Assembly (NCBI GenBank): GCA_963704725.1
Contig: OY969934.1
Location: 768,001 to 832,000, forward strand
Reading direction: 5' to 3'
DNA length: 64,000 nt
DNA from: an uncultured Actinomycetes bacterium
GTDB taxonomy: Bacteria > Actinomycetota > UBA4738 > HRBIN12
Shown here in pieces: positions 1-64,000 of this stretch. A model generated the notes under the pieces. The model worked only from the letters and a program-made list of their open reading frames with translations. It was not told where the DNA came from and made no database searches. Within the stretch, counting starts at the first letter, position 1, and every line of letters starts with the position of its first letter. Position numbers and translations under genes: made by a program.

Positions 1-865
1 GCCGGATCGAGCGTTCCTCGATCGGCGTCACGACCAGGATCGCCTCGTGCGCGCCGGCGTCCGCGAGGTCCCGCAGGTGCGCCGCGACGCGCTCCGGCGA
101 TCCCTCGATCGGCGGCGACGCCTCGGTGACCGGGCGGCCGGCGGCGTCTCGGTCCAAGACGACGAACACGCATGCGCTGCGCTCGATCTCCGCCGGGTCC
201 CGACCGACCTCGCGGGCCGCGGCCGTGACCCGCTCGCTCTCGGCCCGGAAGCCCTCCGCCGAGTTGCCGTAGAGGTCGTACCAGATGTTCCACGAGCCCA
301 CGTGGGGCAACCCGATCCGGAGCATCCGGTCCCCGCTGCTGCCGAGCATGAGCGGGACGCTTCTCCCGGGCGGCGGGCGCAGGACGGCGTCCTCCGCGGT
401 GTGGAAGCGGCCGGCGAGGGTGACCCGCTCGCCGGCGAGGAGCCCGCGCACGATGGCGAAGGCCTCCTCGAACCGGTCGACGCGGTGGTCCATCGGGATG
501 CCGAACGCTCGGAACTCGGTCTCGTTCCACCCGGCGCCCACGCCGAGCACGAGCCGGCCGCCCGAGATCTCGTCGATCGTCGCCGCCGTTCGCGCCAGGA
601 CCCCGGGCGGGTGGAAGGCGAGACAGGCGACGAGCGGTCCGAGCCGGACGCGCCGGGTCGCCGCGGCCAGCCCGGCCAGGCTGGCCCACGCGTCCCACGG
701 GCCACGCTCGGGGCGGCCGTCGTCCCGGTACAGGAGGTGGTCGCCGACCCAGATGGAGTCGAACCCCTCCTCCTCGGCCGCGCGGGCCATCGCGACGAGC
801 TCGGGCCAGGGCACGACCCGCTCCACCTCCGGGAGCTGGATCCCGACGCGGATCGGCTTGGGCAC
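1..865 (-). CDS. LLM-class (luciferase-like) flavin/F420-dependent oxidoreductase, 3' end runs off the window
   Basis: Manual translation from GTG 865: VPKPIRVGIQLPEVER...AEEEGFDSIWVGDHLL...GRLVLGVGAGW. No stop before the edge; absent from the ORF track. Confidence 0.88.
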   Translation of the reverse strand, partial: MPKPIRVGIQLPEVERVVPWPELVAMARAAEEEGFDSIWVGDHLLYRDDGRPERGPWDAWASLAGLAAATRRVRLGPLVACLAFHPPGVLARTAATIDEISGGRLVLGVGAGWNETEFRAFGIPMDHRVDRFEEAFAIVRGLLAGERVTLAGRFHTAEDAVLRPPPGRSVPLMLGSSGDRMLRIGLPHVGSWNIWYDLYGNSAEGFRAESERVTAAAREVGRDPAEIERSACVFVVLDRDAAGRPVTEASPPIEGSPERVAAHLRDLADAGAHEAILVVTPIEERSIR

Positions 866-945
866 GGCCGGGAGTGTATGCGCGAGCCGTCGGCGTCGCG
901 CTAGGGTTGTCCCCCGCACCGCGAACCCGGAAGGAGGCTCGAGCG

Positions 946-1176
946 ATGGACGAGACCACCACGCGCACGCTGTCGGACGAGGACATCGAGACCCTGGTGC
1001 CCGGATCGGCATCGACCACCGAGGAGCGCCCCCGCGACGAGGACGGCACCGACTCCAAGGACTCGGACGGCACCGACGGCGACACGACCGACCAGAAGGA
1101 CGGCGACGCGAGCGACTCGCAGGACGCCGATGGGACGGACGCCGGCGACTCGGACGGGGCCGACCAGCCTTCGTGA
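946..1176 (+). CDS. 76-aa Asp-rich repeat peptide (putative precursor/substrate peptide)
   Basis: RBS AAGGAGG at 931-937, ATG 946. Four DxDG(T/A)D units in the C-terminal half. Stop overlaps the next GTG (GTGA). Confidence 0.8.
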   Translation: MDETTTRTLSDEDIETLVPGSASTTEERPRDEDGTDSKDSDGTDGDTTDQKDGDASDSQDADGTDAGDSDGADQPS

Positions 1177-2363
1177 GCTCCCTCGCTCCACCCACCGCGC
1201 GAGGCGTGGCGGGGTCGTCCGCGCTCGCGCGCTGCGTGGGCGATCCCGCGACGTTCCTGGCCGAGTCCTGGGGGCGTCGCGCGGTGGTGCTCGCCCGTGT
1301 CGACGCCGTTGGATACGCGGACCTGCTCACGTTCGACGACGTCGATCGTCTCCTGTCGACGACCTCGCTGCGGACGCCGTCGTTCCGGCTCGTCCGGTCC
1401 GACCGCACGATCGCGGAGTCCGAGTACACGCGCTCGGGCACGACCGGATCCCGGCCCGTGGACGGCATGGCCGATCCGGCGCGGGTGTTCGCGCTCTTCC
1501 GCGAGGGGGCCACGATCGTCCTCCAGGGCCTGCATCGGTACTGGGAGCCGGTCACCGAGCTGGTCCGGGGGCTCGAGGTCGAGCTCGGCCATCCGTGCCA
1601 GGTGAACGCCTACGTCACGCCGCCCGGGGCTCAGGGGCTCGCGCTCCACGAGGACCCGCACGACGTCCTCGTGCTCCAGGCGTTCGGCCGCAAGCACTGG
1701 GAGGTGCACGCCGCCCCGGGGGAGCCGGCCCGCGACGCGGCCCAGGCCGTCGTCGAGCCCGGGGACGCCATCTACATGCCGAAGGGGACGCCGCACGCGG
1801 CGACGACGCAGGAGACGCTCTCGGGCCACCTCACCGTCGGCATCCACGTCGCGACGTGGCGGGACGTGGTGCGCGACGCTGTTTCGCACGCCGAACGGGA
1901 CCCCTCGCTCGACGAGCCCGTCCCGGCGGGGTGGACCCGCGACCCGGAGGCCGTGGGACGCGAGCTGGCGGGCCGGCTCCGGGCGCTCGCCGCCCGGCTC
2001 GAGGAGGTCGACGCGGACGAGGTGGCGCGGGCGCGCGCCGAGCGGTTCCTGTCGACGCGGAACCCGGTCCTGCGCGGTGCGCTCGTGGACCAGATGGCGC
2101 TCGACGCGATCGGCGACGCGACCGAGCTCCGCCGGCGGGCCGGCGCGGTGTGCGAGCTCCGGCCGGCGGGCGATCGGCTCGTCGTGCTCCTCGGCGACCG
2201 GCGGCTGGAGATGCCCGGCTGGCTCGAGCCCGCGATGCGCCTCGTCGCCGGGTCCGAGACGTTCCGCGTCCGCGATCTCGCCGAGGACGTCCCCGACGCC
2301 GAGAGCCGGGCCGTGCTGGCCCGGCGCCTCGTCCGGGAGGGGCTCGTCCGCCCTGCGCCGTAG
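1173..2363 (+). CDS. JmjC/cupin 2-oxoglutarate-Fe(II) oxygenase (YcfD/NO66/ROX-like)
   Basis: GATIVLQGLHRYW, CQVNAYVTPPGAQGLALHEDPHDV (HxD), GRKHW, YMPKGTPHAA (distal His). C-terminal winged-helix-like end (LARRLVREGLV). Confidence 0.9.
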   Translation: MSSLAPPTARGVAGSSALARCVGDPATFLAESWGRRAVVLARVDAVGYADLLTFDDVDRLLSTTSLRTPSFRLVRSDRTIAESEYTRSGTTGSRPVDGMADPARVFALFREGATIVLQGLHRYWEPVTELVRGLEVELGHPCQVNAYVTPPGAQGLALHEDPHDVLVLQAFGRKHWEVHAAPGEPARDAAQAVVEPGDAIYMPKGTPHAATTQETLSGHLTVGIHVATWRDVVRDAVSHAERDPSLDEPVPAGWTRDPEAVGRELAGRLRALAARLEEVDADEVARARAERFLSTRNPVLRGALVDQMALDAIGDATELRRRAGAVCELRPAGDRLVVLLGDRRLEMPGWLEPAMRLVAGSETFRVRDLAEDVPDAESRAVLARRLVREGLVRPAP

Positions 2364-2390
2364 CGTTCTCCTCCTCGTACGCTGGAGCGC

Positions 2391-3288
2391 GTGAGCCAGG
2401 GCTTCCGATGCGCCGCCGACAGCGCGGCCCGCGACGAGCCGATGCTCGGCACCGCTTCCACGGTTCGGAACTGGCTCCTGCTCGAGCATCCGGGCCCGTG
2501 GGGCGTGTCCCCGCTGCGCGACGCCCGGCTGCCGGGCGGCGTCGGCGAGCAGCTGCGGCGCGAGGCGCGCGACCGAGGTGTCCGCGTGCTCATGATCCGC
2601 CGCGTCGACCGCTCGAGCGACGGGTCGACCACCTGCTTCGCGATCCACTCCGGACCGGATGAGCCCTGGATCGAGCGGATCGAGCTCGCCAGGTTCGAGA
2701 ACGCGGCGTCGATCGACCTGGAGCGGCTGGGCGCGGGTCGGCGCCTCGGCCGAGGCGAGCGCCACGTCGGCGCGCTGTTCCTCGTGTGCACGCACGGGCG
2801 GCGAGATCCATGCTGCGCCGAGCGCGGTCGACCCTTGGCTCGGGCCATGGCGGACGCGTTCCCCGCCGAGACCTGGGAGTCGAGCCACGTGGGGGGCGAC
2901 CGGTTCGCGGCGAACCTCGTCGCGTTCCCGCACGGCGTGTACTTCGGCCGCGTCGAGCCCGCCGACGGTCCGAGCGTCGGCCGGGCCTACCTCGAGGGAC
3001 GGCTCGACCTGGCCCACCTGCGGGGGCGCTCGTGCCGGCGGCTCCGGGTGCAGGCGGCCGAGCGGTTCCTCCGTGAACGCGAGGGGCTGGACCGGCATCG
3101 ACGACGTCGACCTCGAGGACGCCGCGCCGGAGGGCGACGGGTTCGCGGCCAGGTTCCGAACGGTCGCGGGGCGCTTCGAGGTCCGCCTCGTCCGCGAGGC
3201 GTCGGCGGACGCGGTCCGGCTGACGTGCCACGGCGAGGCCGACGAGCATCCGCCCGCCTACCGCCTGCTGTCGATCGAACGCCTCTAG
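2391..3288 (+). CDS. Sucrase/ferredoxin-like (thioredoxin-fold [2Fe-2S]) protein with an apparent frameshift near 3090
   Basis: WLLLEHPGPWG, LVCTHGRRDPCC, WESSHVGGDRFAAN. The plausible C-terminus (TGIDDV...RLTCH...IERL*) continues in the frame of ORF 2659..3288. Confidence 0.85.
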
Positions 3289-4322
3289 ACCTCGTCGTCG
3301 TCGACGAACTCCGCCCGGACGCCCAGGAGCCGGACCGGCCGGTCGAGCTCGAACCGGTCCAGGGCCGCGAGCGCCCCGGCCGCGACGGCGTCCGCGCTCG
3401 CGGAGGGTTCGGCCAGCGCGGCGCCGTGGGTGCTGGTGAAGAACGGCGCGAAGCGAACCTTGACGACGACCCGGGCCACCCGCCGGGCGCCGGGTCCGAG
3501 GTCGTCGACCAGGTCCCGGGCCAGCTCCGCGACGCGGGCGCGGATCTCGTCGGGGTCGGAGAGGTCCTTCTGGAAGGTGCGCTCGCGGCCCCGGCCCCGC
3601 GGGACGTACGGCTCGTCCGTCACGACGTCGTCGCCCTCGCCGGCCCCCAGCGAACGGATCCACGGCCCGGTCCTCGGGCCGAACCGCCGGGCCAGCCGCT
3701 CCGGCTCCGACTCCGCGAGCTCACGGACCGTGCGGATGCCGAGCCCCTCGAGCTTCGCGGCCGTCTTCGTACCGATGCCCCACAGGTCGCCGGTGGGCCG
3801 GTGGCCCATGACCTCGAACCACGTGTCGGCGGTGAGCCGGAAGACGCCGCGCGGCTTGGCGAAGCCGGTGGCGATCTTCGCCCGCAGCTTGTTGTCCCCG
3901 ACGCCGATCGAGCACCACAGGCGCGTGCGCTCGAGGACCGCGCTCTGCACGGCGCGGGCGAGCCCCTCGGGATCGTCGTGCTCGGCGCCGAGGAAGGCCT
4001 CGTCCCACCCCATGACCTGGACGACCACGGGGAACGTGCGGAGCACGTCCATCACGGTCCGCGACGCGGCCAGGTACGTCTCGGCGTCCACCGGGAGGAA
4101 GACCGCGCCCGGGCATCGCTTGTACGCCGTGCGCAGCGGCATGCCCGAGCGCACCCCGAACCGGCGGGCCACGTAGTTGGCGGTCGAAACGACGCCGCGC
4201 TTGGAGGGGTCCCCGTCGCCGCCGACCACGACGGGCCGCCCGGCGAGCTCGGGACGGCGCAGGATCTCGACGGCCGCGATGAACTCGTCGAGGTCGACGT
4301 GCAGGACCCAGCGCGCCGGCAC
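3285..4322 (-). CDS. dinB: DNA polymerase IV (Y family)
   Basis: VLHVDLDEFIAAVE, GVVSTANYVARRFGVRSGMP, GWDEAFL, NKLRAKIA, LWGIG. Confidence 0.93.
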   Translation of the reverse strand: MPARWVLHVDLDEFIAAVEILRRPELAGRPVVVGGDGDPSKRGVVSTANYVARRFGVRSGMPLRTAYKRCPGAVFLPVDAETYLAASRTVMDVLRTFPVVVQVMGWDEAFLGAEHDDPEGLARAVQSAVLERTRLWCSIGVGDNKLRAKIATGFAKPRGVFRLTADTWFEVMGHRPTGDLWGIGTKTAAKLEGLGIRTVRELAESEPERLARRFGPRTGPWIRSLGAGEGDDVVTDEPYVPRGRGRERTFQKDLSDPDEIRARVAELARDLVDDLGPGARRVARVVVKVRFAPFFTSTHGAALAEPSASADAVAAGALAALDRFELDRPVRLLGVRAEFVDDDEV

Positions 4323-4341
4323 GGTCGCGATCGCCGGCCCG

Positions 4342-4827
4342 TCAGCTCGTCGGGCTCGACCCCGCCCCCGAGCGTTTGGCGGCGCTCTTCTTGGGCGCCG
4401 TGGAGCGCTTCTTGGCGCTCGATCTCTTAGCGGCCGACTTCTTGGCGCCGGACTTCCTCGTGCCGGACTTCTCGGCGCTCGACGTGCCGGGGCTCGACGT
4501 CTTCGCCGAGCCCGACGCCGCCGATCCGCCGCGCCGGGCGACCGTCGCCACGCGGTTGGCCACCTTCGGGGCGCCCTCCGCGATGGCCTTGCCGATCTGC
4601 GGGGCGCGCTTGGCCACCTGGTCGCCCGCGGCACGGACGGCCTTGCCGACGGCCGGCGGCGTCCTCGAGGCGACGCGCTTGGCCACCTCCGGGGCCCGCT
4701 TGCGGACCGCCTTGGCGATCTGGGGCGCCTTGTCCGCCACGGCCTTGCCGACGCCGGGAGCCTTCTGGGCGAGCTCCGAGACGAGGTCGCCGAGCCGGTC
4801 GACCGCTGCCTTCGAACGTGGGCTCAT
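4342..4827 (-). CDS. Basic protein with 11-residue amphipathic repeats and a histone-H1-like Lys/Ala/Ser tail
   Basis: KAPGVGKAVAD/KAPQIAKAVRK/RAPEVAKRVAS/RAPQIGKAIAE repeats; tail KKSAAKRSSAKKRSTAPKKSAAKR. Confidence 0.7.
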   Translation of the reverse strand: MSPRSKAAVDRLGDLVSELAQKAPGVGKAVADKAPQIAKAVRKRAPEVAKRVASRTPPAVGKAVRAAGDQVAKRAPQIGKAIAEGAPKVANRVATVARRGGSAASGSAKTSSPGTSSAEKSGTRKSGAKKSAAKRSSAKKRSTAPKKSAAKRSGAGSSPTS

Positions 4828-4875
4828 GTGCTCAGCGTAGGCGAAACGCCGCGACCGCGTCGAGGGTCGTGCGGC

Positions 4876-5115
4876 CTAGAGGCGCTGGGGCGCCTCCGCC
4901 CGCCGCACCAGCATCGGCTCCTCGGGCATGACCGTCCACGGCACGCCGTCGACGGTCACGACCTCGTCCTCCGGAACGAGGACGCGGACGGGTCCGGCGA
5001 GCTCGGCGATGCCCCCGTCCAGGCGCGCCGCCGAGCGGCCGCACCCGCAGACGTTCCGACCGTCGCGCATCCGCAGGAGCTCACCGCACGCGAGGCATTT
5101 CAAGAGCACGCTCAT
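4876..5115 (-). CDS. Small Cys-rich (CxxC-x12-CxC) putative Zn-ribbon protein
   Basis: GGGAGG RBS then ATG 5115; MSVLLKCLACGELLRMRDGRNVCGCGRS. An upstream GTG at 5262 is an alternative start. Confidence 0.6.
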   Translation of the reverse strand: MSVLLKCLACGELLRMRDGRNVCGCGRSAARLDGGIAELAGPVRVLVPEDEVVTVDGVPWTVMPEEPMLVRRAEAPQRL

Positions 5116-5297
5116 GGCCAGCCTCCCGGCTCGGACCGGATGAGAGGGGTCAAGCTCGGACATCGCGCGGGGCGGCGATGTCCGAGCCGGCCCTGCGAAC
5201 CGGGCGGCGCTGCCCCGGCGCCGGGCCCTGGTGGCCGGGGCTGCGGCTGCTCGAGGGCTCACCTCGCGCCGCCGTTCCTTTGGGTTCTACCCTTCCG

Positions 5298-5323
5298 GTA
5301 CCCGTGGCCCGTGCCCACGAAAC
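5298..5323 (-). promoter_or_regulatory. SigB/SigF-type promoter
   Basis: GTTT-N16-GGGTAC on the minus strand. Confidence 0.6.
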
Positions 5324-5341
5324 GTCGCGCTGATCCGGCGC

Positions 5342-6142
5342 TCAGGCTCGGGGCGGCGGCGTCCCCATGCCCCAGGCGTCCGCACCACCGTCGACGACGA
5401 TGGTCGTCCCCGTGATGTACCGCCCTCCCGTGGAGGCGAGGAACGCGATCGTGCTCGCCACCTCCTCGGGCCGGCCCAAGCGGCCCAGGGGAATGCTCCG
5501 GTTCGCCTCCTCGATCCAAGCGTCGCCGTAGGCGCGGAGTCCCTCCGTGTCGATCGCGCCGCAGGCGATGCAGACGGCCCGGATGCCGTAGCGGCTCCAT
5601 TCGATGGCCAGACCGCCGGCGAGGTTCTCGAGCGCGGCGCGAGCGGCCGAGGAGTGGATCATGAACGGCACGCCGCGGCGCGGGCTGAACCCGATGAAGA
5701 CGACCAGCCCGCCGCGAGCGGGGATCATCGCGCGCTCGGCGACCGTCCTCGTCAGGTTCCACACGGCGTCGACGTTCAGGCGGTGGACGGCTCGCCATCC
5801 CTTCGCGGAGATCTGCTCGGCGGGCGCCGCGAACTGCCCGCCGGCGTTGTTCACGAGGACGTCGATCCGGCCGAAGCGCTCGAGCACGGCGTCGACGAGC
5901 GCGTTCACCTGATCCGGCTCGCGCACGTCGATGCCGGGAAGGGCCAGGACCTCCGTCCCGCCGCGCTCGAGCTCCTCGCGCACCACCTCGACGGGCTCGG
6001 GCCGGCGGCCGCAGATGGCCACGCGAGCGCCGGTCCTGGCGAACTCGCGGGCCGTGGCGGCCCCGATGCCCGTTCCGCCCCCCGTGACGAGCGCGACCTG
6101 GTCCCGGGTGGCCTGTGGCGAGAGGGCGGGGCTCGGGTCCAT
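5342..6142 (-). CDS. SDR family oxidoreductase (enoyl/dienoyl-CoA reductase-like subgroup)
   Basis: VALVTGGGTGIG, VLVNNAGGQF, HSSAARA in place of YxxxK, VVDGG. Alternative ATG at 6154. Confidence 0.9.
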   Translation of the reverse strand: MDPSPALSPQATRDQVALVTGGGTGIGAATAREFARTGARVAICGRRPEPVEVVREELERGGTEVLALPGIDVREPDQVNALVDAVLERFGRIDVLVNNAGGQFAAPAEQISAKGWRAVHRLNVDAVWNLTRTVAERAMIPARGGLVVFIGFSPRRGVPFMIHSSAARAALENLAGGLAIEWSRYGIRAVCIACGAIDTEGLRAYGDAWIEEANRSIPLGRLGRPEEVASTIAFLASTGGRYITGTTIVVDGGADAWGMGTPPPRA

Positions 6143-6282
6143 GGAGCGCATCATGCCCGAGCGCCGGCCTGGCGTGAGGAACGAACAGAAAGGAGAGCGG
6201 AGGCCGGCCCGGACGCAGGCGGTGGAGGGGCCACCAACCTTTCGGGCAGGGGGGCGGGCCGGCCTCCCCACTCGGGCCAGGT

Positions 6283-6308
6283 CTACCCCGGGGTCGCCGA
6301 TCGCAAAC
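6283..6308 (-). promoter_or_regulatory. SigB/SigF-type promoter upstream of the SDR gene
   Basis: GTTT-N16-GGGTAG. Confidence 0.55.
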
Positions 6309-6362
6309 CCGTCACCCTCGACGTGGACCGAACCCCGATCGCCGCCGCCGGCCGGGTCCGCC

Positions 6363-6590
6363 CTAGGCGGGCATCTTGGTGGTGCGGAAGCGACGGACGT
6401 TCAGCAGGTACGGGGTGGGTTGGGTGTGCTCCCAGCACCGATCCCCGTTGTTGTAGATGGACAGGACCGTCTGGCACGTCGCCTCGGCGCAGACGCGCCC
6501 GGCCCGCACGCGCCGCGGCCCCCTGCCCGGTCCCCCGGGGAACTTGCCCCGCAGGGCGAGCCGATCTTCGAGGTCGATTGGCTCCTTCAT
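6363..6590 (-). CDS. 75-aa hypothetical protein with a C-x4-C-x12-C-x2-H putative Zn site
   Basis: RVCAEATCQTVLSIYNNGDRCWEH. ATG lies 9 nt after a SigB-type -10 element (near-leaderless). Confidence 0.7.
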   Translation of the reverse strand: MKEPIDLEDRLALRGKFPGGPGRGPRRVRAGRVCAEATCQTVLSIYNNGDRCWEHTQPTPYLLNVRRFRTTKMPA

Positions 6591-6599
6591 GCCGCGGGA

Positions 6600-6625
6600 G
6601 TACCCCCGCGCGTTGGAAGTCAAAC
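6600..6625 (-). promoter_or_regulatory. SigB/SigF-type promoter
   Basis: GTTT-N16-GGGTAC. Confidence 0.65.
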
Positions 6626-6652
6626 CGCGAGCCCCCTTAGGAGCCCGGGTGA

Positions 6653-7384
6653 TCAGGGGATCGCGACGTCCCGGAGGAAGGCGAGCGAGCGCGCGAGGAG
6701 CCGGGAGACGTGCATCTGGCTCACCCCGAGCTCGGAGGCGATCTCGCTCTGGGTCTTCTCCTCGAAGAAGCGCAGGTACAGGATGGCCCGCTCGCGCTCG
6801 GGGAGGCGCCGGATCACGGGCGCCAGGCTCTGCCACGCGTCGAGGCTGTCGAAGCGATCGTCCTCCGCGGCCAGCCGGTCGAGCGGCGACAGGTCCTCCT
6901 CGCCGGCACCGGGCGCATCGAGGGAGTCGGCCGAGTAGGCGCGCGACGCGTCGATCGCCTCGAGGACGCGCTCCTCGCGCTCGCCGACGTGCAGGGAGAT
7001 CTCGCGCACGGTGGGGGAGCGGCCGAGCTCCTGGGTGAGCGTCCCGATGGCCCGGGTCACCCGCACGGCGAGCTCCTGGATCGGCCGCGGAACGCGGATC
7101 GCCCACCCTCGGTCGCGGAGGTGTCGCTTCAGCTCACCGATGATCGTGATCGTGGCGAAGGTCGAGAACTTGACCTCGCGATCGGGGTCCAGCCGGTCGA
7201 TGGCCTTCAGCAGGGCGATCGTCGCCACCTGCTCCAGGTCCTCGTGGCTCTCGCCGCGGCCGTGGAAACGACGCGCGAGGTAGATCGCGAGCGGCCGGTG
7301 GCGAACGAGCAGGGCCTCGCGGGCCGCCTCGTCGGGAAGCCGGGAGAACAGCTCGGCGTCCGCGAGATCGGCGAGGGTGCTCAT
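6653..7384 (-). CDS. SigB/SigF/SigG family RNA polymerase sigma factor
   Basis: EDLEQVATIALLKAIDRLDPDR, GELKRHLRD, TQSEIASELGVSQMHVSRLL. Confidence 0.93.
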   Translation of the reverse strand: MSTLADLADAELFSRLPDEAAREALLVRHRPLAIYLARRFHGRGESHEDLEQVATIALLKAIDRLDPDREVKFSTFATITIIGELKRHLRDRGWAIRVPRPIQELAVRVTRAIGTLTQELGRSPTVREISLHVGEREERVLEAIDASRAYSADSLDAPGAGEEDLSPLDRLAAEDDRFDSLDAWQSLAPVIRRLPERERAILYLRFFEEKTQSEIASELGVSQMHVSRLLARSLAFLRDVAIP

Positions 7385-7776
7385 CCCGAGGGGGCTCCGA
7401 CGCCGCGTTTGCCGACGCGGACCGCCGGTCCCGAGGCCGAGAGCTCCCAGGCCACGGTGTCGGCGAGCCCCTGCAGGACCTGGGCGGCCAGGGAGTGATG
7501 GATCCCGGCGGGGGGCCACGCGCCGACCTCGGCGTCCGTCGTGCACAGCACCTCGACGCCGTCGGTGTTGGACGCGATCTCGACGGTGACGGAGGACCCC
7601 CGGGCGAGCAGGAGCTGGGCGCAGGCCTCGTCGACCGCGATGCGGAGGTCCTCGATCGCGTCGATCGTCAGATCGTTGCGAGCCGCGACGCTTCCGACCA
7701 CCGTCCGGACGACGTGCAGGAACTCCGCCCGAGCGGGCACGGTGATCCGCACGGCGTCGTCGGAGGTGGGACTCAC
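7381..7776 (-). CDS. RsbW-like anti-sigma factor (degenerate HATPase)
   Basis: ITVPARAEFLHVVR...IEDLRIAVDEAC. ATGA overlap with the sigma gene. Confidence 0.8.
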   Translation of the reverse strand: MSPTSDDAVRITVPARAEFLHVVRTVVGSVAARNDLTIDAIEDLRIAVDEACAQLLLARGSSVTVEIASNTDGVEVLCTTDAEVGAWPPAGIHHSLAAQVLQGLADTVAWELSASGPAVRVGKRGVGAPSG

Positions 7777-7827
7777 GCGCGGCCTATACTAGGCCCACGC
7801 GCAGGGGGGCTCGAAGGGGACGCGACC

Positions 7828-8163
7828 GTCGAACTGCGACTCGACACCCGAACCGAACGCGACTGGACCGTCCTCGACGTCGATGGCGAGGTCGATCTCT
7901 CCACGGCACCGACGCTCCGCTCGCGGATCGAACAGCTGATCGCTGACGGCGTCCGCAAGCTCGTCGTGAGCCTGGAAGGCGTCGGCTTCCTCGACTCGAG
8001 CGGCCTTTCCGCGCTCGTCGCCGCCATGAAAGGCATGCAGGAGAGCGGCGGGGAGTTCATCCTGGTCTGCCGCGACGAGCCGATCCTCAAGGTCTTCACG
8101 GTCACCGGCCTGGACCGGGTGTTCGCGATCCACGGCTCGCTCGCCGAGGCGGTCGCGGGGTGA
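7828..8163 (+). CDS. STAS-domain anti-anti-sigma factor (RsbV-like); start codon non-canonical or uncertain
   Basis: GEVDLSTAPTLR, VGFLDSSGLSAL, FTVTGLDRVF. The codon after the RBS-like GAAGGGGA is GTC. Confidence 0.85.
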   Translation, partial: VELRLDTRTERDWTVLDVDGEVDLSTAPTLRSRIEQLIADGVRKLVVSLEGVGFLDSSGLSALVAAMKGMQESGGEFILVCRDEPILKVFTVTGLDRVFAIHGSLAEAVAG

Positions 8164-8543
8164 TGATGGACGCGTTCCGTCTCACCATGCCCTGCAGGGC
8201 GGATCAGCTCGGGACGGCCCGTTCGTTCGCCGCGGCGGTCGCCCGGCACTACGCGATCTCGGGTGAGTCGGTCGAGGACCTGAAGCTCGCGATCTCGGAG
8301 GCGTGCGTCGATGCACTCGTGGCCGGCGCGCCGATCGACGTGTCGGCGGAGGATGCCGGGAGCTCGATCGCGTTCGCCGTGAAGGCCCCGGACGCCGCCG
8401 GCGCTCCGGGTGGTCCCGAGCGTGCTGAGCTCGACGAGCTCGGCGCGCCCGCCCGGATCCAGCTGATCCGCTCCCTGTTCCCGGACGCGACGGTGTCGGA
8501 GGACGGTCACCGCACGATCCGGTTCTCGCTCCCGCTCGGCTGA
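8160..8543 (+). CDS. Second RsbW-like ATP-binding-fold protein (degenerate)
   Basis: RLTMPCRADQLGTARSF...VEDLKLAISEAC. Overlaps the STAS gene stop. Confidence 0.75.
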   Translation: MMMDAFRLTMPCRADQLGTARSFAAAVARHYAISGESVEDLKLAISEACVDALVAGAPIDVSAEDAGSSIAFAVKAPDAAGAPGGPERAELDELGAPARIQLIRSLFPDATVSEDGHRTIRFSLPLG

Positions 8544-8572
8544 GCGCCCGCTCGCCATCGCGCACGTCCGCC

Positions 8573-8598
8573 GTTTCCGATCCGCCGTGTTCGGGAAT
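8573..8598 (+). promoter_or_regulatory. SigB-type promoter for the csbD-like gene
   Basis: GTTT-N16-GGGAAT. Confidence 0.7.
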
Positions 8599-8630
8599 CT
8601 CCGCCGAGACCACCGAGCGAAGGAGGCCCC

Positions 8631-8822
8631 ATGGGCGAGAAGACGGATGAGGCGAAGGGCCGCGCGAAGGAGGCCGTCGGCGATCTCACGGACGACGAGC
8701 GCCTCAAGCGCGAGGGCAAGATGGATCGAGCCGGCGCGACGGTGAAGCGCAAGACGGGCGAAACCGTCGACAAGGCGAAGGAAGCCGTCGATGACGTCAT
8801 GGACGACGCGCGGAAGCGCTGA
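8631..8822 (+). CDS. CsbD family general stress protein
   Basis: DEAKGRAKEAVGDLTDDERLKREGKMD; RBS AAGGAGG. Confidence 0.92.
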   Translation: MGEKTDEAKGRAKEAVGDLTDDERLKREGKMDRAGATVKRKTGETVDKAKEAVDDVMDDARKR

Positions 8823-8826
8823 CGCT

Positions 8827-8852
8827 GTTTGAGTCGGCGGCGCAACGGGAAT
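8827..8852 (+). promoter_or_regulatory. SigB-type promoter
   Basis: GTTT-N16-GGGAAT. Confidence 0.7.
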
Positions 8853-8894
8853 CGACTGGCTGCTCAACGGAGATCGACGCGGGAGGTGGGAGCG

Positions 8895-9053
8895 ATGACG
8901 TATCGAGACGAACGTCAGGTCCAGGAGCCGCCCGTGCACGAGGGATCGAATGGCCTCGTCGGCTACGCGGCGATCAAGTACACGGCGATCGTGGTGATCG
9001 TGCTCGCGATCCTCGCGTTCCTCGCCTGGTACGTGCTGCCTCGGCTGACCTGA
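8895..9053 (+). CDS. 52-aa single-TM small protein
   Basis: GGAGG/GGGAG upstream; MTYRDERQ...YAAIKYTAIVVIVLAILAFLAWYVLPRLT. Confidence 0.7.
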   Translation: MTYRDERQVQEPPVHEGSNGLVGYAAIKYTAIVVIVLAILAFLAWYVLPRLT

Positions 9054-9077
9054 GGCCGTCGGTGGAAGGGAGACGAC

Positions 9078-9257
9078 ATGCTCGCGATGGTGATGGCAAT
9101 CAACGGAGGTGCGGCCACGCTGCTGTGGCTGATTGCCGCCGTCCTGGTGATCGCCGGGATCGTGACCCTGGTGCGCGGGGCGGTGGTGTCCGGCGTCGTC
9201 CTGATCGTGGTCGGACTGCTCGTCGGTCCGGGAGGGGTGAGCATCTTCAACGCCTGA
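9078..9257 (+). CDS. GPGG-motif small membrane protein (59 aa)
   Basis: Manual translation: ...LLWLIAAVLVIAGIVTLVRGAVVSGVVLIVVGLLVGPGGVSIFNA*. Below the ORF-track length cutoff. Confidence 0.85.
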   Translation: MLAMVMAINGGAATLLWLIAAVLVIAGIVTLVRGAVVSGVVLIVVGLLVGPGGVSIFNA

Positions 9258-9303
9258 CCCGATGAAAGCGCGGACGTTCTGCGCTCTCATCGACACGTGA
9301 GAT

Positions 9304-9337
9304 CGAGGTCGTCGCCCGTCTTCGGGCGGCGACCTCG
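9304..9337 (+). terminator. Stem-loop after the small-protein genes
   Basis: CGAGGTCGTCGCCCG-tctt-CGGGCGGCGACCTCG (one G-U pair). Confidence 0.5.
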
Positions 9338-9457
9338 TCGCGACGCCGAGGCTTGGCGGGGTCTCCGGCAGCGCCGGGCGATCGTTTCGCATTACCCTTC
9401 CCGGGTGCCGCCTGGAGATCCCTCTTGATCCGGGGAACGTCGGGTTCTGTCCCCCCG

Positions 9458-12400
9458 GTGCGGACGGCGCTCGGGACGGTGGTCGAACGCCGGTTCCGGC
9501 CCGAGTCGAGCGCCGCGGCGGCCGCGCGCCACGCGCTGGCCGACCTGATCGGGCGCTACCTCGACGAGTCGGGCCTGGACAACGCGAAGCTGCTGACGAG
9601 CGAGCTCGTCACGAACTCAGTCAGGCACGGTCCGAAGGGCCCGTACGCCGACGTGTGCCTTCGCGTCGTCGTCCGCGAGTCGGCCGTGCGGGTCGAGGTG
9701 ATCGACGACGGCGGTGGGTTCGTCCGCCCACCGGTGCCCGACCCTCGCGAGATCGGCGGCTGGGGCCTCGTCCTCGTCGACAGCGTGGCCGATCGCTGGG
9801 GGATCGAACCGGGCGCCCCCACGACGGTGTGGTTCGAGATCGACCGGGATCCGAAGGCGCCTCCCGCCGCCGTCGGGCCGTCGGCGTGGCCGGCCTCCTT
9901 CGACCCCGTGATGCTCGACATCGAGCCGGCCGCGGTGATCGCCGCGGACCTGGAGGGGACCATCACCCGCTGGAACCGGCAGGCCTCGCGCCTGTTCGGG
10001 TTCGAGGCGGCCGAAGCGATCGGCACGCCGATCGCCCAGACGCTGGTGGCCGACCCCGACTCCGCCGCCGCGGAGGTCCTCCTGCGGCGGCTGCGCGAGG
10101 GCGACGCGTGGGACGAGGAGTGGCTGGCTCCCCGCCGCGGCGGCGGTCGTATCTGGGTCCGCCTGGCCATCTCGCCCGTTCGCGACGAGCGGGGCGACGT
10201 GATCGGCACGATCGCGGTCGCGCTCGACATCAGCGAGCGCCGTCGGGCGCAGACCGCGCTGGCAGACAGCCAGGAGCGACTGAGGATCGCGTTGGACGCC
10301 GGCCGGATGGGGACCTGGGACTGGGACATGGACTCGGGCGCGATGCGCTGGTCCGAGAGCCTCGAGCGCATGCACGGTCTGGAGCCGGGCGGGTTCGGCG
10401 GGATGTTCGAGCATTTCCAGGCGGACATCCACCCCGACGATCGAACGCGAACCCTGGCGGCGATCCAGCGCGCCGTCCACGAGGGCCTCGAGCTCACGCA
10501 CGACTACCGGATCGTCCGGCCGTCCGACGGCGCGGTGCGGTGGCTCGCCTTGCGGGGGCGCGTCCTGCGGGAGGACACGGACCGGGTGACGGGAATGGCC
10601 GGCGTGTGCGCCGACATCACGGTGCGGAAGGAGGCGGAGCGGAGCCTGGCCGTGCAGTACGCGATCTCCCGCGTGCTGTCCACGGCGACGACGCTCGATG
10701 AGGCCGCCCCGGAGCTGCTCCGGGCCATCGGGGAGGCGCTCGGGTGGGAGGTCGGGCTCATCTGGCGCCTCGACGAGGACGACGCCGTCCTGCGCTTCGC
10801 CGGAGGTTGGACCGCGACGAGGGCCGTGGGGGCGCCGTTCCTTCGCCGGAGCCGGGAGTTCCTGTTCGAGCGCGGGGTGGGGCTGCCGGGGACGGTGTGG
10901 GAGGCCGGCCGCCCTCGGTGGGTCGCGGACCTGGCGCTGGAGGAGAACTTCCCGCGCGCGCCGTTCGCGATCGAGGAGGGGCTGCACGCTGGGTTCGGGT
11001 TCCCGTTGACGCTCGGAGGTCAGCTGCTCGGGGTGATGGAGTTCTTCAGCCGGAGGATCCGCGAGCCCGACGGCCCCCTGCTCGACCTGATGACCTCGGT
11101 CGGGGCACAGGTCGGCCAGTACCTCGAGCGCCAGTCGACCGAGACGGAGCTCGTCGAGAGCGAGGCCCGCAAGAGCGCGATCCTCGAGTCCGCGCTCGAG
11201 GCCATCGTGACGATGGATCGGCTCGGCACGATCGTCGAGATGAACGCCGCGGCGAGCGAGATGTTCGGCCTCGATCGCGAGGCCGCGATCGGGGGCGAGC
11301 TGGCGGAGCTGATGATCCCCGAGGGGCTCCGTCAGCGTCATCGCGAGGCGCTGCGACGGTTCCCGCGGACGGGTCGCGGACGGATCCTCGGGCGCCGGCT
11401 GGAGCTCACCGGCCTTCGCGCCGACGGCACCGAGTTTCCCGTCGAGCTGACGGTCACGCGCGTCCAGCTCCCGGACCCGGACGAGATCCTGTTCACGGGG
11501 TACATCCGGGACATCACCCCGCGTCGCCGGGCGGAGGAGCTGCAGGCCCAGCTGTTCGAGAGCGAGCGCGCGGCGCGTGAGGAGGTGGAGCGGGCGCACG
11601 AGCGCTCCGCGTTCCTGGCGGACGCGAGCGTGATCCTCGGCGGCTCGCTCGATCACCGCCGGACCCTCGCCAAGGTCGCCCGGCTCATCGTTCCCCGGCT
11701 CGCGGATTGGTGCAGCGTCGACCTCGGCGAGGCCGACGGGACCGTCCAGTCGGTGGCCGTCGCGCACGCCGATCCCGACAGGCTCGAGCTCACCCGGGAG
11801 TACCGGCGCCGGTTCCCGCCGGACCTGAGCGTCGGGGGCGGCGTCGCCGCCGTGATCTCCTCGGGTGAGCCCGCGATCTACCCCGAGGTGACGCCCGAGA
11901 TGCTCGAGGCGGGGATGCCCGATCCGGAGCGGCGGGCGATGCTCGAGGAGCTCGGCCTGCGCTCCGTGATGGTGGTGCCGCTCAAGGCTCGAGGCCAGGC
12001 CATCGGTTCGATCACGTTCGCCTCGGCGGCGTCGGGTCGGACGTACGGCGAGGCGGACCTCGAGCTCGCGCAGGAGCTGGCGCGCCGCGCCGCGCTCGCG
12101 CTCGACAACGCGCGCCTGTACGAGGAGCGGAGCCACATCGCGCGCACCCTCCAGCGCTCGCTCCTCCCCCGCCGGCTCCCGGAGATCCCCGGGGTCCAGG
12201 TGGCGGCGTTCTACCAGCCGGCCGGCGTGACGCAGACCGAGGTCGGCGGCGACTTCTACGACGTGTCCGAGGCGGCCGACGGCGCATGGTCGGTCGTGGT
12301 CGGCGACGTGTGCGGCAAGGGCGTGGAGGCGGCCGCCCTCACCGGCATGGCCCGGCACACCCTCCGGATCTCCGTCCTCCGCGAGACCACTCCGAGCGCC

Positions 12401-12847
12401 GCGCTCCGCGACCTCAACCGGGTGATGCTCCAGGAGGACGGCGAGCGTTTCTGCACGGTGGCGCTCGGCCGGCTCGAGCGCACGTACCGTGGTCTCCGGC
12501 TGACGGTCGCGTGCGGCGGTCACCCCCCGCCCCTCGTGCTCCGTTCGGACGGCGGCGTCGCCTCGATCGGCGCGCCGGGCTCACTCCTCGGTGTGTTCCC
12601 GAACGTGTCGATCGAGGACGTCGTCCTCGACCTCGACGCGGGCGATCAGGTCGTCCTGTTCACCGACGGGCTCGTCGACGCCCGGCACCCCACCCCGCTG
12701 GACGACGCCGGCCTGCGACGGTTGGTGGCGGAGTGCCGGGACCTGTCCGCCCAGGCCACGGTGGATCGGATCGGGGAGGCCATCGCCGACCCCGGCAGCG
12801 AGGCCCCCGACGACGTCTGCATCCTGGTTCTGCGCGTGGACGGTTGA
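9458..12847 (+). CDS. HATPase(RsbW-like)-PAS-PAS-GAF-PAS-GAF-SpoIIE(PP2C) signalling protein
   Basis: SELVTNSVRHG/DDGGGF/GGWGL; PAS (WNRQA, IHPDD, DGTEFPVE); GAF; VGGDFYD, GDVCGKG, FTDGL, DDVCIL. Start uncertain. Confidence 0.9.
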   Translation: MRTALGTVVERRFRPESSAAAAARHALADLIGRYLDESGLDNAKLLTSELVTNSVRHGPKGPYADVCLRVVVRESAVRVEVIDDGGGFVRPPVPDPREIGGWGLVLVDSVADRWGIEPGAPTTVWFEIDRDPKAPPAAVGPSAWPASFDPVMLDIEPAAVIAADLEGTITRWNRQASRLFGFEAAEAIGTPIAQTLVADPDSAAAEVLLRRLREGDAWDEEWLAPRRGGGRIWVRLAISPVRDERGDVIGTIAVALDISERRRAQTALADSQERLRIALDAGRMGTWDWDMDSGAMRWSESLERMHGLEPGGFGGMFEHFQADIHPDDRTRTLAAIQRAVHEGLELTHDYRIVRPSDGAVRWLALRGRVLREDTDRVTGMAGVCADITVRKEAERSLAVQYAISRVLSTATTLDEAAPELLRAIGEALGWEVGLIWRLDEDDAVLRFAGGWTATRAVGAPFLRRSREFLFERGVGLPGTVWEAGRPRWVADLALEENFPRAPFAIEEGLHAGFGFPLTLGGQLLGVMEFFSRRIREPDGPLLDLMTSVGAQVGQYLERQSTETELVESEARKSAILESALEAIVTMDRLGTIVEMNAAASEMFGLDREAAIGGELAELMIPEGLRQRHREALRRFPRTGRGRILGRRLELTGLRADGTEFPVELTVTRVQLPDPDEILFTGYIRDITPRRRAEELQAQLFESERAAREEVERAHERSAFLADASVILGGSLDHRRTLAKVARLIVPRLADWCSVDLGEADGTVQSVAVAHADPDRLELTREYRRRFPPDLSVGGGVAAVISSGEPAIYPEVTPEMLEAGMPDPERRAMLEELGLRSVMVVPLKARGQAIGSITFASAASGRTYGEADLELAQELARRAALALDNARLYEERSHIARTLQRSLLPRRLPEIPGVQVAAFYQPAGVTQTEVGGDFYDVSEAADGAWSVVVGDVCGKGVEAAALTGMARHTLRISVLRETTPSAALRDLNRVMLQEDGERFCTVALGRLERTYRGLRLTVACGGHPPPLVLRSDGGVASIGAPGSLLGVFPNVSIEDVVLDLDAGDQVVLFTDGLVDARHPTPLDDAGLRRLVAECRDLSAQATVDRIGEAIADPGSEAPDDVCILVLRVDG

Positions 12848-12855
12848 GGCCGGCC

Positions 12856-14076
12856 GTGCGAGACCTCGAGGCTCTCGCGGCCGCCACCCCCGCCACGCGC
12901 GACCGGTACGTCGACCTCCTGCGCGCCGTGTCGATCTGCGGGGTCGTCTTCGGCCACTGGTTCATCGGGATCATCCACGAGGGGGGCGGTCTCGTCCGGC
13001 TGACGAGCGCTGTCGGCGTGACGAGCGGGCTGTGGCTCGGGACCTGGCTCTTCCAGGTGATGCCGGTCTTCTTCTTCGTCGGCGGGTTCTCCAACCTCAC
13101 CGCGTACGACGCGTTCCGCCGCCGGGGTGAGTCGGCCGGGGCGTTCGTACGCAGCCGTGTGGAACGTCTGCTCCGCCCATCGGCGATCTTCCTCGGCGCG
13201 TGGGCGGTGGTCCAGATCGGCCTGCACCTGGCCGACGTCGGGCGCGCGGCCGGCCCGCCGCTGTGGGGAGACACGCGGCTGCTGCGCGGGGTGCTTCCGC
13301 CCGCCCAGACGCTGCCGTTCGGCCCGCTGTGGTTCCTCGGCTTCTACCTCGTCGTCGTGGTCGCCGCGCCGGCCCTGATCTGGATCCACCGGCGGTACGG
13401 GCTCGCCGTGCCGGTCGCGATGGCGATCATCGTCGTCGTGATCGACGTCGTCGGGTTCGGCCTGGGATGGCATGGGTTCCGGTACCTCAACGTGGCACCC
13501 GTCCTGCTCTTCCCCCATCAGGTCGGGTTCTTCTACGCGGAGGGCCGGTTCACCGAACGGCGGCTGCACGCCGCGATGGTTGTCGCCGGGCTCGCCGGCC
13601 TCGTGCTCCTGACGAACCCGTGGGTGTTCCGGGCGTTCGGCGACGCCCCGCGCGAGTGGTTCCCGGGTATCGGCCACTATCCGAAGAGCCTGCTCGGCAC
13701 CGACGTCGAGGAGATCTCGAACGCGTACCCGCCGACGGTGTGCTTCCTGCTCGGCGGGGTCTGGGCCATCGGGGCCGTGATGCTCCTGCGCCAGGCGGCG
13801 ACGAAGTGGCTCGAACGGGCCCGCGTGTGGAAGGCGACCATCTTCGTGAACGCCATGGTGATGACGCTCTTCCTGTGGCACATGACCGCCTACCTGCTGG
13901 CGATCTTCGCGCTCCGCCCGCTCGGCTTCGGGCTCGAGCAGGACGGCACCGCCCGGTGGTGGCTCGAGCGGCCGGTCTGGATCCTGGTCCCCGGAGTGAT
14001 CCTGGCCGGGGCGGTGGCGCTCCTGGCCCAGTTCGAGCGCCCTCGTCGCGCACCGCGGCCGGTGGCCGTAGCCTGA
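12856..14076 (+). CDS. Acyltransferase family 3 membrane protein
   Basis: RDRYVDLLRA...VFGHW, QVMPVFFFVGG, PLWFL, MTLFLWH. Confidence 0.88.
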   Translation: MRDLEALAAATPATRDRYVDLLRAVSICGVVFGHWFIGIIHEGGGLVRLTSAVGVTSGLWLGTWLFQVMPVFFFVGGFSNLTAYDAFRRRGESAGAFVRSRVERLLRPSAIFLGAWAVVQIGLHLADVGRAAGPPLWGDTRLLRGVLPPAQTLPFGPLWFLGFYLVVVVAAPALIWIHRRYGLAVPVAMAIIVVVIDVVGFGLGWHGFRYLNVAPVLLFPHQVGFFYAEGRFTERRLHAAMVVAGLAGLVLLTNPWVFRAFGDAPREWFPGIGHYPKSLLGTDVEEISNAYPPTVCFLLGGVWAIGAVMLLRQAATKWLERARVWKATIFVNAMVMTLFLWHMTAYLLAIFALRPLGFGLEQDGTARWWLERPVWILVPGVILAGAVALLAQFERPRRAPRPVAVA

Positions 14077-14082
14077 GGAGCG

Positions 14083-14376
14083 ATGGCGAAGACCGCTCCC
14101 GTCGAGACCGAGCGTCCCACGTCCGAGGCCGACGTCACGCCCGACGTGCCCTGGATCGTCATCGTGTGGAACGACCCGATCAACCTGATGACCTACGTGG
14201 TCTACGTGTTCCAGAAGCTCTTCGGGTATCCGCGCGACAAGGCGACGAAGCTGATGCGCGACGTCCACTACAAGGGCAAGGCGGTCGTCAGCGAGGGCCC
14301 GCGCGAGCGCTGCGAGCTGGACGTGTCTCGCCTCCACGCGCACGGGCTGTGGGCGACGCTGCAACGGGGCCGCTGA
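14083..14376 (+). CDS. clpS: ATP-dependent Clp protease adaptor ClpS
   Basis: [24 protein letters not shown]...[13 protein letters not shown]. Confidence 0.95.
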
Positions 14377-14850
14377 GTGATCGCACGTCGGGTGCGACGG
14401 TCGCGCGGCGGGACGTTCGAGATCCGGATCCCCGAGGAGGAGCGGGTCGTGCTTCGCACCCTCCCCGCTCAGCTCCGGTCGCTCCTGGTCGAGGGCGACC
14501 CGGTCGCGGACCCCGCCCTTCGACGGTTGTACCCGGCCGCCTATCTCGACGACCCGGCGGCGGCGGCGGAGTTCGACGGACTCGTGCGCGACGAGCTCAC
14601 GACGCAACGCGTGACGGCCGTCGACCGGATGGCCGAGACGCTCGAGGCGGATCGCCTGAGCGAGGACGACCTGCTCGCGTGGCTCGGCGCGATGAACGAC
14701 CTCCGGCTCGTGCTCGGGGTGCGCCTCGCCGTCACCGAGGAGAGCGAACCGCGGGACTTCGAGGGAGATCCGGAGCGTGAGGGCTCGTTCGCGCTCTACC
14801 TGTACCTGGGGTTCCTGGTGGGGGAGATCGTCGAGGCGCTGAGCCGATGA
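14377..14850 (+). CDS. DUF2017 family protein
   Basis: DPALRRLYPAAY, WLGAMNDLRLVLGVRL; typical clpS neighbour in actinobacteria. Confidence 0.85.
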   Translation: MIARRVRRSRGGTFEIRIPEEERVVLRTLPAQLRSLLVEGDPVADPALRRLYPAAYLDDPAAAAEFDGLVRDELTTQRVTAVDRMAETLEADRLSEDDLLAWLGAMNDLRLVLGVRLAVTEESEPRDFEGDPEREGSFALYLYLGFLVGEIVEALSR

Positions 14851-14949
14851 GACTCGCGCCGCGCCGGGCGTCGTATAGGCTCAATCGAGCTCGGAGACGG
14901 TCCGTCCCGCAGGGGGACGCCGTCTCGGCGGAGATCGGAGGGGATCGCG

Positions 14950-15750
14950 ATGGTTTCCAGGATGCGCACGGTCGGGCGGGTGATGGCCGTCGCGGTGCTC
15001 GCGCTGCTGATGAGCGCGTGCCTGAAGCTCGACATGAACCTCGACGTCTCGTCGGACGACACCGTGAGCGGGACGATCGTGTTCGCCGTCCAGAAGCAGC
15101 TCCTCGAGCTGTCCGGGCAGTCGGTCGATGCCATCTTCTCCGACACGCCGCTCCCGAGCGACACGCCCGGCGTCACCGTCGGTGACTACGAGGACGACCA
15201 GTTCGCCGGCAAGGAGTTCACGTTCGACGCCGTCCCCCTGTCCGAGTTCTCGGGCGAGAGCGCGGGCGAGCTCTCGATCACGCACGACGGCGATGTCTTC
15301 CACGTGTCCGGCACCCTGGACCTGTCCACGGTGGGGGCCACCGGGCCCTCCGGCCTGTCGGGCTTCGACCCGAGCACGTTCCTGGAGAGCGCCGAGCTCC
15401 GGATCCGCATCACGTTCCCCGGCGAGGTGACCGACTCGAACGGCCGGATCGACGGCAACACCGTGACGTGGGAGCCGGTGCTGGGCGAGGCCACGGAGCT
15501 GCGGGCGACCGCCCAGGCGACGGGCGGGAGCAGCTCGAACCTGACGCTGCTGCTGATCATCGGCGCGGTCGTCGTGGTGCTCGCGGTCGTCGCCGGCGTC
15601 GTCGTGGCCCAGCGCCGGAGGGCGCCGGCCGTCGCGGCGGCCGGCCCGATGGATGGTGGGTTCCCGGCGCCCGGCTCGCCGACCCCCCCGCCGGCGCCGG
15701 GCGGATCCCCGCCGCCACCGCCGCCGCCCGGACCCGCGGACCAGAGCTAG
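14950..15750 (+). CDS. LppM-like lipoprotein with C-terminal TM and Pro-rich tail
   Basis: Lipobox LMSAC, ITFPGEVTDSNGRIDGNTVTW, C-terminal TM. Confidence 0.75.
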   Translation: MVSRMRTVGRVMAVAVLALLMSACLKLDMNLDVSSDDTVSGTIVFAVQKQLLELSGQSVDAIFSDTPLPSDTPGVTVGDYEDDQFAGKEFTFDAVPLSEFSGESAGELSITHDGDVFHVSGTLDLSTVGATGPSGLSGFDPSTFLESAELRIRITFPGEVTDSNGRIDGNTVTWEPVLGEATELRATAQATGGSSSNLTLLLIIGAVVVVLAVVAGVVVAQRRRAPAVAAAGPMDGGFPAPGSPTPPPAPGGSPPPPPPPGPADQS

Positions 15751-15767
15751 CGGACCGTCGTCCTCGA

Positions 15768-16130
15768 TCAGCCGGAGACGGGGCCGCCCTCGTGCGGCTC
15801 GTCGGCGTCGGTCCCGCTCGTGCCGACGCGGCGGCGGATCGCCTCGCCGGTCTCGGTCACGGTCACGGCGACGGCGTCGCCGAGCGAGCGGACGGCATCC
15901 TTCAGGTCGGACTTCGCCCGGTCGTCGCGGAGCGTGTCGCCGAGCGCCGTGAACGCCCGGTTCAGCTGCTCCGCGAGCTCGCGAGCGGCCTCCTCGAGCT
16001 TGCGCTGGCTCTCGCGAGCGGCGTCGCCGGCTCCCGGCTCCGCCTGCTTGTACCGATCGGCGACGTGGCGGCTCCACGAGGTGAAGCGCTCGCCGACCTC
16101 GTTCCAGGCATCCTGCGTTCGTCCCGGCAT
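15768..16130 (-). CDS. Helical hypothetical protein
   Basis: RBS GGAGG; MPGRTQDAWNEVGERF... amphipathic-helix composition. Confidence 0.7.
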   Translation of the reverse strand: MPGRTQDAWNEVGERFTSWSRHVADRYKQAEPGAGDAARESQRKLEEAARELAEQLNRAFTALGDTLRDDRAKSDLKDAVRSLGDAVAVTVTETGEAIRRRVGTSGTDADEPHEGGPVSG

Positions 16131-16221
16131 CTGAACCTCCCGGATCGCTTCCATCCCAGCGTAGCGTCGGGTCGCGCGATCGAACGCCGGGCCGCGGGGT
16201 CGCCTCGGTAGGGTTGGGATC

Positions 16222-18849
16222 GTGACCTCGCGCAGCCAACCGGCGCCCGTCGCGGCCGAGATGCCCGCGCCGCTGCGGCGCGACGTTCGTGCGCTGTCGA
16301 CGATCCTGGGGCGGGTCCTCGCGGAGACCGAGGGCCCGGAACTGCTCGAGCGCGTCGAGGAGCTTCGCCGAGCGACGATAGCCCTGCGCACCGCGCCGAG
16401 CGCCGAGCGACGGGCGCACGTCCTGCGGATCGTCCGGTCGCTCGACGGCCCCCGTGCCGAGCCCGTGGCGAGGGCGTTCACCTGCTACTTCCAGCTCGCG
16501 AACCTGGCCGAGGAGCGACACCGGGTCCGCGAGCTCCTGGCCCGGTCCCACGGCCCCCACCCGCTCGAGGAGTCGATCGAGGCCGCGGTCTCGGCGCTCC
16601 GCGAACGGATCGGGCAGGAAGGTGCCCTCGAGGCCGTCCGGGGTCTCGACGTCCTGCCGGTGCTGACGGCTCACCCCACCGAGGCCCGGAGGCGGACGAC
16701 GCTCGAGACGCTGTGGCGGATCGGCGACCTCCTGGCGCGCGCCGACGACCCGCGCGCGAGCGGCGACGCCGGGCTCGAGACGGAGCGCCGCCTGTACGAG
16801 GAGATCACGGCGCTGTGGCGCACCGAGCCCGTCCGCTCGCACCGGCCGCAGCCGCTCGACGAGGTCCGGGCGACGATGGCCCTGTTCGACCAGACGATCT
16901 TCCGGTTGCTGCCGGCGCTGTGTCGCGAGCTCGACCGGGCGGTCCTGCCCGGCACCGGCGCCCGACCCCCGGCGTTCGCCGGCGTCCCGGTCCGGTGGGG
17001 GACGTGGGTCGGCGGCGATCGCGACGGGAACCCGGACGTGACGCCCGAGATCACGCTCCGGGCCGCCCGGATCGCCTCGGAGCACGTCCTGCTGGGGCTC
17101 GAGGCCGCGACGCGCCGGATCGCCCGCGCGCTCTCGGTGTCCGATCGTGACGTCCCGCCGTCCGAGGCCCTGCTGCGCTCGATCGAGCGCGACGAGGCCC
17201 TGCTGCCGCGCGTCGCGGCCGAGCTCCGGCGCAAGCTCCCCGGGATGGCGCACCGGCTCCGGCTCGCGCTATGCGCCCATCGGCTCGGGGCGACGAGGCT
17301 GAGGACCGAGGCGGCGTACGGCGGGCCCGAGGAGCTGCTGGCCGACCTGCGGGCGCTGCAGGCCTCGCTGGCCTCGGCCGGCGCCGAGCGGCTGGCCTTC
17401 GGCGAGGTGCAGCACCTCGTGTGGCAGCTCGAGGCGTTCGGGTTCCACCTCGCCGAGCTCGAGGTTCGCCAGCATTCGGAGGCGATCGCGGCCGCGGCAC
17501 GCGAGCTCCGCCGCCGGCCGTCCGAGCCCTCTCGCTCCCTGGCCGAGGCGCTCGGCACGCTCCGCGCGATGGGGGAGATCCAGGCGTCGATCGGTGTGGG
17601 CGGCTGCCACCGTTTCGTCCTGTCGTTCACGAGGAGCGGCCGGGACGTGGCGGCCGTCCACGCGCTCGCGCGGGCGGCGGTCGCCGGCCGCCGGTTGGAG
17701 TTCGACGTGGTCCCGCTGTTCGAGACGCGCGAGGACCTGGAGCGGATCGCCGAGACCTGCGACGCGATCGTCGAGCTGCCGCCGGTCCGGCGGCGCCTGG
17801 CCCGCGACGGCGCCGTCTTCGAGGTCATGCTGGGCTACTCGGACTCGGCCAAGCGCTCCGGCGTGCTCGCCGCCAACGTCGCCCTGTACCGGGCCCAGGT
17901 CGAGCTCGTCGCGTGGGCGAAGCGCCGCGGGCTCGCCCTCCGCATCTTCCACGGCCGCGGCGGCGCGCTGGGGCGGGGCGGCGGCCCCACCAACCGGGCG
18001 ATGCTGGGACAGCCGGCGGGGTCGCTCGCCGGACGCTTCAAGGTCACCGAGCAGGGGGAGGTCGCGTTCTCCCGGTACGGGGACGCCGCGCTGGCGCGGC
18101 GCCACCTCGAGCAGATCGTGAACGCCCTGCTCCTCGCCTCGACACCGGAGCACGAGGAGGAGGCACGGCGCGGGTGGGAGGCGTTCGGCCCGGCGGCGCG
18201 CGCGATGGCGGACGTGTCCGAGGCGGCGTGGCGCCATCTGGTCGGACGTCCCGGGTTCGTCCCGTTCTTCGACCGCGCCACGCCGATCCGCGAGATCGAG
18301 GGCATCCCGATCGGCTCGAGGCCGTCGCGCCGGTCGGCGAGCCCGACGCTCGACGACGTGCGCGCGATCCCGTGGGTGTTCGCCTGGGGCCAGGCCCGGA
18401 TCGGCCTGCCGGGCTGGTACGGGGTGGGCGCGGCCCTGGCGTCGGTGGCGCGCGAGCCGGGCGGGATGGAGGGCCTGCGCGAGATGCACCGGCGCTGGGC
18501 CTTCTTCTCCTCGCTCCTGGAGAACGTGCAGCTCTCGCTTGCCAAGGCGGATCGGCAGGTGGCGCAGGCCTACCTGGAGGCGGCCGGCGACGACTCGATC
18601 GCCGCGGACGTCCTCGACGAGTTCGATCGCACGCACGAGCTGGTGCTCCGCGTCGCCGAGCTCGACGCGCCGCTCGCGCATCGCCCGGTGCTTCGGCGCG
18701 CGATCGACCTGCGGAACCCCTACGTCGATGCGCTCTCGTTCCTGCAGTTCCGATTCCTGCCGGAGGCCCGGGCCGGCGACCCGGAGGCCGCCCGGGTCGT
18801 CTCCGTCACCGTGAACGGCATCGCGGCCGGGCTGCAGAACACGGGCTAG
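16222..18849 (+). CDS. ppc: Phosphoenolpyruvate carboxylase
   Basis: VLTAHPTE, GGDRDGNP, VMLGYSDSAK, FHGRGGALGRGG, RAIPWVF, GLQNTG*. Confidence 0.97.
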   Translation: MTSRSQPAPVAAEMPAPLRRDVRALSTILGRVLAETEGPELLERVEELRRATIALRTAPSAERRAHVLRIVRSLDGPRAEPVARAFTCYFQLANLAEERHRVRELLARSHGPHPLEESIEAAVSALRERIGQEGALEAVRGLDVLPVLTAHPTEARRRTTLETLWRIGDLLARADDPRASGDAGLETERRLYEEITALWRTEPVRSHRPQPLDEVRATMALFDQTIFRLLPALCRELDRAVLPGTGARPPAFAGVPVRWGTWVGGDRDGNPDVTPEITLRAARIASEHVLLGLEAATRRIARALSVSDRDVPPSEALLRSIERDEALLPRVAAELRRKLPGMAHRLRLALCAHRLGATRLRTEAAYGGPEELLADLRALQASLASAGAERLAFGEVQHLVWQLEAFGFHLAELEVRQHSEAIAAAARELRRRPSEPSRSLAEALGTLRAMGEIQASIGVGGCHRFVLSFTRSGRDVAAVHALARAAVAGRRLEFDVVPLFETREDLERIAETCDAIVELPPVRRRLARDGAVFEVMLGYSDSAKRSGVLAANVALYRAQVELVAWAKRRGLALRIFHGRGGALGRGGGPTNRAMLGQPAGSLAGRFKVTEQGEVAFSRYGDAALARRHLEQIVNALLLASTPEHEEEARRGWEAFGPAARAMADVSEAAWRHLVGRPGFVPFFDRATPIREIEGIPIGSRPSRRSASPTLDDVRAIPWVFAWGQARIGLPGWYGVGAALASVAREPGGMEGLREMHRRWAFFSSLLENVQLSLAKADRQVAQAYLEAAGDDSIAADVLDEFDRTHELVLRVAELDAPLAHRPVLRRAIDLRNPYVDALSFLQFRFLPEARAGDPEAARVVSVTVNGIAAGLQNTG

Positions 18850-21800
18850 GTGCGGGCGGCCTCGGCCGGGGTCGCCCTCTCGGCTCGCTCGGGCGCGCCG
18901 ACACCCGTCGCGGCGGGTCCGGGGACGACGCAGCGGAACATCGAGGCTGCCGATGGCCAGGCGTCGAGGACCTCGCGCGCCGGCACGGATCCGGTCAGAC
19001 GGAGGTGCCGGCGCAGGAGGTCGGCGAGCTCGTGGCGACCCTCGGCGTCGACGTCCACGAGACGGACGAGGTCGAGGTTCGTCAGGCGTTCCAGCGCGCC
19101 GTGCGGATCGAGCACGTAGGCCCGGCCCCCCGTCATGCCGGCCGCGAAATTGGGACCGACCTCGCCGAGGACGACGACGAGGCCGCCGGTCATGTACTCG
19201 CAGCCGTTCGCGCCCACGCCTTCGACCACGGCCGTCGCTCCCGAGTTGCGGACGGCGAATCGCTCGCCGGCGCCCCCCGCCGCGAACAGCTCGCCGCCGG
19301 TCGCCCCGTAGAGCGCGGCATTGCCGAGCAGCACGGCCCCGTGCTGGGCGCCGTCGGGCGGCGCGACGGTGATCCGGCCGCCGCCCATGGCCTTGCCCAC
19401 GCCGTCGTTCGCCGTGCCGCGGAGGTGGAGCTCGATCCCGCCGGTCAGGAACGCCCCCAGGCTCTGTCCGGCGTCGCCGGTGAGCGAGACGCGGACCCGG
19501 CCGGGTGGGGGCCGCTCGCCGAACGCCGCCGCCACGGAGCCGCCCAGCCGCGCTCCGACGGCGCGGTCCCGGTTCGTGATCGCGGAGGCGAGCTCGCCCC
19601 GGCCCCGTCCGAGGAGCGCGGGCAGCGCTTCCTCGGCCAGCCGGTCGCCGAGCTGCGAGCGCGGCCTCGCGGACGGGGGAGAGGCGAACGAACCTGCCTC
19701 GGCGGGCTCGAGCAGGCCGGAAAGATCGAGCCCGGCTCGGCGTTCCTGGCGGAGCAGGTCGAGGCGGCCGGTCGCCTCGTCCAGGGACCGGAGCCCGAGC
19801 GACGCGAGGATCCGCCGCACGTCCTCGGCGACGAGCGAGAGGTAGGCCGAGACCATCTCGGGGGTCCCGGCGAATCGCGCGCGGAGCTCCGGCCGCTGCG
19901 TGGCGATCCCGACCGGGCACGTGTCGAGGTGGCAGGTCCGGACCATCAGGCATCCCTGTGCCACGAGCACCGCGGTGCCGAACGAGAACTCGTCCGCGCC
20001 GAGCAGCGCCGCCACCACGACGTCGCGCCCGATCCGGAACCCGCCGTCCACGCGGAGCCTGACGCGGTCGCGCAGCCCGTCCTCGACGAGGCGCGTCCGG
20101 GTCTCGGCCAGGCCGAGCTCCCAGGGGAGCCCGGCGTGCTTGATCGAGGCGAGCGGCGAGGCGCCGGTGCCCCCGTCGGCGCCCGAGACGTGGACGACGT
20201 CGGCGAGTGCCTTCGTCACGCCGGCCGCGATCGTCCCCACCCCGGCCTCGGCCACGAGCTTGACCGAGACGTCGGCCCGCGGGTTGACCTGGCGGAGGTC
20301 GTACACGAGCTGCGCGAGATCCTCGATCGAGTAGATGTCGTGGTGCGGCGCAGGGCTGATGAGGTCGATCCCGGGCTGCGCGTGGCGGAGCGCGGCGATG
20401 CCGTCGGTGACCTTGGCCGCCGGGAGCTGGCCGCCCTCGCCCGGCTTGGAGCCCTGCGCGATCTTGATCTGGAGCTCGTCGGCCGCCATCACGTAGGCGG
20501 GCGTGACGCCGAAGCGCGCCGAGGCCACCTGCTTGATGCGCGAGGTCCGGTCGGTGCCGAACCGCGCCGGTTCCTCGCCCCCCTCGCCCGAGTTCGACCG
20601 CGCGCCGACGCGGTTCGCGCCCCGAGCCACGGTCTCGTGCGCCTCGGGCGAGATCGCGCCGAGGGAGATCGCGGCCGTCGAGAAGCGGGCCAGGATGGAC
20701 TCGGCCGGCTCGACGAGTCGGATCGGGATCGCGCCGCCCCCCGGGACCAGCTCGAGGAGGTCGCGCGGGGAGACCGGCGGCCGGCGCTCCACCAGCTCGA
20801 CGAAGCGCGCGAACGCCTCGGGATCCGGCCCTGCCGTGGCCCGGCGGAGCAGATGCGCGCTCCTCGTCTCCTGCTCGGCGTGGCCCGGTTCGTCCGCGCC
20901 GGCGGCGGTCGAGCGCAAGCGCTCCAGTCCGGGGTCGACGGTCCGGTGCAGGGCCCGCACGACCTCGGGGTTCGTCCCGTGGTACTCGCCCCCGCGATGG
21001 AACTTCACGATGCCGGGGTTGGCCATCTCCGCTCGGCCGTTGGCGTACGCCACGGCGTGGCGGCAGAGCGCCTGCTCCGCGAGCGCCGCGAACCCCAGCC
21101 CGCCGATCGCCGAGACCACGCCGGGGAAGCAGCGCTCGATCACGTCGTCGTCCAGACCGATCGCGTCGACCGCCCGCGCGCCCCGGTACGCGTCGAGGAT
21201 GGAGATCCCCAGGCGCGACATCGACTTGCGCACGCCCTCTTCGACCGCCCGGCGGTAGCGGACGCGGGCCTGCACGGCCGAGCCGGACCCGGGGAGTCGT
21301 CCGTCGGCGTGCAGCGCGGTGACGGTGGCGAGGGCAAGTCGCGGCACGAGCGCGTCCGCCCCGCAGGTGAGCAGGCAGGCGGCGTCGTGCGAGCCGAAGG
21401 CGTCGTCGACGGCCGCGACGACGGAGCTGCGCAGGCGCAGGCCGCGCTCAGAGAGCGCCGTATGCACCCGGCCCACCGCAAGGATGCCGGGGACCGGGAC
21501 GCGGGACGGCCCGGCGGCGGCGTGCGTCACCACGAGGATGCCCTCGTCCGCCATGGCGCCGAGCTCGGCCTCCCGGGCCAGGCGCTCGAGGGCGGCCTCC
21601 AGGCCCGCCGGCCCCTCGGCCGCGTCCCACGTCGCGTCGAGCCGGGCCCCCGCAGGGGTGCCCTCCAAGAAGAAGGAGTCGAGCTCGACCATCCGGGGCT
21701 CGGCCGGTCCGTCCAGGAGCAGGGGCGGCCGGGGACCGAGCAGCGTCCGCAGCGACATCACCCAGCCCTCGCGGAGGTGGTCGAGGGCGGGGTTCGTGAC

Positions 21801-23381
21801 CTGGGCGAACCGCTGGCGCAGGAACGCCGTCACCGGCCGGGGCGACGTCGCGAGCGGCGGGATCGGCGTGTCGTCGCCCATCGAGAACGTGGGCTCGTGG
21901 CCGCCCGAGGCCATCGCGCGGATCGCCAGCGTCAGGTCCTCGCGCGTGAGGCCGTGCGTGACCTGACTCCTCGCGAGGTCGGCCGGCCCCTCGTCGGCGG
22001 TCGCGAGCGGAAGGGACCGCGTCCGTTCCTGCTCGAGCCACCGCGCGTACGGGCGCTCGCGAACGATCGACGCGAGCGGGTCGAGCTCGAGTCCGCCGTC
22101 CGCCGGGCCGAGCAGGAGGACCTCGTCGGCCCCGAGACGGAGCCCGCCGGCCGTGGGGTCGACCGCCAGCATCTCGCCGGGTCCCAGCCGCCCGTGCCGC
22201 ACCCGCGCGCCGTCGAGGTCGACCACGCCCGTCTCCGACGCGCAGACGACGAGCCCGTCCTCGGTCGACGCGTACCGCATCGGCCGCAACCCGTTGCGGT
22301 CCAGCGCGGCGCCCACCACGTGCCCGTCGGTGAACACGAGCGCCGCCGGGCCGTCCCACGGCTCCATCCGCGCCTCGTGCCACCGGAAGAACGCGCGGGC
22401 GTCCTCGGTCACAGTGGGGTCGCGCTCCCACGCCCGCGGGACGGCGGCGGCGATCGCGCCGCGAACGTCGCGGGGCGCGGCGCCCTCGCCGCTGTGGCTC
22501 GTCAGGAGGTCGATCGCCTCGTCGAGCATCGAGGAGTCCGAGCCGCGCTCGTCGAGCGGGGTGCGGAGCAGGTCCTCGAGCTCGGGGTCGCCCGAGCCGA
22601 ACGCGCCCTGCCGCGCTCGCATCCGTGCCGCGTTCCCGGCGATCGTGTTGATCTCGCCGTTGTGGCACAGCACGCGGAACGGCTGCGCGCGCTCCCACCC
22701 CGGCGACGTGTTCGTCGAGTAGCGCTGGTGGAAGATCGCGAACCACCCGCGGGTGCGCTCGTCGCGGAGGTCCGGGTAGAACGCGTCGAGCTGGCTCGCG
22801 CGCACGAGCGCCTTGTAGGTGACGGTGCGGTAGCCGAGCGAGACGACGTACGCGTCGAGCCCCTCGGCGGCGATCGCCCGCTCCAGGCGGCGGCGGATGC
22901 GGTGCGCCACGGTGCGTTCGCGGCCCGGCGCCGCCGAGAGGACGGCCTGGAGGACCGAGGGCGCTGACGCGGCGGCGGCCGGGCCGAGGGCCCGTGGTTC
23001 GACCGGCACCGGCCGCCACGCGCGAACCGCGACCCCTTCCGCCTCGCACGCCGGCGGCAGGAGGTCGACCAGGCGCCGCACGGCGTCGCCCCTCGCGAAC
23101 AACGACGCGAGTCCCATCGAGCCCCGGCGGCGGGCCGGGATCCCGAGCTCCTCGCCCAGCAGGTCGCGGGGGATCGGCAGGAGCATCCCCGCACCGTCGC
23201 CGGTCATGCCGTCGCCGGCCTGCGCGCCGCGGTGCTCGAGCCGCCGCAGCGCCTCGAGCCCGAGCTCGATCACCCGCCGGCTCTCGGCCCCCGTCGCGTC
23301 GGCGACGAAGCCGATGCCGCACGCGCTGCGCTCGGATCGGGGGTCCCAGCCCGGGAGCGACGGACGCCGGCGTGCCTGCAT
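18846..23381 (-). CDS. gltB: Glutamate synthase large subunit
   Basis: ACGIGFVA (N-terminal nucleophile Cys), HQRYSTNT, HNGEINT, IKQVASARFGV, QGSKPGEGGQLP, CLMVRTCHLDTCP, GERFAVRNSG. Confidence 0.96.
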   Translation of the reverse strand: MQARRRPSLPGWDPRSERSACGIGFVADATGAESRRVIELGLEALRRLEHRGAQAGDGMTGDGAGMLLPIPRDLLGEELGIPARRRGSMGLASLFARGDAVRRLVDLLPPACEAEGVAVRAWRPVPVEPRALGPAAAASAPSVLQAVLSAAPGRERTVAHRIRRRLERAIAAEGLDAYVVSLGYRTVTYKALVRASQLDAFYPDLRDERTRGWFAIFHQRYSTNTSPGWERAQPFRVLCHNGEINTIAGNAARMRARQGAFGSGDPELEDLLRTPLDERGSDSSMLDEAIDLLTSHSGEGAAPRDVRGAIAAAVPRAWERDPTVTEDARAFFRWHEARMEPWDGPAALVFTDGHVVGAALDRNGLRPMRYASTEDGLVVCASETGVVDLDGARVRHGRLGPGEMLAVDPTAGGLRLGADEVLLLGPADGGLELDPLASIVRERPYARWLEQERTRSLPLATADEGPADLARSQVTHGLTREDLTLAIRAMASGGHEPTFSMGDDTPIPPLATSPRPVTAFLRQRFAQVTNPALDHLREGWVMSLRTLLGPRPPLLLDGPAEPRMVELDSFFLEGTPAGARLDATWDAAEGPAGLEAALERLAREAELGAMADEGILVVTHAAAGPSRVPVPGILAVGRVHTALSERGLRLRSSVVAAVDDAFGSHDAACLLTCGADALVPRLALATVTALHADGRLPGSGSAVQARVRYRRAVEEGVRKSMSRLGISILDAYRGARAVDAIGLDDDVIERCFPGVVSAIGGLGFAALAEQALCRHAVAYANGRAEMANPGIVKFHRGGEYHGTNPEVVRALHRTVDPGLERLRSTAAGADEPGHAEQETRSAHLLRRATAGPDPEAFARFVELVERRPPVSPRDLLELVPGGGAIPIRLVEPAESILARFSTAAISLGAISPEAHETVARGANRVGARSNSGEGGEEPARFGTDRTSRIKQVASARFGVTPAYVMAADELQIKIAQGSKPGEGGQLPAAKVTDGIAALRHAQPGIDLISPAPHHDIYSIEDLAQLVYDLRQVNPRADVSVKLVAEAGVGTIAAGVTKALADVVHVSGADGGTGASPLASIKHAGLPWELGLAETRTRLVEDGLRDRVRLRVDGGFRIGRDVVVAALLGADEFSFGTAVLVAQGCLMVRTCHLDTCPVGIATQRPELRARFAGTPEMVSAYLSLVAEDVRRILASLGLRSLDEATGRLDLLRQERRAGLDLSGLLEPAEAGSFASPPSARPRSQLGDRLAEEALPALLGRGRGELASAITNRDRAVGARLGGSVAAAFGERPPPGRVRVSLTGDAGQSLGAFLTGGIELHLRGTANDGVGKAMGGGRITVAPPDGAQHGAVLLGNAALYGATGGELFAAGGAGERFAVRNSGATAVVEGVGANGCEYMTGGLVVVLGEVGPNFAAGMTGGRAYVLDPHGALERLTNLDLVRLVDVDAEGRHELADLLRRHLRLTGSVPAREVLDAWPSAASMFRCVVPGPAATGVGAPERAERATPAEAART

Positions 23382-23404
23382 GCGCTCGAACCTAGGGAGG
23401 GCCC

Positions 23405-23442
23405 GTTACGCGTCGGTTTCGAGCCCGTGAAGTGTCGATGTC
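23405..23442 (-). promoter_or_regulatory. GlnR-box array oriented toward gltB
   Basis: GACAT-n6-TTCAC-n6-GAAAC-n6-GTAAC (11-bp period). Confidence 0.75.
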
Positions 23443-23455
23443 CGCCCCCAGGAGC

Positions 23456-23493
23456 GAAACCGCCCGGACATCGAGCCGTAACCGGACGGAAAC
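23456..23493 (+). promoter_or_regulatory. GlnR-box array oriented toward the GS-like/glnR operon
   Basis: GAAAC-n6-GACAT-n6-GTAAC-n6-GAAAC. Confidence 0.75.
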
Positions 23494-23547
23494 CAACCGC
23501 CCCCGCGGGTGGCCCTAGGCTGCTCGGATCGACCGGAAGGAGGCGCG

Positions 23548-24873
23548 GTGGTCGAGGCCGAGAGCGAGTTCGTCCTGAAGCAGGCCGAGGAACGCGACAT
23601 CCGGTTCGTGCAGCTCTGGTTCACCGACGTGCTCGGCCAGCTCAAGGCGTTCGCGATCCCGGCGGAGGAGCTCCCCGAGGCGCTCTCGGAGGGCGCGTCC
23701 TTCGACGGCGCCTCGATCGAGGGGTTCTCGCGCGCCGACGAGGCCGACATGATCGCGATGCCGGTCCCGCGGACCTTCCAGTCGCTCCCGTGGCGTCCCG
23801 AACGGGCCGGCGTGGCGCGCATGTTCTGCGATGTGCTCACCGCCGACGGCGACCCGTTCGAGGGCGATCCGCGGCGCGTGCTCAAGCAGGCCATGGCGCG
23901 GGTGCGCGACCTGGGATTCACGGCGTACGTGGGCGGCGAGCTCGACTTCTTCCTCCTTGCGGGGCCGGACGATCCCACACCGGTCGACACCGGCTCGTAC
24001 TTCGACCTCACGCCGCTCGACTCGGCGAACGACTTCCGCCGCCGCGTGCTGATGTACTTGGAGACGCTCGGCATCCCCGTGAAGGACTCGCACCACGAGG
24101 ACGCCGCGTCGCAGCACGGCGTCGACCTCCGCCACGCGGACGCGCTCACGATCGCCGACTCGCTCATGAGTTTCCGTCTCGTCGTGAAGGAGGTGGCGCG
24201 CGAGTTCGACCTGTACGCCACGTTCATGCCGAAGCCGATCGAGGGCGTCCAGGGCTCGGGGCTGCACACCCACCTGTCGCTGTTCGAGGGCGAGCGCAAC
24301 GCGTTCTTCGATCCCACCGACGAGTACCACCTGTCGAAGGTGGGGCGGATGTTCATGGCGGGACTGCTCGCGCACGCCCGCGAGATCACGGCGGTGACGA
24401 ACCAGTGGGTCAACTCGTACAAGCGACTCGTCCCGGGGTTCGAGGCGCCGACGCACGTGTCGTGGGGCGCGAGGAACCGCTCGACGCTCGTGCGGATCCC
24501 GCTGACGAAGCGGGGCAAGGAGAGCTCATGCCGCATCGAGTACCGGGCGCCCGATCCCGCGTGCAACCCGTACCTCACGCTCGCCGTGATCCTGTCGGCC
24601 GGCGTGGCCGGGATCCGCGGGGAGTACGAGCTCCCGCCCGAGGCCGGACCGGACCTGCTCGCCGAAACGCTGGCCGGTCGCGAGACGGGGATCGCGCCGC
24701 TGCCCGACACGCTGCCCGAGGCGCTCGAGGCCATGCGGGGGAGCGAGCTCGTGCGCGAGACGCTCGGCGACCATCTCTTCGAGTGGTTCCTCGCGAACAA
24801 GGTCGCGGAGTGGGGCGAGCACAAGCGGCACGTGAGCCGTCTCGAGATCGAGCGCTACCTCCCGAGGCTGTGA
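23548..24873 (+). CDS. Glutamine synthetase family protein (GlnA2/GSI-alpha-like) with degenerate metal ligands
   Basis: RBS AAGGAGG then GTG. IRFVQLWFTDVLG, ATFMPKP, NSYKRLVPGFEAP, RIEYRAPD; but GGELDFF and HHEDAASQHGVD. Confidence 0.92.
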   Translation: MVEAESEFVLKQAEERDIRFVQLWFTDVLGQLKAFAIPAEELPEALSEGASFDGASIEGFSRADEADMIAMPVPRTFQSLPWRPERAGVARMFCDVLTADGDPFEGDPRRVLKQAMARVRDLGFTAYVGGELDFFLLAGPDDPTPVDTGSYFDLTPLDSANDFRRRVLMYLETLGIPVKDSHHEDAASQHGVDLRHADALTIADSLMSFRLVVKEVAREFDLYATFMPKPIEGVQGSGLHTHLSLFEGERNAFFDPTDEYHLSKVGRMFMAGLLAHAREITAVTNQWVNSYKRLVPGFEAPTHVSWGARNRSTLVRIPLTKRGKESSCRIEYRAPDPACNPYLTLAVILSAGVAGIRGEYELPPEAGPDLLAETLAGRETGIAPLPDTLPEALEAMRGSELVRETLGDHLFEWFLANKVAEWGEHKRHVSRLEIERYLPRL

Positions 24874-25553
24874 TGAGCGTCGTCTCGCCGGAACGGCCCG
24901 TGGCGCTGGTCGGCGCCGAGCACGAGGCCTCGGCCAGTGCGCTCCACGACGACCTGCGGGCGCTCTCGTACGAGGTCGTGGCGTTCCGGCTCGATCGGGT
25001 GGAGGAGCGGCCCGCCGCCTCCCTCGCCGTGTTGGCGACCGCCGGCGCGCTCGCCGCGTGCGCCCGGGCATCCGAGGAGATCCGCCGGGCCTCGGACGGC
25101 GTCCCGATCCTGTGGGTGGTCGAGCCCCCCGACCTCGGCGCCCTCGAACGGCACGAGCGGCTGTTCGACGACTTCCTCCGCACGCCGTACGCGACCCCGG
25201 AGCTCGACGCGCGCCTGCGGCGCCTCCGCCGGGCGTCCGGGGAGCCGGGCCCCGAGGTGGTCCGGATCGGCCGGCTCGAGATGGACCCGGCCAGCTACCG
25301 GGCGAGCGTCGACGGCCGGCCGTTGAAGCTCACGTACATGGAGTACGAGCTGCTCCGCTACCTCGCGTCGCGACCGGGCCGCATCCACACGCGCGAGGCG
25401 ATCCTGCGCGGCGTGTGGGGCTACGACTACTACGGCGGGATGCGCACGGTCGACGTCCACGTCCGGCGACTCCGGGCCAAGCTCGGGCAGGAGCACGGCC
25501 GGATGATCGAGACGGTCCGCGGCGTGGGGTACGGGCTGACCGACCGCGTGTGA
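24873..25553 (+). CDS. glnR: OmpR-type winged-helix regulator with atypical receiver domain, GlnR-like
   Basis: LTYMEYELLRYLA...VWGYDYYGGMRTVDVHVRRLRAKLG. TGATG coupling to the GS-like gene; GlnR boxes nearby. Confidence 0.8.
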   Translation: MSVVSPERPVALVGAEHEASASALHDDLRALSYEVVAFRLDRVEERPAASLAVLATAGALAACARASEEIRRASDGVPILWVVEPPDLGALERHERLFDDFLRTPYATPELDARLRRLRRASGEPGPEVVRIGRLEMDPASYRASVDGRPLKLTYMEYELLRYLASRPGRIHTREAILRGVWGYDYYGGMRTVDVHVRRLRAKLGQEHGRMIETVRGVGYGLTDRV

Positions 25554-25563
25554 GCGCGAGGTG

Positions 25564-25992
25564 TCAACCGGCCTCGACCAGCTCGAACCCCTCTCCTCTC
25601 GCCGCCTGGACCAGCCGCTCGTCGAGCGAGAGGAAGGCGTGACCGGGCGGCCGACCCCGCGCCCACGTGAGCGCGGCGCCGAGCTGCAGCGCGTCGGCCG
25701 CTCTCAGCGGATGACGAAGCAGGAGCGAGCCGGCGCGCTCCCGGACCTCGTCCGCCGGCTGGACCTCATTCCATCGATCGGAGAGGCGGTGGAGGGTTCG
25801 CCTGGCCTGCTCGGCGTCCGGAGTCGTGAGGTCGCGCTCTCGCTCCGAGCGGGCGAGGGCGGACAGCACCTCCACCGGTGAGCCCCACCACACGATCATC
25901 TCCGCGTCCCGCTCCACCACCGCTCGCACGTGATCCGACCGGTCCTGTGAGAGCACGAGCGGGACGATCGCAGAGGAGTCCCAGAAGATCAT
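25564..25992 (-). CDS. VapC family PIN-domain toxin
   Basis: MIFWDSSAIVPL, LRAADALQLGAA, FLSLDERL. Confidence 0.92.
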   Translation of the reverse strand: MIFWDSSAIVPLVLSQDRSDHVRAVVERDAEMIVWWGSPVEVLSALARSERERDLTTPDAEQARRTLHRLSDRWNEVQPADEVRERAGSLLLRHPLRAADALQLGAALTWARGRPPGHAFLSLDERLVQAARGEGFELVEAG

Positions 25993-26292
25993 TCAGGGTC
26001 CTTCGCGTCGCTCGGCGAGGAGGGCCGCGAGCACCGCGCCACGGCGGTCGTTCGGTATGGGCGCGTCCCAAAAGTCGTCGCGAAGCCGGTGCTTGGGTGG
26101 CCTGACGAGGCCAGCCCGGATGAGCTCGGTCAGCTCTGCCGAACCGGCCTTCGCCTTCGGGACGGGGGACAAGACCGCCACCGGCCGCCCTCGCTCCGTG
26201 ACGACGACCTCCTCGCCGGCCTTGACCCTTCGGAGCTGCTCAGACAGCTTGGCCTTGAGCTCGGAAACCGAGATGCTGACCAATCTGGTCAC
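25993..26292 (-). CDS. Phd/YefM family antitoxin
   Basis: ISVSELKAKLSEQLRRVKAGEEVVVTERGRPVA. Start GTG 26292 or TTG 26283. Confidence 0.9.
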   Translation of the reverse strand: MTRLVSISVSELKAKLSEQLRRVKAGEEVVVTERGRPVAVLSPVPKAKAGSAELTELIRAGLVRPPKHRLRDDFWDAPIPNDRRGAVLAALLAERREGP

Positions 26293-26305
26293 CTCCTGTT
26301 GACCA
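26277..26305. promoter_or_regulatory. Probable TA autoregulatory operator
   Basis: TGACCA-atc-TGGTCA-n8-TGACCA inverted hexamers over the antitoxin start. Confidence 0.5.
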
Positions 26306-26375
26306 CTGTATCCCAAATCCGAAGCGTGTGACCTCGCCCGAGGGCCCCTCACAGGCGTGGCCGGTTCCGGGGTAT

Positions 26376-26594
26376 CTACACCCGCCCCAACACGAAGATC
26401 ACGAGGCTGATCAACCCGACGACGGCCCCCAGGAGCAACGCCCCAGCCAGCATGTAGGTCACGATGCCGGGTCGCTTCGGCGCCCATCGCGTCGGCCCGA
26501 CCTTTCGAACGATGGAGTTCGTCCACACGCTCCAGCGGGCGTCCTCTTGGAGCCGGGACACGACGTCGGGCTCGCGATCCGGCCTCCTCGTCAC
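26376..26594 (-). CDS. Small hypothetical protein with C-terminal TM
   Basis: VTRRPDREPD...YMLAGALLLGAVVGLISLVIFVLGRV*. Confidence 0.5.
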   Translation of the reverse strand: MTRRPDREPDVVSRLQEDARWSVWTNSIVRKVGPTRWAPKRPGIVTYMLAGALLLGAVVGLISLVIFVLGRV

Positions 26595-26653
26595 GATCGG
26601 CAGTGTAGAGGCTCGATTCGGAGGAGGACCGAGGAGTCCACGCAGACGTTCAC
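26591..26653 (-). pseudogene. Truncated vapC remnant
   Basis: GTGA overlap with the antitoxin stop; reads MNVCVDSSVLLRI (PIN N-terminal motif) and stops after 20 codons. Confidence 0.6.
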
Positions 26654-26910
26654 CGCGGGTGCTTGCGCTCCTCACGCAGGAGCTCGGTGGAGCTCAGACG
26701 CCACCCGGCCGGGTGGTACCGCGTGGCCCGGAGTGAGGAGAAGGGGCGCAGCGGAGGACGAGCGGTGATTGGTTCGCCGTTCTCGCCCACGGGGACGATC
26801 CGGGCGATGGGCCGGTCGCGGTCGGTGACCTCAATCTCGCCGCCGTGCTCGACCTCGCGCAGGTGCCGAGAGAGCTGGTCCTTGAGTTCGGCGATCTTCA
26901 CCCGCTTCAT
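26650..26910 (-). CDS. Phd/YefM family antitoxin (orphaned)
   Basis: MKRVKIAELKDQLSRHLREVEHGGEIEVTDRDRPIARIVP. Palindrome TGGCTAC-ag-GTAGCCA at 26910-26925. Confidence 0.88.
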   Translation of the reverse strand: MKRVKIAELKDQLSRHLREVEHGGEIEVTDRDRPIARIVPVGENGEPITARPPLRPFSSLRATRYHPAGWRLSSTELLREERKHPR

Positions 26911-26953
26911 GGCTACAGGTAGCCACGTTCTCCGGCCCCGCGTCAACCGGCGA

Positions 26954-28291
26954 TCAGAGCCGGGGCAGGTTGCGGTCGATCTCGAGCTGCGTGACGTAGC
27001 TGCGGTACTCGTCCCACTCGGCGCGCTTGTTGGCTACGAACCACTCGAAGAGGTGCTCGCCCAGCGTCTCGCGGACGAGCTCTGAGAGCTGCATCTCGCC
27101 GAGCGCCTCCGGCAGACTCTCCGGGAGCGACTCGATGCCGTCGTTCCACCGCTCGACGTCCGTCATGCGGTGGATGTCGTCGGTGGCCTCGCGCGGCAGG
27201 TCGTACTCCATCTCGACCCCGCGCAGGCCGGCCGAGAGCATGACCGCCAGCGCCAGGTACGGGTTGCACGCGGGGTCCGGCGCCCGGTACTCGACGCGGC
27301 ACACCGACTCCTTGCCCGGCTTGGCGAGCGGGACGCGCACGAGCGCCGACTGGTTGGCGATGCCCCAGCACACGTGGACCGGCGCCTCGTACCCGGGGAC
27401 GAGGCGCTTGTACGAGTTCACCCACTGGTTGGTGATCGCGCTCATCTCGCGCGCGTGCGTGAGGAGTCCGGCGATGAACGAGCGCGCCACCTTCGACAGG
27501 TAGTACTCGTCGGTGGGGTCGAAGAACGCGTTGCGGTCGCCCTCGAACAGCGAGAGGTGCGTGTGCATGCCCGAGCCCCACGCGCCCTGGATCGGCTTCG
27601 GCATGAACGTGGCGTACACGTTCAGCTCCTGCGCGACCTCCTTGACCAGCAGGCGGAACGTCATGATCGTGTCGGCCATCGTGAGCGCGTCGGCGTGTCG
27701 CAGGTCGACCTCGTGCTGGGAGGCCGCGACCTCGTGGTGCGAGTCCTTCACCGGGATGCCGAGTCGCTCGAGGTAGGAGATCACGCGGCGGCGGAAGTCG
27801 CTTCCCACGTCGAGCGGCGTGAGGTCGAAGTACGAGCCGTCGTCGAGCGGCTCAAGCGAGTGCGCGTCGCGGAACAGGAAGAACTCGATCTCCGGCCCCG
27901 CGTAGAGCGTGAACCCCAGGTCGGCGGCGCGAGCGATGGCCCGTCGGAGCACGCCCCGGGGGTCGCCGGGGAACGGCGAGCCGTCCGGCAGGTGGATGTC
28001 GCAGAACATCCGGGCCCCGCCGTGCGAACCGGGCCGCCACGGAAGCATCGTGAACGTCGCCGGGTCCGGCTTGGCGATCACGTCCGCCTCCTGGACCCGG
28101 GCGAACCCGTCGATCGCCGAGCCGTCGAAGCTCACGCCCTCCTCGAGCGCCTCCGGCAGCTCCTCCGGCGGGATCGAGAACGACTTCAGGAACCCGAGCA
28201 CGTCCGTGAACCACAGCTGGACGAACTCGATCTCGCGATCGTCGATGGCCCGCTGCACGGCCTCGCGCGGGTCGGCCTCGCTCCGGATCAT
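26954..28291 (-). CDS. Glutamine synthetase family protein (GlnA2/GSI-alpha-like)
   Basis: FDGSAIDGF, GPEIEFF, HHEVAASQHEVD, GSGMHTH, RVEYRAPD; NQS in place of NRS. Confidence 0.93.
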   Translation of the reverse strand: MIRSEADPREAVQRAIDDREIEFVQLWFTDVLGFLKSFSIPPEELPEALEEGVSFDGSAIDGFARVQEADVIAKPDPATFTMLPWRPGSHGGARMFCDIHLPDGSPFPGDPRGVLRRAIARAADLGFTLYAGPEIEFFLFRDAHSLEPLDDGSYFDLTPLDVGSDFRRRVISYLERLGIPVKDSHHEVAASQHEVDLRHADALTMADTIMTFRLLVKEVAQELNVYATFMPKPIQGAWGSGMHTHLSLFEGDRNAFFDPTDEYYLSKVARSFIAGLLTHAREMSAITNQWVNSYKRLVPGYEAPVHVCWGIANQSALVRVPLAKPGKESVCRVEYRAPDPACNPYLALAVMLSAGLRGVEMEYDLPREATDDIHRMTDVERWNDGIESLPESLPEALGEMQLSELVRETLGEHLFEWFVANKRAEWDEYRSYVTQLEIDRNLPRL

Positions 28292-28713
28292 CGGATCACC
28301 GTCAGCACGAGCGCCGCGATCGAGAACGCGACGGCCATGCCGAGCAACCCCAGCCCGGCGCCCCGGATCCACTGGCCGCCCGACAGGCCCACGCCGCGGA
28401 CCGAGCGCGACCTGGCCGAGGCGGCGCGGGCCCACAGGGAGATGCCGACGAAGCCGATCAGCGTGGCGACGAACGCCCAGCCCGGAGCCGCCACGGCGGC
28501 CAGGCCGAACATGATCGCGAGGAACACCCACGGCGCCCCGAGCCGGACCAGCAGCGTCCTCCAGTAGGCCGGGTGCTCGGCCCGCAGATGTCCGAACCTG
28601 CCACCGGGGGTGAACGGGGAGTGGCAGACCGGGCATCGATCCGGGCGCGACCCCGCCGACCCGCGGGCGCGGAGGGGCGCGGCCGTCCGGGACGCCGTGG
28701 GTGCGTTGTTCAT
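28288..28713 (-). CDS. C2H2-finger-like membrane protein
   Basis: CPVCHSPFTPGGRFGHLRAEH followed by about 3 hydrophobic segments. ATGA overlaps with both amtB and the GS gene. Confidence 0.7.
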   Translation of the reverse strand: MNNAPTASRTAAPLRARGSAGSRPDRCPVCHSPFTPGGRFGHLRAEHPAYWRTLLVRLGAPWVFLAIMFGLAAVAAPGWAFVATLIGFVGISLWARAASARSRSVRGVGLSGGQWIRGAGLGLLGMAVAFSIAALVLTVIR

Positions 28714-30350
28714 GCCGAGACACCTCCGTCTCCGGCGTAGGCCGGCTCCTCCGACGCCTCGGGCAGCTCCACGAGCGCGTGCTGAGGCACGATGTCGTGG
28801 TAGCCGGGGGCGCCCAGCTCGGGCACGTCGAGGCCGGCGATCTCGACCTTGGCCGGGACCCGGATGCCCTGGATGCGGTCCTGCACCTTCATGAACAGGT
28901 ACGTCCCGCCCCAGGCCCACACGATCAGGGTCACCACGCCGGCGAGCTGGGCGAGGAGCTGCCCGCCGTCGCCGTAGAAGAGCCCCTTCACGGTGCCGTC
29001 GATCCCGTTCCACCCGGCGCCGTACGTGCCGTCGGCGAACAGCCCGAGCGCGATGACGCCCCACAGGCCGTTCGCGCCGTGGACCGAGAAGGCCCCGACG
29101 GGGTCGTCGATCTTCAGCCTCGTGTCGACGAAGCGGTACGTGACGACGACGAGCACGCCGGCCACCGCGCCGATCACGAACGCCGCCCACGGGGCGACGA
29201 ACCCCGACGGGGCCGTGATCGCGACGAGCCCGGCGAGCATGCCGTTGGCCGACATGCCGGGGTCGGGCTTGCCGTACGCGTTCTTCCATCCCCACGACAG
29301 GTACATCGCGGCGAGCAGGCCGGTGCACGACGCGATCACCGTGTTCACGATCACCGAGCTGATCCGGAGCTCGGTCGCCGCGAGCGTGCTGCCGGCGTTG
29401 AACCCGAGCCACCCGAACAGCAGGATGAACACGCCGAGGATCGCCATGGGCAGGTTGTGCCCGGGGATCGTGTTCACCGATCCGTCCTTGCCGTACTTGC
29501 CGATCCGGGGACCGATGATCATCGCGCCTGCCAGCGCCGACAGGCCGCCCACGGCGTGCACCACGCCCGACCCGGCGAAGTCGACGTACCCGTGCCCCCA
29601 CCCGCGCGACGCGCCGAGCTGCGAGAGCCACCCGCCGCCCCACGCCCACATCCCGAACAGCGGATACAGGATCGCGGCCATGAAGAAGGAGTAGGGGACG
29701 AACGCCGAGAACTTCCAACGCTCGGCCATGGCGCCGGTGACGATCGTGCCGGCCGTGTCCATGAAGACGAGCTGGAAGAACCACAGCGCCATCACGCCGA
29801 CGTCGTAGGAGCTGCCGAACAGGAACCAGCCCTTGGTGCCCCACAGCCCGAGGTGCGCGTTGTTGCCGAGGTGGAACGCGCCGTCGAGCACGCCCGTCCC
29901 GCTTCCCAGCGCGCCGAGCGCCCCGACCCCACCGAACATCAGCGGGAAGCCGATGGCGAACCACGCCACGCCGCCGACGGCGAAGATGACGAAGTTCATC
30001 ATCATCGTGTGCGCGGCGTTCTTGGCGCGGGTGAAGCCGGTCTCGACGAGCGCGAACCCCGCCTGGAAGAACAGGACCAGCGCGCCGGCGAGCAGGGTCC
30101 ACGTGAAGTTCACGGCGACCTTGTTCTTGCCCACCTCGTCGACGACCGCCTGGAACGTGTCCTGGTCGAGCGTCGCGCTCGAACCGCCGACGACGTCCTC
30201 CGCGTTGCCGGTGATCTCGCCGCACGGGTCGCCCGCGCCGCTCGTGTTCCCACCGCAGGCCTCCTGGGCCCGCGCCGCCGCCGGCGCGAACAGCAGCAGA
30301 CCGACGACGGCGAGCAGCAGGGCGAAGCGCAACCGTCTTCGTGCGGGCAT
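28710..30350 (-). CDS. amtB: Ammonium transporter
   Basis: QAGFALVETG, DFAGSGVVH, FGWLGFNAGS, NGMLAGLVAITA, DDPVGAFSVHG. Confidence 0.96.
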   Translation of the reverse strand: MPARRRLRFALLLAVVGLLLFAPAAARAQEACGGNTSGAGDPCGEITGNAEDVVGGSSATLDQDTFQAVVDEVGKNKVAVNFTWTLLAGALVLFFQAGFALVETGFTRAKNAAHTMMMNFVIFAVGGVAWFAIGFPLMFGGVGALGALGSGTGVLDGAFHLGNNAHLGLWGTKGWFLFGSSYDVGVMALWFFQLVFMDTAGTIVTGAMAERWKFSAFVPYSFFMAAILYPLFGMWAWGGGWLSQLGASRGWGHGYVDFAGSGVVHAVGGLSALAGAMIIGPRIGKYGKDGSVNTIPGHNLPMAILGVFILLFGWLGFNAGSTLAATELRISSVIVNTVIASCTGLLAAMYLSWGWKNAYGKPDPGMSANGMLAGLVAITAPSGFVAPWAAFVIGAVAGVLVVVTYRFVDTRLKIDDPVGAFSVHGANGLWGVIALGLFADGTYGAGWNGIDGTVKGLFYGDGGQLLAQLAGVVTLIVWAWGGTYLFMKVQDRIQGIRVPAKVEIAGLDVPELGAPGYHDIVPQHALVELPEASEEPAYAGDGGVSA

Positions 30351-30418
30351 CCATCCCCCCTTCGTCCGCCGGAGATCCCTTCCGTCTCCGTGTGACGGGG
30401 CGACGCTAGGGGCGCCGT

Positions 30419-30456
30419 GTTTCCCACCGGTTTCGGTGACGTCAACTCTGCGTCAC
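30419..30456 (-). promoter_or_regulatory. GlnR-box array upstream of amtB
   Basis: GTGAC-n6-TTGAC-n6-GAAAC-n6-GAAAC. Confidence 0.75.
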
Positions 30457-30478
30457 GCGGCGTCGTCGGCGGGGCCGG

Positions 30479-30516
30479 TTCACCTGTTCGTAACCGGAGC
30501 GAAACGCGAGGGTAAC
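30479..30516 (+). promoter_or_regulatory. GlnR-box array upstream of the anion transporter
   Basis: TTCAC-n6-GTAAC-n6-GAAAC-n6-GTAAC. Confidence 0.7.
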
Positions 30517-30530
30517 GGCGCCTGCCTACG

Positions 30531-31835
30531 GTGGCCCGGGTGGACGGGACGCAGGTCGCCGCGCTGTCGGTCTTCGCGCTCTCCTACGGGGCGATCATCT
30601 CCGGGCGGGTGCACCGCACGATCGCGGCGATCGCCGGCGCGGCGGTCATGGCCCTGGTGGTGCTGCGCGGGAACGCGATCGCCGAGGCCGTCGACTGGCA
30701 GACCGTGCTGTTCATCTTCGGGATGATGGTCGTCATCGGGACGATGGAGCGCGGCGGGGCCTTCCGATGGCTGGGACTGCACGCCGCTCGGATCGCTCGC
30801 CTCGAGCCGTTGCGACTGTTCATCGTGCTGCCGGTCCTGGCGGCGGTGCTGTCGGCGTTCGTCGACTCGATCACGGTGATGCTCTTCCTGGCGGTGCTCA
30901 CGATCGAGGTGGCCCGCGTGGCGCGCCTGCGGCCCCTCCCGCTCTTGATCGCCGAGATCACCGCGGCGAACATCGGCGGGGCGGCGACGATGGTGGGCGA
31001 CCCGCCGAACGTGATCCTCGGCACGCACTTCGGCCTGACCTTCGGCGACTTCGTCCTGGGAACCGGGCCGCTCGCCCTCCTCGGCGTGGTCGTCAACACG
31101 GCGTTCCTCGCGTTCCTGTTCCGCAAGGACATCCGTGCGGCGCGCGCGTCGTTCGCCCGGAACCCGAACGACCGGCTCCGGGCGCTCGCGCTGCTCGACC
31201 CCGCGGCGGCGATCCGCGACCGGGGACTGTTCGCGATCGGCTGGGTCTCGCTCGCCGTCGTGGTGGCCCTGCTGGTGAGCCACGGCCTCACCGGGCTGAC
31301 GGTGGGCTCGATCGGCACGAGCGCGGCGTCGCTCGTCCTCGTGCTCGGGGGGCCGCGCCACCGGATGCCGACGATCCTGGAGGCGATCGACTGGAGCACG
31401 CTCGTGTTCTTCGGGGCACTGTTCCTGCTCGTCGGGGGTCTCGAGCAGAGCGGAGCTCTGGAGTCGCTCGCGAACGGCATCCTGCACCTCGGCGGGGGCA
31501 CGGCCGTCGTCCTCACGATCGTGCTGTGGACGGCGGGGCTGGGTTCGGCCATCGTCGACAACGTGCCCTTCGCGGCCACGCTGGCGCCGGTCATCGGGCA
31601 CCTCGCGGCGGGGGGCGTGCCGCTCAAGCCGCTGATCTGGGCGGGATCGCTCGGCGCCGACATCGGGGGGAACGCGACACCCATCGGCGCGGCGGCCAAC
31701 GTCATCGGGATCACCACGTACGAGCGCTACACGGGGGAGCGAGTCCGGTGGGGCGAGTACCTCCGGGCGGCCGTTCCGGCGACCGCCGTCACGCTCGGCG
31801 TCCTGTATCTCCTCCTCCTGCTCCTCCACGCCTAG
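30531..31835 (+). CDS. ArsB/NhaD/SLC13 (IT superfamily) anion permease
   Basis: SAFVDSIT, ANIGGAATMVGDPPNV, SAIVDNVP, GGNATPIGAAAN. Confidence 0.9.
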   Translation: MARVDGTQVAALSVFALSYGAIISGRVHRTIAAIAGAAVMALVVLRGNAIAEAVDWQTVLFIFGMMVVIGTMERGGAFRWLGLHAARIARLEPLRLFIVLPVLAAVLSAFVDSITVMLFLAVLTIEVARVARLRPLPLLIAEITAANIGGAATMVGDPPNVILGTHFGLTFGDFVLGTGPLALLGVVVNTAFLAFLFRKDIRAARASFARNPNDRLRALALLDPAAAIRDRGLFAIGWVSLAVVVALLVSHGLTGLTVGSIGTSAASLVLVLGGPRHRMPTILEAIDWSTLVFFGALFLLVGGLEQSGALESLANGILHLGGGTAVVLTIVLWTAGLGSAIVDNVPFAATLAPVIGHLAAGGVPLKPLIWAGSLGADIGGNATPIGAAANVIGITTYERYTGERVRWGEYLRAAVPATAVTLGVLYLLLLLLHA

Positions 31836-32279
31836 GTGTACGAGCGCATCCTGGTCCCGCTCGACGGGTCCCACGACGCCGAGGCCGCGCTCCCCATGGC
31901 GCGGTCGCTGGCGAGCCGCCTGCACGCCGAGCTCATCCTGATCCGCGTGAACGAGCCGATCCCGAACCTGCCCACCGGCCGGTACCCGGAAGGCGTGGTG
32001 AGTACGGCTCGCGAGTACCTGGCGCGTGTCGCGGAGCCGATGATCCTGCGACGGCTCAAGGTCCGGACGATGCTGGAGTACGGCGAACCCGCGGAGGTGA
32101 TCGCGCGACTGGCGGGAGAGCTCGGCACCGATCTCGTCGTGATCGCCGCCGGCGACGGGTTCCGCCACCGCATCCCCCGGGGCGATGCCGCGCGGATCCT
32201 CCGGCATTGTCCCGTCCCGCTGCTCATCGTCCCCGCCGAGGCCGCCGGGCGCTCCGAGGAAGGTCCTCGACCAGGGTAG
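31836..32279 (+). CDS. Universal stress protein
   Basis: YERILVPLDGS, GEPAEVI, ILRHCPVPLLIV. Confidence 0.88.
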   Translation: MYERILVPLDGSHDAEAALPMARSLASRLHAELILIRVNEPIPNLPTGRYPEGVVSTAREYLARVAEPMILRRLKVRTMLEYGEPAEVIARLAGELGTDLVVIAAGDGFRHRIPRGDAARILRHCPVPLLIVPAEAAGRSEEGPRPG

Positions 32280-32288
32280 GGTTCGGCC

Positions 32289-32861
32289 GTGCGGCTCCGG
32301 GCACGCGGTCTCGTCCTCACGCTCGTCATCCTCGGCGCGTGTGGATCCGACGGCGGCCATACGATCGTCTCGCCGAGCGCTCCGTCGGACGTGGCGACGC
32401 CGTCGAGCTCGCCGTCGATCACCACAGGGACCACCGTGCAGGACGTGATCGACCTGGGCGGCCAGGAGGTGCTGGGCCTGGCGCTCACCGAGGACGCGGT
32501 GTGGGCGATCGCCTATCAGACGGGCACGCTGTCCAGGTCGACCCGTCGAGCGACAAGGTGACGGGCTCGAGCGAGCTCGCTGTGGGCGGTCGACGCGGCC
32601 ACCGGTGAGGTCGTCCAGACCGTGCCGCTGGAGGACTCGATGGAGGTCCTCTCGCTGGGGATCGGGTTCGGCGCGATCTGGGTGGGGATCAGGCACCCCG
32701 GGTTCATCGGAGCCGTGCTGCGACTCGACCCCGACTCCGGCGCGGTCCTGGACGAGATCGACGACGTGCAGATCCCGGCCAGGATCGAGCTCGGGTTCGG
32801 CTCGGTGTGGGTCACCGACTCGGGGAGCAGCTCGCTCTACCGGATCTCGCCCGGCCGCTGA
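32289..32861 (+). pseudogene. Disrupted beta-propeller-type lipoprotein
   Basis: Lipobox LGAC. In-frame TGA at 32559; the propeller-like segment QVDPSSDKVT is in another frame. The original frame resumes LWAVDAATG...GFGSVWVTD. Confidence 0.6.
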
Positions 32862-33574
32862 GGCAGGCCTCGCGCCAGGGCGAACACCGCGCGGGCGAAC
32901 CGTCGCGCGTCAAGAGGTCGGAGCGGGCCGCCGGGCAGCTCGACGACGAACGCGGTCGTGCCTGGGAACCGGTGGTTCTGCCACGAGGTGGCCGTGCCGT
33001 GGAGGCGTCCGAGCTGCACGAGCGGCAGGCCGACCATGCGCGCGAACCGTCGCTGCACCCGGACGTCACCCCCGGATCGGTCGACGAGCGCGAGCGGCTG
33101 GTGGAACCAGATCGTGACATCCGGCCGGATGCGCTCGACGAAACGGACCGCGATGCGGGACTCGCGCTCGGAGAGCGGGCGGCGGCCCGGGTAGTACCGG
33201 CCTCGCGGGCCGGGGCGCCACCGGAACGGGAAGTTCCGATTGAGGTCCACGCCCCGGGCGTTCTGCCGCGTGTGCGCGGCGCGGCCGTCCGGGTTCAGCG
33301 TCTTCACCACCCACAGGTCGAGGAAGCCCCTCGGCCGGCCCCGGACGAGGCGGTCGGCGATCCGGACGCCGGCGCACTCATCGCCGTGGATGCAGCCGAC
33401 GACGAGGACCCGGATCTCGTCGGGGTCGCCGGCATGGAACGCGCGGATCGGTCGCCCCTGGACGGAGGTGCCGAGCAGCTCGCGCTCGCGAACGCGCGGC
33501 GCCGCGCCCGCGCTCGCCGCGGACGCCACGACCGCCACGACGACGAGGAGGGCCGGGGCTCCGCGGAGCCTCAT
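32837..33574 (-). CDS. Secreted M14 zinc carboxypeptidase (MpaA-like murein peptide amidase)
   Basis: Signal peptide, GCIHGDE, NPDG, RQNARGVDLNRNFP, WFHQ, VVEL. Confidence 0.88.
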   Translation of the reverse strand: MRLRGAPALLVVVAVVASAASAGAAPRVRERELLGTSVQGRPIRAFHAGDPDEIRVLVVGCIHGDECAGVRIADRLVRGRPRGFLDLWVVKTLNPDGRAAHTRQNARGVDLNRNFPFRWRPGPRGRYYPGRRPLSERESRIAVRFVERIRPDVTIWFHQPLALVDRSGGDVRVQRRFARMVGLPLVQLGRLHGTATSWQNHRFPGTTAFVVELPGGPLRPLDARRFARAVFALARGLPQRPGEIR

Positions 33575-35499
33575 GCCGACGAGATCAGGAGCGCGAAGGC
33601 GAGCGGCGTGGTCGCGACGAAGTCGATCGCGGGCTCGACGGTCGGCCACGACCGGACGTTGTCCCAGTACCTCGCCCCTCGGCCGTCGAACCGGCCGAAG
33701 GCGTCGCCGCCCCCGGGCGGACAGCGGTTCGCGTCCTCGGGCAGCCCGAGGAACTCGAACTGGTCGACGGAGTTCGTCCCGTTCACCGCGGCGCCCAGGA
33801 GCAGGGGCCCCGTGCCGTCGAGGCCGCCCGACAGGTTGGCGATCTGGTGGTGGATGCACGTCGGGAAGATCGTCCCCGCTCCGACGATCCACGACGTGCC
33901 CCACGCGTTGGCGCCGAGGATCACGTCGAGCTGGTGGCGGCCGAACGACGCGTACGTTGCGTCGCCGGTCAGCCCCTCGTACAGCATCGCGGTGATCGCG
34001 AGTCCCTGGCCGTGCGACGTGCCGTCGTAGGCGGCGTACGGGTAGCCGAACCCGAACGGATCCTGGTCCGCCTGCCGGGCGGCACCGCGGAGCTGACGGA
34101 CGAGGTCGGCGACCAGCTCGTCGCGGTCGACCTCCAACCCGGCGGGCTGGGCGGCGGTCGCGATCGCATCCGCGAGCTCGGCGTGCGCGAGCGCGCCGAC
34201 GTCGTACAGGTTGAGCGTGTCGCCGAGCTCGAACCCGTCGAGGTACGCGCTCGCCCAGTGCGCCGCGAGGTCGAGGTAGTGCCCGGCGTCCGGGTGCGGC
34301 AGGTCCGGGACGGCCGGCGCGATCTCCGTGGCGAAGAAGAGCTCGGTCGCGCCGAGCTCGAGGTCGGAGTGCCACTCGGTCTCCGGGTAGAAGTCGAAGG
34401 GCGAGAACGTGACGAGCCGCCCGGGATCGGTGTCGGCCAGGTCGAACACGTGCTGGCCGGCGAGCAGGCATCGATCCGCCAGCGGGTCGTCGGTGCCTCG
34501 GAAGACCTGCGCGCACAGGCCGAACGCCGCCGCGAGGCGCCCGGCCAGGTTCGGGCTCACGGGCGATCCCGGCCGCCCCGCCCGGAACACGGGACGGTGC
34601 CGGATGAACCGGTAGTAGGGGTTGCGGCCGCCGTAGGTGTCGTCGACCTCCGGCAGGCGCCACAGGTCGTGGTCGCCGGCGAACCCATCCGTCCCGTCGC
34701 CGACGCCCACCTGATACAGGAGCGTGGCGGTCTCGTCGTCCCACATCCGCAGGAGCCAGTCGAGCTCGAACCGGACCTCGTCGGTGAGGTCGGCACTCGA
34801 TCCCGGCCCGAGGAGGTCCGGGTGGTCGCGGAGCGCCACCAGCAGCAGGGCGGCCGCGTAGCTCTCGGTCTGCACGCCCTTGATGTAGTCCCCGGCGTCG
34901 GCCCACCCGCCAGAGACGTCGGCGCGCGCCGCGCCGGGGACCGGGACCGGGTCCCTCGGCACGAGGTCCGGGGTGAAGCGGAGCTCCCGGTAGACCCTGG
35001 CCCGCCGGTCGTTCAGGTGCGAGGGCCGGCGTGCGAGCGCGCCGGCGATCACGTCCGGCCCATCTCGCTGCGCGCGATAGAAGGCGAGCGCGTTCGAAAG
35101 GAGCGGGGCGAACAGATCGCGTGGATCACCGATCGCGAACGGGGGCGAGACCGCCGGCGCGGGTCCGTCGACCTCGATCGTGTACGTGCCGGGAACGGTC
35201 ACGGCGCCGAAGTCGATCGCGTAGACGTTCGGGAACCGAGCGCTCCACCTCCCGAGCCGTTCGCCGATCGCGCCCGACGCCGCGACGGAGCCGCCCTCGG
35301 CCAGGACGGAGAACGTGGCGCCGGTCTCCGCCTCCGACGTGAGCAGGTAGGCGCGCTTGGCGCCCTCGAGCGGATACCCGACCTGGTTCACGCGGACGAA
35401 CGCCCCGGTGCCCCCGGCGCCGGACGGCGCGCCCGCGACCCCCAGGACGAGCGCGAACGCCGTCAGGGCGGCGACGCGCCCGAGGCTCCGGCCGTGCAT
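33571..35499 (-). CDS. Secreted glycoside hydrolase family 9 with N-terminal Ig-like domain
   Basis: VRVNQVGY, DVSGGWADAGDYIK, LGANAWGTSWIVG, TVEPAIDF. Confidence 0.9.
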   Translation of the reverse strand: MHGRSLGRVAALTAFALVLGVAGAPSGAGGTGAFVRVNQVGYPLEGAKRAYLLTSEAETGATFSVLAEGGSVAASGAIGERLGRWSARFPNVYAIDFGAVTVPGTYTIEVDGPAPAVSPPFAIGDPRDLFAPLLSNALAFYRAQRDGPDVIAGALARRPSHLNDRRARVYRELRFTPDLVPRDPVPVPGAARADVSGGWADAGDYIKGVQTESYAAALLLVALRDHPDLLGPGSSADLTDEVRFELDWLLRMWDDETATLLYQVGVGDGTDGFAGDHDLWRLPEVDDTYGGRNPYYRFIRHRPVFRAGRPGSPVSPNLAGRLAAAFGLCAQVFRGTDDPLADRCLLAGQHVFDLADTDPGRLVTFSPFDFYPETEWHSDLELGATELFFATEIAPAVPDLPHPDAGHYLDLAAHWASAYLDGFELGDTLNLYDVGALAHAELADAIATAAQPAGLEVDRDELVADLVRQLRGAARQADQDPFGFGYPYAAYDGTSHGQGLAITAMLYEGLTGDATYASFGRHQLDVILGANAWGTSWIVGAGTIFPTCIHHQIANLSGGLDGTGPLLLGAAVNGTNSVDQFEFLGLPEDANRCPPGGGDAFGRFDGRGARYWDNVRSWPTVEPAIDFVATTPLAFALLISSA

Positions 35500-35519
35500 G
35501 GATCCACCCCCGATCCCGA

Positions 35520-35542
35520 AATAGGAAACTTTCTTACCTATT
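35520..35542. promoter_or_regulatory. AT-rich palindromic operator (ROK/CsnR-like)
   Basis: AATAGGAAACTTTCTTACCTATT with core AGGAAA-C-TTTCTT. Confidence 0.55.
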
Positions 35543-35631
35543 CTCCGTCGGCACCCTATCGCGCCTCGGTCGCGCGGGCAAACCGTGCCCGGGCCCGATC
35601 GCCGGGTTGCCCTGTGGTACAAGAGGAGGCC

Positions 35632-37689
35632 ATGCGGTGGGACCCGAGGGGGCGGTCCGGCCCGCTTCGGCGAGGTCGCGTCGGGATGCTCGCGCTCTCG
35701 CTCGCCCTGCTGGGGTCGCTCGCGACTCCGGCGGCGCGGGCCGCCGGCGGTCAGGGGCAGTTCGTGTTGCGCTGCCTGTACTCGCACACCCTGCCGGACG
35801 ATCCGATCGTGTTCCCCGGCCAGCCGGGCGCGTCGCACTCCCACGACTTCTTCGGCAACGTCACGACGTCGGCGTCGTCGACGATGGACAGCATGCTCGC
35901 GGGAGCCACCACCTGCCGCGTGCCGAGCGACACGGCCGGTTACTGGGCCCCGACCGCGTACCTGAACGGCGTGCCGATCCGGCCGACCGCCATGCGCATC
36001 TACTACCTGGGAACCCTGGGCCCCGGTCCGGAGACCCTCCCGCCCGGCCTGGGGATGGTGGCGGGGAACAAGGAGGCGACCTCGGGAGCCGAGAACCCCC
36101 ACGTCCGGTGGTACTGCGGCGAGACCCGAAACGTGCGAACGCCGCGCGCCACCGTTCCCTACGACTGCTCGTTCTGGGGCGACCAGTACGCGTTCGTCGA
36201 CGGGATCATCGCCATCGTCGACTTCCCGAGCTGCTGGAACGGCTCCGGTCTCACGCCCGCCGACGCGGCGTACCCGTCCGGAGGGAGCTGCCCCGGCGGC
36301 TTCCCCCACGTGCTGCCGCGGATCTCGGAGCGGATCCACTACGGGGTCATGGACCCGCTCAACCCCGACGGGACCATGGCCCTCACGCTGGCGAGCGGCG
36401 AGTACTGGACCTACCACGCGGACTTCTGGAACACGTGGCAGCAGCCCCGCCTGGATCAGCTCGTGCAGGAGTGCCTCGCGGCCAAGGTGCACTGTGGCGC
36501 GGTCGACGCGTCGGGCACGGTCGACTGGACGACCGAGTTCGGCACGCTCCGCTACGACGTCGCGTACGCCACGGCGACCGACGGCACGAGCGTGTACGTC
36601 GCCGGGTTCACGAACTTTTCCCTGCCGGGCCAGCGGTACCACCACCGGTACGACGCGTTCGTCCGCAAGTACGACCGGGACGGCGAGGTGCTCTGGACGC
36701 GGCAGTTCGGCACTTCGGGCACGGATCAGGTCCTGGGGATCGCCGCCGATCCGGACGGCGTCACGGTCGCCGGCTCCACCGACGGCCGGTTCCCGGGGCA
36801 GGAGGCCGGCGGCGGCCTCGACGCGTTCGCCGCGCGGTTCGGCGCGAGCGGCCGGCAGCAGTGGATCCGTCAGTTCGGCACGCGCGCCGACGACCGCGCG
36901 ACCGCCGTGGCCGTCTCGTCCGGCCGGACCTTCGTCGTCGGCGCGACGGGCGGTCCCCTCGGCGCCCGGCAGGGTGGCCCGACCGACGCTTTCGTGGCCG
37001 AGCTCCGGGGTGCCGGCCAGCTGGCCTGGGTCCGCCAGTTCGGCTCGGCGGGGTCGGACCAGGCGAACGGGATCGCGGTCCGTTCGGGACGCGTGTACGC
37101 CGTGGGCTCCACGACCGGCGCGGTCCGAGGGACGTACCTGGGCGGAGCCTCCGACGCGCTGGTCGCCGCGTTCGGCACCAACGGCACGCTGCTGTGGCAG
37201 CGCGCTCTCGGCTCGAGCTCGGCCGACGAGATGTCCGCGGTCGTCGCCCGGGCCGAGGGCCTGTTCGTCGTCGGATCCTCCGACGGCGTTCTCGGCGACC
37301 AGGTGCCGGCCGGCGGGATCGACGCGTTCGTGGCCAAGCTGGATCGGAGCGGGGAGCCGATGTGGTTCCGGCAGTTCGGGTCCGAGGCCGAGGACCACGC
37401 CGTCGCCGTCGCCGCCGACGCCCAGGGGATCTACGTGGCCGGCTCGACCGCCGGCGCGCTCCCCGACGGGGCGCTGCTCGGGGAGTGGGACGGGTTCGTG
37501 CGCAAGTACCTCCCCAACGGGACGCAGATCTGGACGCGGCAGCTCGGGACGGCCGACTTCGACCAGGCCTACGGCGTCTCGGTGGAGCGCACCGGGCTGT
37601 ACCTGGTCGGGACGACCCACGGGGCGTTCGAGGGCCTGTCGAACGCCGGAGACCGCGACGTGTTCGTGGTGCGGGTCGCCTTCTCCTAG
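35632..37689 (+). CDS. Secreted DUF1996 domain + SBBP-type beta-propeller protein
   Basis: DDPIVFPGQPGASHSHDFFGN, YWAP, FPSCWNG, YHADFWN, then repeats of W.RQFG(T/S)...D / DAFV.K. Confidence 0.85.
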   Translation: MRWDPRGRSGPLRRGRVGMLALSLALLGSLATPAARAAGGQGQFVLRCLYSHTLPDDPIVFPGQPGASHSHDFFGNVTTSASSTMDSMLAGATTCRVPSDTAGYWAPTAYLNGVPIRPTAMRIYYLGTLGPGPETLPPGLGMVAGNKEATSGAENPHVRWYCGETRNVRTPRATVPYDCSFWGDQYAFVDGIIAIVDFPSCWNGSGLTPADAAYPSGGSCPGGFPHVLPRISERIHYGVMDPLNPDGTMALTLASGEYWTYHADFWNTWQQPRLDQLVQECLAAKVHCGAVDASGTVDWTTEFGTLRYDVAYATATDGTSVYVAGFTNFSLPGQRYHHRYDAFVRKYDRDGEVLWTRQFGTSGTDQVLGIAADPDGVTVAGSTDGRFPGQEAGGGLDAFAARFGASGRQQWIRQFGTRADDRATAVAVSSGRTFVVGATGGPLGARQGGPTDAFVAELRGAGQLAWVRQFGSAGSDQANGIAVRSGRVYAVGSTTGAVRGTYLGGASDALVAAFGTNGTLLWQRALGSSSADEMSAVVARAEGLFVVGSSDGVLGDQVPAGGIDAFVAKLDRSGEPMWFRQFGSEAEDHAVAVAADAQGIYVAGSTAGALPDGALLGEWDGFVRKYLPNGTQIWTRQLGTADFDQAYGVSVERTGLYLVGTTHGAFEGLSNAGDRDVFVVRVAFS

Positions 37690-37730
37690 GCCCTTCGACG
37701 CTCGCCGCGGGTCGTCGCCCGCGCTAGCGT

Positions 37731-38636
37731 GTGACCGTGCTCGACTCGCTCCTCGCCCTGCTCGTGATCGTGCTCGTCGTCGGGGCGGTCTCGTGGGCCC
37801 TCATGAGCCGACGCGGCGGGGGGACCGGCGCCAAGCGGCGACCGGGGACGTGGCGGCGTCGATCCCCGTGGGTCAAGCGGATCCCGGTGCTGCTCATGGT
37901 CGTGGCCCTGGCCTTCCTGGCCCTGGCCTTCACCCAGTTCCAGTTCCTGCGTTCGAACGCGGCCACGGGAACCGTCGTCCTGACGATGGACGTGTCCGAG
38001 TCGATGAGCCGGACCGACGTCGACCCGAGCCGTCTCGAGGCGGCCGTCGCGGCCGCCCGGGAGTTCCTCCACGGGCTCCCGACCGACCTGCGCGTGGGGC
38101 TCGTCTCGTTCGCCGGCGCGGCGGACGAGGTCGTCGCGCCGACCGAGGACCGGACCGCGGTCGACGGTGCGCTGGGGACGCTCAGCCGGGGCGAGGGCAC
38201 CGTGATCGGCGACGGCCTGTCCACGTCGCTCGACGCCGTCGAGGCCGTGTGGCAGCGGGACGGCGAGGCCCCGGCCGCGGTCGTGCTGTTGTCGGACGGT
38301 CGCGACACGGGGAGCTCGGTGGCCCCGGACGAGGCCGCCGCGCGCGCCGCCCGGCTCGGCGTGAGCGTGTACACCGTCGTGCTCGGCAGGACCGATCCGA
38401 CGGGAGCCGGCGGCGCGAACGCGGAGCTCCTGCGATCCGTGGCCGAGACGACCGGCGGCGCGACCTTCTCCGCGACCTCCGCCGGGGGGCTGCTCGAGGT
38501 CTACCGGACGCTGCAGACGACCCTGTCCACCGAGCTGGCGATCTCCGATTCCGGCGCACTGTTCGTCGCCATCGCGGCGATCTTCGCTCTGGCCGCCACG
38601 ATCTCCACCCTGCTCGCGCTCCGCTCCGAGTACTGA
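37731..38636 (+). CDS. Membrane VWA-domain protein
   Basis: MIDAS motif DVSESM, GTVIGDG, LLSDG; N- and C-terminal TMs. Confidence 0.88.
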   Translation: MTVLDSLLALLVIVLVVGAVSWALMSRRGGGTGAKRRPGTWRRRSPWVKRIPVLLMVVALAFLALAFTQFQFLRSNAATGTVVLTMDVSESMSRTDVDPSRLEAAVAAAREFLHGLPTDLRVGLVSFAGAADEVVAPTEDRTAVDGALGTLSRGEGTVIGDGLSTSLDAVEAVWQRDGEAPAAVVLLSDGRDTGSSVAPDEAAARAARLGVSVYTVVLGRTDPTGAGGANAELLRSVAETTGGATFSATSAGGLLEVYRTLQTTLSTELAISDSGALFVAIAAIFALAATISTLLALRSEY

Positions 38637-38677
38637 GCGGGCCTCGGCTGCCCCGCGCGACGGTATCGTGCGCCTCG

Positions 38678-39376
38678 GTGAGCAGCCGGGCCGTCCCGCA
38701 CCCGATCGAGGCCGTCGTCTTCGACATGGACGGCGTCCTGATCGACTCCGAACCGTTCTGGCGCGAGGTGGAGGTGGAGGTGTTCGGGCCGCTCGGACTC
38801 GACCTCACGCCGGCCATGCTGGCCTCGACCATGGGGATGCGGACGGAGGAGGTCGCCCAGCACTGGTACCGGCACCGGCCGTGGGACGGGCCGTCGCCGG
38901 CCGAGGTCGCCGCCCGCCTCGTCGCGCGGGTGGTCGAGACGGTTCGCCGCCGGGGGGCCATCGCCGAGGGTGCTCGTGAGGCCGTCGACTACCTGGAGGG
39001 CCTGGGCCTGCGCCTCGCCCTCGCCTCCTCCTCGCCGCGGGTGATGATCGAGGCCGTGCTCGAGGTCTGCGGGCTGCTCGGGCGGTTCGAGGTCGTGCAC
39101 TCGGCGCAGGACGAGCGTCTCGGCAAGCCGAACCCGTCCGTCTACCTGACCACCGCCCGCGAGCTGGGCGTTCGGCCCGAGCGGTGCCTCGCCATCGAGG
39201 ACTCGCCGGCCGGGGTTCGCGCGGCGAAGGCGGCGGGGATGGCCTGCCTCGCCGTCCCGGCGCCCGGGGCCGAGGACGCCGTCGCGGCGGGCGGCGCCGA
39301 CCTCGTGCTCGGGTCCCTGACGGACCTCGGCGACCGCATGTGGACCGCCGCGGGCCTGGTGCCGATCGTCGGGTGA
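38678..39376 (+). CDS. HAD-family sugar phosphatase (HxpB/YniC-like)
   Basis: FDMDGVLIDSEP, LASSS, GKPNP, IEDS. Confidence 0.9.
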   Translation: MSSRAVPHPIEAVVFDMDGVLIDSEPFWREVEVEVFGPLGLDLTPAMLASTMGMRTEEVAQHWYRHRPWDGPSPAEVAARLVARVVETVRRRGAIAEGAREAVDYLEGLGLRLALASSSPRVMIEAVLEVCGLLGRFEVVHSAQDERLGKPNPSVYLTTARELGVRPERCLAIEDSPAGVRAAKAAGMACLAVPAPGAEDAVAAGGADLVLGSLTDLGDRMWTAAGLVPIVG

Positions 39377-39383
39377 GGCCGGA

Positions 39384-39411
39384 CGAGGGCGGCCCGTGTG
39401 GGCCGCCCTCG
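39384..39411. terminator. Hairpin between convergent genes
   Basis: CGAGGGCGGCCC-gtgt-GGGCCGCCCTCG, perfect 12-bp stem. Confidence 0.65.
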
Positions 39412-39429
39412 CCTGTCGTGCCGCCGGCC

Positions 39430-41673
39430 TTACGAGCCGCCGGGCTGTGTCACGCCGTTCACCGTGAGCGTGTACGGCGCGTACTGCGTCACCTGTGCGG
39501 TGGCGTCGTGGAACGTGACGATCGCCGACACCACGTCGGCGGTCGTCCCGATCGCGTCGGCGATCGCGCTGCCCGAGAGCGAGCCGTGGAAGCTCGCGTC
39601 GAGCGGGATCGAGAAGATGTGCGCCTCGGTGCTGCCGCTGTCGTACGCGACGAGCTGGACCGAGTAGCCCTCGATCTCGATCGGGTTGAACGCCGTGCCC
39701 GACTGCCAGCCATCGAGCGTGGTGCCGTCGGAGATCACGGTCCCGTCGATCGCGACGTCGTCCGCCCAGAACCCCGCGCCGTGGGTGTTCGAGTCCGAGA
39801 AGTACCGGAACGCCAAGCCCACGGTCTGCCCGGCGTACGCCGACAGGTCGCACATCTCGGGCGTGAACGCCGGGGTGTCGTTGAACCCGTTGAACCCCTG
39901 GCCGAAGCCGGGGCCGACGTTTCCGCCCGTCGCGTCGTCCTGCGTGTCGGTGCATGCGAGGCTGGTGTAGGTGTCGCCGCCGTCGGTGGTGATCTGGACG
40001 TACGCGAAATCGAACGTCGTCTCCAGGTCCCACGCCGCGTCAAACGTGAGCTGCGGCGATCCCGCGGGGATCGTCACGGTCTGCACGATGACGTCGTTAC
40101 GTCCGTCGGCGTCCGTCGAGTACAGAGCGGCATCGCCCGTCCCGAGCGCATCCGGATCGACCTCCCACGTGATCGGGAGCGCCGGGAGCGAGCTCGCCCC
40201 GTCGAACGTGATGTCGCCGACCGCGCCGGCCGACAGGTACGCGCCGCCACCGTCACGGAGCCGGACGTAGTCGCCGCCGTTCGGCGGTGCTCCCGGCGTG
40301 TCGAACGCGTCGTCCGTGTCCCAGTTGATCGAGGCGTGCAGCGTGTCCACCGAGTAGTCCGCCGCGTCGCCGCCCGTGAGCGTGGCCCCGTCGTCCAGGA
40401 CCCCGTCGAGCGCCACCGATGCCTGCCACTTGTCGACGATGTCGGAGATCGTCGTCCCGGGGTCGGCCGCGTCGAGCTGGGCCTGCAGGCCCGCGAACCC
40501 GGTCAGGTCGCTCCGGTGCAGCTCGGTCATGAACGACAGGCCGTACTGGTGGAACAGCCACTGCATCATCGTGAACGCCGCGCCGTAGTCGCAGAGGATC
40601 TCCTGCTCGTGGTCGGCGTTCTGATCACCCCACACGTTGAGGGAGTTCTCCGGGCCTCCCGGTCTGGGGTTGGGGTTGGCGGGGGTCTGGACCCCGTTGA
40701 AGCCGAGGAAGCACTGCGTGTGGCTCTCGAAGTGCACGTCCGTGACCGGCGCCGCCGGGTTGAAGTATCCGGTGATCATGCCGGCGAAGTCGGACAGGCC
40801 CTCGTTGATCCACGTCGTCTCCGACGGGTCCTCGTAGGACTCGAGCAGGTGCTGGTACTCGTGCGCGAAGACGCCCTCGTACAGGAACGGGCGCGCCGGC
40901 GCGCTGGCGCAGTTGTCGCCGGGGACCGGGTCGTCCGGCGGGTTCGCCCCGGTCCGGTGGAGCCAGTCGAAGGCGTCGATCGTCATCACGTTGCGGTTGA
41001 ACAACCCGTTCAGGCCGGAGGAGAAGAACCCCGCGATGTACGAGAACCCCTGCGTGTTGTTGAGGTCGTAGAGGTTGTCGTCCCGAACGTTGTCCACCAG
41101 GATCGCGATGTCGTCGCCGTCACCGGCGTAGTAGCCCGGCGGCAGCCCCAGCGCCGCCGCGAGCGGGGCGTCGACGCCGTTCCGGTTGGGGGCCACGCTG
41201 AAGGCGTCCGCCTCGATCGGGTAGATGTTGTCGTCGAACTGGTTGACGAGGTACTTCGCCTGGGCCAGCGTCACCGTGGTGCGATCGCCGTTGCGGCAAT
41301 CGCCGTCCTGGAAGTTCAGGTCGGTGGTGGTGAGGCCGTTGAAGGTGCGGGTTCCGGTTGCCACCCAGACCTCGCTGTGCTTGCCGCGGGCGAGCAGGGT
41401 GTAATCCTTCGTGTAGAAGCGTCCCGCGACGTCATCCAGCCCGACCCACGTACGGATGTCCCCGACGTGCGGTCGTCCCGCTTTCGGGCCGACGTGGACC
41501 GGCTTCAGGCCCGACGTGACCAGCCTGGCGTTGACGTCGGGACCGATCTCGATCGTGTCTCCCTTCACGGCGCCGATCGCCCCGCTCGGTTTCGCGAGGG
41601 CCGTCCCGGCGAGCGGCACCGTCACCGCCGCTACCATGCACGCGACGAGCGATGCCCTGAGCCACCGCCGCAT
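39430..41673 (-). CDS. Secreted zinc metallopeptidase (M6 immune-inhibitor-A/M30-like)
   Basis: Signal peptide, FAHEYQHLL...WINEGLSD, C-terminal jelly-roll (WDLETTFDFAYV, DLSAYAGQTV..FRY.SD). Confidence 0.85.
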   Translation of the reverse strand: MRRWLRASLVACMVAAVTVPLAGTALAKPSGAIGAVKGDTIEIGPDVNARLVTSGLKPVHVGPKAGRPHVGDIRTWVGLDDVAGRFYTKDYTLLARGKHSEVWVATGTRTFNGLTTTDLNFQDGDCRNGDRTTVTLAQAKYLVNQFDDNIYPIEADAFSVAPNRNGVDAPLAAALGLPPGYYAGDGDDIAILVDNVRDDNLYDLNNTQGFSYIAGFFSSGLNGLFNRNVMTIDAFDWLHRTGANPPDDPVPGDNCASAPARPFLYEGVFAHEYQHLLESYEDPSETTWINEGLSDFAGMITGYFNPAAPVTDVHFESHTQCFLGFNGVQTPANPNPRPGGPENSLNVWGDQNADHEQEILCDYGAAFTMMQWLFHQYGLSFMTELHRSDLTGFAGLQAQLDAADPGTTISDIVDKWQASVALDGVLDDGATLTGGDAADYSVDTLHASINWDTDDAFDTPGAPPNGGDYVRLRDGGGAYLSAGAVGDITFDGASSLPALPITWEVDPDALGTGDAALYSTDADGRNDVIVQTVTIPAGSPQLTFDAAWDLETTFDFAYVQITTDGGDTYTSLACTDTQDDATGGNVGPGFGQGFNGFNDTPAFTPEMCDLSAYAGQTVGLAFRYFSDSNTHGAGFWADDVAIDGTVISDGTTLDGWQSGTAFNPIEIEGYSVQLVAYDSGSTEAHIFSIPLDASFHGSLSGSAIADAIGTTADVVSAIVTFHDATAQVTQYAPYTLTVNGVTQPGGS

Positions 41674-41795
41674 AGAACCTCCCTTCGATCGTGCCTCCAC
41701 GAGCGGAGGACACCTGGACCCGGCCGCACGGCCCCTGCTCCGAGCGGGCGCGTGATCTCGCGCCGCTCAACCCTAGTGGGGTGCTTTCGCCCCGG

Positions 41796-42218
41796 TCAAT
41801 CCAAGGGGTCCTCGCCCGAGAGCCACGCGCGGAGCTCGTCGGGCATGCGGCGGACCTGGAGGCGGCCGTCGTCCAATCGGGCCACGACGCGGAGCTCGAA
41901 GCCGGTCGCCACGGTCTTCCCGGCGCGCTCGGCGAGGTGCTCGACGCGGAGCGAACGCGAGCGGACCTCGCCGACCGAGGCGGTGAGCACGAGCTCGTCG
42001 TCGGCGAACACGGGCGCGAGGAACCTCGCGCCGCACTCGGCGATCGGCACCGAGATCCCGTCCTCGCGCAGGCGCGTCATGAGGCTCCGCCCCGAGGACG
42101 CGAACAGCTCGTGCGTGGCGTGGTCGAACCACGCCAGGTACGTCGGGTAGAACACGATCCCCATCGGATCGGTCTCGCCCCATCGGACGCGGATCGACGT
42201 CCGCGCGCTGCGGGTCAC
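41796..42218 (-). CDS. Acyl-CoA thioesterase (4HBT/YbgC hot-dog fold)
   Basis: RVRWGETDPMGIVFYPTYLAWFD. Confidence 0.9.
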   Translation of the reverse strand: MTRSARTSIRVRWGETDPMGIVFYPTYLAWFDHATHELFASSGRSLMTRLREDGISVPIAECGARFLAPVFADDELVLTASVGEVRSRSLRVEHLAERAGKTVATGFELRVVARLDDGRLQVRRMPDELRAWLSGEDPLD

Positions 42219-42271
42219 GGCGAGGCAAGCGTGCCCCGAGGCCCCTCCCCGGCGCAAGCCGGGACCTACAC

Positions 42272-42967
42272 CTAGGGCGGAGATGCGGGTCGGTAGGTCG
42301 CCCGGAAGAAGGCGTACACGGGTGCGCCGGCGGGCGAGGTCCGCACGGCGGTTGCGCGCGTCGGCGCCCCCACGCTGAGCGAGAGCGTCACGGTGTCGTC
42401 GCCGGGACGGTTGGGATCGTACAGGCGCAGGCTGAGGTCGGTGGCGTCGAGGTCGTACCCCCACGCCAGCACCTGGTGGTTCTCCTTGAGCGCGAAGGGA
42501 TCGCTCGACCGGACCCGCACGAGTCCAAGCGGGCTCGGATGGCCCTCGTCGATGTCCCGCCGCACCTTCGGCCACTCCTCGTTCACCATGCGCCACGCCC
42601 GACCGTGGGGGGTGAGACCCAACCGGCTCAGGACGGTCTCGCCGTCCGAGAGCAGCGGGCTCATCAGCTGGAGGTATCGGGCCGGGCCAAACGGGAGGTC
42701 GAAGCTCGCGAAGAGCCGGTCGACGAGGTAGTCGAACAGGGGCCCGTCGGCGGGTGGAGTCGTTCCGGGGGGCGGGGTTCGGCCCGCCTCGAAGTAGTCG
42801 CGGGCGGCGAAAGCCATCCCGCCGCACAGCCCGTTCGACGCGTCACCGATCGGCAGGCTCACCACGCCGGGGATGCCGATCCGCCGGACCGGGACGTGGG
42901 GGAACGCGTTCGCGAACCCGAACCCGGAGGTGCTCGGCAGGAATCCCCCAACCACGCGCGTCGACAT
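42272..42967 (-). CDS. Hypothetical protein with papain-like Cys-His-Asp motif
   Basis: GFGFAN, NGLCGGMA, NHQVLAWGY, LYDPN. Confidence 0.7.
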   Translation of the reverse strand: MSTRVVGGFLPSTSGFGFANAFPHVPVRRIGIPGVVSLPIGDASNGLCGGMAFAARDYFEAGRTPPPGTTPPADGPLFDYLVDRLFASFDLPFGPARYLQLMSPLLSDGETVLSRLGLTPHGRAWRMVNEEWPKVRRDIDEGHPSPLGLVRVRSSDPFALKENHQVLAWGYDLDATDLSLRLYDPNRPGDDTVTLSLSVGAPTRATAVRTSPAGAPVYAFFRATYRPASPP

Positions 42968-43088
42968 CGCGATCTCCCTCACCGACCGGCCCTCGACCGG
43001 CAACCATGAACCCTAGCCCGTTGCGACGGCACTAGGATGAGCGCGCCGGCATCGGGGGGCCGGCGGCCGGTCACGCAACGGGAGGCGC

Positions 43089-44696
43089 ATGCGCGCTCGC
43101 ACGCTCGCCCTCGTCGGGCTGCTGGTGATCCCGATCGCCGGACTCGCGCTGCTCCTTGCGGCGCCCTCGCTGGACGTGCCGTGGGAGCATCACCCGTCGC
43201 ACTTCTGGCTCGTGCTGAGCGTCGCGCTGGCCAACGTCGTCCTCGGCGTCCTGGCCAGCGAGGCGTCGACGCGGCGAGGGGACGCCCGCCTGTTCCTCGT
43301 CTCGCTCGTGCTGCTCGCCAGCGCCGGGTTCCTCGCCCTGCATGCCCTCGCGACGCCGGGGGTGCTCCTGGAGGGTCCGAACCAGGGTTTCACGATCGCG
43401 ACGCCGATCGGGCTCCTGCTCGCCTCCGGCTTCGCCGCGGCTTCGGCGCTCGTCGGCGACGGCCGCGTGGCGATCTCGAGGTCCGCCATGCGATGGATGC
43501 GCGCGGCGCTCGGCCTCGTCATCGTGGCGTGGGCTGCGGCTTCGCTCGGCCAGGTCGGCATCCTCAACAACCCCCCGACGGTCGAGGCGCCGGTCGAGCT
43601 CCGCGTGATCGCGCCGATCGCGATCGTGCCGTACACGTTCGCCGCGATCCGGTTCCTGGCGCTGTTCCGCCGCCGCCGGCGCGCGCTCCCGCTCGCGATC
43701 GCGGTCGCCTTCGTGCTCCTCGCGGAGGCGATGGCCGCCGTCGCGTTCGGCCGGAGCTGGCACGTGACGTGGTGGGAGTGGCACGTGCTGATGGCCGTCG
43801 CGTTCGGCTCGATCCTCGTCGCCGCTCGACACGAGTACGTGCGCACGCGCTCGCTGACCGCGGCCTTCGGGGGCCTGTACCTGGAGCGGACGCTCGAGCG
43901 CGTCGACCGCCGCCAGTCCGACGCGCTGGGCGAGCTGGTCGTCGCGATCCGGGCGGACGAGCCCCTCGCGCCGGTGCTCGAACGGCTCCGCGAGGAGGGG
44001 TTCACGACCGAGGAGGCCTCGCTGCTCGAGCGGTCCGCGCGCGAGCTGGCGCGGGTGGACTCGCTCCTGCGCAGCTACGTCGGTCCTCGGCTCGCCGAGC
44101 GGCTGCGGGAGGAGCCGGCCCTGGCCGGCCTCGGCGGGCGCGAGGGCGAGGTCTCCGTCCTGTTCGCCGACCTCGCCGGGTTCACGACGTTCTCGCAGGG
44201 CCGGCCGGCCGGCGAGGTGATCCAGATGCTGAACGCCTACTGGGAGACCGTGGTGCCGGTCGTCGCCGGCACGGAGGGCGGCCTGATCGAGCGCTTCGCC
44301 GGCGACGCCGTCATGGTCGTGTTCAACGCCCTGGACGATCAATCGGACCACGCGGAGCGGGCCGGCCGGGCGGCTCTCGCCATGCGCGACGCCACCGAGG
44401 GGCTGGCGGAGGGCCATCCCGACTGGCCGAGGTTCCGTGTCGGCGTCCACACCGGGCCCGCCGCGATCGGCAACGTCGGCTCCGGTGAGCATCGGAGCTT
44501 CTCGGCGATCGGCGACACGACGAACGTTGCGGCACGACTGCAGTCGGCGGCCCGCCCGGGCCAGGTGCTCGTCAGCGCCGAGACGCGGAGGCGGATCGGC
44601 GACGCCGCGACGGCCCAGCCCCTCGGCCCGACCGCTCTGAGGGGCAAGGACGAGCCGGTCGAGGTCTTCGAGCTCGTCGGGGTCGACCGGGCGTGA
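43089..44696 (+). CDS. Membrane-bound class III adenylate/guanylate cyclase
   Basis: About 8 TMs, then VLFADLAGFT, RFAGDAVMVVF, IGDTTNVAARL, LRGK. Confidence 0.92.
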   Translation: MRARTLALVGLLVIPIAGLALLLAAPSLDVPWEHHPSHFWLVLSVALANVVLGVLASEASTRRGDARLFLVSLVLLASAGFLALHALATPGVLLEGPNQGFTIATPIGLLLASGFAAASALVGDGRVAISRSAMRWMRAALGLVIVAWAAASLGQVGILNNPPTVEAPVELRVIAPIAIVPYTFAAIRFLALFRRRRRALPLAIAVAFVLLAEAMAAVAFGRSWHVTWWEWHVLMAVAFGSILVAARHEYVRTRSLTAAFGGLYLERTLERVDRRQSDALGELVVAIRADEPLAPVLERLREEGFTTEEASLLERSARELARVDSLLRSYVGPRLAERLREEPALAGLGGREGEVSVLFADLAGFTTFSQGRPAGEVIQMLNAYWETVVPVVAGTEGGLIERFAGDAVMVVFNALDDQSDHAERAGRAALAMRDATEGLAEGHPDWPRFRVGVHTGPAAIGNVGSGEHRSFSAIGDTTNVAARLQSAARPGQVLVSAETRRRIGDAATAQPLGPTALRGKDEPVEVFELVGVDRA

Positions 44697-44697
44697 T

Positions 44698-44763
44698 GCG
44701 GGTTTCCCGACCGACTTCGGGGGAACCCGCGCGGGTTTCCCGACCGGTGTCGCGCAAACCCGA
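44698..44763. repeat. Tandem 16-bp direct repeat with embedded inverted half-sites (operator-like)
   Basis: GCGGGTTTCCCGACCG at 44698 and 44731; inverse half-sites GGGAACCCGC and AAACCCG follow each. Confidence 0.7.
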
Positions 44764-44852
44764 GCGCGCGAAGAGTGGGGCTCTCTGCATAGCCGAAATG
44801 GCCGAGTCGCTCCGATGCATCGGTGGAGATTGCGAACGAGGAGAGAAGCGCG

Positions 44853-44951
44853 ATGATGATGAATCGGACTCGGCAGCGGTGGGTCGCCTTCGCGAAGCTC
44901 GCCTCCATCACCGCGCTGTTCGCGCAGCTGGCCTACGGGCCCCGTTGGTGA
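44853..44951 (+). CDS. 32-aa small peptide
   Basis: RBS GAGGAG; MMMNRTRQRWVAFAKLASITALFAQLAYGPRW*; GC3-biased codons. Confidence 0.55.
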   Translation: MMMNRTRQRWVAFAKLASITALFAQLAYGPRW

Positions 44952-45181
44952 GCCCGACCGCATTCGCGGTGGCCTCCCTGACGGCCACCGTCACCGCATC
45001 CACCCCATCCCGAGCCGGACGTCGATCAGCTCGACCCCGCCGGCAGGACCGGCCACAGCGCCGTCGGTGGGGAAAGGGACCGAAAGGCGACCGGATTTGG
45101 GCGAAGGATGGATGGCCCGGCGCGTCCGATGCCGTACGGTCCAGGACCGTTGAAGCTTGAGCTTCGGATCGGAGTGAGCAC

Positions 45182-45580
45182 ATGAAGAAAGCGTTCGTCA
45201 CCTTTGCCGCCCTGACGTGGGTGCTCGCGCTCGGGACCGTCGCGGCGAACGCCGCAAGCCCCGTGTCGCACTGCTCGGGCCACAACGACCCCACCTTCAC
45301 CAAGGCGGAGGGCCAGGGCGCGTTCGACGTTGATGGCATCGTCGTCACGGTCGCCGGTCCCACGGTCTCGTTCGCCGACGAGCTCGGCAACCCGATCGTC
45401 GTCGAGTTCTGCGTGAAGGCCGCGCTCGGCAACAGCGGGGCGCAGGTCGGATCGTCGTTCACCGTGGATTGGCTGAACAACGGCGGACAGGTGCCCGACA
45501 TCAGCTACACGGTCGTGTACGGGGTGCACGAGCCCGATCCCTGCGAGATCGACCCGGAGTCGTGTGGGGGTCCCTCGTAA
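45182..45580 (+). CDS. Small secreted Cys-containing hypothetical protein
   Basis: Signal peptide MKKAFV...ANA; FCVKAA, NNGGQVPDISY. Confidence 0.75.
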   Translation: MKKAFVTFAALTWVLALGTVAANAASPVSHCSGHNDPTFTKAEGQGAFDVDGIVVTVAGPTVSFADELGNPIVVEFCVKAALGNSGAQVGSSFTVDWLNNGGQVPDISYTVVYGVHEPDPCEIDPESCGGPS

Positions 45581-45606
45581 GGCTCACGGCATCAGAGAGC
45601 AGCAAG

Positions 45607-45638
45607 GGGAGCGGCCTCGTGCCGCTCCCTTCTTCGTT
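45607..45638 (+). terminator. Intrinsic terminator
   Basis: GGGAGCGGC-ctcgt-GCCGCTCCC followed by TTCTTCGTT. Confidence 0.65.
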
Positions 45639-45763
45639 CGGGCGTTGCGCACGGCATGTGCACGAAGCGCGTTCGCTCCGATCAGATATCCGGTGTCCGT
45701 GGTGGTCCGAACGCGTCTCGAGGCGAGATACTGCATAGCTTCGCGAGCCGGAAGGACGATCGC

Positions 45764-46798
45764 ATGCGATACGACCCCGACCGCCACGACACGCCCACCA
45801 CGAAACCATCGAGGAGCCGAGCACCCTGGCTCGTGGTCCCCGCGCTGGTCGCGCTCGTCGCGCTCGCGCAGCCGGTGGCCGCGATCCCCGGCCCCGATCC
45901 CGCGGACGCGCCACCTGCCTTCACGATCTACGTCGTGGGCAACAGCGACGGGGAGACGGAGGCACTCGAAGCCTTGGACTTCGCGCGGGCCGACAACTGG
46001 GACTTCGGCGATCGCGAGGCGTACCGCTGCGCGTACGTGGAGTACATCGTCGGCGGACAGGTCTTGTTCAAGCTCGAGCTCGAGCGGCTCGCGGTGCCTG
46101 GACAGGCGGACAACTACGTCGCGCTCAACGACGAGGGCGGCATGGAGTCCGGGGAGGGCGGGAACCCTCCGTCCCCCGGCGATCTGTGCGGCATGCCCGC
46201 CGGCGCGGGACCGCTCCAGTTCGACGGGTCCGCGTTCGTCTCCGGGGGAGCGACCTTCACCGTGACCCGGGACGGCTCGCCCCTCGCCACCTACTCGCTG
46301 CCCGCGGTCTCCCCGACCAACCCGGAGTCGTTCTGGTCCCCGGGCAACGATCCGGGCGAGGCGTACCTGTGGTACATCGCGCCGGGCGAGGCCAACGACC
46401 CCGTCCTGCGATTCACGGTCGTCCCCATGGCGTCGGGGGTCTCCGTCGACGGCCTGCCGGCTCCGTCGCCCTCGCCGACCCCCGGGCCGGTCGGCGACCA
46501 CGCGAGCGACGTGACCCTGCGGCTCAGCGGCGGGCTCCGAGCCCACGGCCACGTCCGCGTGCCGGACGGGACGACGTCGTGCAAGGCGAACCGTCTCGTG
46601 ATGGTCGAGCGGCGCAGGCCCGGCGGCTGGTCCGACGTCGGCCGTGACCTCTCGGGGGCCCTGGGCTCGTACCGCCTCCACATCCCCGAGCGCGCGGGTA
46701 CCTACCGCGCGCGGGTGCTCGACGAGACGCTCGCCACGGGCGACGTGTGCGAGAGCGCGACGTCGGGGCCGCGTCACTGGCGGAGCCGCCACCGCTGA
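45764..46798 (+). CDS. Secreted two-domain hypothetical protein
   Basis: Signal peptide, acidic domain, PSPSPTP linker, basic Ig-like C-terminal domain with a Cys pair. Confidence 0.7.
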   Translation: MRYDPDRHDTPTTKPSRSRAPWLVVPALVALVALAQPVAAIPGPDPADAPPAFTIYVVGNSDGETEALEALDFARADNWDFGDREAYRCAYVEYIVGGQVLFKLELERLAVPGQADNYVALNDEGGMESGEGGNPPSPGDLCGMPAGAGPLQFDGSAFVSGGATFTVTRDGSPLATYSLPAVSPTNPESFWSPGNDPGEAYLWYIAPGEANDPVLRFTVVPMASGVSVDGLPAPSPSPTPGPVGDHASDVTLRLSGGLRAHGHVRVPDGTTSCKANRLVMVERRRPGGWSDVGRDLSGALGSYRLHIPERAGTYRARVLDETLATGDVCESATSGPRHWRSRHR

Positions 46799-46829
46799 CC
46801 CCCGGGCGCAAGATCGCCCGGCCGGCCGG

Positions 46830-47513
46830 TCACTCGTAAGGGTCTTCGGGTGCCGGGATCTCGTCGACGGTGGTGGCGGCGAGCCATGGCGTGTCGCCGC
46901 TCCCGGGCTGGAACGTCCCCGTCACCGTCACCCACTGGTCCCGCGCCGGGGGGTCGCCGCTCACGCCCGTGACGTGGAGCACGACGGGCGCGGCGTCGGC
47001 GGCGCAGCACGCGATCTCGTAGCGGGCCAGCCGGAACCCGTCCTCCTCGGAGCCCGCGACGAATCCGGTGAGCCGCACGGGCCTGCCGTGGAAGCTGTTC
47101 CCCTCGTGATCGAACGCCCGCTGGCCGAACTCCAGCAGCGTCATCGGCACGGGCTCGTCGCTCTCGGGAAGTGGGTCGAAGACCGGAGCCCCCGCGCGGA
47201 CGTCCACGACGGCCCCGCGGTCGACGCCGTAGCTGCCGAGCGTCGGCGGGGCCACGAGCAGGAGCGCCGCGATCGGCGCCAGGAGGAGCCATCCGACACG
47301 GACGCCGGCGCCGTGGTCGTGCGCGTCCTCCGACGGGGTCCCTCGGAGCGCGCGCACCAGGGTGACGGCGCCGAGCGCGATCACCAGCACCGCGGCGACG
47401 GCGAGCCACGGACCCATGCCGACGCGGACGTAGCGACGGTAGGTGCCCGTGATCGTGAGCCGGAGCAGGACGGTGCCGATGAGGAGCGTGATCGTGCCGC
47501 CGGCGGCCGTCAC
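46830..47513 (-). CDS. TIGR03943/DUF1980-type permease partner
   Basis: YRRYVR, APPTLGS, VRLTGFV, LARYEIACCAADA, WVTVTG. Confidence 0.85.
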   Translation of the reverse strand: MTAAGGTITLLIGTVLLRLTITGTYRRYVRVGMGPWLAVAAVLVIALGAVTLVRALRGTPSEDAHDHGAGVRVGWLLLAPIAALLLVAPPTLGSYGVDRGAVVDVRAGAPVFDPLPESDEPVPMTLLEFGQRAFDHEGNSFHGRPVRLTGFVAGSEEDGFRLARYEIACCAADAAPVVLHVTGVSGDPPARDQWVTVTGTFQPGSGDTPWLAATTVDEIPAPEDPYE

Positions 47514-48541
47514 AGCAGCCACCACCCGACCAGGACGCTCGACGCGACGGCGACGACGAGGGTGAGCGGGGCGAACCGGACGGCGAAGGCGCGGCCGAAC
47601 GTTCCGGCCTGCAGTGCGACGAGCTTCACGTCGACCATGGGCCCGACGACCATGAACGCCAGCCGGGCCCCCAACGAGAACTGCGTCAGGCTGGCGGCGA
47701 CGAACGCGTCGGCTTCGGAGCAGATGGCCATGACCACGGCCAGGGCGGCGAGCGCCACGAAGGCCACCGGCCCCGCGCCGGCCACCGTGTCGAGCAGGCT
47801 CCTCGGCACGGCCGTCTGCAGGGTGGCGGCCGTCGCCGCTCCCACGATGAGGAAGCCGCCGGCGTTGAGGAGGTCGTGCTGCGCCGTGGCCACGAACACG
47901 GCCGCCGGTCGCCCCTCGTGAACGGGGCGCCGGCGCACGTGATCGAGCAGCTCGTCGCGGCCGCTGCGCGCCCAGATCAGGCCGACGACCGTCGCGGCGA
48001 GCAGGCTCGCCAGGAGCCGGGCCAGCACCACCTCCGGCCGGCCGGGGAACGCGACCGCCGTGGCCACCAGGACGACGGGGTTGATGGCCGGAGCCGACAG
48101 CAGGAACGCCAGGGCCGCCGCGGGCGGCGCCCCCCGGGCGACGAGGCGGCCGGAGATCGGGACCGACCCGCACTCGCATCCGGGGAGCGCGGCACCCGCC
48201 ACGGCGGCCACCGGGACCGCGAGCATGGGGCGCCGGGGGAGGAGCCGCGGCAGGAACCCGGCCGGGACGAGCGCGGCCACGGCCGCGCTCACGCCGACGC
48301 CCAACACGAGGAACGGCATGGCCTGCACGGCGATCGCCACGAAGATCGTGGCCCAGTGCGCGATCGCCGGCTGGTCGAGGAGCCGCTCGAGCACGGGCCG
48401 GAACGCCGCGGCGGCCACCACGACGAGTGCCACGACCGCCACGCCGGCGTCGCGAGGGCGGATCCGGGCGCGGCGGGGGTGCTCGTGCTCCGTCGCCGGG
48501 ACCCCGGTCGCGGCAGCGCCGTCGCCGACCGCTCGCACCAT
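47510..48541 (-). CDS. DUF318/ArsP-type permease
   Basis: QAMPFLVLG, PGCECGSVP, LLSAPAINP, ICSEADAF, GPMVDVK. Confidence 0.9.
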   Translation of the reverse strand: MVRAVGDGAAATGVPATEHEHPRRARIRPRDAGVAVVALVVVAAAAFRPVLERLLDQPAIAHWATIFVAIAVQAMPFLVLGVGVSAAVAALVPAGFLPRLLPRRPMLAVPVAAVAGAALPGCECGSVPISGRLVARGAPPAAALAFLLSAPAINPVVLVATAVAFPGRPEVVLARLLASLLAATVVGLIWARSGRDELLDHVRRRPVHEGRPAAVFVATAQHDLLNAGGFLIVGAATAATLQTAVPRSLLDTVAGAGPVAFVALAALAVVMAICSEADAFVAASLTQFSLGARLAFMVVGPMVDVKLVALQAGTFGRAFAVRFAPLTLVVAVASSVLVGWWLL

Positions 48542-48692
48542 GGGCGGGGAGCATACCCCCCTTCCGGCGAGCGCCCGGGCCCTCGCGGGCACCACACCGG
48601 GGCGTTCACGGAGGGGTCATGCACGCTTCACGCAGACGTGGCAGGATTGCGCCTTCTCGTTTCGGTGGACCGTCGGCCTGGGGGAGGGCGAG

Positions 48693-50573
48693 ATGACGCG
48701 GAAGGTGCTTCGGGGCTGGGCTGGTCAGGTATCGCTGGCGATCGTCGCGGTGTGCGTGGTCCTCGCCGCGCCCCTGGCCTCACCGAATCGGGTCTCCAAC
48801 GGCGTCATCATCTCGGGCGCGAGGTCGCTGTCCGACCAGGTCCTCGTCAGCTTCGCCAAGCCCGCCTCGCAGCGCACCACGGACATCCACGTCCTCGCGT
48901 TCAACGACCTGCACGGGAACCTCGAGGCCGGCGGGCTGAACATCTACGGCCACTTCGCCGGCGGGGCCGCCTACCTGGCCAAGGCGATCGAGGACCGCCA
49001 GGCCCTGTACGGGGGTCACGAGGTGACCGTGTACGCGGGCGACAACATCGGCGCGAGCCCGCTCGCCAACGGGCTGTTCTTCGAGGAGCCGATCACGATC
49101 GCGTCGAACATGATGAACGTCGACTTCGCCTCGGTCGGCAACCACGAGTTCGACAAGGGCTCGGCCGAGCTCCTGCGGATCCAGAACGGCGGCTGCCGCC
49201 CGGTCGAGGGCTGCACCGCCGCCCCGTACCAGCTCCCGGACGGCACGACCACGGACGTCTTCCCCGGGGCCGACTTCCAGTACCTGTCCGCCAACGTCGT
49301 GGTGGACGCGACCGGGCAGACCCTGTTCCCGGCGTTCGGGATCGAGCGATTCAAGTCCGACAGCGGGACGAAGCTCTCGGTGGGCTTCATCGGCGAGGTG
49401 CTCGAGTCGACGCCGACCATCGTGACGCCGACGGGCGTGGCCGGTCTGACGTTCCAGGACGAGGCCGACGCGGCGAACCGGGCCGTGCAGCAGCTGCGGC
49501 GCCAGGGCGTCCAGACCTCGATCCTCGTGGTCCACGAGGGCGGGTTCCAGACGTCGCCCGCCTCGCTGAACGGCTGCACGGGCGCCCTCGCGGGCAGCCC
49601 GATCCTCGACATCGCGAGCCGCCTCGACCCCTCGATCAAGGTCATCGTGTCGGCGCACACCCACGCCGAGTACCGCTGCACGATCACCACCGACGGCGTG
49701 ACCCGGCTCATCACCAGCGCCTCTTCGTTCGGCCGGATCCTCACGGACCTCACGCTCACGATCAACGACAAGACCGGCAGGCTCGTCCAGGCCGGCGCCG
49801 AGAACGTGATCGTCGACAACGCTCTGAACGCGCCCGGTGCCGGCGTGGTCCGGATCCCGGACCCGTCCAAGGAGGACCCGCAGGTGGCGGCGGTCGTCGA
49901 CCAGTACGTGACCGCGTCCGCGCCGCTCGCCAACCAGGTGATCGGTCGCATCCAGGGCGATCTGACCCGGACGGGCTCGCCGCAGGGCGAGTCGGCGCTC
50001 GGCGACGTGATCGCCGACGCGCAGCTCGCCGCGACGGCGCCGGCGGGGCTCGGCGGCGCCCAGATCGCGTTCATGAACCCGGGTGGGATCCGGGGCGACA
50101 TGCACACCAGCGACATCTCCTCGGGCGGTGAGGCGATCGGCGAGGTCACGTACGGCGAGGCCTTCACGGTCCAGCCGTTCGGCAACAGCCTGGTCACGAA
50201 GACGATGACCGGCGACATGATCCGGCGACTGCTCCAGCAGCAGTTCGTCGGATGCGCGGTCCCGACCTCACCGCGGATCCTGCAGATCTCGAGCACCTTC
50301 TCGTACGAGCAGGACCCGGCGGCGGCCACCTGCGAAGGCCACATCGGCCGGATGTGGGTGAACGGCGTGGAGATCGGGCCGACCGACTCGTTCCGCGTGA
50401 CGATGAACAACTTCCTGGCGACGGGGGGCGACGGGTTCACCGTCTTCAACGAGGGGACCGACTCCCTGGGCGGCGCGCAGGACATCGACGCGCTCGTGGC
50501 CGCGTTCGGGGCGGCCGAGCCGGCCGGCATCGCGGTGCCGCCGCTCGATCGCATCGTTCCGATCGCGCCCTGA
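48693..50573 (+). CDS. Secreted bifunctional metallophosphatase/5'-nucleotidase
   Basis: FNDLHGNL, AGDNIG, GNHEFD, HEGG, AHTH, NPGGIR, VQPFGN. Confidence 0.93.
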   Translation: MTRKVLRGWAGQVSLAIVAVCVVLAAPLASPNRVSNGVIISGARSLSDQVLVSFAKPASQRTTDIHVLAFNDLHGNLEAGGLNIYGHFAGGAAYLAKAIEDRQALYGGHEVTVYAGDNIGASPLANGLFFEEPITIASNMMNVDFASVGNHEFDKGSAELLRIQNGGCRPVEGCTAAPYQLPDGTTTDVFPGADFQYLSANVVVDATGQTLFPAFGIERFKSDSGTKLSVGFIGEVLESTPTIVTPTGVAGLTFQDEADAANRAVQQLRRQGVQTSILVVHEGGFQTSPASLNGCTGALAGSPILDIASRLDPSIKVIVSAHTHAEYRCTITTDGVTRLITSASSFGRILTDLTLTINDKTGRLVQAGAENVIVDNALNAPGAGVVRIPDPSKEDPQVAAVVDQYVTASAPLANQVIGRIQGDLTRTGSPQGESALGDVIADAQLAATAPAGLGGAQIAFMNPGGIRGDMHTSDISSGGEAIGEVTYGEAFTVQPFGNSLVTKTMTGDMIRRLLQQQFVGCAVPTSPRILQISSTFSYEQDPAAATCEGHIGRMWVNGVEIGPTDSFRVTMNNFLATGGDGFTVFNEGTDSLGGAQDIDALVAAFGAAEPAGIAVPPLDRIVPIAP

Positions 50574-50585
50574 TCTCGCGGGATT

Positions 50586-50614
50586 CCCGGTCCGGGCCGT
50601 CGGCCCGGACCGGG
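50586..50614. terminator. Hairpin between convergent genes
   Basis: CCCGGTCCGGGCC-gtc-GGCCCGGACCGGG. Confidence 0.6.
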
Positions 50615-50623
50615 GCCTGCGCC

Positions 50624-51331
50624 TCAGAGCGGGTTGAGCTCCGCCGCCATGCGTCCGAGCCCGTCGCGGGTGGCGTTCAGGGCCCGGGCCAGGACCCGGC
50701 GGCCGTCCGCCGTGTCGGTCGTCTCCATGTGGATCCAGACCTCGACGCCCGCCCGGATCTCCTCAGGGGTGGCTCCCGTGACCACGGTGCGCAGGCTGAG
50801 ATGGCCGGCGATCCGGACGTCGCCGTGCGTCGCGGTGAAGGACAGATCCTGCGGCGTCCAGGTCTCCGACTCGAGCGTGAGGCGGATCGGGTCGCTCGTC
50901 CCCAGGAAGACGTCGATGTGCCCGCCGTGCGGCCGTCGGTGCACGTCCGGGAACCAGAACTCGTTGGCGGCCGGGTCCGTGAACTGACGGCGGATCTCCT
51001 CGACGGGGACGACGAACAGCTTGCGCTCGTCCCAGCCGATCACGGCACGGTCGCGGTCGCGGTGCCGTCCGGCCCGTGGGGCTCCGAGGGCCAGGGATGC
51101 CGCGCGATCGGCGGCCTCGAGGTCTCCCCGCGCCACGGCCTCGGCGAAGTGCCGACAGGCTCGGTTGGTGCGGCCCCGCCCTCCGGTTCGCCGTGGGCCG
51201 GCGATCCGTGACGGCCCGTCGGCCGCGAGAGACAGCGTCACCGCCAGGAGCATGACCCCGATCGCCACGAGCGCCGCGAGCTCCAGCCATTCGAAGGCAA
51301 CGGTCTGAGGCACCTGCATCGGGGGTCCCAT
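50624..51331 (-). CDS. Hypothetical membrane-anchored protein (possible SRPBCC-like C-domain)
   Basis: RBS GAGGAGG, N-terminal TM; fold assignment is weak. Confidence 0.55.
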   Translation of the reverse strand: MGPPMQVPQTVAFEWLELAALVAIGVMLLAVTLSLAADGPSRIAGPRRTGGRGRTNRACRHFAEAVARGDLEAADRAASLALGAPRAGRHRDRDRAVIGWDERKLFVVPVEEIRRQFTDPAANEFWFPDVHRRPHGGHIDVFLGTSDPIRLTLESETWTPQDLSFTATHGDVRIAGHLSLRTVVTGATPEEIRAGVEVWIHMETTDTADGRRVLARALNATRDGLGRMAAELNPL

Positions 51332-51432
51332 GTCGCTCGACCTCCTCGCCCCAGGTCTACACCCCGCGATCCGGCCCCTTGACCGGCCGTTCGTCTCATA
51401 GATCCGGGGACGCCTGTCCCGGGCGTGGTTCC

Positions 51433-51476
51433 GTCAGGACAGATTGACAAACCAGCGGTCGTCAACGTAGACTGAC
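51433..51476 (+). promoter_or_regulatory. Sigma70-type promoter overlapped by two GTCA-N8-TGAC operators
   Basis: TTGACA (51444)-N18-TAGACT (51468); palindromes at 51433-51448 and 51461-51476; leaderless ATG at 51480. Confidence 0.75.
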
Positions 51477-51479
51477 GCC

Positions 51480-51683
51480 ATGGGGACGACGCGGATCGCG
51501 GCCGACATGAGCTCCGGCGACCCGGCGGTCGGCCTCCGAGCGGCCGGCGCGCTGCACCGGCTGGCCGAGCAGGTCGAAGCGACCCACGTCCGGCTGGCCA
51601 GGGACCGCGGCTGGTCGTGGGAGCAGATCGGAGACGCCCTGGGCGTCTCACGCCAGTCCGTCCACGCGAAGTACGGGAGGTGA
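51480..51683 (+). CDS. Small HTH DNA-binding protein
   Basis: ARDRGWSWEQIGDALGVSRQSVHAKY. Confidence 0.88.
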   Translation: MGTTRIAADMSSGDPAVGLRAAGALHRLAEQVEATHVRLARDRGWSWEQIGDALGVSRQSVHAKYGR

Positions 51684-51689
51684 GGAGCG

Positions 51690-52157
51690 ATGGTCACACG
51701 TCTGGATCCGGACGTCCGCAAGGCGATGCTGCGGTTCGCCGCCGAGGAGGCAGGGCGGCGAGGTGATCGCCGCATCGGCACCGATCACCTGCTGCTCGGC
51801 CTGCTGCGTGATCGCGGCTCCCTCGCGGCGGAGGTCCTGGGCGTCGATCTCGACGCCGCGCGGGAGGCGTCGGCCGCGCTCGACCGGGCCGCGCTCGCCG
51901 CGGTCGGGATCGACGTCGGCGACCCGTCCCGGTCCACGCCCGTCCCCGCCCGACGCCACGCACCGCTCACGTCCGGGGCGAGAGCCGTCTTCATCGCGAG
52001 CGTGACCAAGGCACGCGCGGCCAAGGCCCGCCGGATCGAGGCGCGGTTCGTCCTGCTCGCCCTGCTGGAGCGGGAGCGCCCGGACCCGGCGGCCGAGCTG
52101 CTCGACGCGCTCGACGTCGACGTCGACGCGGTTCGCGCCCGGCTGTCGGCGGTCTGA
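51690..52157 (+). CDS. Stand-alone Clp N-terminal (Clp repeat) domain protein
   Basis: AAEEAGRRGDRRIGTDHLLLGLL and a second repeat RRIEARFVLLALL. Confidence 0.88.
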   Translation: MVTRLDPDVRKAMLRFAAEEAGRRGDRRIGTDHLLLGLLRDRGSLAAEVLGVDLDAAREASAALDRAALAAVGIDVGDPSRSTPVPARRHAPLTSGARAVFIASVTKARAAKARRIEARFVLLALLERERPDPAAELLDALDVDVDAVRARLSAV

Positions 52158-52189
52158 TCCCGCCCTCCGGCGGCTGCGGGTCCGAGGCT

Positions 52190-52414
52190 TCAGCGTTCGA
52201 AGAGCGCGAGCGCGGCGCGGGCCGCCCGTTCGGAGGCGTAGACGTGCACGTGGGGGCGGCCGGACCTGCGGAGCTCGGCCGCGGTCACCACGGAGGTCTC
52301 CACGAGGACGACGTGGGGGAGCGCCTCGACCAGGGCCACGCCGGCGTGCGAGGTGACCCGGTGGCGGGCGCCCCCGACCGCGAGCACGTAGCGTCGGTCC
52401 GACACGGGTCCCAT
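52190..52414 (-). CDS. Small hypothetical protein
   Basis: Compact ORF MGPVSDRRYVLAV...ALALFER*; no family recognised. Confidence 0.45.
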   Translation of the reverse strand: MGPVSDRRYVLAVGGARHRVTSHAGVALVEALPHVVLVETSVVTAAELRRSGRPHVHVYASERAARAALALFER

Positions 52415-52539
52415 CGCGCCCCCAGTATCCGGCGGGCGCCGGGGCGCCACATCGGTCCCTCGTCCATGGTCCGGACACCAGGACCCCTCCGGATGGGGGA
52501 GGCCGTTCGACGACCCCGCCGCTCGTGGGCGGACGCGGC

Positions 52540-52794
52540 TCAGCCCTCGGCCGGGGCCTCGGGCAGGAGGTCGCGCAGGGTGTGCAACGCCGTTGCCAGG
52601 GCGTCCGATCGGGTCATCCCCTCGGCCGAGGCCCGGCCGACGGCACTGCCGACGAGGAACGCGGCGAGCGGCGTGACCCGGCGCTCGACCCGGTGTGCCA
52701 CGTCACGGGCCACGCCGAGGAGCGATCCCGTCTCCTGTGCCGAAAGCGGATCCTCGCCGAGCGCGGTGGCGAGCTCGTCGATCCAGCCGTCCAT
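52540..52794 (-). CDS. DUF6457-like protein
   Basis: WIDELATALG...LLGVARDVAHRVERRVTPLAAFLVG. Confidence 0.8.
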   Translation of the reverse strand: MDGWIDELATALGEDPLSAQETGSLLGVARDVAHRVERRVTPLAAFLVGSAVGRASAEGMTRSDALATALHTLRDLLPEAPAEG

Positions 52795-52883
52795 CCATCC
52801 TCCTTCCCGGCCTGCCTCACAACCCTACCGAGGTGTCGGTGAACCCACGACGGTCGGCGGCGTGTCGCCGGCGAGACGGACGT

Positions 52884-52913
52884 CGAAGGGGCGGCCCGAA
52901 GGCCGCCCCTTCG
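52884..52913 (-). terminator. Hairpin downstream of the 52929 gene
   Basis: CGAAGGGGCGGCC-cgaa-GGCCGCCCCTTCG, 13-bp stem. Confidence 0.7.
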
Positions 52914-52928
52914 CGGGTGCGACGAACC

Positions 52929-53951
52929 TCAGACCGCGGTGCGGATCCGCTGCGAAGGAACGGGCGTCTCGGCCTGCCCCGGAGCGCGCCGGCGAACGAA
53001 CAGCGCCCCGGCACCGCCGAGGGCCGCCACGATCCCCCCGAGGATGATCGTCCACACGATCGGGACGAAGGCCACCCCGCTGATCGTGTCGTAGTCGTCC
53101 AGGTGCGCGCGGAAGGTCTCCACGACGCCCGTGAACCGTCCCATCGCGTCGGGCATCGAGCCCATCGCGGCCGACATCGACGGGAGGTTGTCCTGGAGGA
53201 ACGAACCCAGTGCGGCCTCGTCCATGCCGAGCTGCCGGCCGAGCGCGGGCAGCATCTGCTCCTGCATCTGTGTCCCCATAGCTCCCACGACCGCGAGGCC
53301 CTGGTCCGCGCCCGCGATCAGCTCGGCCGTGTACACCGGCTTCAGGTGCTCGTTCATCGTGTCGGCGTCCGACGCCTTGCCCGGAAGCGACAGGGCCAGC
53401 GGGACGACGACCAGAAGCGCACCCACGACGATCGCCGCGACCGCGACGGACCGTCCCGGCCGAACGACGATCGTGATGCCGATCGCGAGCAGCGCCACCC
53501 CGGCGACCGCGAGGCCCCACGGGATCGTCGTCGCGGGCAGCGACGCGGTGGGGATCGCGTCGGCGGACGCGAACCGCTGCTGCTCCGCATCGAGCGTCCC
53601 GACGACTCCTCGGAAGCTCTCGATGATCGCGGGGAGCTGGTCGATCCCCGTGGCCACGTCCGGGAACTGCTCGCCCATGAAGCCGACGAACTCGTCGGGC
53701 GACATCCCCAGCGCCTCCGAGAGCATCGGCACCGCGACGCCCGAGAACTCCTCGGTCACGGCCTGGAGGCCGTCCAGGTCCTGGCCCAGCGCTCCGATCG
53801 GCGCGGGCTTCATGGCCGGCCGGAAGCCGTCGGCCATACGCTCGAAGGCCGGTCCCACCGAGAAGAGACCGTTCACGATCACCGATGCGATGAATGCCAC
53901 GCCCACCGCGGCGACCACCGTTCCCGCCGTCCTGCGTTGCCACGTCTGCAT
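52929..53951 (-). CDS. Membrane protein with internal duplication
   Basis: Two similar TM-helical-TM halves (PMLSEALGMS..FMGEQFP / PALGRQLGMD..FLQDNLP). Confidence 0.75.
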   Translation of the reverse strand: MQTWQRRTAGTVVAAVGVAFIASVIVNGLFSVGPAFERMADGFRPAMKPAPIGALGQDLDGLQAVTEEFSGVAVPMLSEALGMSPDEFVGFMGEQFPDVATGIDQLPAIIESFRGVVGTLDAEQQRFASADAIPTASLPATTIPWGLAVAGVALLAIGITIVVRPGRSVAVAAIVVGALLVVVPLALSLPGKASDADTMNEHLKPVYTAELIAGADQGLAVVGAMGTQMQEQMLPALGRQLGMDEAALGSFLQDNLPSMSAAMGSMPDAMGRFTGVVETFRAHLDDYDTISGVAFVPIVWTIILGGIVAALGGAGALFVRRRAPGQAETPVPSQRIRTAV

Positions 53952-54203
53952 GTGCCCTCCCCTCGACGCCGAGCGCGCGAAAGCCGCTCGGTGGGACCAA
54001 GCCTCCGTCGGGCGGGGGGTGCGACGGAGGGTCGAACGGCCGCGCTCCGGGGGGGCTTCATGCCCGGCCCCGCCGGTGGGGTCGAACGGCCCCCCGCGAG
54101 AGTCCGGGCCGGCACCCCTGGCCGGCGACCTCGTGCTCGGCGTAACGCGATCGGTCCGGTCGAGACAGAATCGCGGACGCGGCTCGGGAGACGAGGGAGG
54201 CCG

Positions 54204-56075
54204 ATGAGCACGACGCCGATCGCCGACTACGCGCTGATCTCCGACTGCCATTCGGCGGCGCTCGTGAGTCGCCTCGGGTCCGTCGACTGGCTGTGCCGGC
54301 CGCGATTCGACAGCCCCGCGCTGTTCGCGCGGATCCTCGACCGGGACGCCGGGCACTTCTCGATCACCCCGACCGGCGGATCCACGGCGACGCGGCGATA
54401 CCTCGAGCGCACCATGGTGCTCGAGACCACGTTCCGGACGGAGACGGGCGTCGCCGTGCTCGTCGACGCCATGGCGCTGGATCCGACGGAGCACGGCCAC
54501 GACCTCGGGGCGGGCGCCCCGCGCGCGCTCCTGCGCAGGATCGAGTGCACCGAGGGTCGAGTGGACGTCGAGTGCGAGTTCGCGCCGCGACCGGAGTACG
54601 GGCTGGTGGCGCCGCTCCTGCTCGCGACCGGGCACGGCGTCGCCAGTCGGGGGGGCGCCGTCCGATCGCTCCTGTCGAGCGACCGGCCGGCCACGATCGA
54701 CGGCGCGACGGCGCGGTTCTCGTTCGTCCTGCACCAGGGCGAGGCGGCCGCGTTCGCCCTCCAGTCGGGGACGTCGTCCGATCCGGACGGGCCGGTCGGG
54801 TGGACCGCGGCCGAGATCTCGACGGGCATCGAGGGGACGATCGCCGCGTGGCGGACGTGGTCGAGCGTCCATCAGGCGTACGAGGGTCCGTGGGAGGACC
54901 TCGTCTACCACTCCGGCCGGGTATTGCAGGCGCTGATGTACCAGCCGACCGGCGCCATCGTGGCCGCCCCGACCACGTCGCTGCCCGAGGAGATCGGCGG
55001 CGAACGCAACTGGGACTACCGCTACGCGTGGATCCGTGACGCCTCGTTCACGCTCGACGCCCTGTGGGTGGCGGCGTGCCCGGACGAGGCGCACAAGTTC
55101 TTCTCCTGGATGACGAGCGCGGTGGCGACGCAGCTCGGGGCCGGTGGAGACCTGCAGATCATGTTCGGGATCGGCGGCGAGCACGACCTCTCCGAGCGCA
55201 TCCTCCCGCACCTGTCCGGATGGCGGGACAGCCGACCGGTTCGGGTGGGCAACGGCGCGTGGGATCAGCGCCAGCTCGACGTGTACGGGGAGCTGCTCGA
55301 CGCGGCGTACCGGCTCCGGGACCGGCTCTCGGAGATCGACGAGGCCACGCGGGCCTTCCTCGTCCAGGTCGCCGACGCCGCCGCGGCCCGGTGGCAGGAG
55401 CGGGACCAGGGCATCTGGGAGGTGCGCGGCGAGCCACGCGACTTCCTGTACTCCAAGCTCATGTGCTGGGTCGCCCTCGACCGGGCGATCGCGATGGCCG
55501 CGCTCATCGGCGGCGAGCATCGGGTCCGGGAGTGGACCAGGACCCGCGACGCGATCCGAACGGCGATCCTCGAGCGCGGGTGGTCGGACGAGGTGAACGC
55601 CTTCACGCAGTCCTTCGGCGGAGCCGAGCTCGACGCTTCCAACCTCATGATGGCCATCGTGGGGTTCCTGCCCGCCGACGACCCCCGAATGCTCGCCACG
55701 ATCGAGGCGATCGAGCGCGACCTCACCGACGATCGGGGCCTCGTGTACCGATACCGTGCCGAGGAGGGAGTGGACGGGCTGGAGGGAACGGAGGGCACGT
55801 TCCTCCTGTGCACCTTCTGGCTGGCCGAGGCGCTGGCCCGCGCCGGGAGGCTCGAGCGCGCCGCCGCGGTCTTCGAGCGCGCCGCCGCGTTCGCCAACGA
55901 CGTCGGCCTGCTGGCCGAGGAGGTCGACGAGGAGACCGGCGAGCTGCTCGGGAACTTCCCTCAGGCGTTCAGCCACATCGGCCTGATCAACGCGGCGTGG
56001 GCCATCGCGCAGGCGGGATCGACCGGGGCGCCGGAGGCGATCGAGCGGCCGACCGAGGCCGCCGAACGGGCTTGA
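54204..56075 (+). CDS. Glycoside hydrolase family 15 (glucoamylase/trehalase-like)
   Basis: AAPTTSLPE..GGERNWDYRYAWIRD, QLDVYGE, GLLAEE, GNFPQAFSH. Confidence 0.95.
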   Translation: MSTTPIADYALISDCHSAALVSRLGSVDWLCRPRFDSPALFARILDRDAGHFSITPTGGSTATRRYLERTMVLETTFRTETGVAVLVDAMALDPTEHGHDLGAGAPRALLRRIECTEGRVDVECEFAPRPEYGLVAPLLLATGHGVASRGGAVRSLLSSDRPATIDGATARFSFVLHQGEAAAFALQSGTSSDPDGPVGWTAAEISTGIEGTIAAWRTWSSVHQAYEGPWEDLVYHSGRVLQALMYQPTGAIVAAPTTSLPEEIGGERNWDYRYAWIRDASFTLDALWVAACPDEAHKFFSWMTSAVATQLGAGGDLQIMFGIGGEHDLSERILPHLSGWRDSRPVRVGNGAWDQRQLDVYGELLDAAYRLRDRLSEIDEATRAFLVQVADAAAARWQERDQGIWEVRGEPRDFLYSKLMCWVALDRAIAMAALIGGEHRVREWTRTRDAIRTAILERGWSDEVNAFTQSFGGAELDASNLMMAIVGFLPADDPRMLATIEAIERDLTDDRGLVYRYRAEEGVDGLEGTEGTFLLCTFWLAEALARAGRLERAAAVFERAAAFANDVGLLAEEVDEETGELLGNFPQAFSHIGLINAAWAIAQAGSTGAPEAIERPTEAAERA

Positions 56076-56076
56076 C

Positions 56077-57189
56077 ATGAAGGCCATCGTGGTCCATCCG
56101 GGGAAGGCGGGTACGGCGCACCTGGCCGACGTTCCCGAGCCCGGCCTGGACGACGTCGAGGGCGGACGCGGGGTGCTGGTGCGCGTCGTCCGCGTCGGCC
56201 TGGACGGCACGGACAAGGAGATCGACGGGGGCGAGTACGGCGCGCCGCCGCCCGGCTCCGACGTCCTGGTGCTGGGGCACGAGAGCCTCGGCGTCGTCGA
56301 GCGGGTGGGCCCGGCGGTGACCGAGCTCTCGCCCGGCGACCTGGTGGTGGCGCGCGTCCGCCGGGCCGGCTCCAGCGTGTACGACGACATCGACATGCCG
56401 GACATGACCACCGACGACGAGTACCTGGAGCACGGCATCAGCCGTGTGCACGGCTTCCTGACCGAACGCTACGTGGAGGAGCCTCGGTACCTGATCCGGG
56501 TGCCGCGGGGGCTCGCCGACGTCGCGGTCCTGCTCGAACCCACGAGCATCGTGGAGAAGGGGATCGCGCAGGCCTACGAGGTGCAGCGGCGTCTCAAGGT
56601 GTGGACCCCTCGGCGTGCCGCCGTGCTCGGTGCCGGAACGATCGGGCTGCTGGCGACGATGGCCCTTCGCACCCGAGGTCTCGAAGTCGTGACCCTGGGC
56701 CTCGATCCGGCCCCGTACCTGAACTCCGACCTCGTCGAGGCGCTCGGCGCGAGCTACGTGTCGACGAAGGACCGCACGATCGCCGACGTCGCCGAGGAGC
56801 ACGGCCGCTTCGACCTGATCTTCGAGGCGACGGGGTTCTCGCCGCTCGTGTTCGAGGCGATGTGTGTGCTGCTCGGCAAGAACGGCGTGATCGTGCTGTC
56901 CAGCGTCACGGGCGGCATGAAGCGAGTGGAGGTCCCATCCGACGCCATCAACCTGGACTTCGTGCTCGGGAACAAGGCGATGATCGGGACGGTGAACGCC
57001 AACCGCGAGCACTTCGAGGCCGGGGTCCGGGACCTGGCCATCGCGCAGGCCGAGTTCCCGGGCTGGCTTCCGCGCCTCCTGACCCATCCCGTGCAGGGCC
57101 TCGACCAGGGCACGGCGGCGCTGGGTCTCCTCGGGTCGCCCGGCGCGATCAAGGTGTTCGTGGAGGTCGCACCGCTGGACGCCTCGTGA
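56077..57189 (+). CDS. Zn-dependent (MDR) glucose 1-dehydrogenase, archaeal-type
   Basis: GLDGTD, LGHESLG, LLEPTSIVEKG, GAGTIG, GTVNA. Confidence 0.88.
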   Translation: MKAIVVHPGKAGTAHLADVPEPGLDDVEGGRGVLVRVVRVGLDGTDKEIDGGEYGAPPPGSDVLVLGHESLGVVERVGPAVTELSPGDLVVARVRRAGSSVYDDIDMPDMTTDDEYLEHGISRVHGFLTERYVEEPRYLIRVPRGLADVAVLLEPTSIVEKGIAQAYEVQRRLKVWTPRRAAVLGAGTIGLLATMALRTRGLEVVTLGLDPAPYLNSDLVEALGASYVSTKDRTIADVAEEHGRFDLIFEATGFSPLVFEAMCVLLGKNGVIVLSSVTGGMKRVEVPSDAINLDFVLGNKAMIGTVNANREHFEAGVRDLAIAQAEFPGWLPRLLTHPVQGLDQGTAALGLLGSPGAIKVFVEVAPLDAS

Positions 57190-57321
57190 GCCTTCGGCGA
57201 CCGATGAGATCCGCCATCTCGTGCCGTCTCATCAGGAGCCACAGGAGTGGATGTCGTCGGAGCGGGGGACACTCTCCCCGTGCCGTCCGGCACGGGATCG
57301 ACGGGAGAAGGAGGGAGCGAG

Positions 57322-57675
57322 ATGAACCTGAACAGCATCTTGATCGGGTCCGAGGACCCGAAGGCACTCGCGGAGTACTACACCAAGCTCTTCGGCGAGC
57401 CCGGCTGGGACGACGGCGGCTACACGGGCTGGCAGATCGGCGCGGGAGCGATCATGGTCGGGCCGCACGACCAGGTGAAGGGCAAGAACGCGCAGCCCGG
57501 CCGGGTGATCTGGAACATCGAGTCCTCGGACGTGGCGGGCGACTTCGAGAAGTTCAAGGCCGCGGGGGCGACCGTGGTCCGGGAGCCGTACAAGCCGGAC
57601 GCCAACGCCGAGATGCTCATCGCCACGTTCGCCGACCCGGACGACAACTACTTCCAGCTCGCCAGCCCGATGTAG
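57322..57675 (+). CDS. VOC/glyoxalase family protein
   Basis: DPKALAEYYTKLFG...ATFADPDDNYFQL. Confidence 0.88.
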   Translation: MNLNSILIGSEDPKALAEYYTKLFGEPGWDDGGYTGWQIGAGAIMVGPHDQVKGKNAQPGRVIWNIESSDVAGDFEKFKAAGATVVREPYKPDANAEMLIATFADPDDNYFQLASPM

Positions 57676-57699
57676 CGGTCGTCACGGCGACCGGAACAG

Positions 57700-57805
57700 G
57701 GTGAGCGGCGACGAGCTCGAGGCCGAGCACGTCTCGGTACAGATGCACGGCCGCCTCGTAGTCGTCCAGGACGAACGCGAACCGGAGCTCCCGAGCCATC
57801 GGCAT
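57700..57805 (-). pseudogene. Truncated VOC/glyoxalase gene remnant
   Basis: MPMARELRFAFVLDDYEAAVHLYRDVLGL, after which the similarity is lost and the frame runs into the opposite gene. Confidence 0.5.
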
Positions 57806-57927
57806 GTCGTCGGCACGATAGTCGACCGGCCGCGAGCCGGCCGGTTCAGGCGCCGTCGAGGAATGGCATCGCGGCGGTCGCGAGCGCCGGCGTGACGTTG
57901 ATGTCGTCTGGTCTCGCGACGCGGAGG

Positions 57928-58686
57928 CTACTCGCCGATGCCGGTGAGCCGGAGCCGGCGGATCCGGCGCACCGCGAGCAGGAGGAACACGACGGTGAGC
58001 AGGGCGAGCCGCGCGACGGCGCTGCCTCCGGTGGGCATGCCGGCGCGCTCGAGATCGGCGGCGCTCGGACCGAGTCCCGCGTAGACCATCGTGGCCAGCC
58101 ACTGCGGCGACAGCTGTGCGACGCCGGTGAGCACGGCGCCGAGGAGACGCTCGCCGAGCAGCACGATCGCGAGCGACCACCACGCGGCCCGCCGGAAGGC
58201 GGAGCCGATGAGCACGAACAGCGCCAGGTAGGCGGCGGTCCCGGCGACGGCCGAGAGCGCGATGGGTCCTACGGCCTCGGGCGCGCCGGCGATGGCCGCC
58301 GACAGCCCGAAGGCCGGGACCAGGGCGGCGGCGGCCACGAGCCAGCCGGCCGACCAACGGGCCAGGACGATCGTGGAGAAGCGCACGGGCGACAGCCACG
58401 TGAGGCCGAACGTCCCGGCCCGCACCTCCGCGCCCAGCACGGCGTCGCCGACGACCAGGCAGGCCAGGGGCAGGATCAGCCCGAAGTGCGCGCCGCTGAT
58501 GTCGTTGAACCGCAGGGCGGGCGAGGGCTCGTCGACGGTGCGGGCGAGGAGACCGAAGAGCAGGGCGCCCACGCACGGCAGCGCCAGCAGCGCGGCCCGC
58601 TTGGGCGGCACGCAGATCCGCACCGCGTACCCGAAGGCGGCGACGAAGGGCCGGGGGAGGGCGCGCCCGGCCACGGGAGCGGTCAC
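57928..58686 (-). CDS. ABC-2 type exporter permease
   Basis: Multi-TM; AVLGAEVRAGT. Confidence 0.8.
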   Translation of the reverse strand: MTAPVAGRALPRPFVAAFGYAVRICVPPKRAALLALPCVGALLFGLLARTVDEPSPALRFNDISGAHFGLILPLACLVVGDAVLGAEVRAGTFGLTWLSPVRFSTIVLARWSAGWLVAAAALVPAFGLSAAIAGAPEAVGPIALSAVAGTAAYLALFVLIGSAFRRAAWWSLAIVLLGERLLGAVLTGVAQLSPQWLATMVYAGLGPSAADLERAGMPTGGSAVARLALLTVVFLLLAVRRIRRLRLTGIGE

Positions 58687-59642
58687 CGGACCAGCTCCCG
58701 GAAGGCCGACTCCAGCGAGTCGTCGAGCGGGCGCACCTCGAGGAGGCGGACGCCGGCCCGCCGGGCCAGCCCCGGCAGCGCATGGGCCAGATCGAGGGCG
58801 CGCAGCGACGAGACGACGACGTCGCCACCGTCGATGCCGACGCCGCTCACCGCCTCGATCCCCACGAGGGAGGCGGCCAGGCGGCGGGGATCCGACGAGC
58901 GCAGGAGCACCCGCCGGGGGCGGTCGGCGATCGCGCTCCGGATGGCGTGATGATCGCCGGCCGCGGCGAGCCGGCCGCGCACGAGCACGATCTGGCGGCG
59001 GGCCAGGCGTTCGACCTCGTGCAGGATGTGGGAGCTGACGATCACCGTGCGACCCTCGCCGCCCAGGCGGTGGAAGAGCTCGATGAGCGCCACGCGCTGG
59101 ACGGGGTCGGCGCCGTTGAGGGGCTCGTCGAGCACGAGGATGGTGGGGTCGCTCACGAGGGCGGCCGCGACCCTCGCGCGCTGCCGCATCCCCTTGCTGA
59201 ACCCGCCGACCTTGCGATCGGCCGCATCGAGGAGGTCGACGGCCGCCAGCGCTCGCTCGGGCGCGGCGCGATCGCGCACCCCGTGGAGCGCGGCGGCGTA
59301 GCGAACCAGCTGCCGGGCCGAGATCACGCCGGGGCTGGCGTCCTCCTCCGGGACCAGGGCCAGGGCGCTCTGGGCCTCCCGCTGGGTCCGGGGATCGAGC
59401 CCATCGACCCGCACGGTGCCGACGTTGAGTGGCAGCATCCCGCAGATGGCCCGCATGAGCGTCGTCTTGCCCGCGCCGTTCGGGCCGAGCAGGCCCGTCA
59501 CGCCGGGACCGAAGGAGCAGGACACCTCGTTGAGCGCGACGTTGGGCCCGAACCACACCGACGCGTCGCCGACGACGACGGTCGCGTCGGCCGCGTAGGC
59601 GGGGTCGTCCGGGGCCGAGGGCGGTGGAGGAAGGGCGCTCAC
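58683..59642 (-). CDS. ABC transporter ATP-binding protein
   Basis: GPNGAGKT, FSKGMRQR, LDEP. Confidence 0.93.
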   Translation of the reverse strand: MSALPPPPSAPDDPAYAADATVVVGDASVWFGPNVALNEVSCSFGPGVTGLLGPNGAGKTTLMRAICGMLPLNVGTVRVDGLDPRTQREAQSALALVPEEDASPGVISARQLVRYAAALHGVRDRAAPERALAAVDLLDAADRKVGGFSKGMRQRARVAAALVSDPTILVLDEPLNGADPVQRVALIELFHRLGGEGRTVIVSSHILHEVERLARRQIVLVRGRLAAAGDHHAIRSAIADRPRRVLLRSSDPRRLAASLVGIEAVSGVGIDGGDVVVSSLRALDLAHALPGLARRAGVRLLEVRPLDDSLESAFRELVR

Positions 59643-60565
59643 TGGACCCGCCGGTACCGGTAGACGAGGTAGCCGAGGGAGCCGGCGACGACGGCGACGT
59701 AGGCCAGGCCCACGCCGATCCCGGCCCCTTCGGCCCCGCCGACGAGCGACGTGGGATCGACGTGGCCGAGGAAGACGAGGTCGCTGATCCGCAGCGGGAG
59801 GTCGATCGCGCTGAGGAGCCCCCACAGGCTGCCGTTGTTGAAGAGGCGCTCGGTGTCGACGCCGCCGGCGGAGGCGGAGACGAGGATCGATGACACCGCC
59901 CCCGACACGAGGACGGTGGCGAGCAGCGTCACGCCGCCGACGACCCGGCGCGTGGTCGTCGCCGAGATGGCCAGGGCCAGGGATGCCCAGTACAGGGAGA
60001 ACAGCGCGACGGCCGCCGGCACCTGCCACAGGACCTCGGCGTTCTGGGTGAGGAAGTCGAGCGGACCCTCCTTGACCACGAGCATCTGGCCGACGAACAG
60101 CACGACCTGGGGCAGGAAGCTGAAGCCGAACAGGATGGCGGTGAGGGCCCCGACCTTGGCGAGCACGTAGTCGGCCCCCGTGAGCGGGCGGGCGAAGATC
60201 AGCGGCAGGACGCGGTTGCGGCGGTCGGGGCACACCGAGTCCGGTGCCGTGATCGCCACGAAGAGCAGCAGCGTGGTGGACACGCCCACGTACTCGCGGA
60301 AGGTGATCAGGTTGAAGTCGGAGGCCGGCGTGTTCCGGGTGACGTACTTCACGCCGACGTTCACCACGGCCGGGATCGCGGCGATCGCGAGCAGCGACCA
60401 CGGCAGGACCTTCTGGCGCCACGACCGGCGCAGGCCGAGGGCTCGGCGGATCGAGAGTCGCACGAGGGCGGCGCGGGCGGCGCCCCGGCCTCCCAGCTCG
60501 CCCTCGTAGGGCCGGTAGCCACGGTCGTAGACGGCGCCGGTGGGAGGCAGCAGCGACGAGCTCAT
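59639..60565 (-). CDS. ABC exporter permease
   Basis: YDRGYRPY, DRRNRVLPLIFARP, multi-TM. Confidence 0.85.
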   Translation of the reverse strand: MSSSLLPPTGAVYDRGYRPYEGELGGRGAARAALVRLSIRRALGLRRSWRQKVLPWSLLAIAAIPAVVNVGVKYVTRNTPASDFNLITFREYVGVSTTLLLFVAITAPDSVCPDRRNRVLPLIFARPLTGADYVLAKVGALTAILFGFSFLPQVVLFVGQMLVVKEGPLDFLTQNAEVLWQVPAAVALFSLYWASLALAISATTTRRVVGGVTLLATVLVSGAVSSILVSASAGGVDTERLFNNGSLWGLLSAIDLPLRISDLVFLGHVDPTSLVGGAEGAGIGVGLAYVAVVAGSLGYLVYRYRRVQ

Positions 60566-61479
60566 TGGGGTTGATCCACGAACAGCTCGTCGAGGGAGGT
60601 GCGCCGCGTGGTCAGCGCATGCAGGGCGAGGCCGAGGTCGTCCGCCCCGTCGCGGATGAGGTCGAGGACGTGACCGCCCTCGCCGTCGACCCGCACGTCG
60701 AGCGTCGCGTCGTCGACCACGGTGACGGCGACGCCGGCGGTGCCGAGGAGCTCGGCCAGGCGCGCCGCGCCGTCGTTCACCTCGACCCGCACGGCGCCGG
60801 TGCGGTGGAGGAGGGCGTCGGTGGCGCCGGCATGGCGCAGCTTCCCGCCGTCGATCATGACGACCTGGTCGCACACGAGCTGCACGTCGTCGAGGAGGTG
60901 GGTGGCCACGAGCGCCGAGATGCCGAAGCCGGAGAGCCGGCCCACGAGGGCGAGCATCTCCTCGCGGCCGATCGGGTCGAGGCCGGCGGTGGGCTCGTCG
61001 AGCAGCACCACCTCCGGGTCGGCGACGATGGCCTGGGCCAGCTTCGTGCGCTGACGCATACCGGTGGAGAAGCCGCCGATCGGCCGGAACCGAGCCTCGT
61101 CCAGGCCGACGAGATCGAGCACCTCCGAGGCGCGCTGGCGGGCGGCGCGAGGCGGCAGTCCGGCCAGCTCGCCGAGGGAGGCGACGACGTCGGCCGCGGT
61201 CTGGTCGGGAGGGAGGCAGTCGTGCTCGGGCATGAAGCCGATGTGCGACCGCACCCCGATCGGATCCTCGGCCACGGCCCGCCCCACGACCTCGATCGTG
61301 CCCGCGGTGGGGCGCAGCTGGCCGAGCGCCAGGCGCAGCAGCGTCGTCTTGCCGGCGCCGTTGGCCCCGACCAACCCGACGGAGCCGCGGGGGACGTCGA
61401 CGGTCAGCGCATCGAGCGCGAGGGTGCCGCCCGGGTATCGGAGCGAGAGCCCCTGGGTGCGAAGCAGATCGTCGGCCAT
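60562..61479 (-). CDS. ABC transporter ATP-binding protein
   Basis: GANGAGKT, FSTGMRQR, LDEPTAGLD. Confidence 0.93.
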   Translation of the reverse strand: MADDLLRTQGLSLRYPGGTLALDALTVDVPRGSVGLVGANGAGKTTLLRLALGQLRPTAGTIEVVGRAVAEDPIGVRSHIGFMPEHDCLPPDQTAADVVASLGELAGLPPRAARQRASEVLDLVGLDEARFRPIGGFSTGMRQRTKLAQAIVADPEVVLLDEPTAGLDPIGREEMLALVGRLSGFGISALVATHLLDDVQLVCDQVVMIDGGKLRHAGATDALLHRTGAVRVEVNDGAARLAELLGTAGVAVTVVDDATLDVRVDGEGGHVLDLIRDGADDLGLALHALTTRRTSLDELFVDQPQ

Positions 61480-61519
61480 GTCGGTAATCCCGGGTGATGC
61501 TACACGTGCGTTCCGGAGC

Positions 61520-63199
61520 TCAGGCTTGATGGACCGAGAGCAGGCTCTGGGTGGAGAAGGCGTTGAACAGGCCCTGGCTCGATTCGACGAAGCCCTCCCA
61601 CCTCGGCGACCAGGCATCGAGGCGCTTGTCGTACGTGAGGACGATGTACGGCCGATCGTTGTAGACGAGCTCCTGCATCTCGTACACGATCCGCTGTCGC
61701 TCCCTCGGATCGATCGCGGCCTGTTGCTCCGTGTAGAGCCGGTCGTATTCGGCGCTGCAGTAGCCCGAGTCGTTCCACGAGCCGTACTGGTCGCACGTCA
61801 TCGCCTGGAGCAGGAAGTCGGGGTCCAGCGCCGGGAACCAGTCCCACATCGCGAGGTCGAAATCCAGGTACGTGTAGTCGGGCGCCCCGATGGCGTCGAA
61901 CGCGGCCCCGTTGTCCATCTTCTTCTGGATCAGCTGCACGCCGATCTGGTCGAGCCCGTTCTGGATGATCTGGAACGCGCGGTCGCCCGCGCCCGCCTCG
62001 TCGTTCGGGAAGATCACCTCGTAGCTCATGGGATGGTCCTCCGCGACCCGGATCCCGTCGGAGCCCCTCGCATAGCCCAGCGAGTCGAGGATCTCGTTCG
62101 CCCTGTCGATGTCGAACGGCAGCGGCTGGATGCTCGGGTTGTGCCAGTCGATGCCCTCGCTGATGTCACCCTCCGGGATGAGCACGGATCCCGGGCTGGC
62201 GTGTCCGAGCCAGGCCGTCTGCACGATCTGGTCGCGGTCGACGGCGTACTCGAACGCCTCGCGAACCTTCGGGTCAAGCAGCTCACGATGCTCGGGCTTG
62301 TCGGGGTTCGAGTTGATGATGAGGTCGCGCAGCGCGAGCGCCGGGCCTTCGAACACCTGCAAGCCGGCCGCCTGGAGCGTGTCCACGCTGGTCGGCGGGA
62401 TCTCGTTGATCGCGTCCAGCTGACCCGTCTTCAAGGCGGTGATCATCGCGTCCTCGTTCGCGAAGAACTGCAGGCCGAACCCGTCGATGTGCGGCTTCGT
62501 CCCGTAGAAGCTGGGGTTCATCTGGAACAGGGCGATGTCGTTCTTCCGGTACTCGGTCAGGACGAACGGGCCGCCGGACGTGAGCGGCTGCCCGCCCTCG
62601 GGCACGTTCTCGAAGGACTTCAGGGCCTTCCCGTCGCCGGTCGCGTACCGCTGCCATACCTGCGGCGGCAGGATCGGGATCCCGCCCAGGCCGGACAGGG
62701 CGGTGGAGCTCGGCTGCGTGTAGGTCGCCACCAGCGTGGTGTCGTCCGTGGCGCGCACCCGCTTCAGGAAGCCGACGCTGCCCTCCCAGGCGCCCGCCGG
62801 CCCTCGGGCGTACTTCAAGATGGTGTCGATGGTCCAGGCGGCATCCTCGGCCGTGAGCGGTTCCCCGTCGGACCACGTCGCACCGGCCACCGTGTGCCAC
62901 GTCACCGTCAGGCCGTCGTCCGAGACGTCCCAGCTCTGCGCGAAGTTTGGGGCGAACTCGCCCGTCGTGGTGTCGGCCTGTAGGAGGCTGGGGTAGATGT
63001 ACATCCACACCGCGTAGTCGTCCTGGTTGAAACCGACGAACGGGTTCATGGACGAGATCCCGGAGCTCGTTCCGATCCGGAGCGTCCCTCCCTCCCTGGC
63101 CCCGCCGGTCCCCTGATCCCCCTGGGAGCCACTGGTGCAGCCGGCCGCGATCACCGCCAGGGCGATCGTCAACGCCGCGAGCGTGCGTCCCCTCTTCAT
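61520..63199 (-). CDS. Peptide/nickel ABC transporter substrate-binding lipoprotein (family 5)
   Basis: Lipobox AAGC, WSDGEPLTAED, VREAFEYAVDR. Confidence 0.92.
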   Translation of the reverse strand: MKRGRTLAALTIALAVIAAGCTSGSQGDQGTGGAREGGTLRIGTSSGISSMNPFVGFNQDDYAVWMYIYPSLLQADTTTGEFAPNFAQSWDVSDDGLTVTWHTVAGATWSDGEPLTAEDAAWTIDTILKYARGPAGAWEGSVGFLKRVRATDDTTLVATYTQPSSTALSGLGGIPILPPQVWQRYATGDGKALKSFENVPEGGQPLTSGGPFVLTEYRKNDIALFQMNPSFYGTKPHIDGFGLQFFANEDAMITALKTGQLDAINEIPPTSVDTLQAAGLQVFEGPALALRDLIINSNPDKPEHRELLDPKVREAFEYAVDRDQIVQTAWLGHASPGSVLIPEGDISEGIDWHNPSIQPLPFDIDRANEILDSLGYARGSDGIRVAEDHPMSYEVIFPNDEAGAGDRAFQIIQNGLDQIGVQLIQKKMDNGAAFDAIGAPDYTYLDFDLAMWDWFPALDPDFLLQAMTCDQYGSWNDSGYCSAEYDRLYTEQQAAIDPRERQRIVYEMQELVYNDRPYIVLTYDKRLDAWSPRWEGFVESSQGLFNAFSTQSLLSVHQA

Positions 63200-63285
63200 G
63201 GCTCTCCCCTCGTCTCGTGTCATTGGTGCGCGTCCTCCACATCTACGCATGCGTCCCGGGGTTCGCGCGAACGCCGCATCCATCG

Positions 63286-64000
63286 TCAGGCCAGGATGCA
63301 GGCAGCCTCGTGGTCCGGCGAGGTGCCCTCGGGAACGTGCAGCTCGGGGTCGATCTCACGACACCGATCCTCCGCCACCGGACATCGGGGCTGGAACCGG
63401 CACCCGCGCGGGATCTCGATGGGGTCCGGTGTCTCTCCCTCGAGGATCTGCGCCGTCGTCCGGTCCCGCGGGTCGCGTTTGGGAACCACGGAGAGCAGCG
63501 CGCGCGTGTACGGATGCCGCGGGTTCCGGACGATCTCGCTCGCCGGACCCTGCTCCACGACACGGCCGAGGTACATCACCGCGATCCGGTCGGCGAAGTG
63601 CGCCGCCGTCGAGAGGTCGTGGGTGATCATGAGGATGGCCATGTCGCGGTCGCGGCGGAGGCGGTTGAGCAGCCCGAGCAGGCCGGCGCGCACGGAGACG
63701 TCCAGCATCGAAACGGGCTCGTCGGCCACGAGCAGCTCGGGATCGAGCACCAGGCTGGCCGCGATCGCCGCGCGCTGACGCTGCCCTCCGGAGAGCTCGT
63801 GGGGGTAGCGGTCCGCGTACAGCTCGGGAGGTGAGAGCTCCACGCTCTCGAGCGCGTGGATCACGCGTTCCCGACGGCCGGCGCCGCCGTCTCCGACGTG
63901 GTGCACGAGGAGGGGCTCCTCGACGGCCTGGTGAACGCGGAACCGCGGGTCGAGCGACTCGTAGGGGTCCTGATAGATCATCTGCATCCGCCGGCGGATC
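63286..64000 (-). CDS. Oligopeptide ABC ATP-binding protein (OppF/DppF-like), 5' end outside the window
   Basis: QDPYESLDPR, ELSGGQRQR, ADEPVSMLD, HPYTRALL, GCRFQPRC. Confidence 0.93.
   Translation of the reverse strand, partial: IRRRMQMIYQDPYESLDPRFRVHQAVEEPLLVHHVGDGGAGRRERVIHALESVELSPPELYADRYPHELSGGQRQRAAIAASLVLDPELLVADEPVSMLDVSVRAGLLGLLNRLRRDRDMAILMITHDLSTAAHFADRIAVMYLGRVVEQGPASEIVRNPRHPYTRALLSVVPKRDPRDRTTAQILEGETPDPIEIPRGCRFQPRCPVAEDRCREIDPELHVPEGTSPDHEAACILA

What the first reader, a model, noticed from the sequence alone, without database searches (positions are those of the whole stretch)
931..3288. Candidate RiPP-like system: Asp-rich DxDGTD-repeat peptide + JmjC oxygenase + [2Fe-2S] sucrase/ferredoxin
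Seen: a 76-aa ORF with a strong RBS has a leader-like N-half (MDETTTRTLSDEDIETL...) and a core of 46 residues containing 17 Asp arranged as DEDGTD/DSDGTD/DADGTD/DSDGAD. It is translationally coupled (GTGA) to a JmjC enzyme with intact HxD...H and followed 27 nt later by a sucrase/ferredoxin-like protein. Known: ROX/JmjC enzymes hydroxylate protein side chains; 2OG oxygenases beta-hydroxylate Asp in RiPPs (CinX in cinnamycin); beta-OH-Asp is a strong Fe(III) ligand; DxDG motifs bind Ca2+. Inference: the oxygenase multiply hydroxylates the Asp core, giving an intracellular metal-binding peptide, with the Fe-S protein as redox or metal-release partner. No protease, exporter or signal peptide is adjacent. 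I know of no characterised pathway with this trio.
Basis: partly seen in the sequence, partly recalled or inferred. Interest (0 to 1): 0.85.

Follow-up and report, generated by a model that had tools for sequence, protein, structure and literature searches.

The report
Acidic repeat peptide and its hydroxylase
A small aspartate-rich repeat peptide is encoded beside an oxygen-dependent protein hydroxylase that seems built to grip the peptide's front end; this pairing is conserved and unstudied in soil actinobacteria and probably yields a chemically modified, metal-binding mini-protein.

Summary
Window 946-1176 encodes a 76-aa peptide behind a GGAGG site. Its stop overlaps (GTGA) the start of a ROX-type JmjC oxygenase (1173-2363). 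A Suc_Fer-like thioredoxin-fold protein follows 27 nt later. That third gene carries a 1-base insertion near 3092 in this genome.

Every assessable related locus has a peptide gene directly upstream: 18 of 18, 16 of 16 and 23 of 23. In 401 sampled Actinomycetota genomes, 55 of 58 close JmjC hits have Suc_Fer directly downstream.

Peptides share the leader L-S/T-D-E/D-D-I-x-T. Their repeat cores differ by enzyme clade: DxDGTD, GHDGGADG in Mycolicibacterium, or PTEDDENLD.

[quoted passage not shown] Score 0.71 against best control 0.02.

Best reading: a leader-guided, RiPP-like hydroxylation of a cytosolic acidic peptide, most likely at Asp. Suc_Fer is frequent but separable. JmjC/RRE hydroxylases are already known in RiPPs, so this is a new variant. 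The chemistry and the metal role are untested.

The parts
902..907 (+). Candidate -10 element TAGGGT of the operon's own promoter (tentative)
   Evidence: A TAnnnT hexamer lies 30-45 nt before the ATG in the 24 upstream regions printed. CGCGCTAGGGT is shared by the closest relatives. The consensus sigma-70 scan found nothing, so this is inference only.
933..937 (+). Ribosome-binding site GGAGG, 8 nt before the ATG
   Evidence: A purine-rich GGAGG-like site precedes the peptide start in most of the 28 rows printed, which include loci fetched twice.
946..1176 (+). Precursor-like peptide gene (76 aa, pI 4.05, net charge about -21)
   Evidence: It is a member of a peptide family of at least 586 protein clusters; none of the best 120 listed carries a name other than 'hypothetical protein' or a Pfam domain. 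There is one copy in this genome.
964..1002 (+). Leader recognition stretch, residues 7-19 (RTLSDEDIETLVP)
   Evidence: This is the conserved block of alignment A2. It is the only part of the peptide placed with low error in the co-fold, against enzyme residues 342-351 and 373-389. The conserved Leu/Ser/Thr are written with several synonymous codons.
1036..1173 (+). Core: 46 residues with 17 Asp, made of DxDG(T/A)D units around a central DGDTTDQKDGDASD element
   Evidence: In the family, DxDGxD occurs 3.6 times per peptide, and a central DGDxxDxxDGD element occurs in 99 of 111 peptides.
1173..2363 (+). ROX-type JmjC Fe(II)/2OG oxygenase, 396 aa. The start may be GTG 1173 or GTG 1206.
   Evidence: Pfam JmjC_2. 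PDB by sequence: NO66 E 5e-17, MINA53, YcfD. Model pLDDT 91. Foldseek: NO66 E 3e-24, YcfD E 1e-16 over the full length. Residues 1-14 have pLDDT under 50, and relatives align from residue 12-17 on.
1647..1796 (+). Catalytic residues: H159 (1647-1649), D161 (1653-1655), K174 (1692-1694), H208 (1794-1796)
   Evidence: They align to the NO66 HxD...H and 2OG-binding Lys. They are invariant in 26 relatives and across all three enzyme clades.
2124..2360 (+). C-terminal RRE-like domain (residues about 318-396): strands 328-332, 335-339, 344-348, then helices 349-360, 366-369, 376-388
   Evidence: Secondary structure of the model. Leader contacts fall on 342-351 (beta3) and 373-389 (alpha3). [quoted passage not shown]
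2391..3091 (+). Suc_Fer-like thioredoxin-fold protein, N-terminal 233 codons up to the frameshift
   Evidence: Pfam PF06999. One copy in the genome. The intact relative's model has pLDDT 95.5. Its best PDB folds are thioredoxin-like [2Fe-2S] ferredoxins (E 7e-3, TM 0.68 on about 100 residues).
3090..3096 (+). One-base insertion (about 3092) that breaks the Suc_Fer frame in this assembly
   Evidence: DNA alignment with four relatives. Protein comparison. Whether it is an assembly error or a real mutation could not be settled.
3092..3288 (+). Suc_Fer C-terminal part in the shifted frame (IDDVDLED...LTCHGEADEHPPAYRLLSIERL, stop 3286-3288)
   Evidence: It holds the invariant C-terminal Cys (C279 of alignment A3).

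Best explanation
This is a three-gene operon for a leader-guided (RiPP-like) modification of a small cytosolic acidic peptide.

Proposed steps:
1. The 76-aa peptide has an N-terminal recognition sequence (L-S-D-E-D-I-x-T). [quoted passage not shown] This is the way RiPP leaders bind RRE domains.
2. A linker of about 15 residues then lets the tandem acidic repeats reach the Fe(II)/2-oxoglutarate site.
3. There the enzyme hydroxylates several residues. The most likely target is the beta-carbon of Asp, the only plausible target residue common to every core type.
4. The product stays in the cell with its leader on. The likely result is a poly-(hydroxy)aspartate peptide that binds hard cations (Fe3+, Ca2+).
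5. The Suc_Fer-like thioredoxin-fold protein is a frequent accessory. It may keep the oxygenase iron reduced or act on the metal-loaded product.

What is shown and what is inferred:
- Shown: the gene order and its conservation, the peptide architecture, the intact catalytic residues, the ROX fold.
- Predicted: the leader-domain binding.
- Inferred: the substrate relation, Asp as target, hydroxylation, metal binding, the role of Suc_Fer.
For: Synteny:
- An Asp-rich ORF with the leader lies directly upstream of the JmjC gene in 18 of 18 relatives' loci. The same holds in 16 of 16 assessable public MAG loci, including Nocardioidaceae and Sporichthyaceae, and in 23 of 23 loci of the close enzyme group from other families.
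- 55 of 58 close JmjC hits in 401 Actinomycetota genomes have Suc_Fer directly downstream.
- The flanks are otherwise not conserved.

The ORF is real:
- An RBS precedes the ATG in most starts printed.
- The conserved leader residues use varied synonymous codons.
- The peptide family has 586 protein clusters.

Leader/core logic:
- The leader is kept while the core changes with the enzyme clade. The cores are DxDGTD-type, GHDGGADG-type in Mycolicibacterium, and PTEDDENLD-type.
- Core types cluster on the enzyme tree: 6 label changes against a shuffled mean of 11.8, as low in 0 of 200 shuffles (quick tree).

Binding:
- The co-fold scored 0.71; the best of 3 controls scored 0.02. That mark was reached by 58 of 80 solved complexes and 2 of 110 mismatched pairs.
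- The runs agree in at least 24% of contacts, and the partner's pLDDT is at least 41.
- The interface is peptide 7-19 against enzyme 294-295, 342-351 and 373-389. [quoted passage not shown]
- Solved RRE-leader complexes exist, so part of the pass may be likeness to them.

Enzyme:
- The HxD...H triad and Lys are intact and invariant, and the fold is ROX.
- The active-site-region residues R67, R72 and R122 are invariant across all three clades, which fits one shared, acidic target.

Target:
- In the core variants I read, including Gly-free ones such as TADTTD and DADAAD, Asp and Ala recur in every repeat unit (by eye).

Precedent:
- PF08007/JmjC hydroxylases act on RiPP precursors: BipG, PhaI, CzlI, MppG.
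- RRE domains fused to PF08007 have been described.
Against: - No chemistry was observed, so the modified residue and the reaction are inferred.
- The co-fold places only the leader. The core has low confidence (partner pLDDT 41-42), so nothing shows a core residue in the active site.
- No leader protease or exporter is conserved nearby, so two usual RiPP features are missing.
- Suc_Fer is not obligate. It stands alone between the same flanking genes in two congeners that lack the peptide and the JmjC gene. 47 of 111 Suc_Fer hits are not next to a JmjC gene. The three PTEDDENLD-type loci have no Suc_Fer within about 2.5 kb.
- In this genome the Suc_Fer frame is broken.
- The GHDGGADG and PTEDDENLD cores also hold His and Asn, which ROX and FIH enzymes hydroxylate, so Asp is not the only candidate there.
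- Two GHDGGADG-type loci (L066, L068) lack the canonical leader motif.
- The enzyme as a whole is acidic (pI 5.7), so no global charge match to the peptide is seen.
Confidence: 0.55

Rival explanations
1. The peptide is the enzyme's leader-guided substrate, but the chemistry is different. The target may be another residue (Thr, or His/Asn in the other core types). Or the outcome may be other than hydroxylation, such as desaturation, cross-linking or backbone cleavage.
For: 2OG enzymes in RiPP pathways do more than hydroxylate. The library holds titles on 2OG-dioxygenase macrocyclisation and on oxidative backbone cleavage (reference list; listing). The GHDGGADG and PTEDDENLD cores carry one His and one Asn per repeat. 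The co-fold gives no confident placement of the core.
Against: Characterised ROX and JmjC relatives are described as hydroxylases: NO66, MINA53 and YcfD in the PDB titles, and BipG. The active-site-region residues are invariant across the three clades, which argues for one shared target. His and Asn are virtually absent from the DxDGTD cores (H 0.1%, N 0.1%).
Confidence: 0.2
2. The acidic peptide is not a substrate. It is a docking partner of the oxygenase: a regulator, an inhibitor, a metal (Fe2+/Ca2+) carrier, or a mimic that blocks the winged-helix domain. The enzyme's true substrate lies elsewhere, for example a ribosomal protein as in YcfD.
For: The predicted interface involves only the C-terminal domain, not the active site. 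The enzyme is a full three-domain ROX, and its solved relatives hydroxylate ribosomal proteins. No protease or exporter is present. Dense Asp motifs could bind metal without any modification.
Against: The repeat unit changes with the enzyme clade while the leader stays. That is what a substrate core does. A mere docking partner would need only the leader. The system is patchy: 76 of 401 genomes and 8 of 13 congeners have it, which is unlike a ribosome-modifying housekeeping enzyme. Leader-plus-RRE recognition is the known way such enzymes take their substrates.
Confidence: 0.15
3. The trio is a sensing module. Oxygen-, iron- or 2OG-dependent hydroxylation of the small protein reports the cell's state, and the Fe-S protein is the redox input or output.
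For: The product has no export route. An O2/Fe/2OG-dependent enzyme is paired with a thioredoxin-like Fe-S-type protein. That JmjC and prolyl hydroxylases act as oxygen sensors in eukaryotes is my recall, not a call.
Against: No regulator or DNA-binding gene is conserved beside the operon. Tandem repeats of variable number fit a bulk binding function better than a switch. Suc_Fer is dispensable in some clades.
Confidence: 0.06
4. The small ORF is not a gene. It would be a chance open frame in GC-rich repeat DNA, or an untranslated leader of the oxygenase mRNA.
For: GAC-GGC-ACC repeats leave other frames open too. No RNA or protein data could be obtained.
Against: The same frame carries the same N-terminal motif behind an ATG/GTG in 24 of 24 aligned loci, mostly behind a GGAGG-like site. 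The conserved residues vary synonymously. GC3 is 0.95. The encoded peptide is predicted to bind the neighbouring enzyme, with controls near zero.
Confidence: 0.02

Closest known systems
RRE-bearing Fe(II)/2OG hydroxylases of RiPP pathways: MppG on a Nif11-type leader (bioRxiv 10.64898/2026.10.04.756588, abstract and passages read); RRE-PF08007 fusions (PMC12710340, passages read)
   Same: A non-heme iron/2OG hydroxylase carries its own peptide-recognition domain and acts on a leader-bearing ribosomal peptide encoded next to it. [quoted passage not shown] The leader is predicted to sit on beta3/alpha3.
   Different: The leader here is short and acidic (LSDEDIxT), not a Nif11 helical bundle. The core is a tandem acidic repeat, not a macrocycle. 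No other maturase, protease or exporter is present. A Suc_Fer protein is the usual partner. The host is Actinomycetota. I did not test sequence relatedness to MppG.
JmjC/PF08007 tailoring hydroxylases in RiPP clusters: BipG (ornithine, biphenomycin; PMC12707348 passages), PhaI (PF08007; PMC8784127 passage), CzlI (Phe, curacozole; PMC11575548 passages)
   Same: JmjC-type 2OG oxygenases that hydroxylate side chains of ribosomal precursor peptides.
   Different: Those enzymes sit in multi-enzyme clusters that make exported antibiotics or lipopeptides. Here the hydroxylase is the only evident maturase. The substrate is a 54-148-aa polyanionic peptide (lengths of the 120 hits) with many identical sites.
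Ribosomal oxygenases YcfD/RoxA, NO66, MINA53
   Same: They are the best sequence and fold matches. They share the HxD...H triad, the 2OG lysine, and the JmjC + helical + C-terminal domain architecture.
   Different: Identity is only 18-25%. The substrates of those enzymes are basic ribosomal proteins. Here a dedicated acidic peptide gene is translationally coupled to the enzyme, and the system is patchily distributed.
Apd1/Aim32 thioredoxin-like ferredoxins (Suc_Fer-like, PF06999; CX8C...HX3H bis-His [2Fe-2S]; PMC8482512 passages)
   Same: The Pfam family is the same and the core is a thioredoxin-like ferredoxin fold. C133-x8-C142 and H166 are conserved.
   Different: The second His is Asp170 (Cys in 1 of 37). 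Extra invariant Cys are present (C7, C141, C279). There are added N- and C-terminal parts, and no PDB sequence match. Cluster binding is untested.
CinX, the 2OG Asp beta-hydroxylase of cinnamycin (named in a passage of PMC11575548)
   Same: The proposed chemistry: beta-hydroxylation of Asp in a ribosomal peptide by a 2OG oxygenase.
   Different: It modifies a single Asp in a lanthipeptide. Relatedness to the enzyme here was not tested. This is an analogy of function only.

Membership tests
ROX / JmjC_2 (PF08007) Fe(II)/2OG oxygenases | Match to the family profile above its curated cut-off | tested here: met
   67.5 bits against a cut-off of 22, E 1e-18.
ROX / JmjC_2 (PF08007) Fe(II)/2OG oxygenases | HxD/E...H iron triad and 2OG-binding Lys | tested here: met
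   H159, D161, H208 and K174 align to NO66. They are invariant in 26 sequences and across three clades.
ROX / JmjC_2 (PF08007) Fe(II)/2OG oxygenases | Three-domain architecture: JmjC barrel, helical arm, C-terminal winged-helix-type domain | tested here: met
   Model pLDDT 91 with these elements. Full-length Foldseek matches to NO66 (E 3e-24), MINA53 and YcfD.
ROX / JmjC_2 (PF08007) Fe(II)/2OG oxygenases | The substrate is a ribosomal protein (uL16 Arg, uL2/Rpl8 His, uL15/Rpl27a His) | not testable with these tools
   The context (a coupled peptide gene and predicted leader binding) argues for another substrate, but no assay was possible.
RiPP-type biosynthetic system | A precursor gene with a conserved leader and a variable core lies next to the modifying enzyme | tested here: met
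   Core type follows the enzyme clade.
RiPP-type biosynthetic system | The leader is recognised by the enzyme or by an RRE | tested here: inconclusive
   Prediction only. The co-fold scored 0.71 against a best control of 0.02 (the mark was reached by 58 of 80 solved complexes and 2 of 110 mismatched pairs). Contact agreement is at least 24% and partner pLDDT at least 41. There is no binding assay.
RiPP-type biosynthetic system | A leader protease and/or exporter is encoded with the cluster | tested here: not met
   The window flanks are a luciferase-like monooxygenase and a DinB-type polymerase on the other strand. In 18 loci with flanks of up to 6 kb (some cut by contig ends), only the JmjC and Suc_Fer clusters recur in more than 3 loci (crude gene calls).
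RiPP-type biosynthetic system | A post-translational modification of the core is demonstrated | not testable with these tools
   Needs mass spectrometry.
RiPP recognition element (RRE) as defined in PMC12710340 | [quoted passage not shown] | tested here: met
   E328-332, E335-339, E344-348, H349-360, H366-369, H376-388 in the model. The definition was read.
RiPP recognition element (RRE) as defined in PMC12710340 | Match to an RRE profile (RRE-Finder or PqqD-like) | not tested
   No RRE-Finder library was at hand. Pfam gave no PqqD-type hit at E up to 0.1.
Suc_Fer-like / Apd1-Aim32 thioredoxin-like ferredoxins | Match to PF06999 above its cut-off, and a thioredoxin-like ferredoxin fold | tested here: met
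   69.2 bits against 34.9. The best PDB folds are the Aquifex and Azotobacter thioredoxin-like [2Fe-2S] ferredoxins, though weakly (E 7e-3, TM 0.68 over about 100 residues).
Suc_Fer-like / Apd1-Aim32 thioredoxin-like ferredoxins | CX8C...HX3H ligand set (bis-histidinyl [2Fe-2S]) | tested here: not met
   C133-x8-C142 and H166 are invariant, but the HX3H position is D170 (nearly invariant; Cys in L051). The motif was read in PMC8482512.
Suc_Fer-like / Apd1-Aim32 thioredoxin-like ferredoxins | An intact reading frame in this genome | tested here: not met
   A one-base insertion lies at about 3092. Error or mutation is undecided.

The most novel reading that the evidence does not exclude
Many soil actinobacteria would make a ribosomally encoded, intracellular metal buffer. 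A ROX-type hydroxylase, guided by its own RRE domain, would turn the tandem Asp repeats of a small protein into poly-(beta-hydroxy-aspartate), the iron-binding unit otherwise known from non-ribosomal siderophores. The thioredoxin-like Fe-S protein would serve as the reductase that unloads the metal. That would be a RiPP-like product that is never exported or cleaved, with sister versions (GHDGGADG, PTEDDENLD cores) in Mycolicibacterium and other genera.
Probability: 0.2. Interest if true: 0.85.

Novelty: new variant of a known kind. Interest (0 to 1): 0.72.

Why it matters
**If the reading is right**
- It defines a large, unnamed family of ribosomal peptides. There are at least 586 peptide clusters and thousands of enzyme relatives. 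About one in five sampled Actinomycetota genomes carries it: 76 of 401 match the enzyme profile and 58 hits fall in the close group.
- It would give bacterial ROX/JmjC enzymes a second kind of substrate beside ribosomal proteins.
- It would show that the ROX C-terminal domain can work as a leader-recognition element.
- It would be a RiPP-like product that acts inside the cell as a modified mini-protein.

**Why it is testable**
- The predicted chemistry, many hydroxy-Asp in a row, has an obvious readout: a +16 Da ladder.
- The likely function, binding of hard metals, can be measured directly.
- Cultured, non-pathogenic Mycolicibacterium species carry a sister version, so genetics is within reach.

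**Practical use**
- The leader/RRE pair could serve as a handle for site-repeated hydroxylation of designed peptides.

Tried and rejected
**Searches that gave nothing**
- NCBIfam: no hit for any of the three products.
- PDB by sequence for the Suc_Fer protein: no hit.
- Consensus promoter/terminator scan of 600-3600: 0 sites.
- Looking by eye and by 7-mer counts at 24 upstream regions showed only a TAnnnT hexamer. No shared operator-like box appeared. In particular, nothing I could call an iron-regulator box. This was a weak test.

**Expression and reads**
- No RNA holder was listed. Only two DNA runs hold 6-7% of the sampled words.
- Laying their contigs gave short pieces of relatives. None bridges the frameshift site, so the question of error versus mutation at about 3092 stays open.

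**Methods that fell short**
- My first gene-calling script picks the first start codon and merges or loses genes. For the window it missed the frameshifted Suc_Fer gene. I used it only for clustering neighbours.
- My first regular expressions for core types were too strict. They labelled 12 Asp-rich loci 'none'. I replaced them with an Asp-fraction rule, which still mislabels L058 (GHDGGADG-type by eye) and L060 (PTEDDENLD-type by eye).
- The careful tree did not finish in 300 s. The quick tree (SH-aLRT only, midpoint root) is what I cite. Four identical rows were dropped, and rows with under 300 aligned residues were left out.

**Ideas rejected**
- The enzyme as a housekeeping uL16 hydroxylase. 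Its distribution is patchy and a dedicated peptide gene is coupled to it.
- A secreted product. No signal peptide-like N-terminus, exporter or protease was seen.
- Suc_Fer as an obligate third component.

**Limits on what I could see**
- The supplements of the cited papers were closed. The RRE paper's lists of RRE-PF08007 fusions may already include members of this family; I could not check.
- JACS 2025 147:26693 (Xia et al.) was seen only as a reference-list entry.

**Unpublished genomes**
- G011 (L002, a duplicate of the public L020), G029 (L016), G037 (L019), G085, G300 and G365 are flagged unpublished.
- They enter the counts, alignments A1 (L016) and A2 (L002), and the tree (L002, L016).
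- No conclusion rests on them alone.

Full report
**What is in the window**

The stretch 931-3288 holds three co-directional genes.
- GGAGG (933-937) sits 8 nt before ATG 946.
- The ORF 946-1173 (stop 1174-1176) gives a 76-aa peptide with pI 4.05.
- Its first 30 residues are MDETTTRTLSDEDIETLVPGSASTTEERPR. Its last 46 hold 17 Asp in DEDGTD, DSDGTD, DADGTD and DSDGAD units around a central DGDTTDQKDGDASD.
- GTG 1173 overlaps the TGA stop. It opens a 396-aa protein that hits Pfam JmjC_2 (67.5 bits, cut-off 22).
- 27 nt after its stop, GTG 2391 opens a Suc_Fer-like protein (PF06999, 69.2 bits, cut-off 34.9).
- The flanking genes are a luciferase-like monooxygenase (2-841) and a DinB-type polymerase (3288-4634). 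Both lie on the other strand, so the three genes form their own unit.
- NCBIfam names none of them.

The Suc_Fer frame is broken. Compared with four relatives, the window has one extra base at about 3092. The conserved C-terminal 65 residues, including an invariant Cys, therefore lie in another frame. The reads I could reach did not cover the site, so I cannot tell assembly error from mutation. Other long-contig MAG records in my set also show apparent frameshifts in these genes (L029, L033).

**Is the trio conserved?**

Among 41 genomes of the same order (G000 included), 19 have the JmjC gene. In the genus, 8 of 13 other genomes have it.
- In the 19 loci, a tblastn with the window's Suc_Fer hits all 19. 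Two of those hits are short pieces at contig ends. The peptide query hits 14.
- Reading the frames directly, 18 of 18 loci with upstream DNA have an Asp-rich ORF that ends at or just before the JmjC start.
- A scan of species-representative genomes gave 18 more loci, among them Nocardioidaceae, Nocardioides and Sporichthyaceae MAGs. Of these, 16 of 16 with upstream DNA have the peptide ORF, and 17 of the 17 not cut downstream have Suc_Fer.
- An evenly drawn sample of 401 Actinomycetota genomes gave 79 JmjC hits in 76 genomes.
- I fetched 40 of those loci. All 23 from the close enzyme group have the Asp-rich ORF upstream and Suc_Fer 5-97 nt downstream.
- Searching the same 401 genomes with a Suc_Fer profile and comparing coordinates gave these counts. 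55 of 58 close JmjC hits (E up to 1e-119) have Suc_Fer directly downstream. 64 of all 79 JmjC hits do.
- Other neighbours are not conserved.
- In this genome each of the three genes is single-copy.

**The peptide family**

An alignment of 24 peptides (A2) has this consensus: M-D-E-x-T-x-R-x-L-S-D-E-D-I-x-T-V-x-P-G, then ...ERPxD, then DxDGTD units, a central DGDxTDxxDGDAxD, more DxDGTD units, and a short tail.
- A profile search finds 586 protein clusters at E up to 1e-3. None of the best 120 listed carries a name other than 'hypothetical protein' or a Pfam domain.
- Of those 120, 111 carry the leader motif. Of the 111, 99 carry the central element.
- The region after the leader is 34% Asp, 17% Thr and 17% Gly, with almost no aromatic residues, Cys, His or Asn.
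- The frame is coding. A GGAGG-like site precedes most of the starts printed. The conserved Leu, Ser and Thr of the leader are written with 4, 4 and 2 different codons across 23 loci.
- In other families the repeat loses Gly or Thr (TADTTD, DADSTD, DADAAD, DGDATD) but keeps Asp every second or third residue.

**Other core types**

Enzymes at 30-39% identity to the window's still have a small ORF upstream with the same start, but with a different repeat.
- Starts seen: MALDDDDMTT, MALNDDDIQTT, MSISDDDITNE, SITDNDITS.
- One repeat type is EGPADGG(S/A)NP(E/G)GHDGGADG(T/S)A, 2-4 times. It occurs in L058, L059, L062, L063 and L064, and in a looser form in L066-L068.
- The other is PTEDDENLDAPGEHSQDTGDE, twice, in L060, L061 and L074.
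- The enzyme of the first type is that of Mycolicibacterium rutilum (100% identity). It has relatives at 75-83% identity in M. flavescens, M. vanbaalenii, M. litorale and many more, annotated as cupin or 'putative ribosomal oxygenase'.
- Five still more remote JmjC loci (L069-L073) have no such ORF.
- On a quick maximum-likelihood tree of 64 enzymes, the core types fall into separate, well-supported groups. The tree needs 6 label changes against a shuffled mean of 11.8, and none of 200 shuffles is as low.
- All 52 DxD-type rows have Suc_Fer. So do 5 of the 7 rows in the GHDGGADG clade. None of the 3 PTEDDENLD rows has it.

A constant leader with a core that co-varies with the enzyme is the pattern expected of a substrate.

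**The enzyme**

- By sequence its nearest solved relatives are the ribosomal oxygenases NO66 (E 5e-17), MINA53 and YcfD.
- The AlphaFold model (pLDDT 91) matches them over the full length (NO66 E 3e-24, YcfD E 1e-16).
- H159, D161, H208 and K174 are invariant. So are R67, R72, R122, N145, Y147 and others across all three clades. This suggests one shared kind of target residue.
- The C-terminal domain reads strand 328-332, strand 335-339, strand 344-348, helix 349-360, helix 366-369, helix 376-388.
[quoted passage not shown] The same paper reports RRE-like domains fused to PF08007 and bacterial homologues in RiPP-like contexts (PMC12710340, passages read).

**Does the peptide bind the enzyme?**

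The co-fold of alignment A1 with A2 scored 0.71 (runs 0.74, 0.69, 0.71). The best of 3 controls scored 0.02.
- That mark was reached by 58 of 80 solved complexes and 2 of 110 mismatched pairs.
- The runs agree in at least 24% of contacts, and the partner's pLDDT is at least 41.
- The confident interface is peptide residues 7-19 (RTLSDEDIETLVP) against enzyme residues 294-295, 342-351 and 373-389.
- So the leader lies along beta3 and against alpha3. This is the usual RRE mode.
- The model supports binding; it does not show it. Because RRE-leader complexes have been solved, part of the pass may reflect likeness to them.
- The core is not placed with confidence. The model therefore says nothing on which residue enters the active site.

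**Which residue, which reaction?**

This step is inference.
- Solved and characterised relatives are side-chain hydroxylases (PDB titles; BipG, CzlI and PhaI).
- In the core variants I read, Asp and Ala recur in every repeat unit (by eye). His and Asn are absent from the DxD cores.
- Asp hydroxylation by a 2OG enzyme in a RiPP is known from CinX (named).
- I therefore favour multiple Asp hydroxylation, at perhaps 0.4 on its own.
It comes from no call.

**The Suc_Fer partner**

- A model of the intact relative (pLDDT 95.5) has a central part that best matches thioredoxin-like [2Fe-2S] ferredoxins. The match is weak (E 7e-3, TM 0.68 over about 100 residues).
- In 37 sequences C7, C133, C141, C142, H166 and C279 are invariant.
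- The Apd1/Aim32 motif is CX8C...HX3H (PMC8482512). Here it reads C133-x8-C142...H166-x3-D170. The second His is Asp, and it is Cys in one sequence.
- A cluster is plausible but its ligand set differs, and nothing was measured.
- Suc_Fer is separable. Two congeners without the JmjC gene or the peptide keep a closely related Suc_Fer (E 1e-108). In G009 it lies between the same luciferase-like and DinB genes, 41 nt from the former.
- 47 of 111 Suc_Fer hits in the phylum sample are not beside a JmjC gene, and 30 genomes have Suc_Fer only.
- The tight pair is therefore peptide plus enzyme. Suc_Fer is a frequent helper with a life of its own.

**What is known**

- I searched JmjC with RiPP and aspartate, sucrase ferredoxin with JmjC, JmjC with leader peptide, PF08007, PF06999, ribosomal oxygenase with mycobacteria, and hydroxyaspartate with RiPP, repeat and ketoglutarate. 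None turned up a description of this peptide family or this trio.
- The searches did show that the enzyme logic is no longer new. JmjC/PF08007 hydroxylases tailor RiPPs: BipG, PhaI, CzlI.
- An RRE-bearing 2OG hydroxylase, MppG, needs its substrate's leader.
- Supplements were closed, and one likely relevant paper (Xia et al., JACS 2025) was seen only as a citation. A prior mention of this family in such lists cannot be excluded.

**Verdict**

The finding is real, conserved and undescribed as far as I could search. It is best filed as a new variant of leader-guided peptide hydroxylation. What sets it apart:
- a short acidic leader;
- tandem polyanionic cores of at least three types;
- a ROX enzyme as sole maturase;
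- a thioredoxin-like Fe-S-type partner;
- no protease or exporter, which implies an intracellular product.

Confidence by step:
- About 0.75 that the peptide is the enzyme's leader-guided partner or substrate.
- About 0.4 that Asp hydroxylation is the chemistry.
- About 0.2 for the full metal-buffer story.

Noticed in passing
L079 (G009:C10:50800-59700) 3066-6132; L078 (G010:C9): The orthologous locus in two congeners reads luciferase-like gene, Suc_Fer, DinB, with only 41 nt where the window has the peptide and JmjC genes. Suc_Fer is intact there (296-297 aa). This implies a clean loss or gain of the peptide+enzyme pair.
   Followed up: partly
L064 2218-4644 (G172): Mycolicibacterium species carry a sister operon. 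Its peptide is MALDDDDMTT... followed by 3 repeats of GEGPADGGSNP(G/E)GHDGGADGTA. A JmjC enzyme and Suc_Fer follow. Databases call the enzyme 'cupin' or 'putative ribosomal oxygenase'.
   Followed up: partly
L037 361-1017 and 2836-3774: A Nocardioides MAG locus has a second Suc_Fer-like gene upstream of the peptide gene as well as the usual one downstream. Several genomes in the phylum sample have two Suc_Fer hits.
   Followed up: no
L029 5532-8809; L033 6001-7138: Two long-contig MAG records show apparent frameshifts inside the peptide, Suc_Fer or JmjC genes (split tblastn hits, run-on frames). Indels in these GC-rich repeat genes may often be assembly errors.
   Followed up: no
L044 3780-5327 (G132): Here the Suc_Fer frame runs on for 516 aa. 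Its C-terminal part reads like a SAM-methyltransferase (motif recalled, not checked). It may be a fusion or a missed stop.
   Followed up: no
window 4342-4827 (-): A 161-aa ORF, rich in Lys and Ala, ends in AKKSAAKRSSAKK-type repeats. These are reminiscent of actinobacterial histone-like tails (recalled). It overlaps the 5' extension of the DinB ORF call. Not examined.
   Followed up: no
window 6653-8543: Three ORFs (6653-7546 on the - strand; 7495-8163 and 8160-8543 on the + strand) read like a sigma factor with an anti-sigma antagonist and kinase set, judged from their translations. Not checked with any profile.
   Followed up: no
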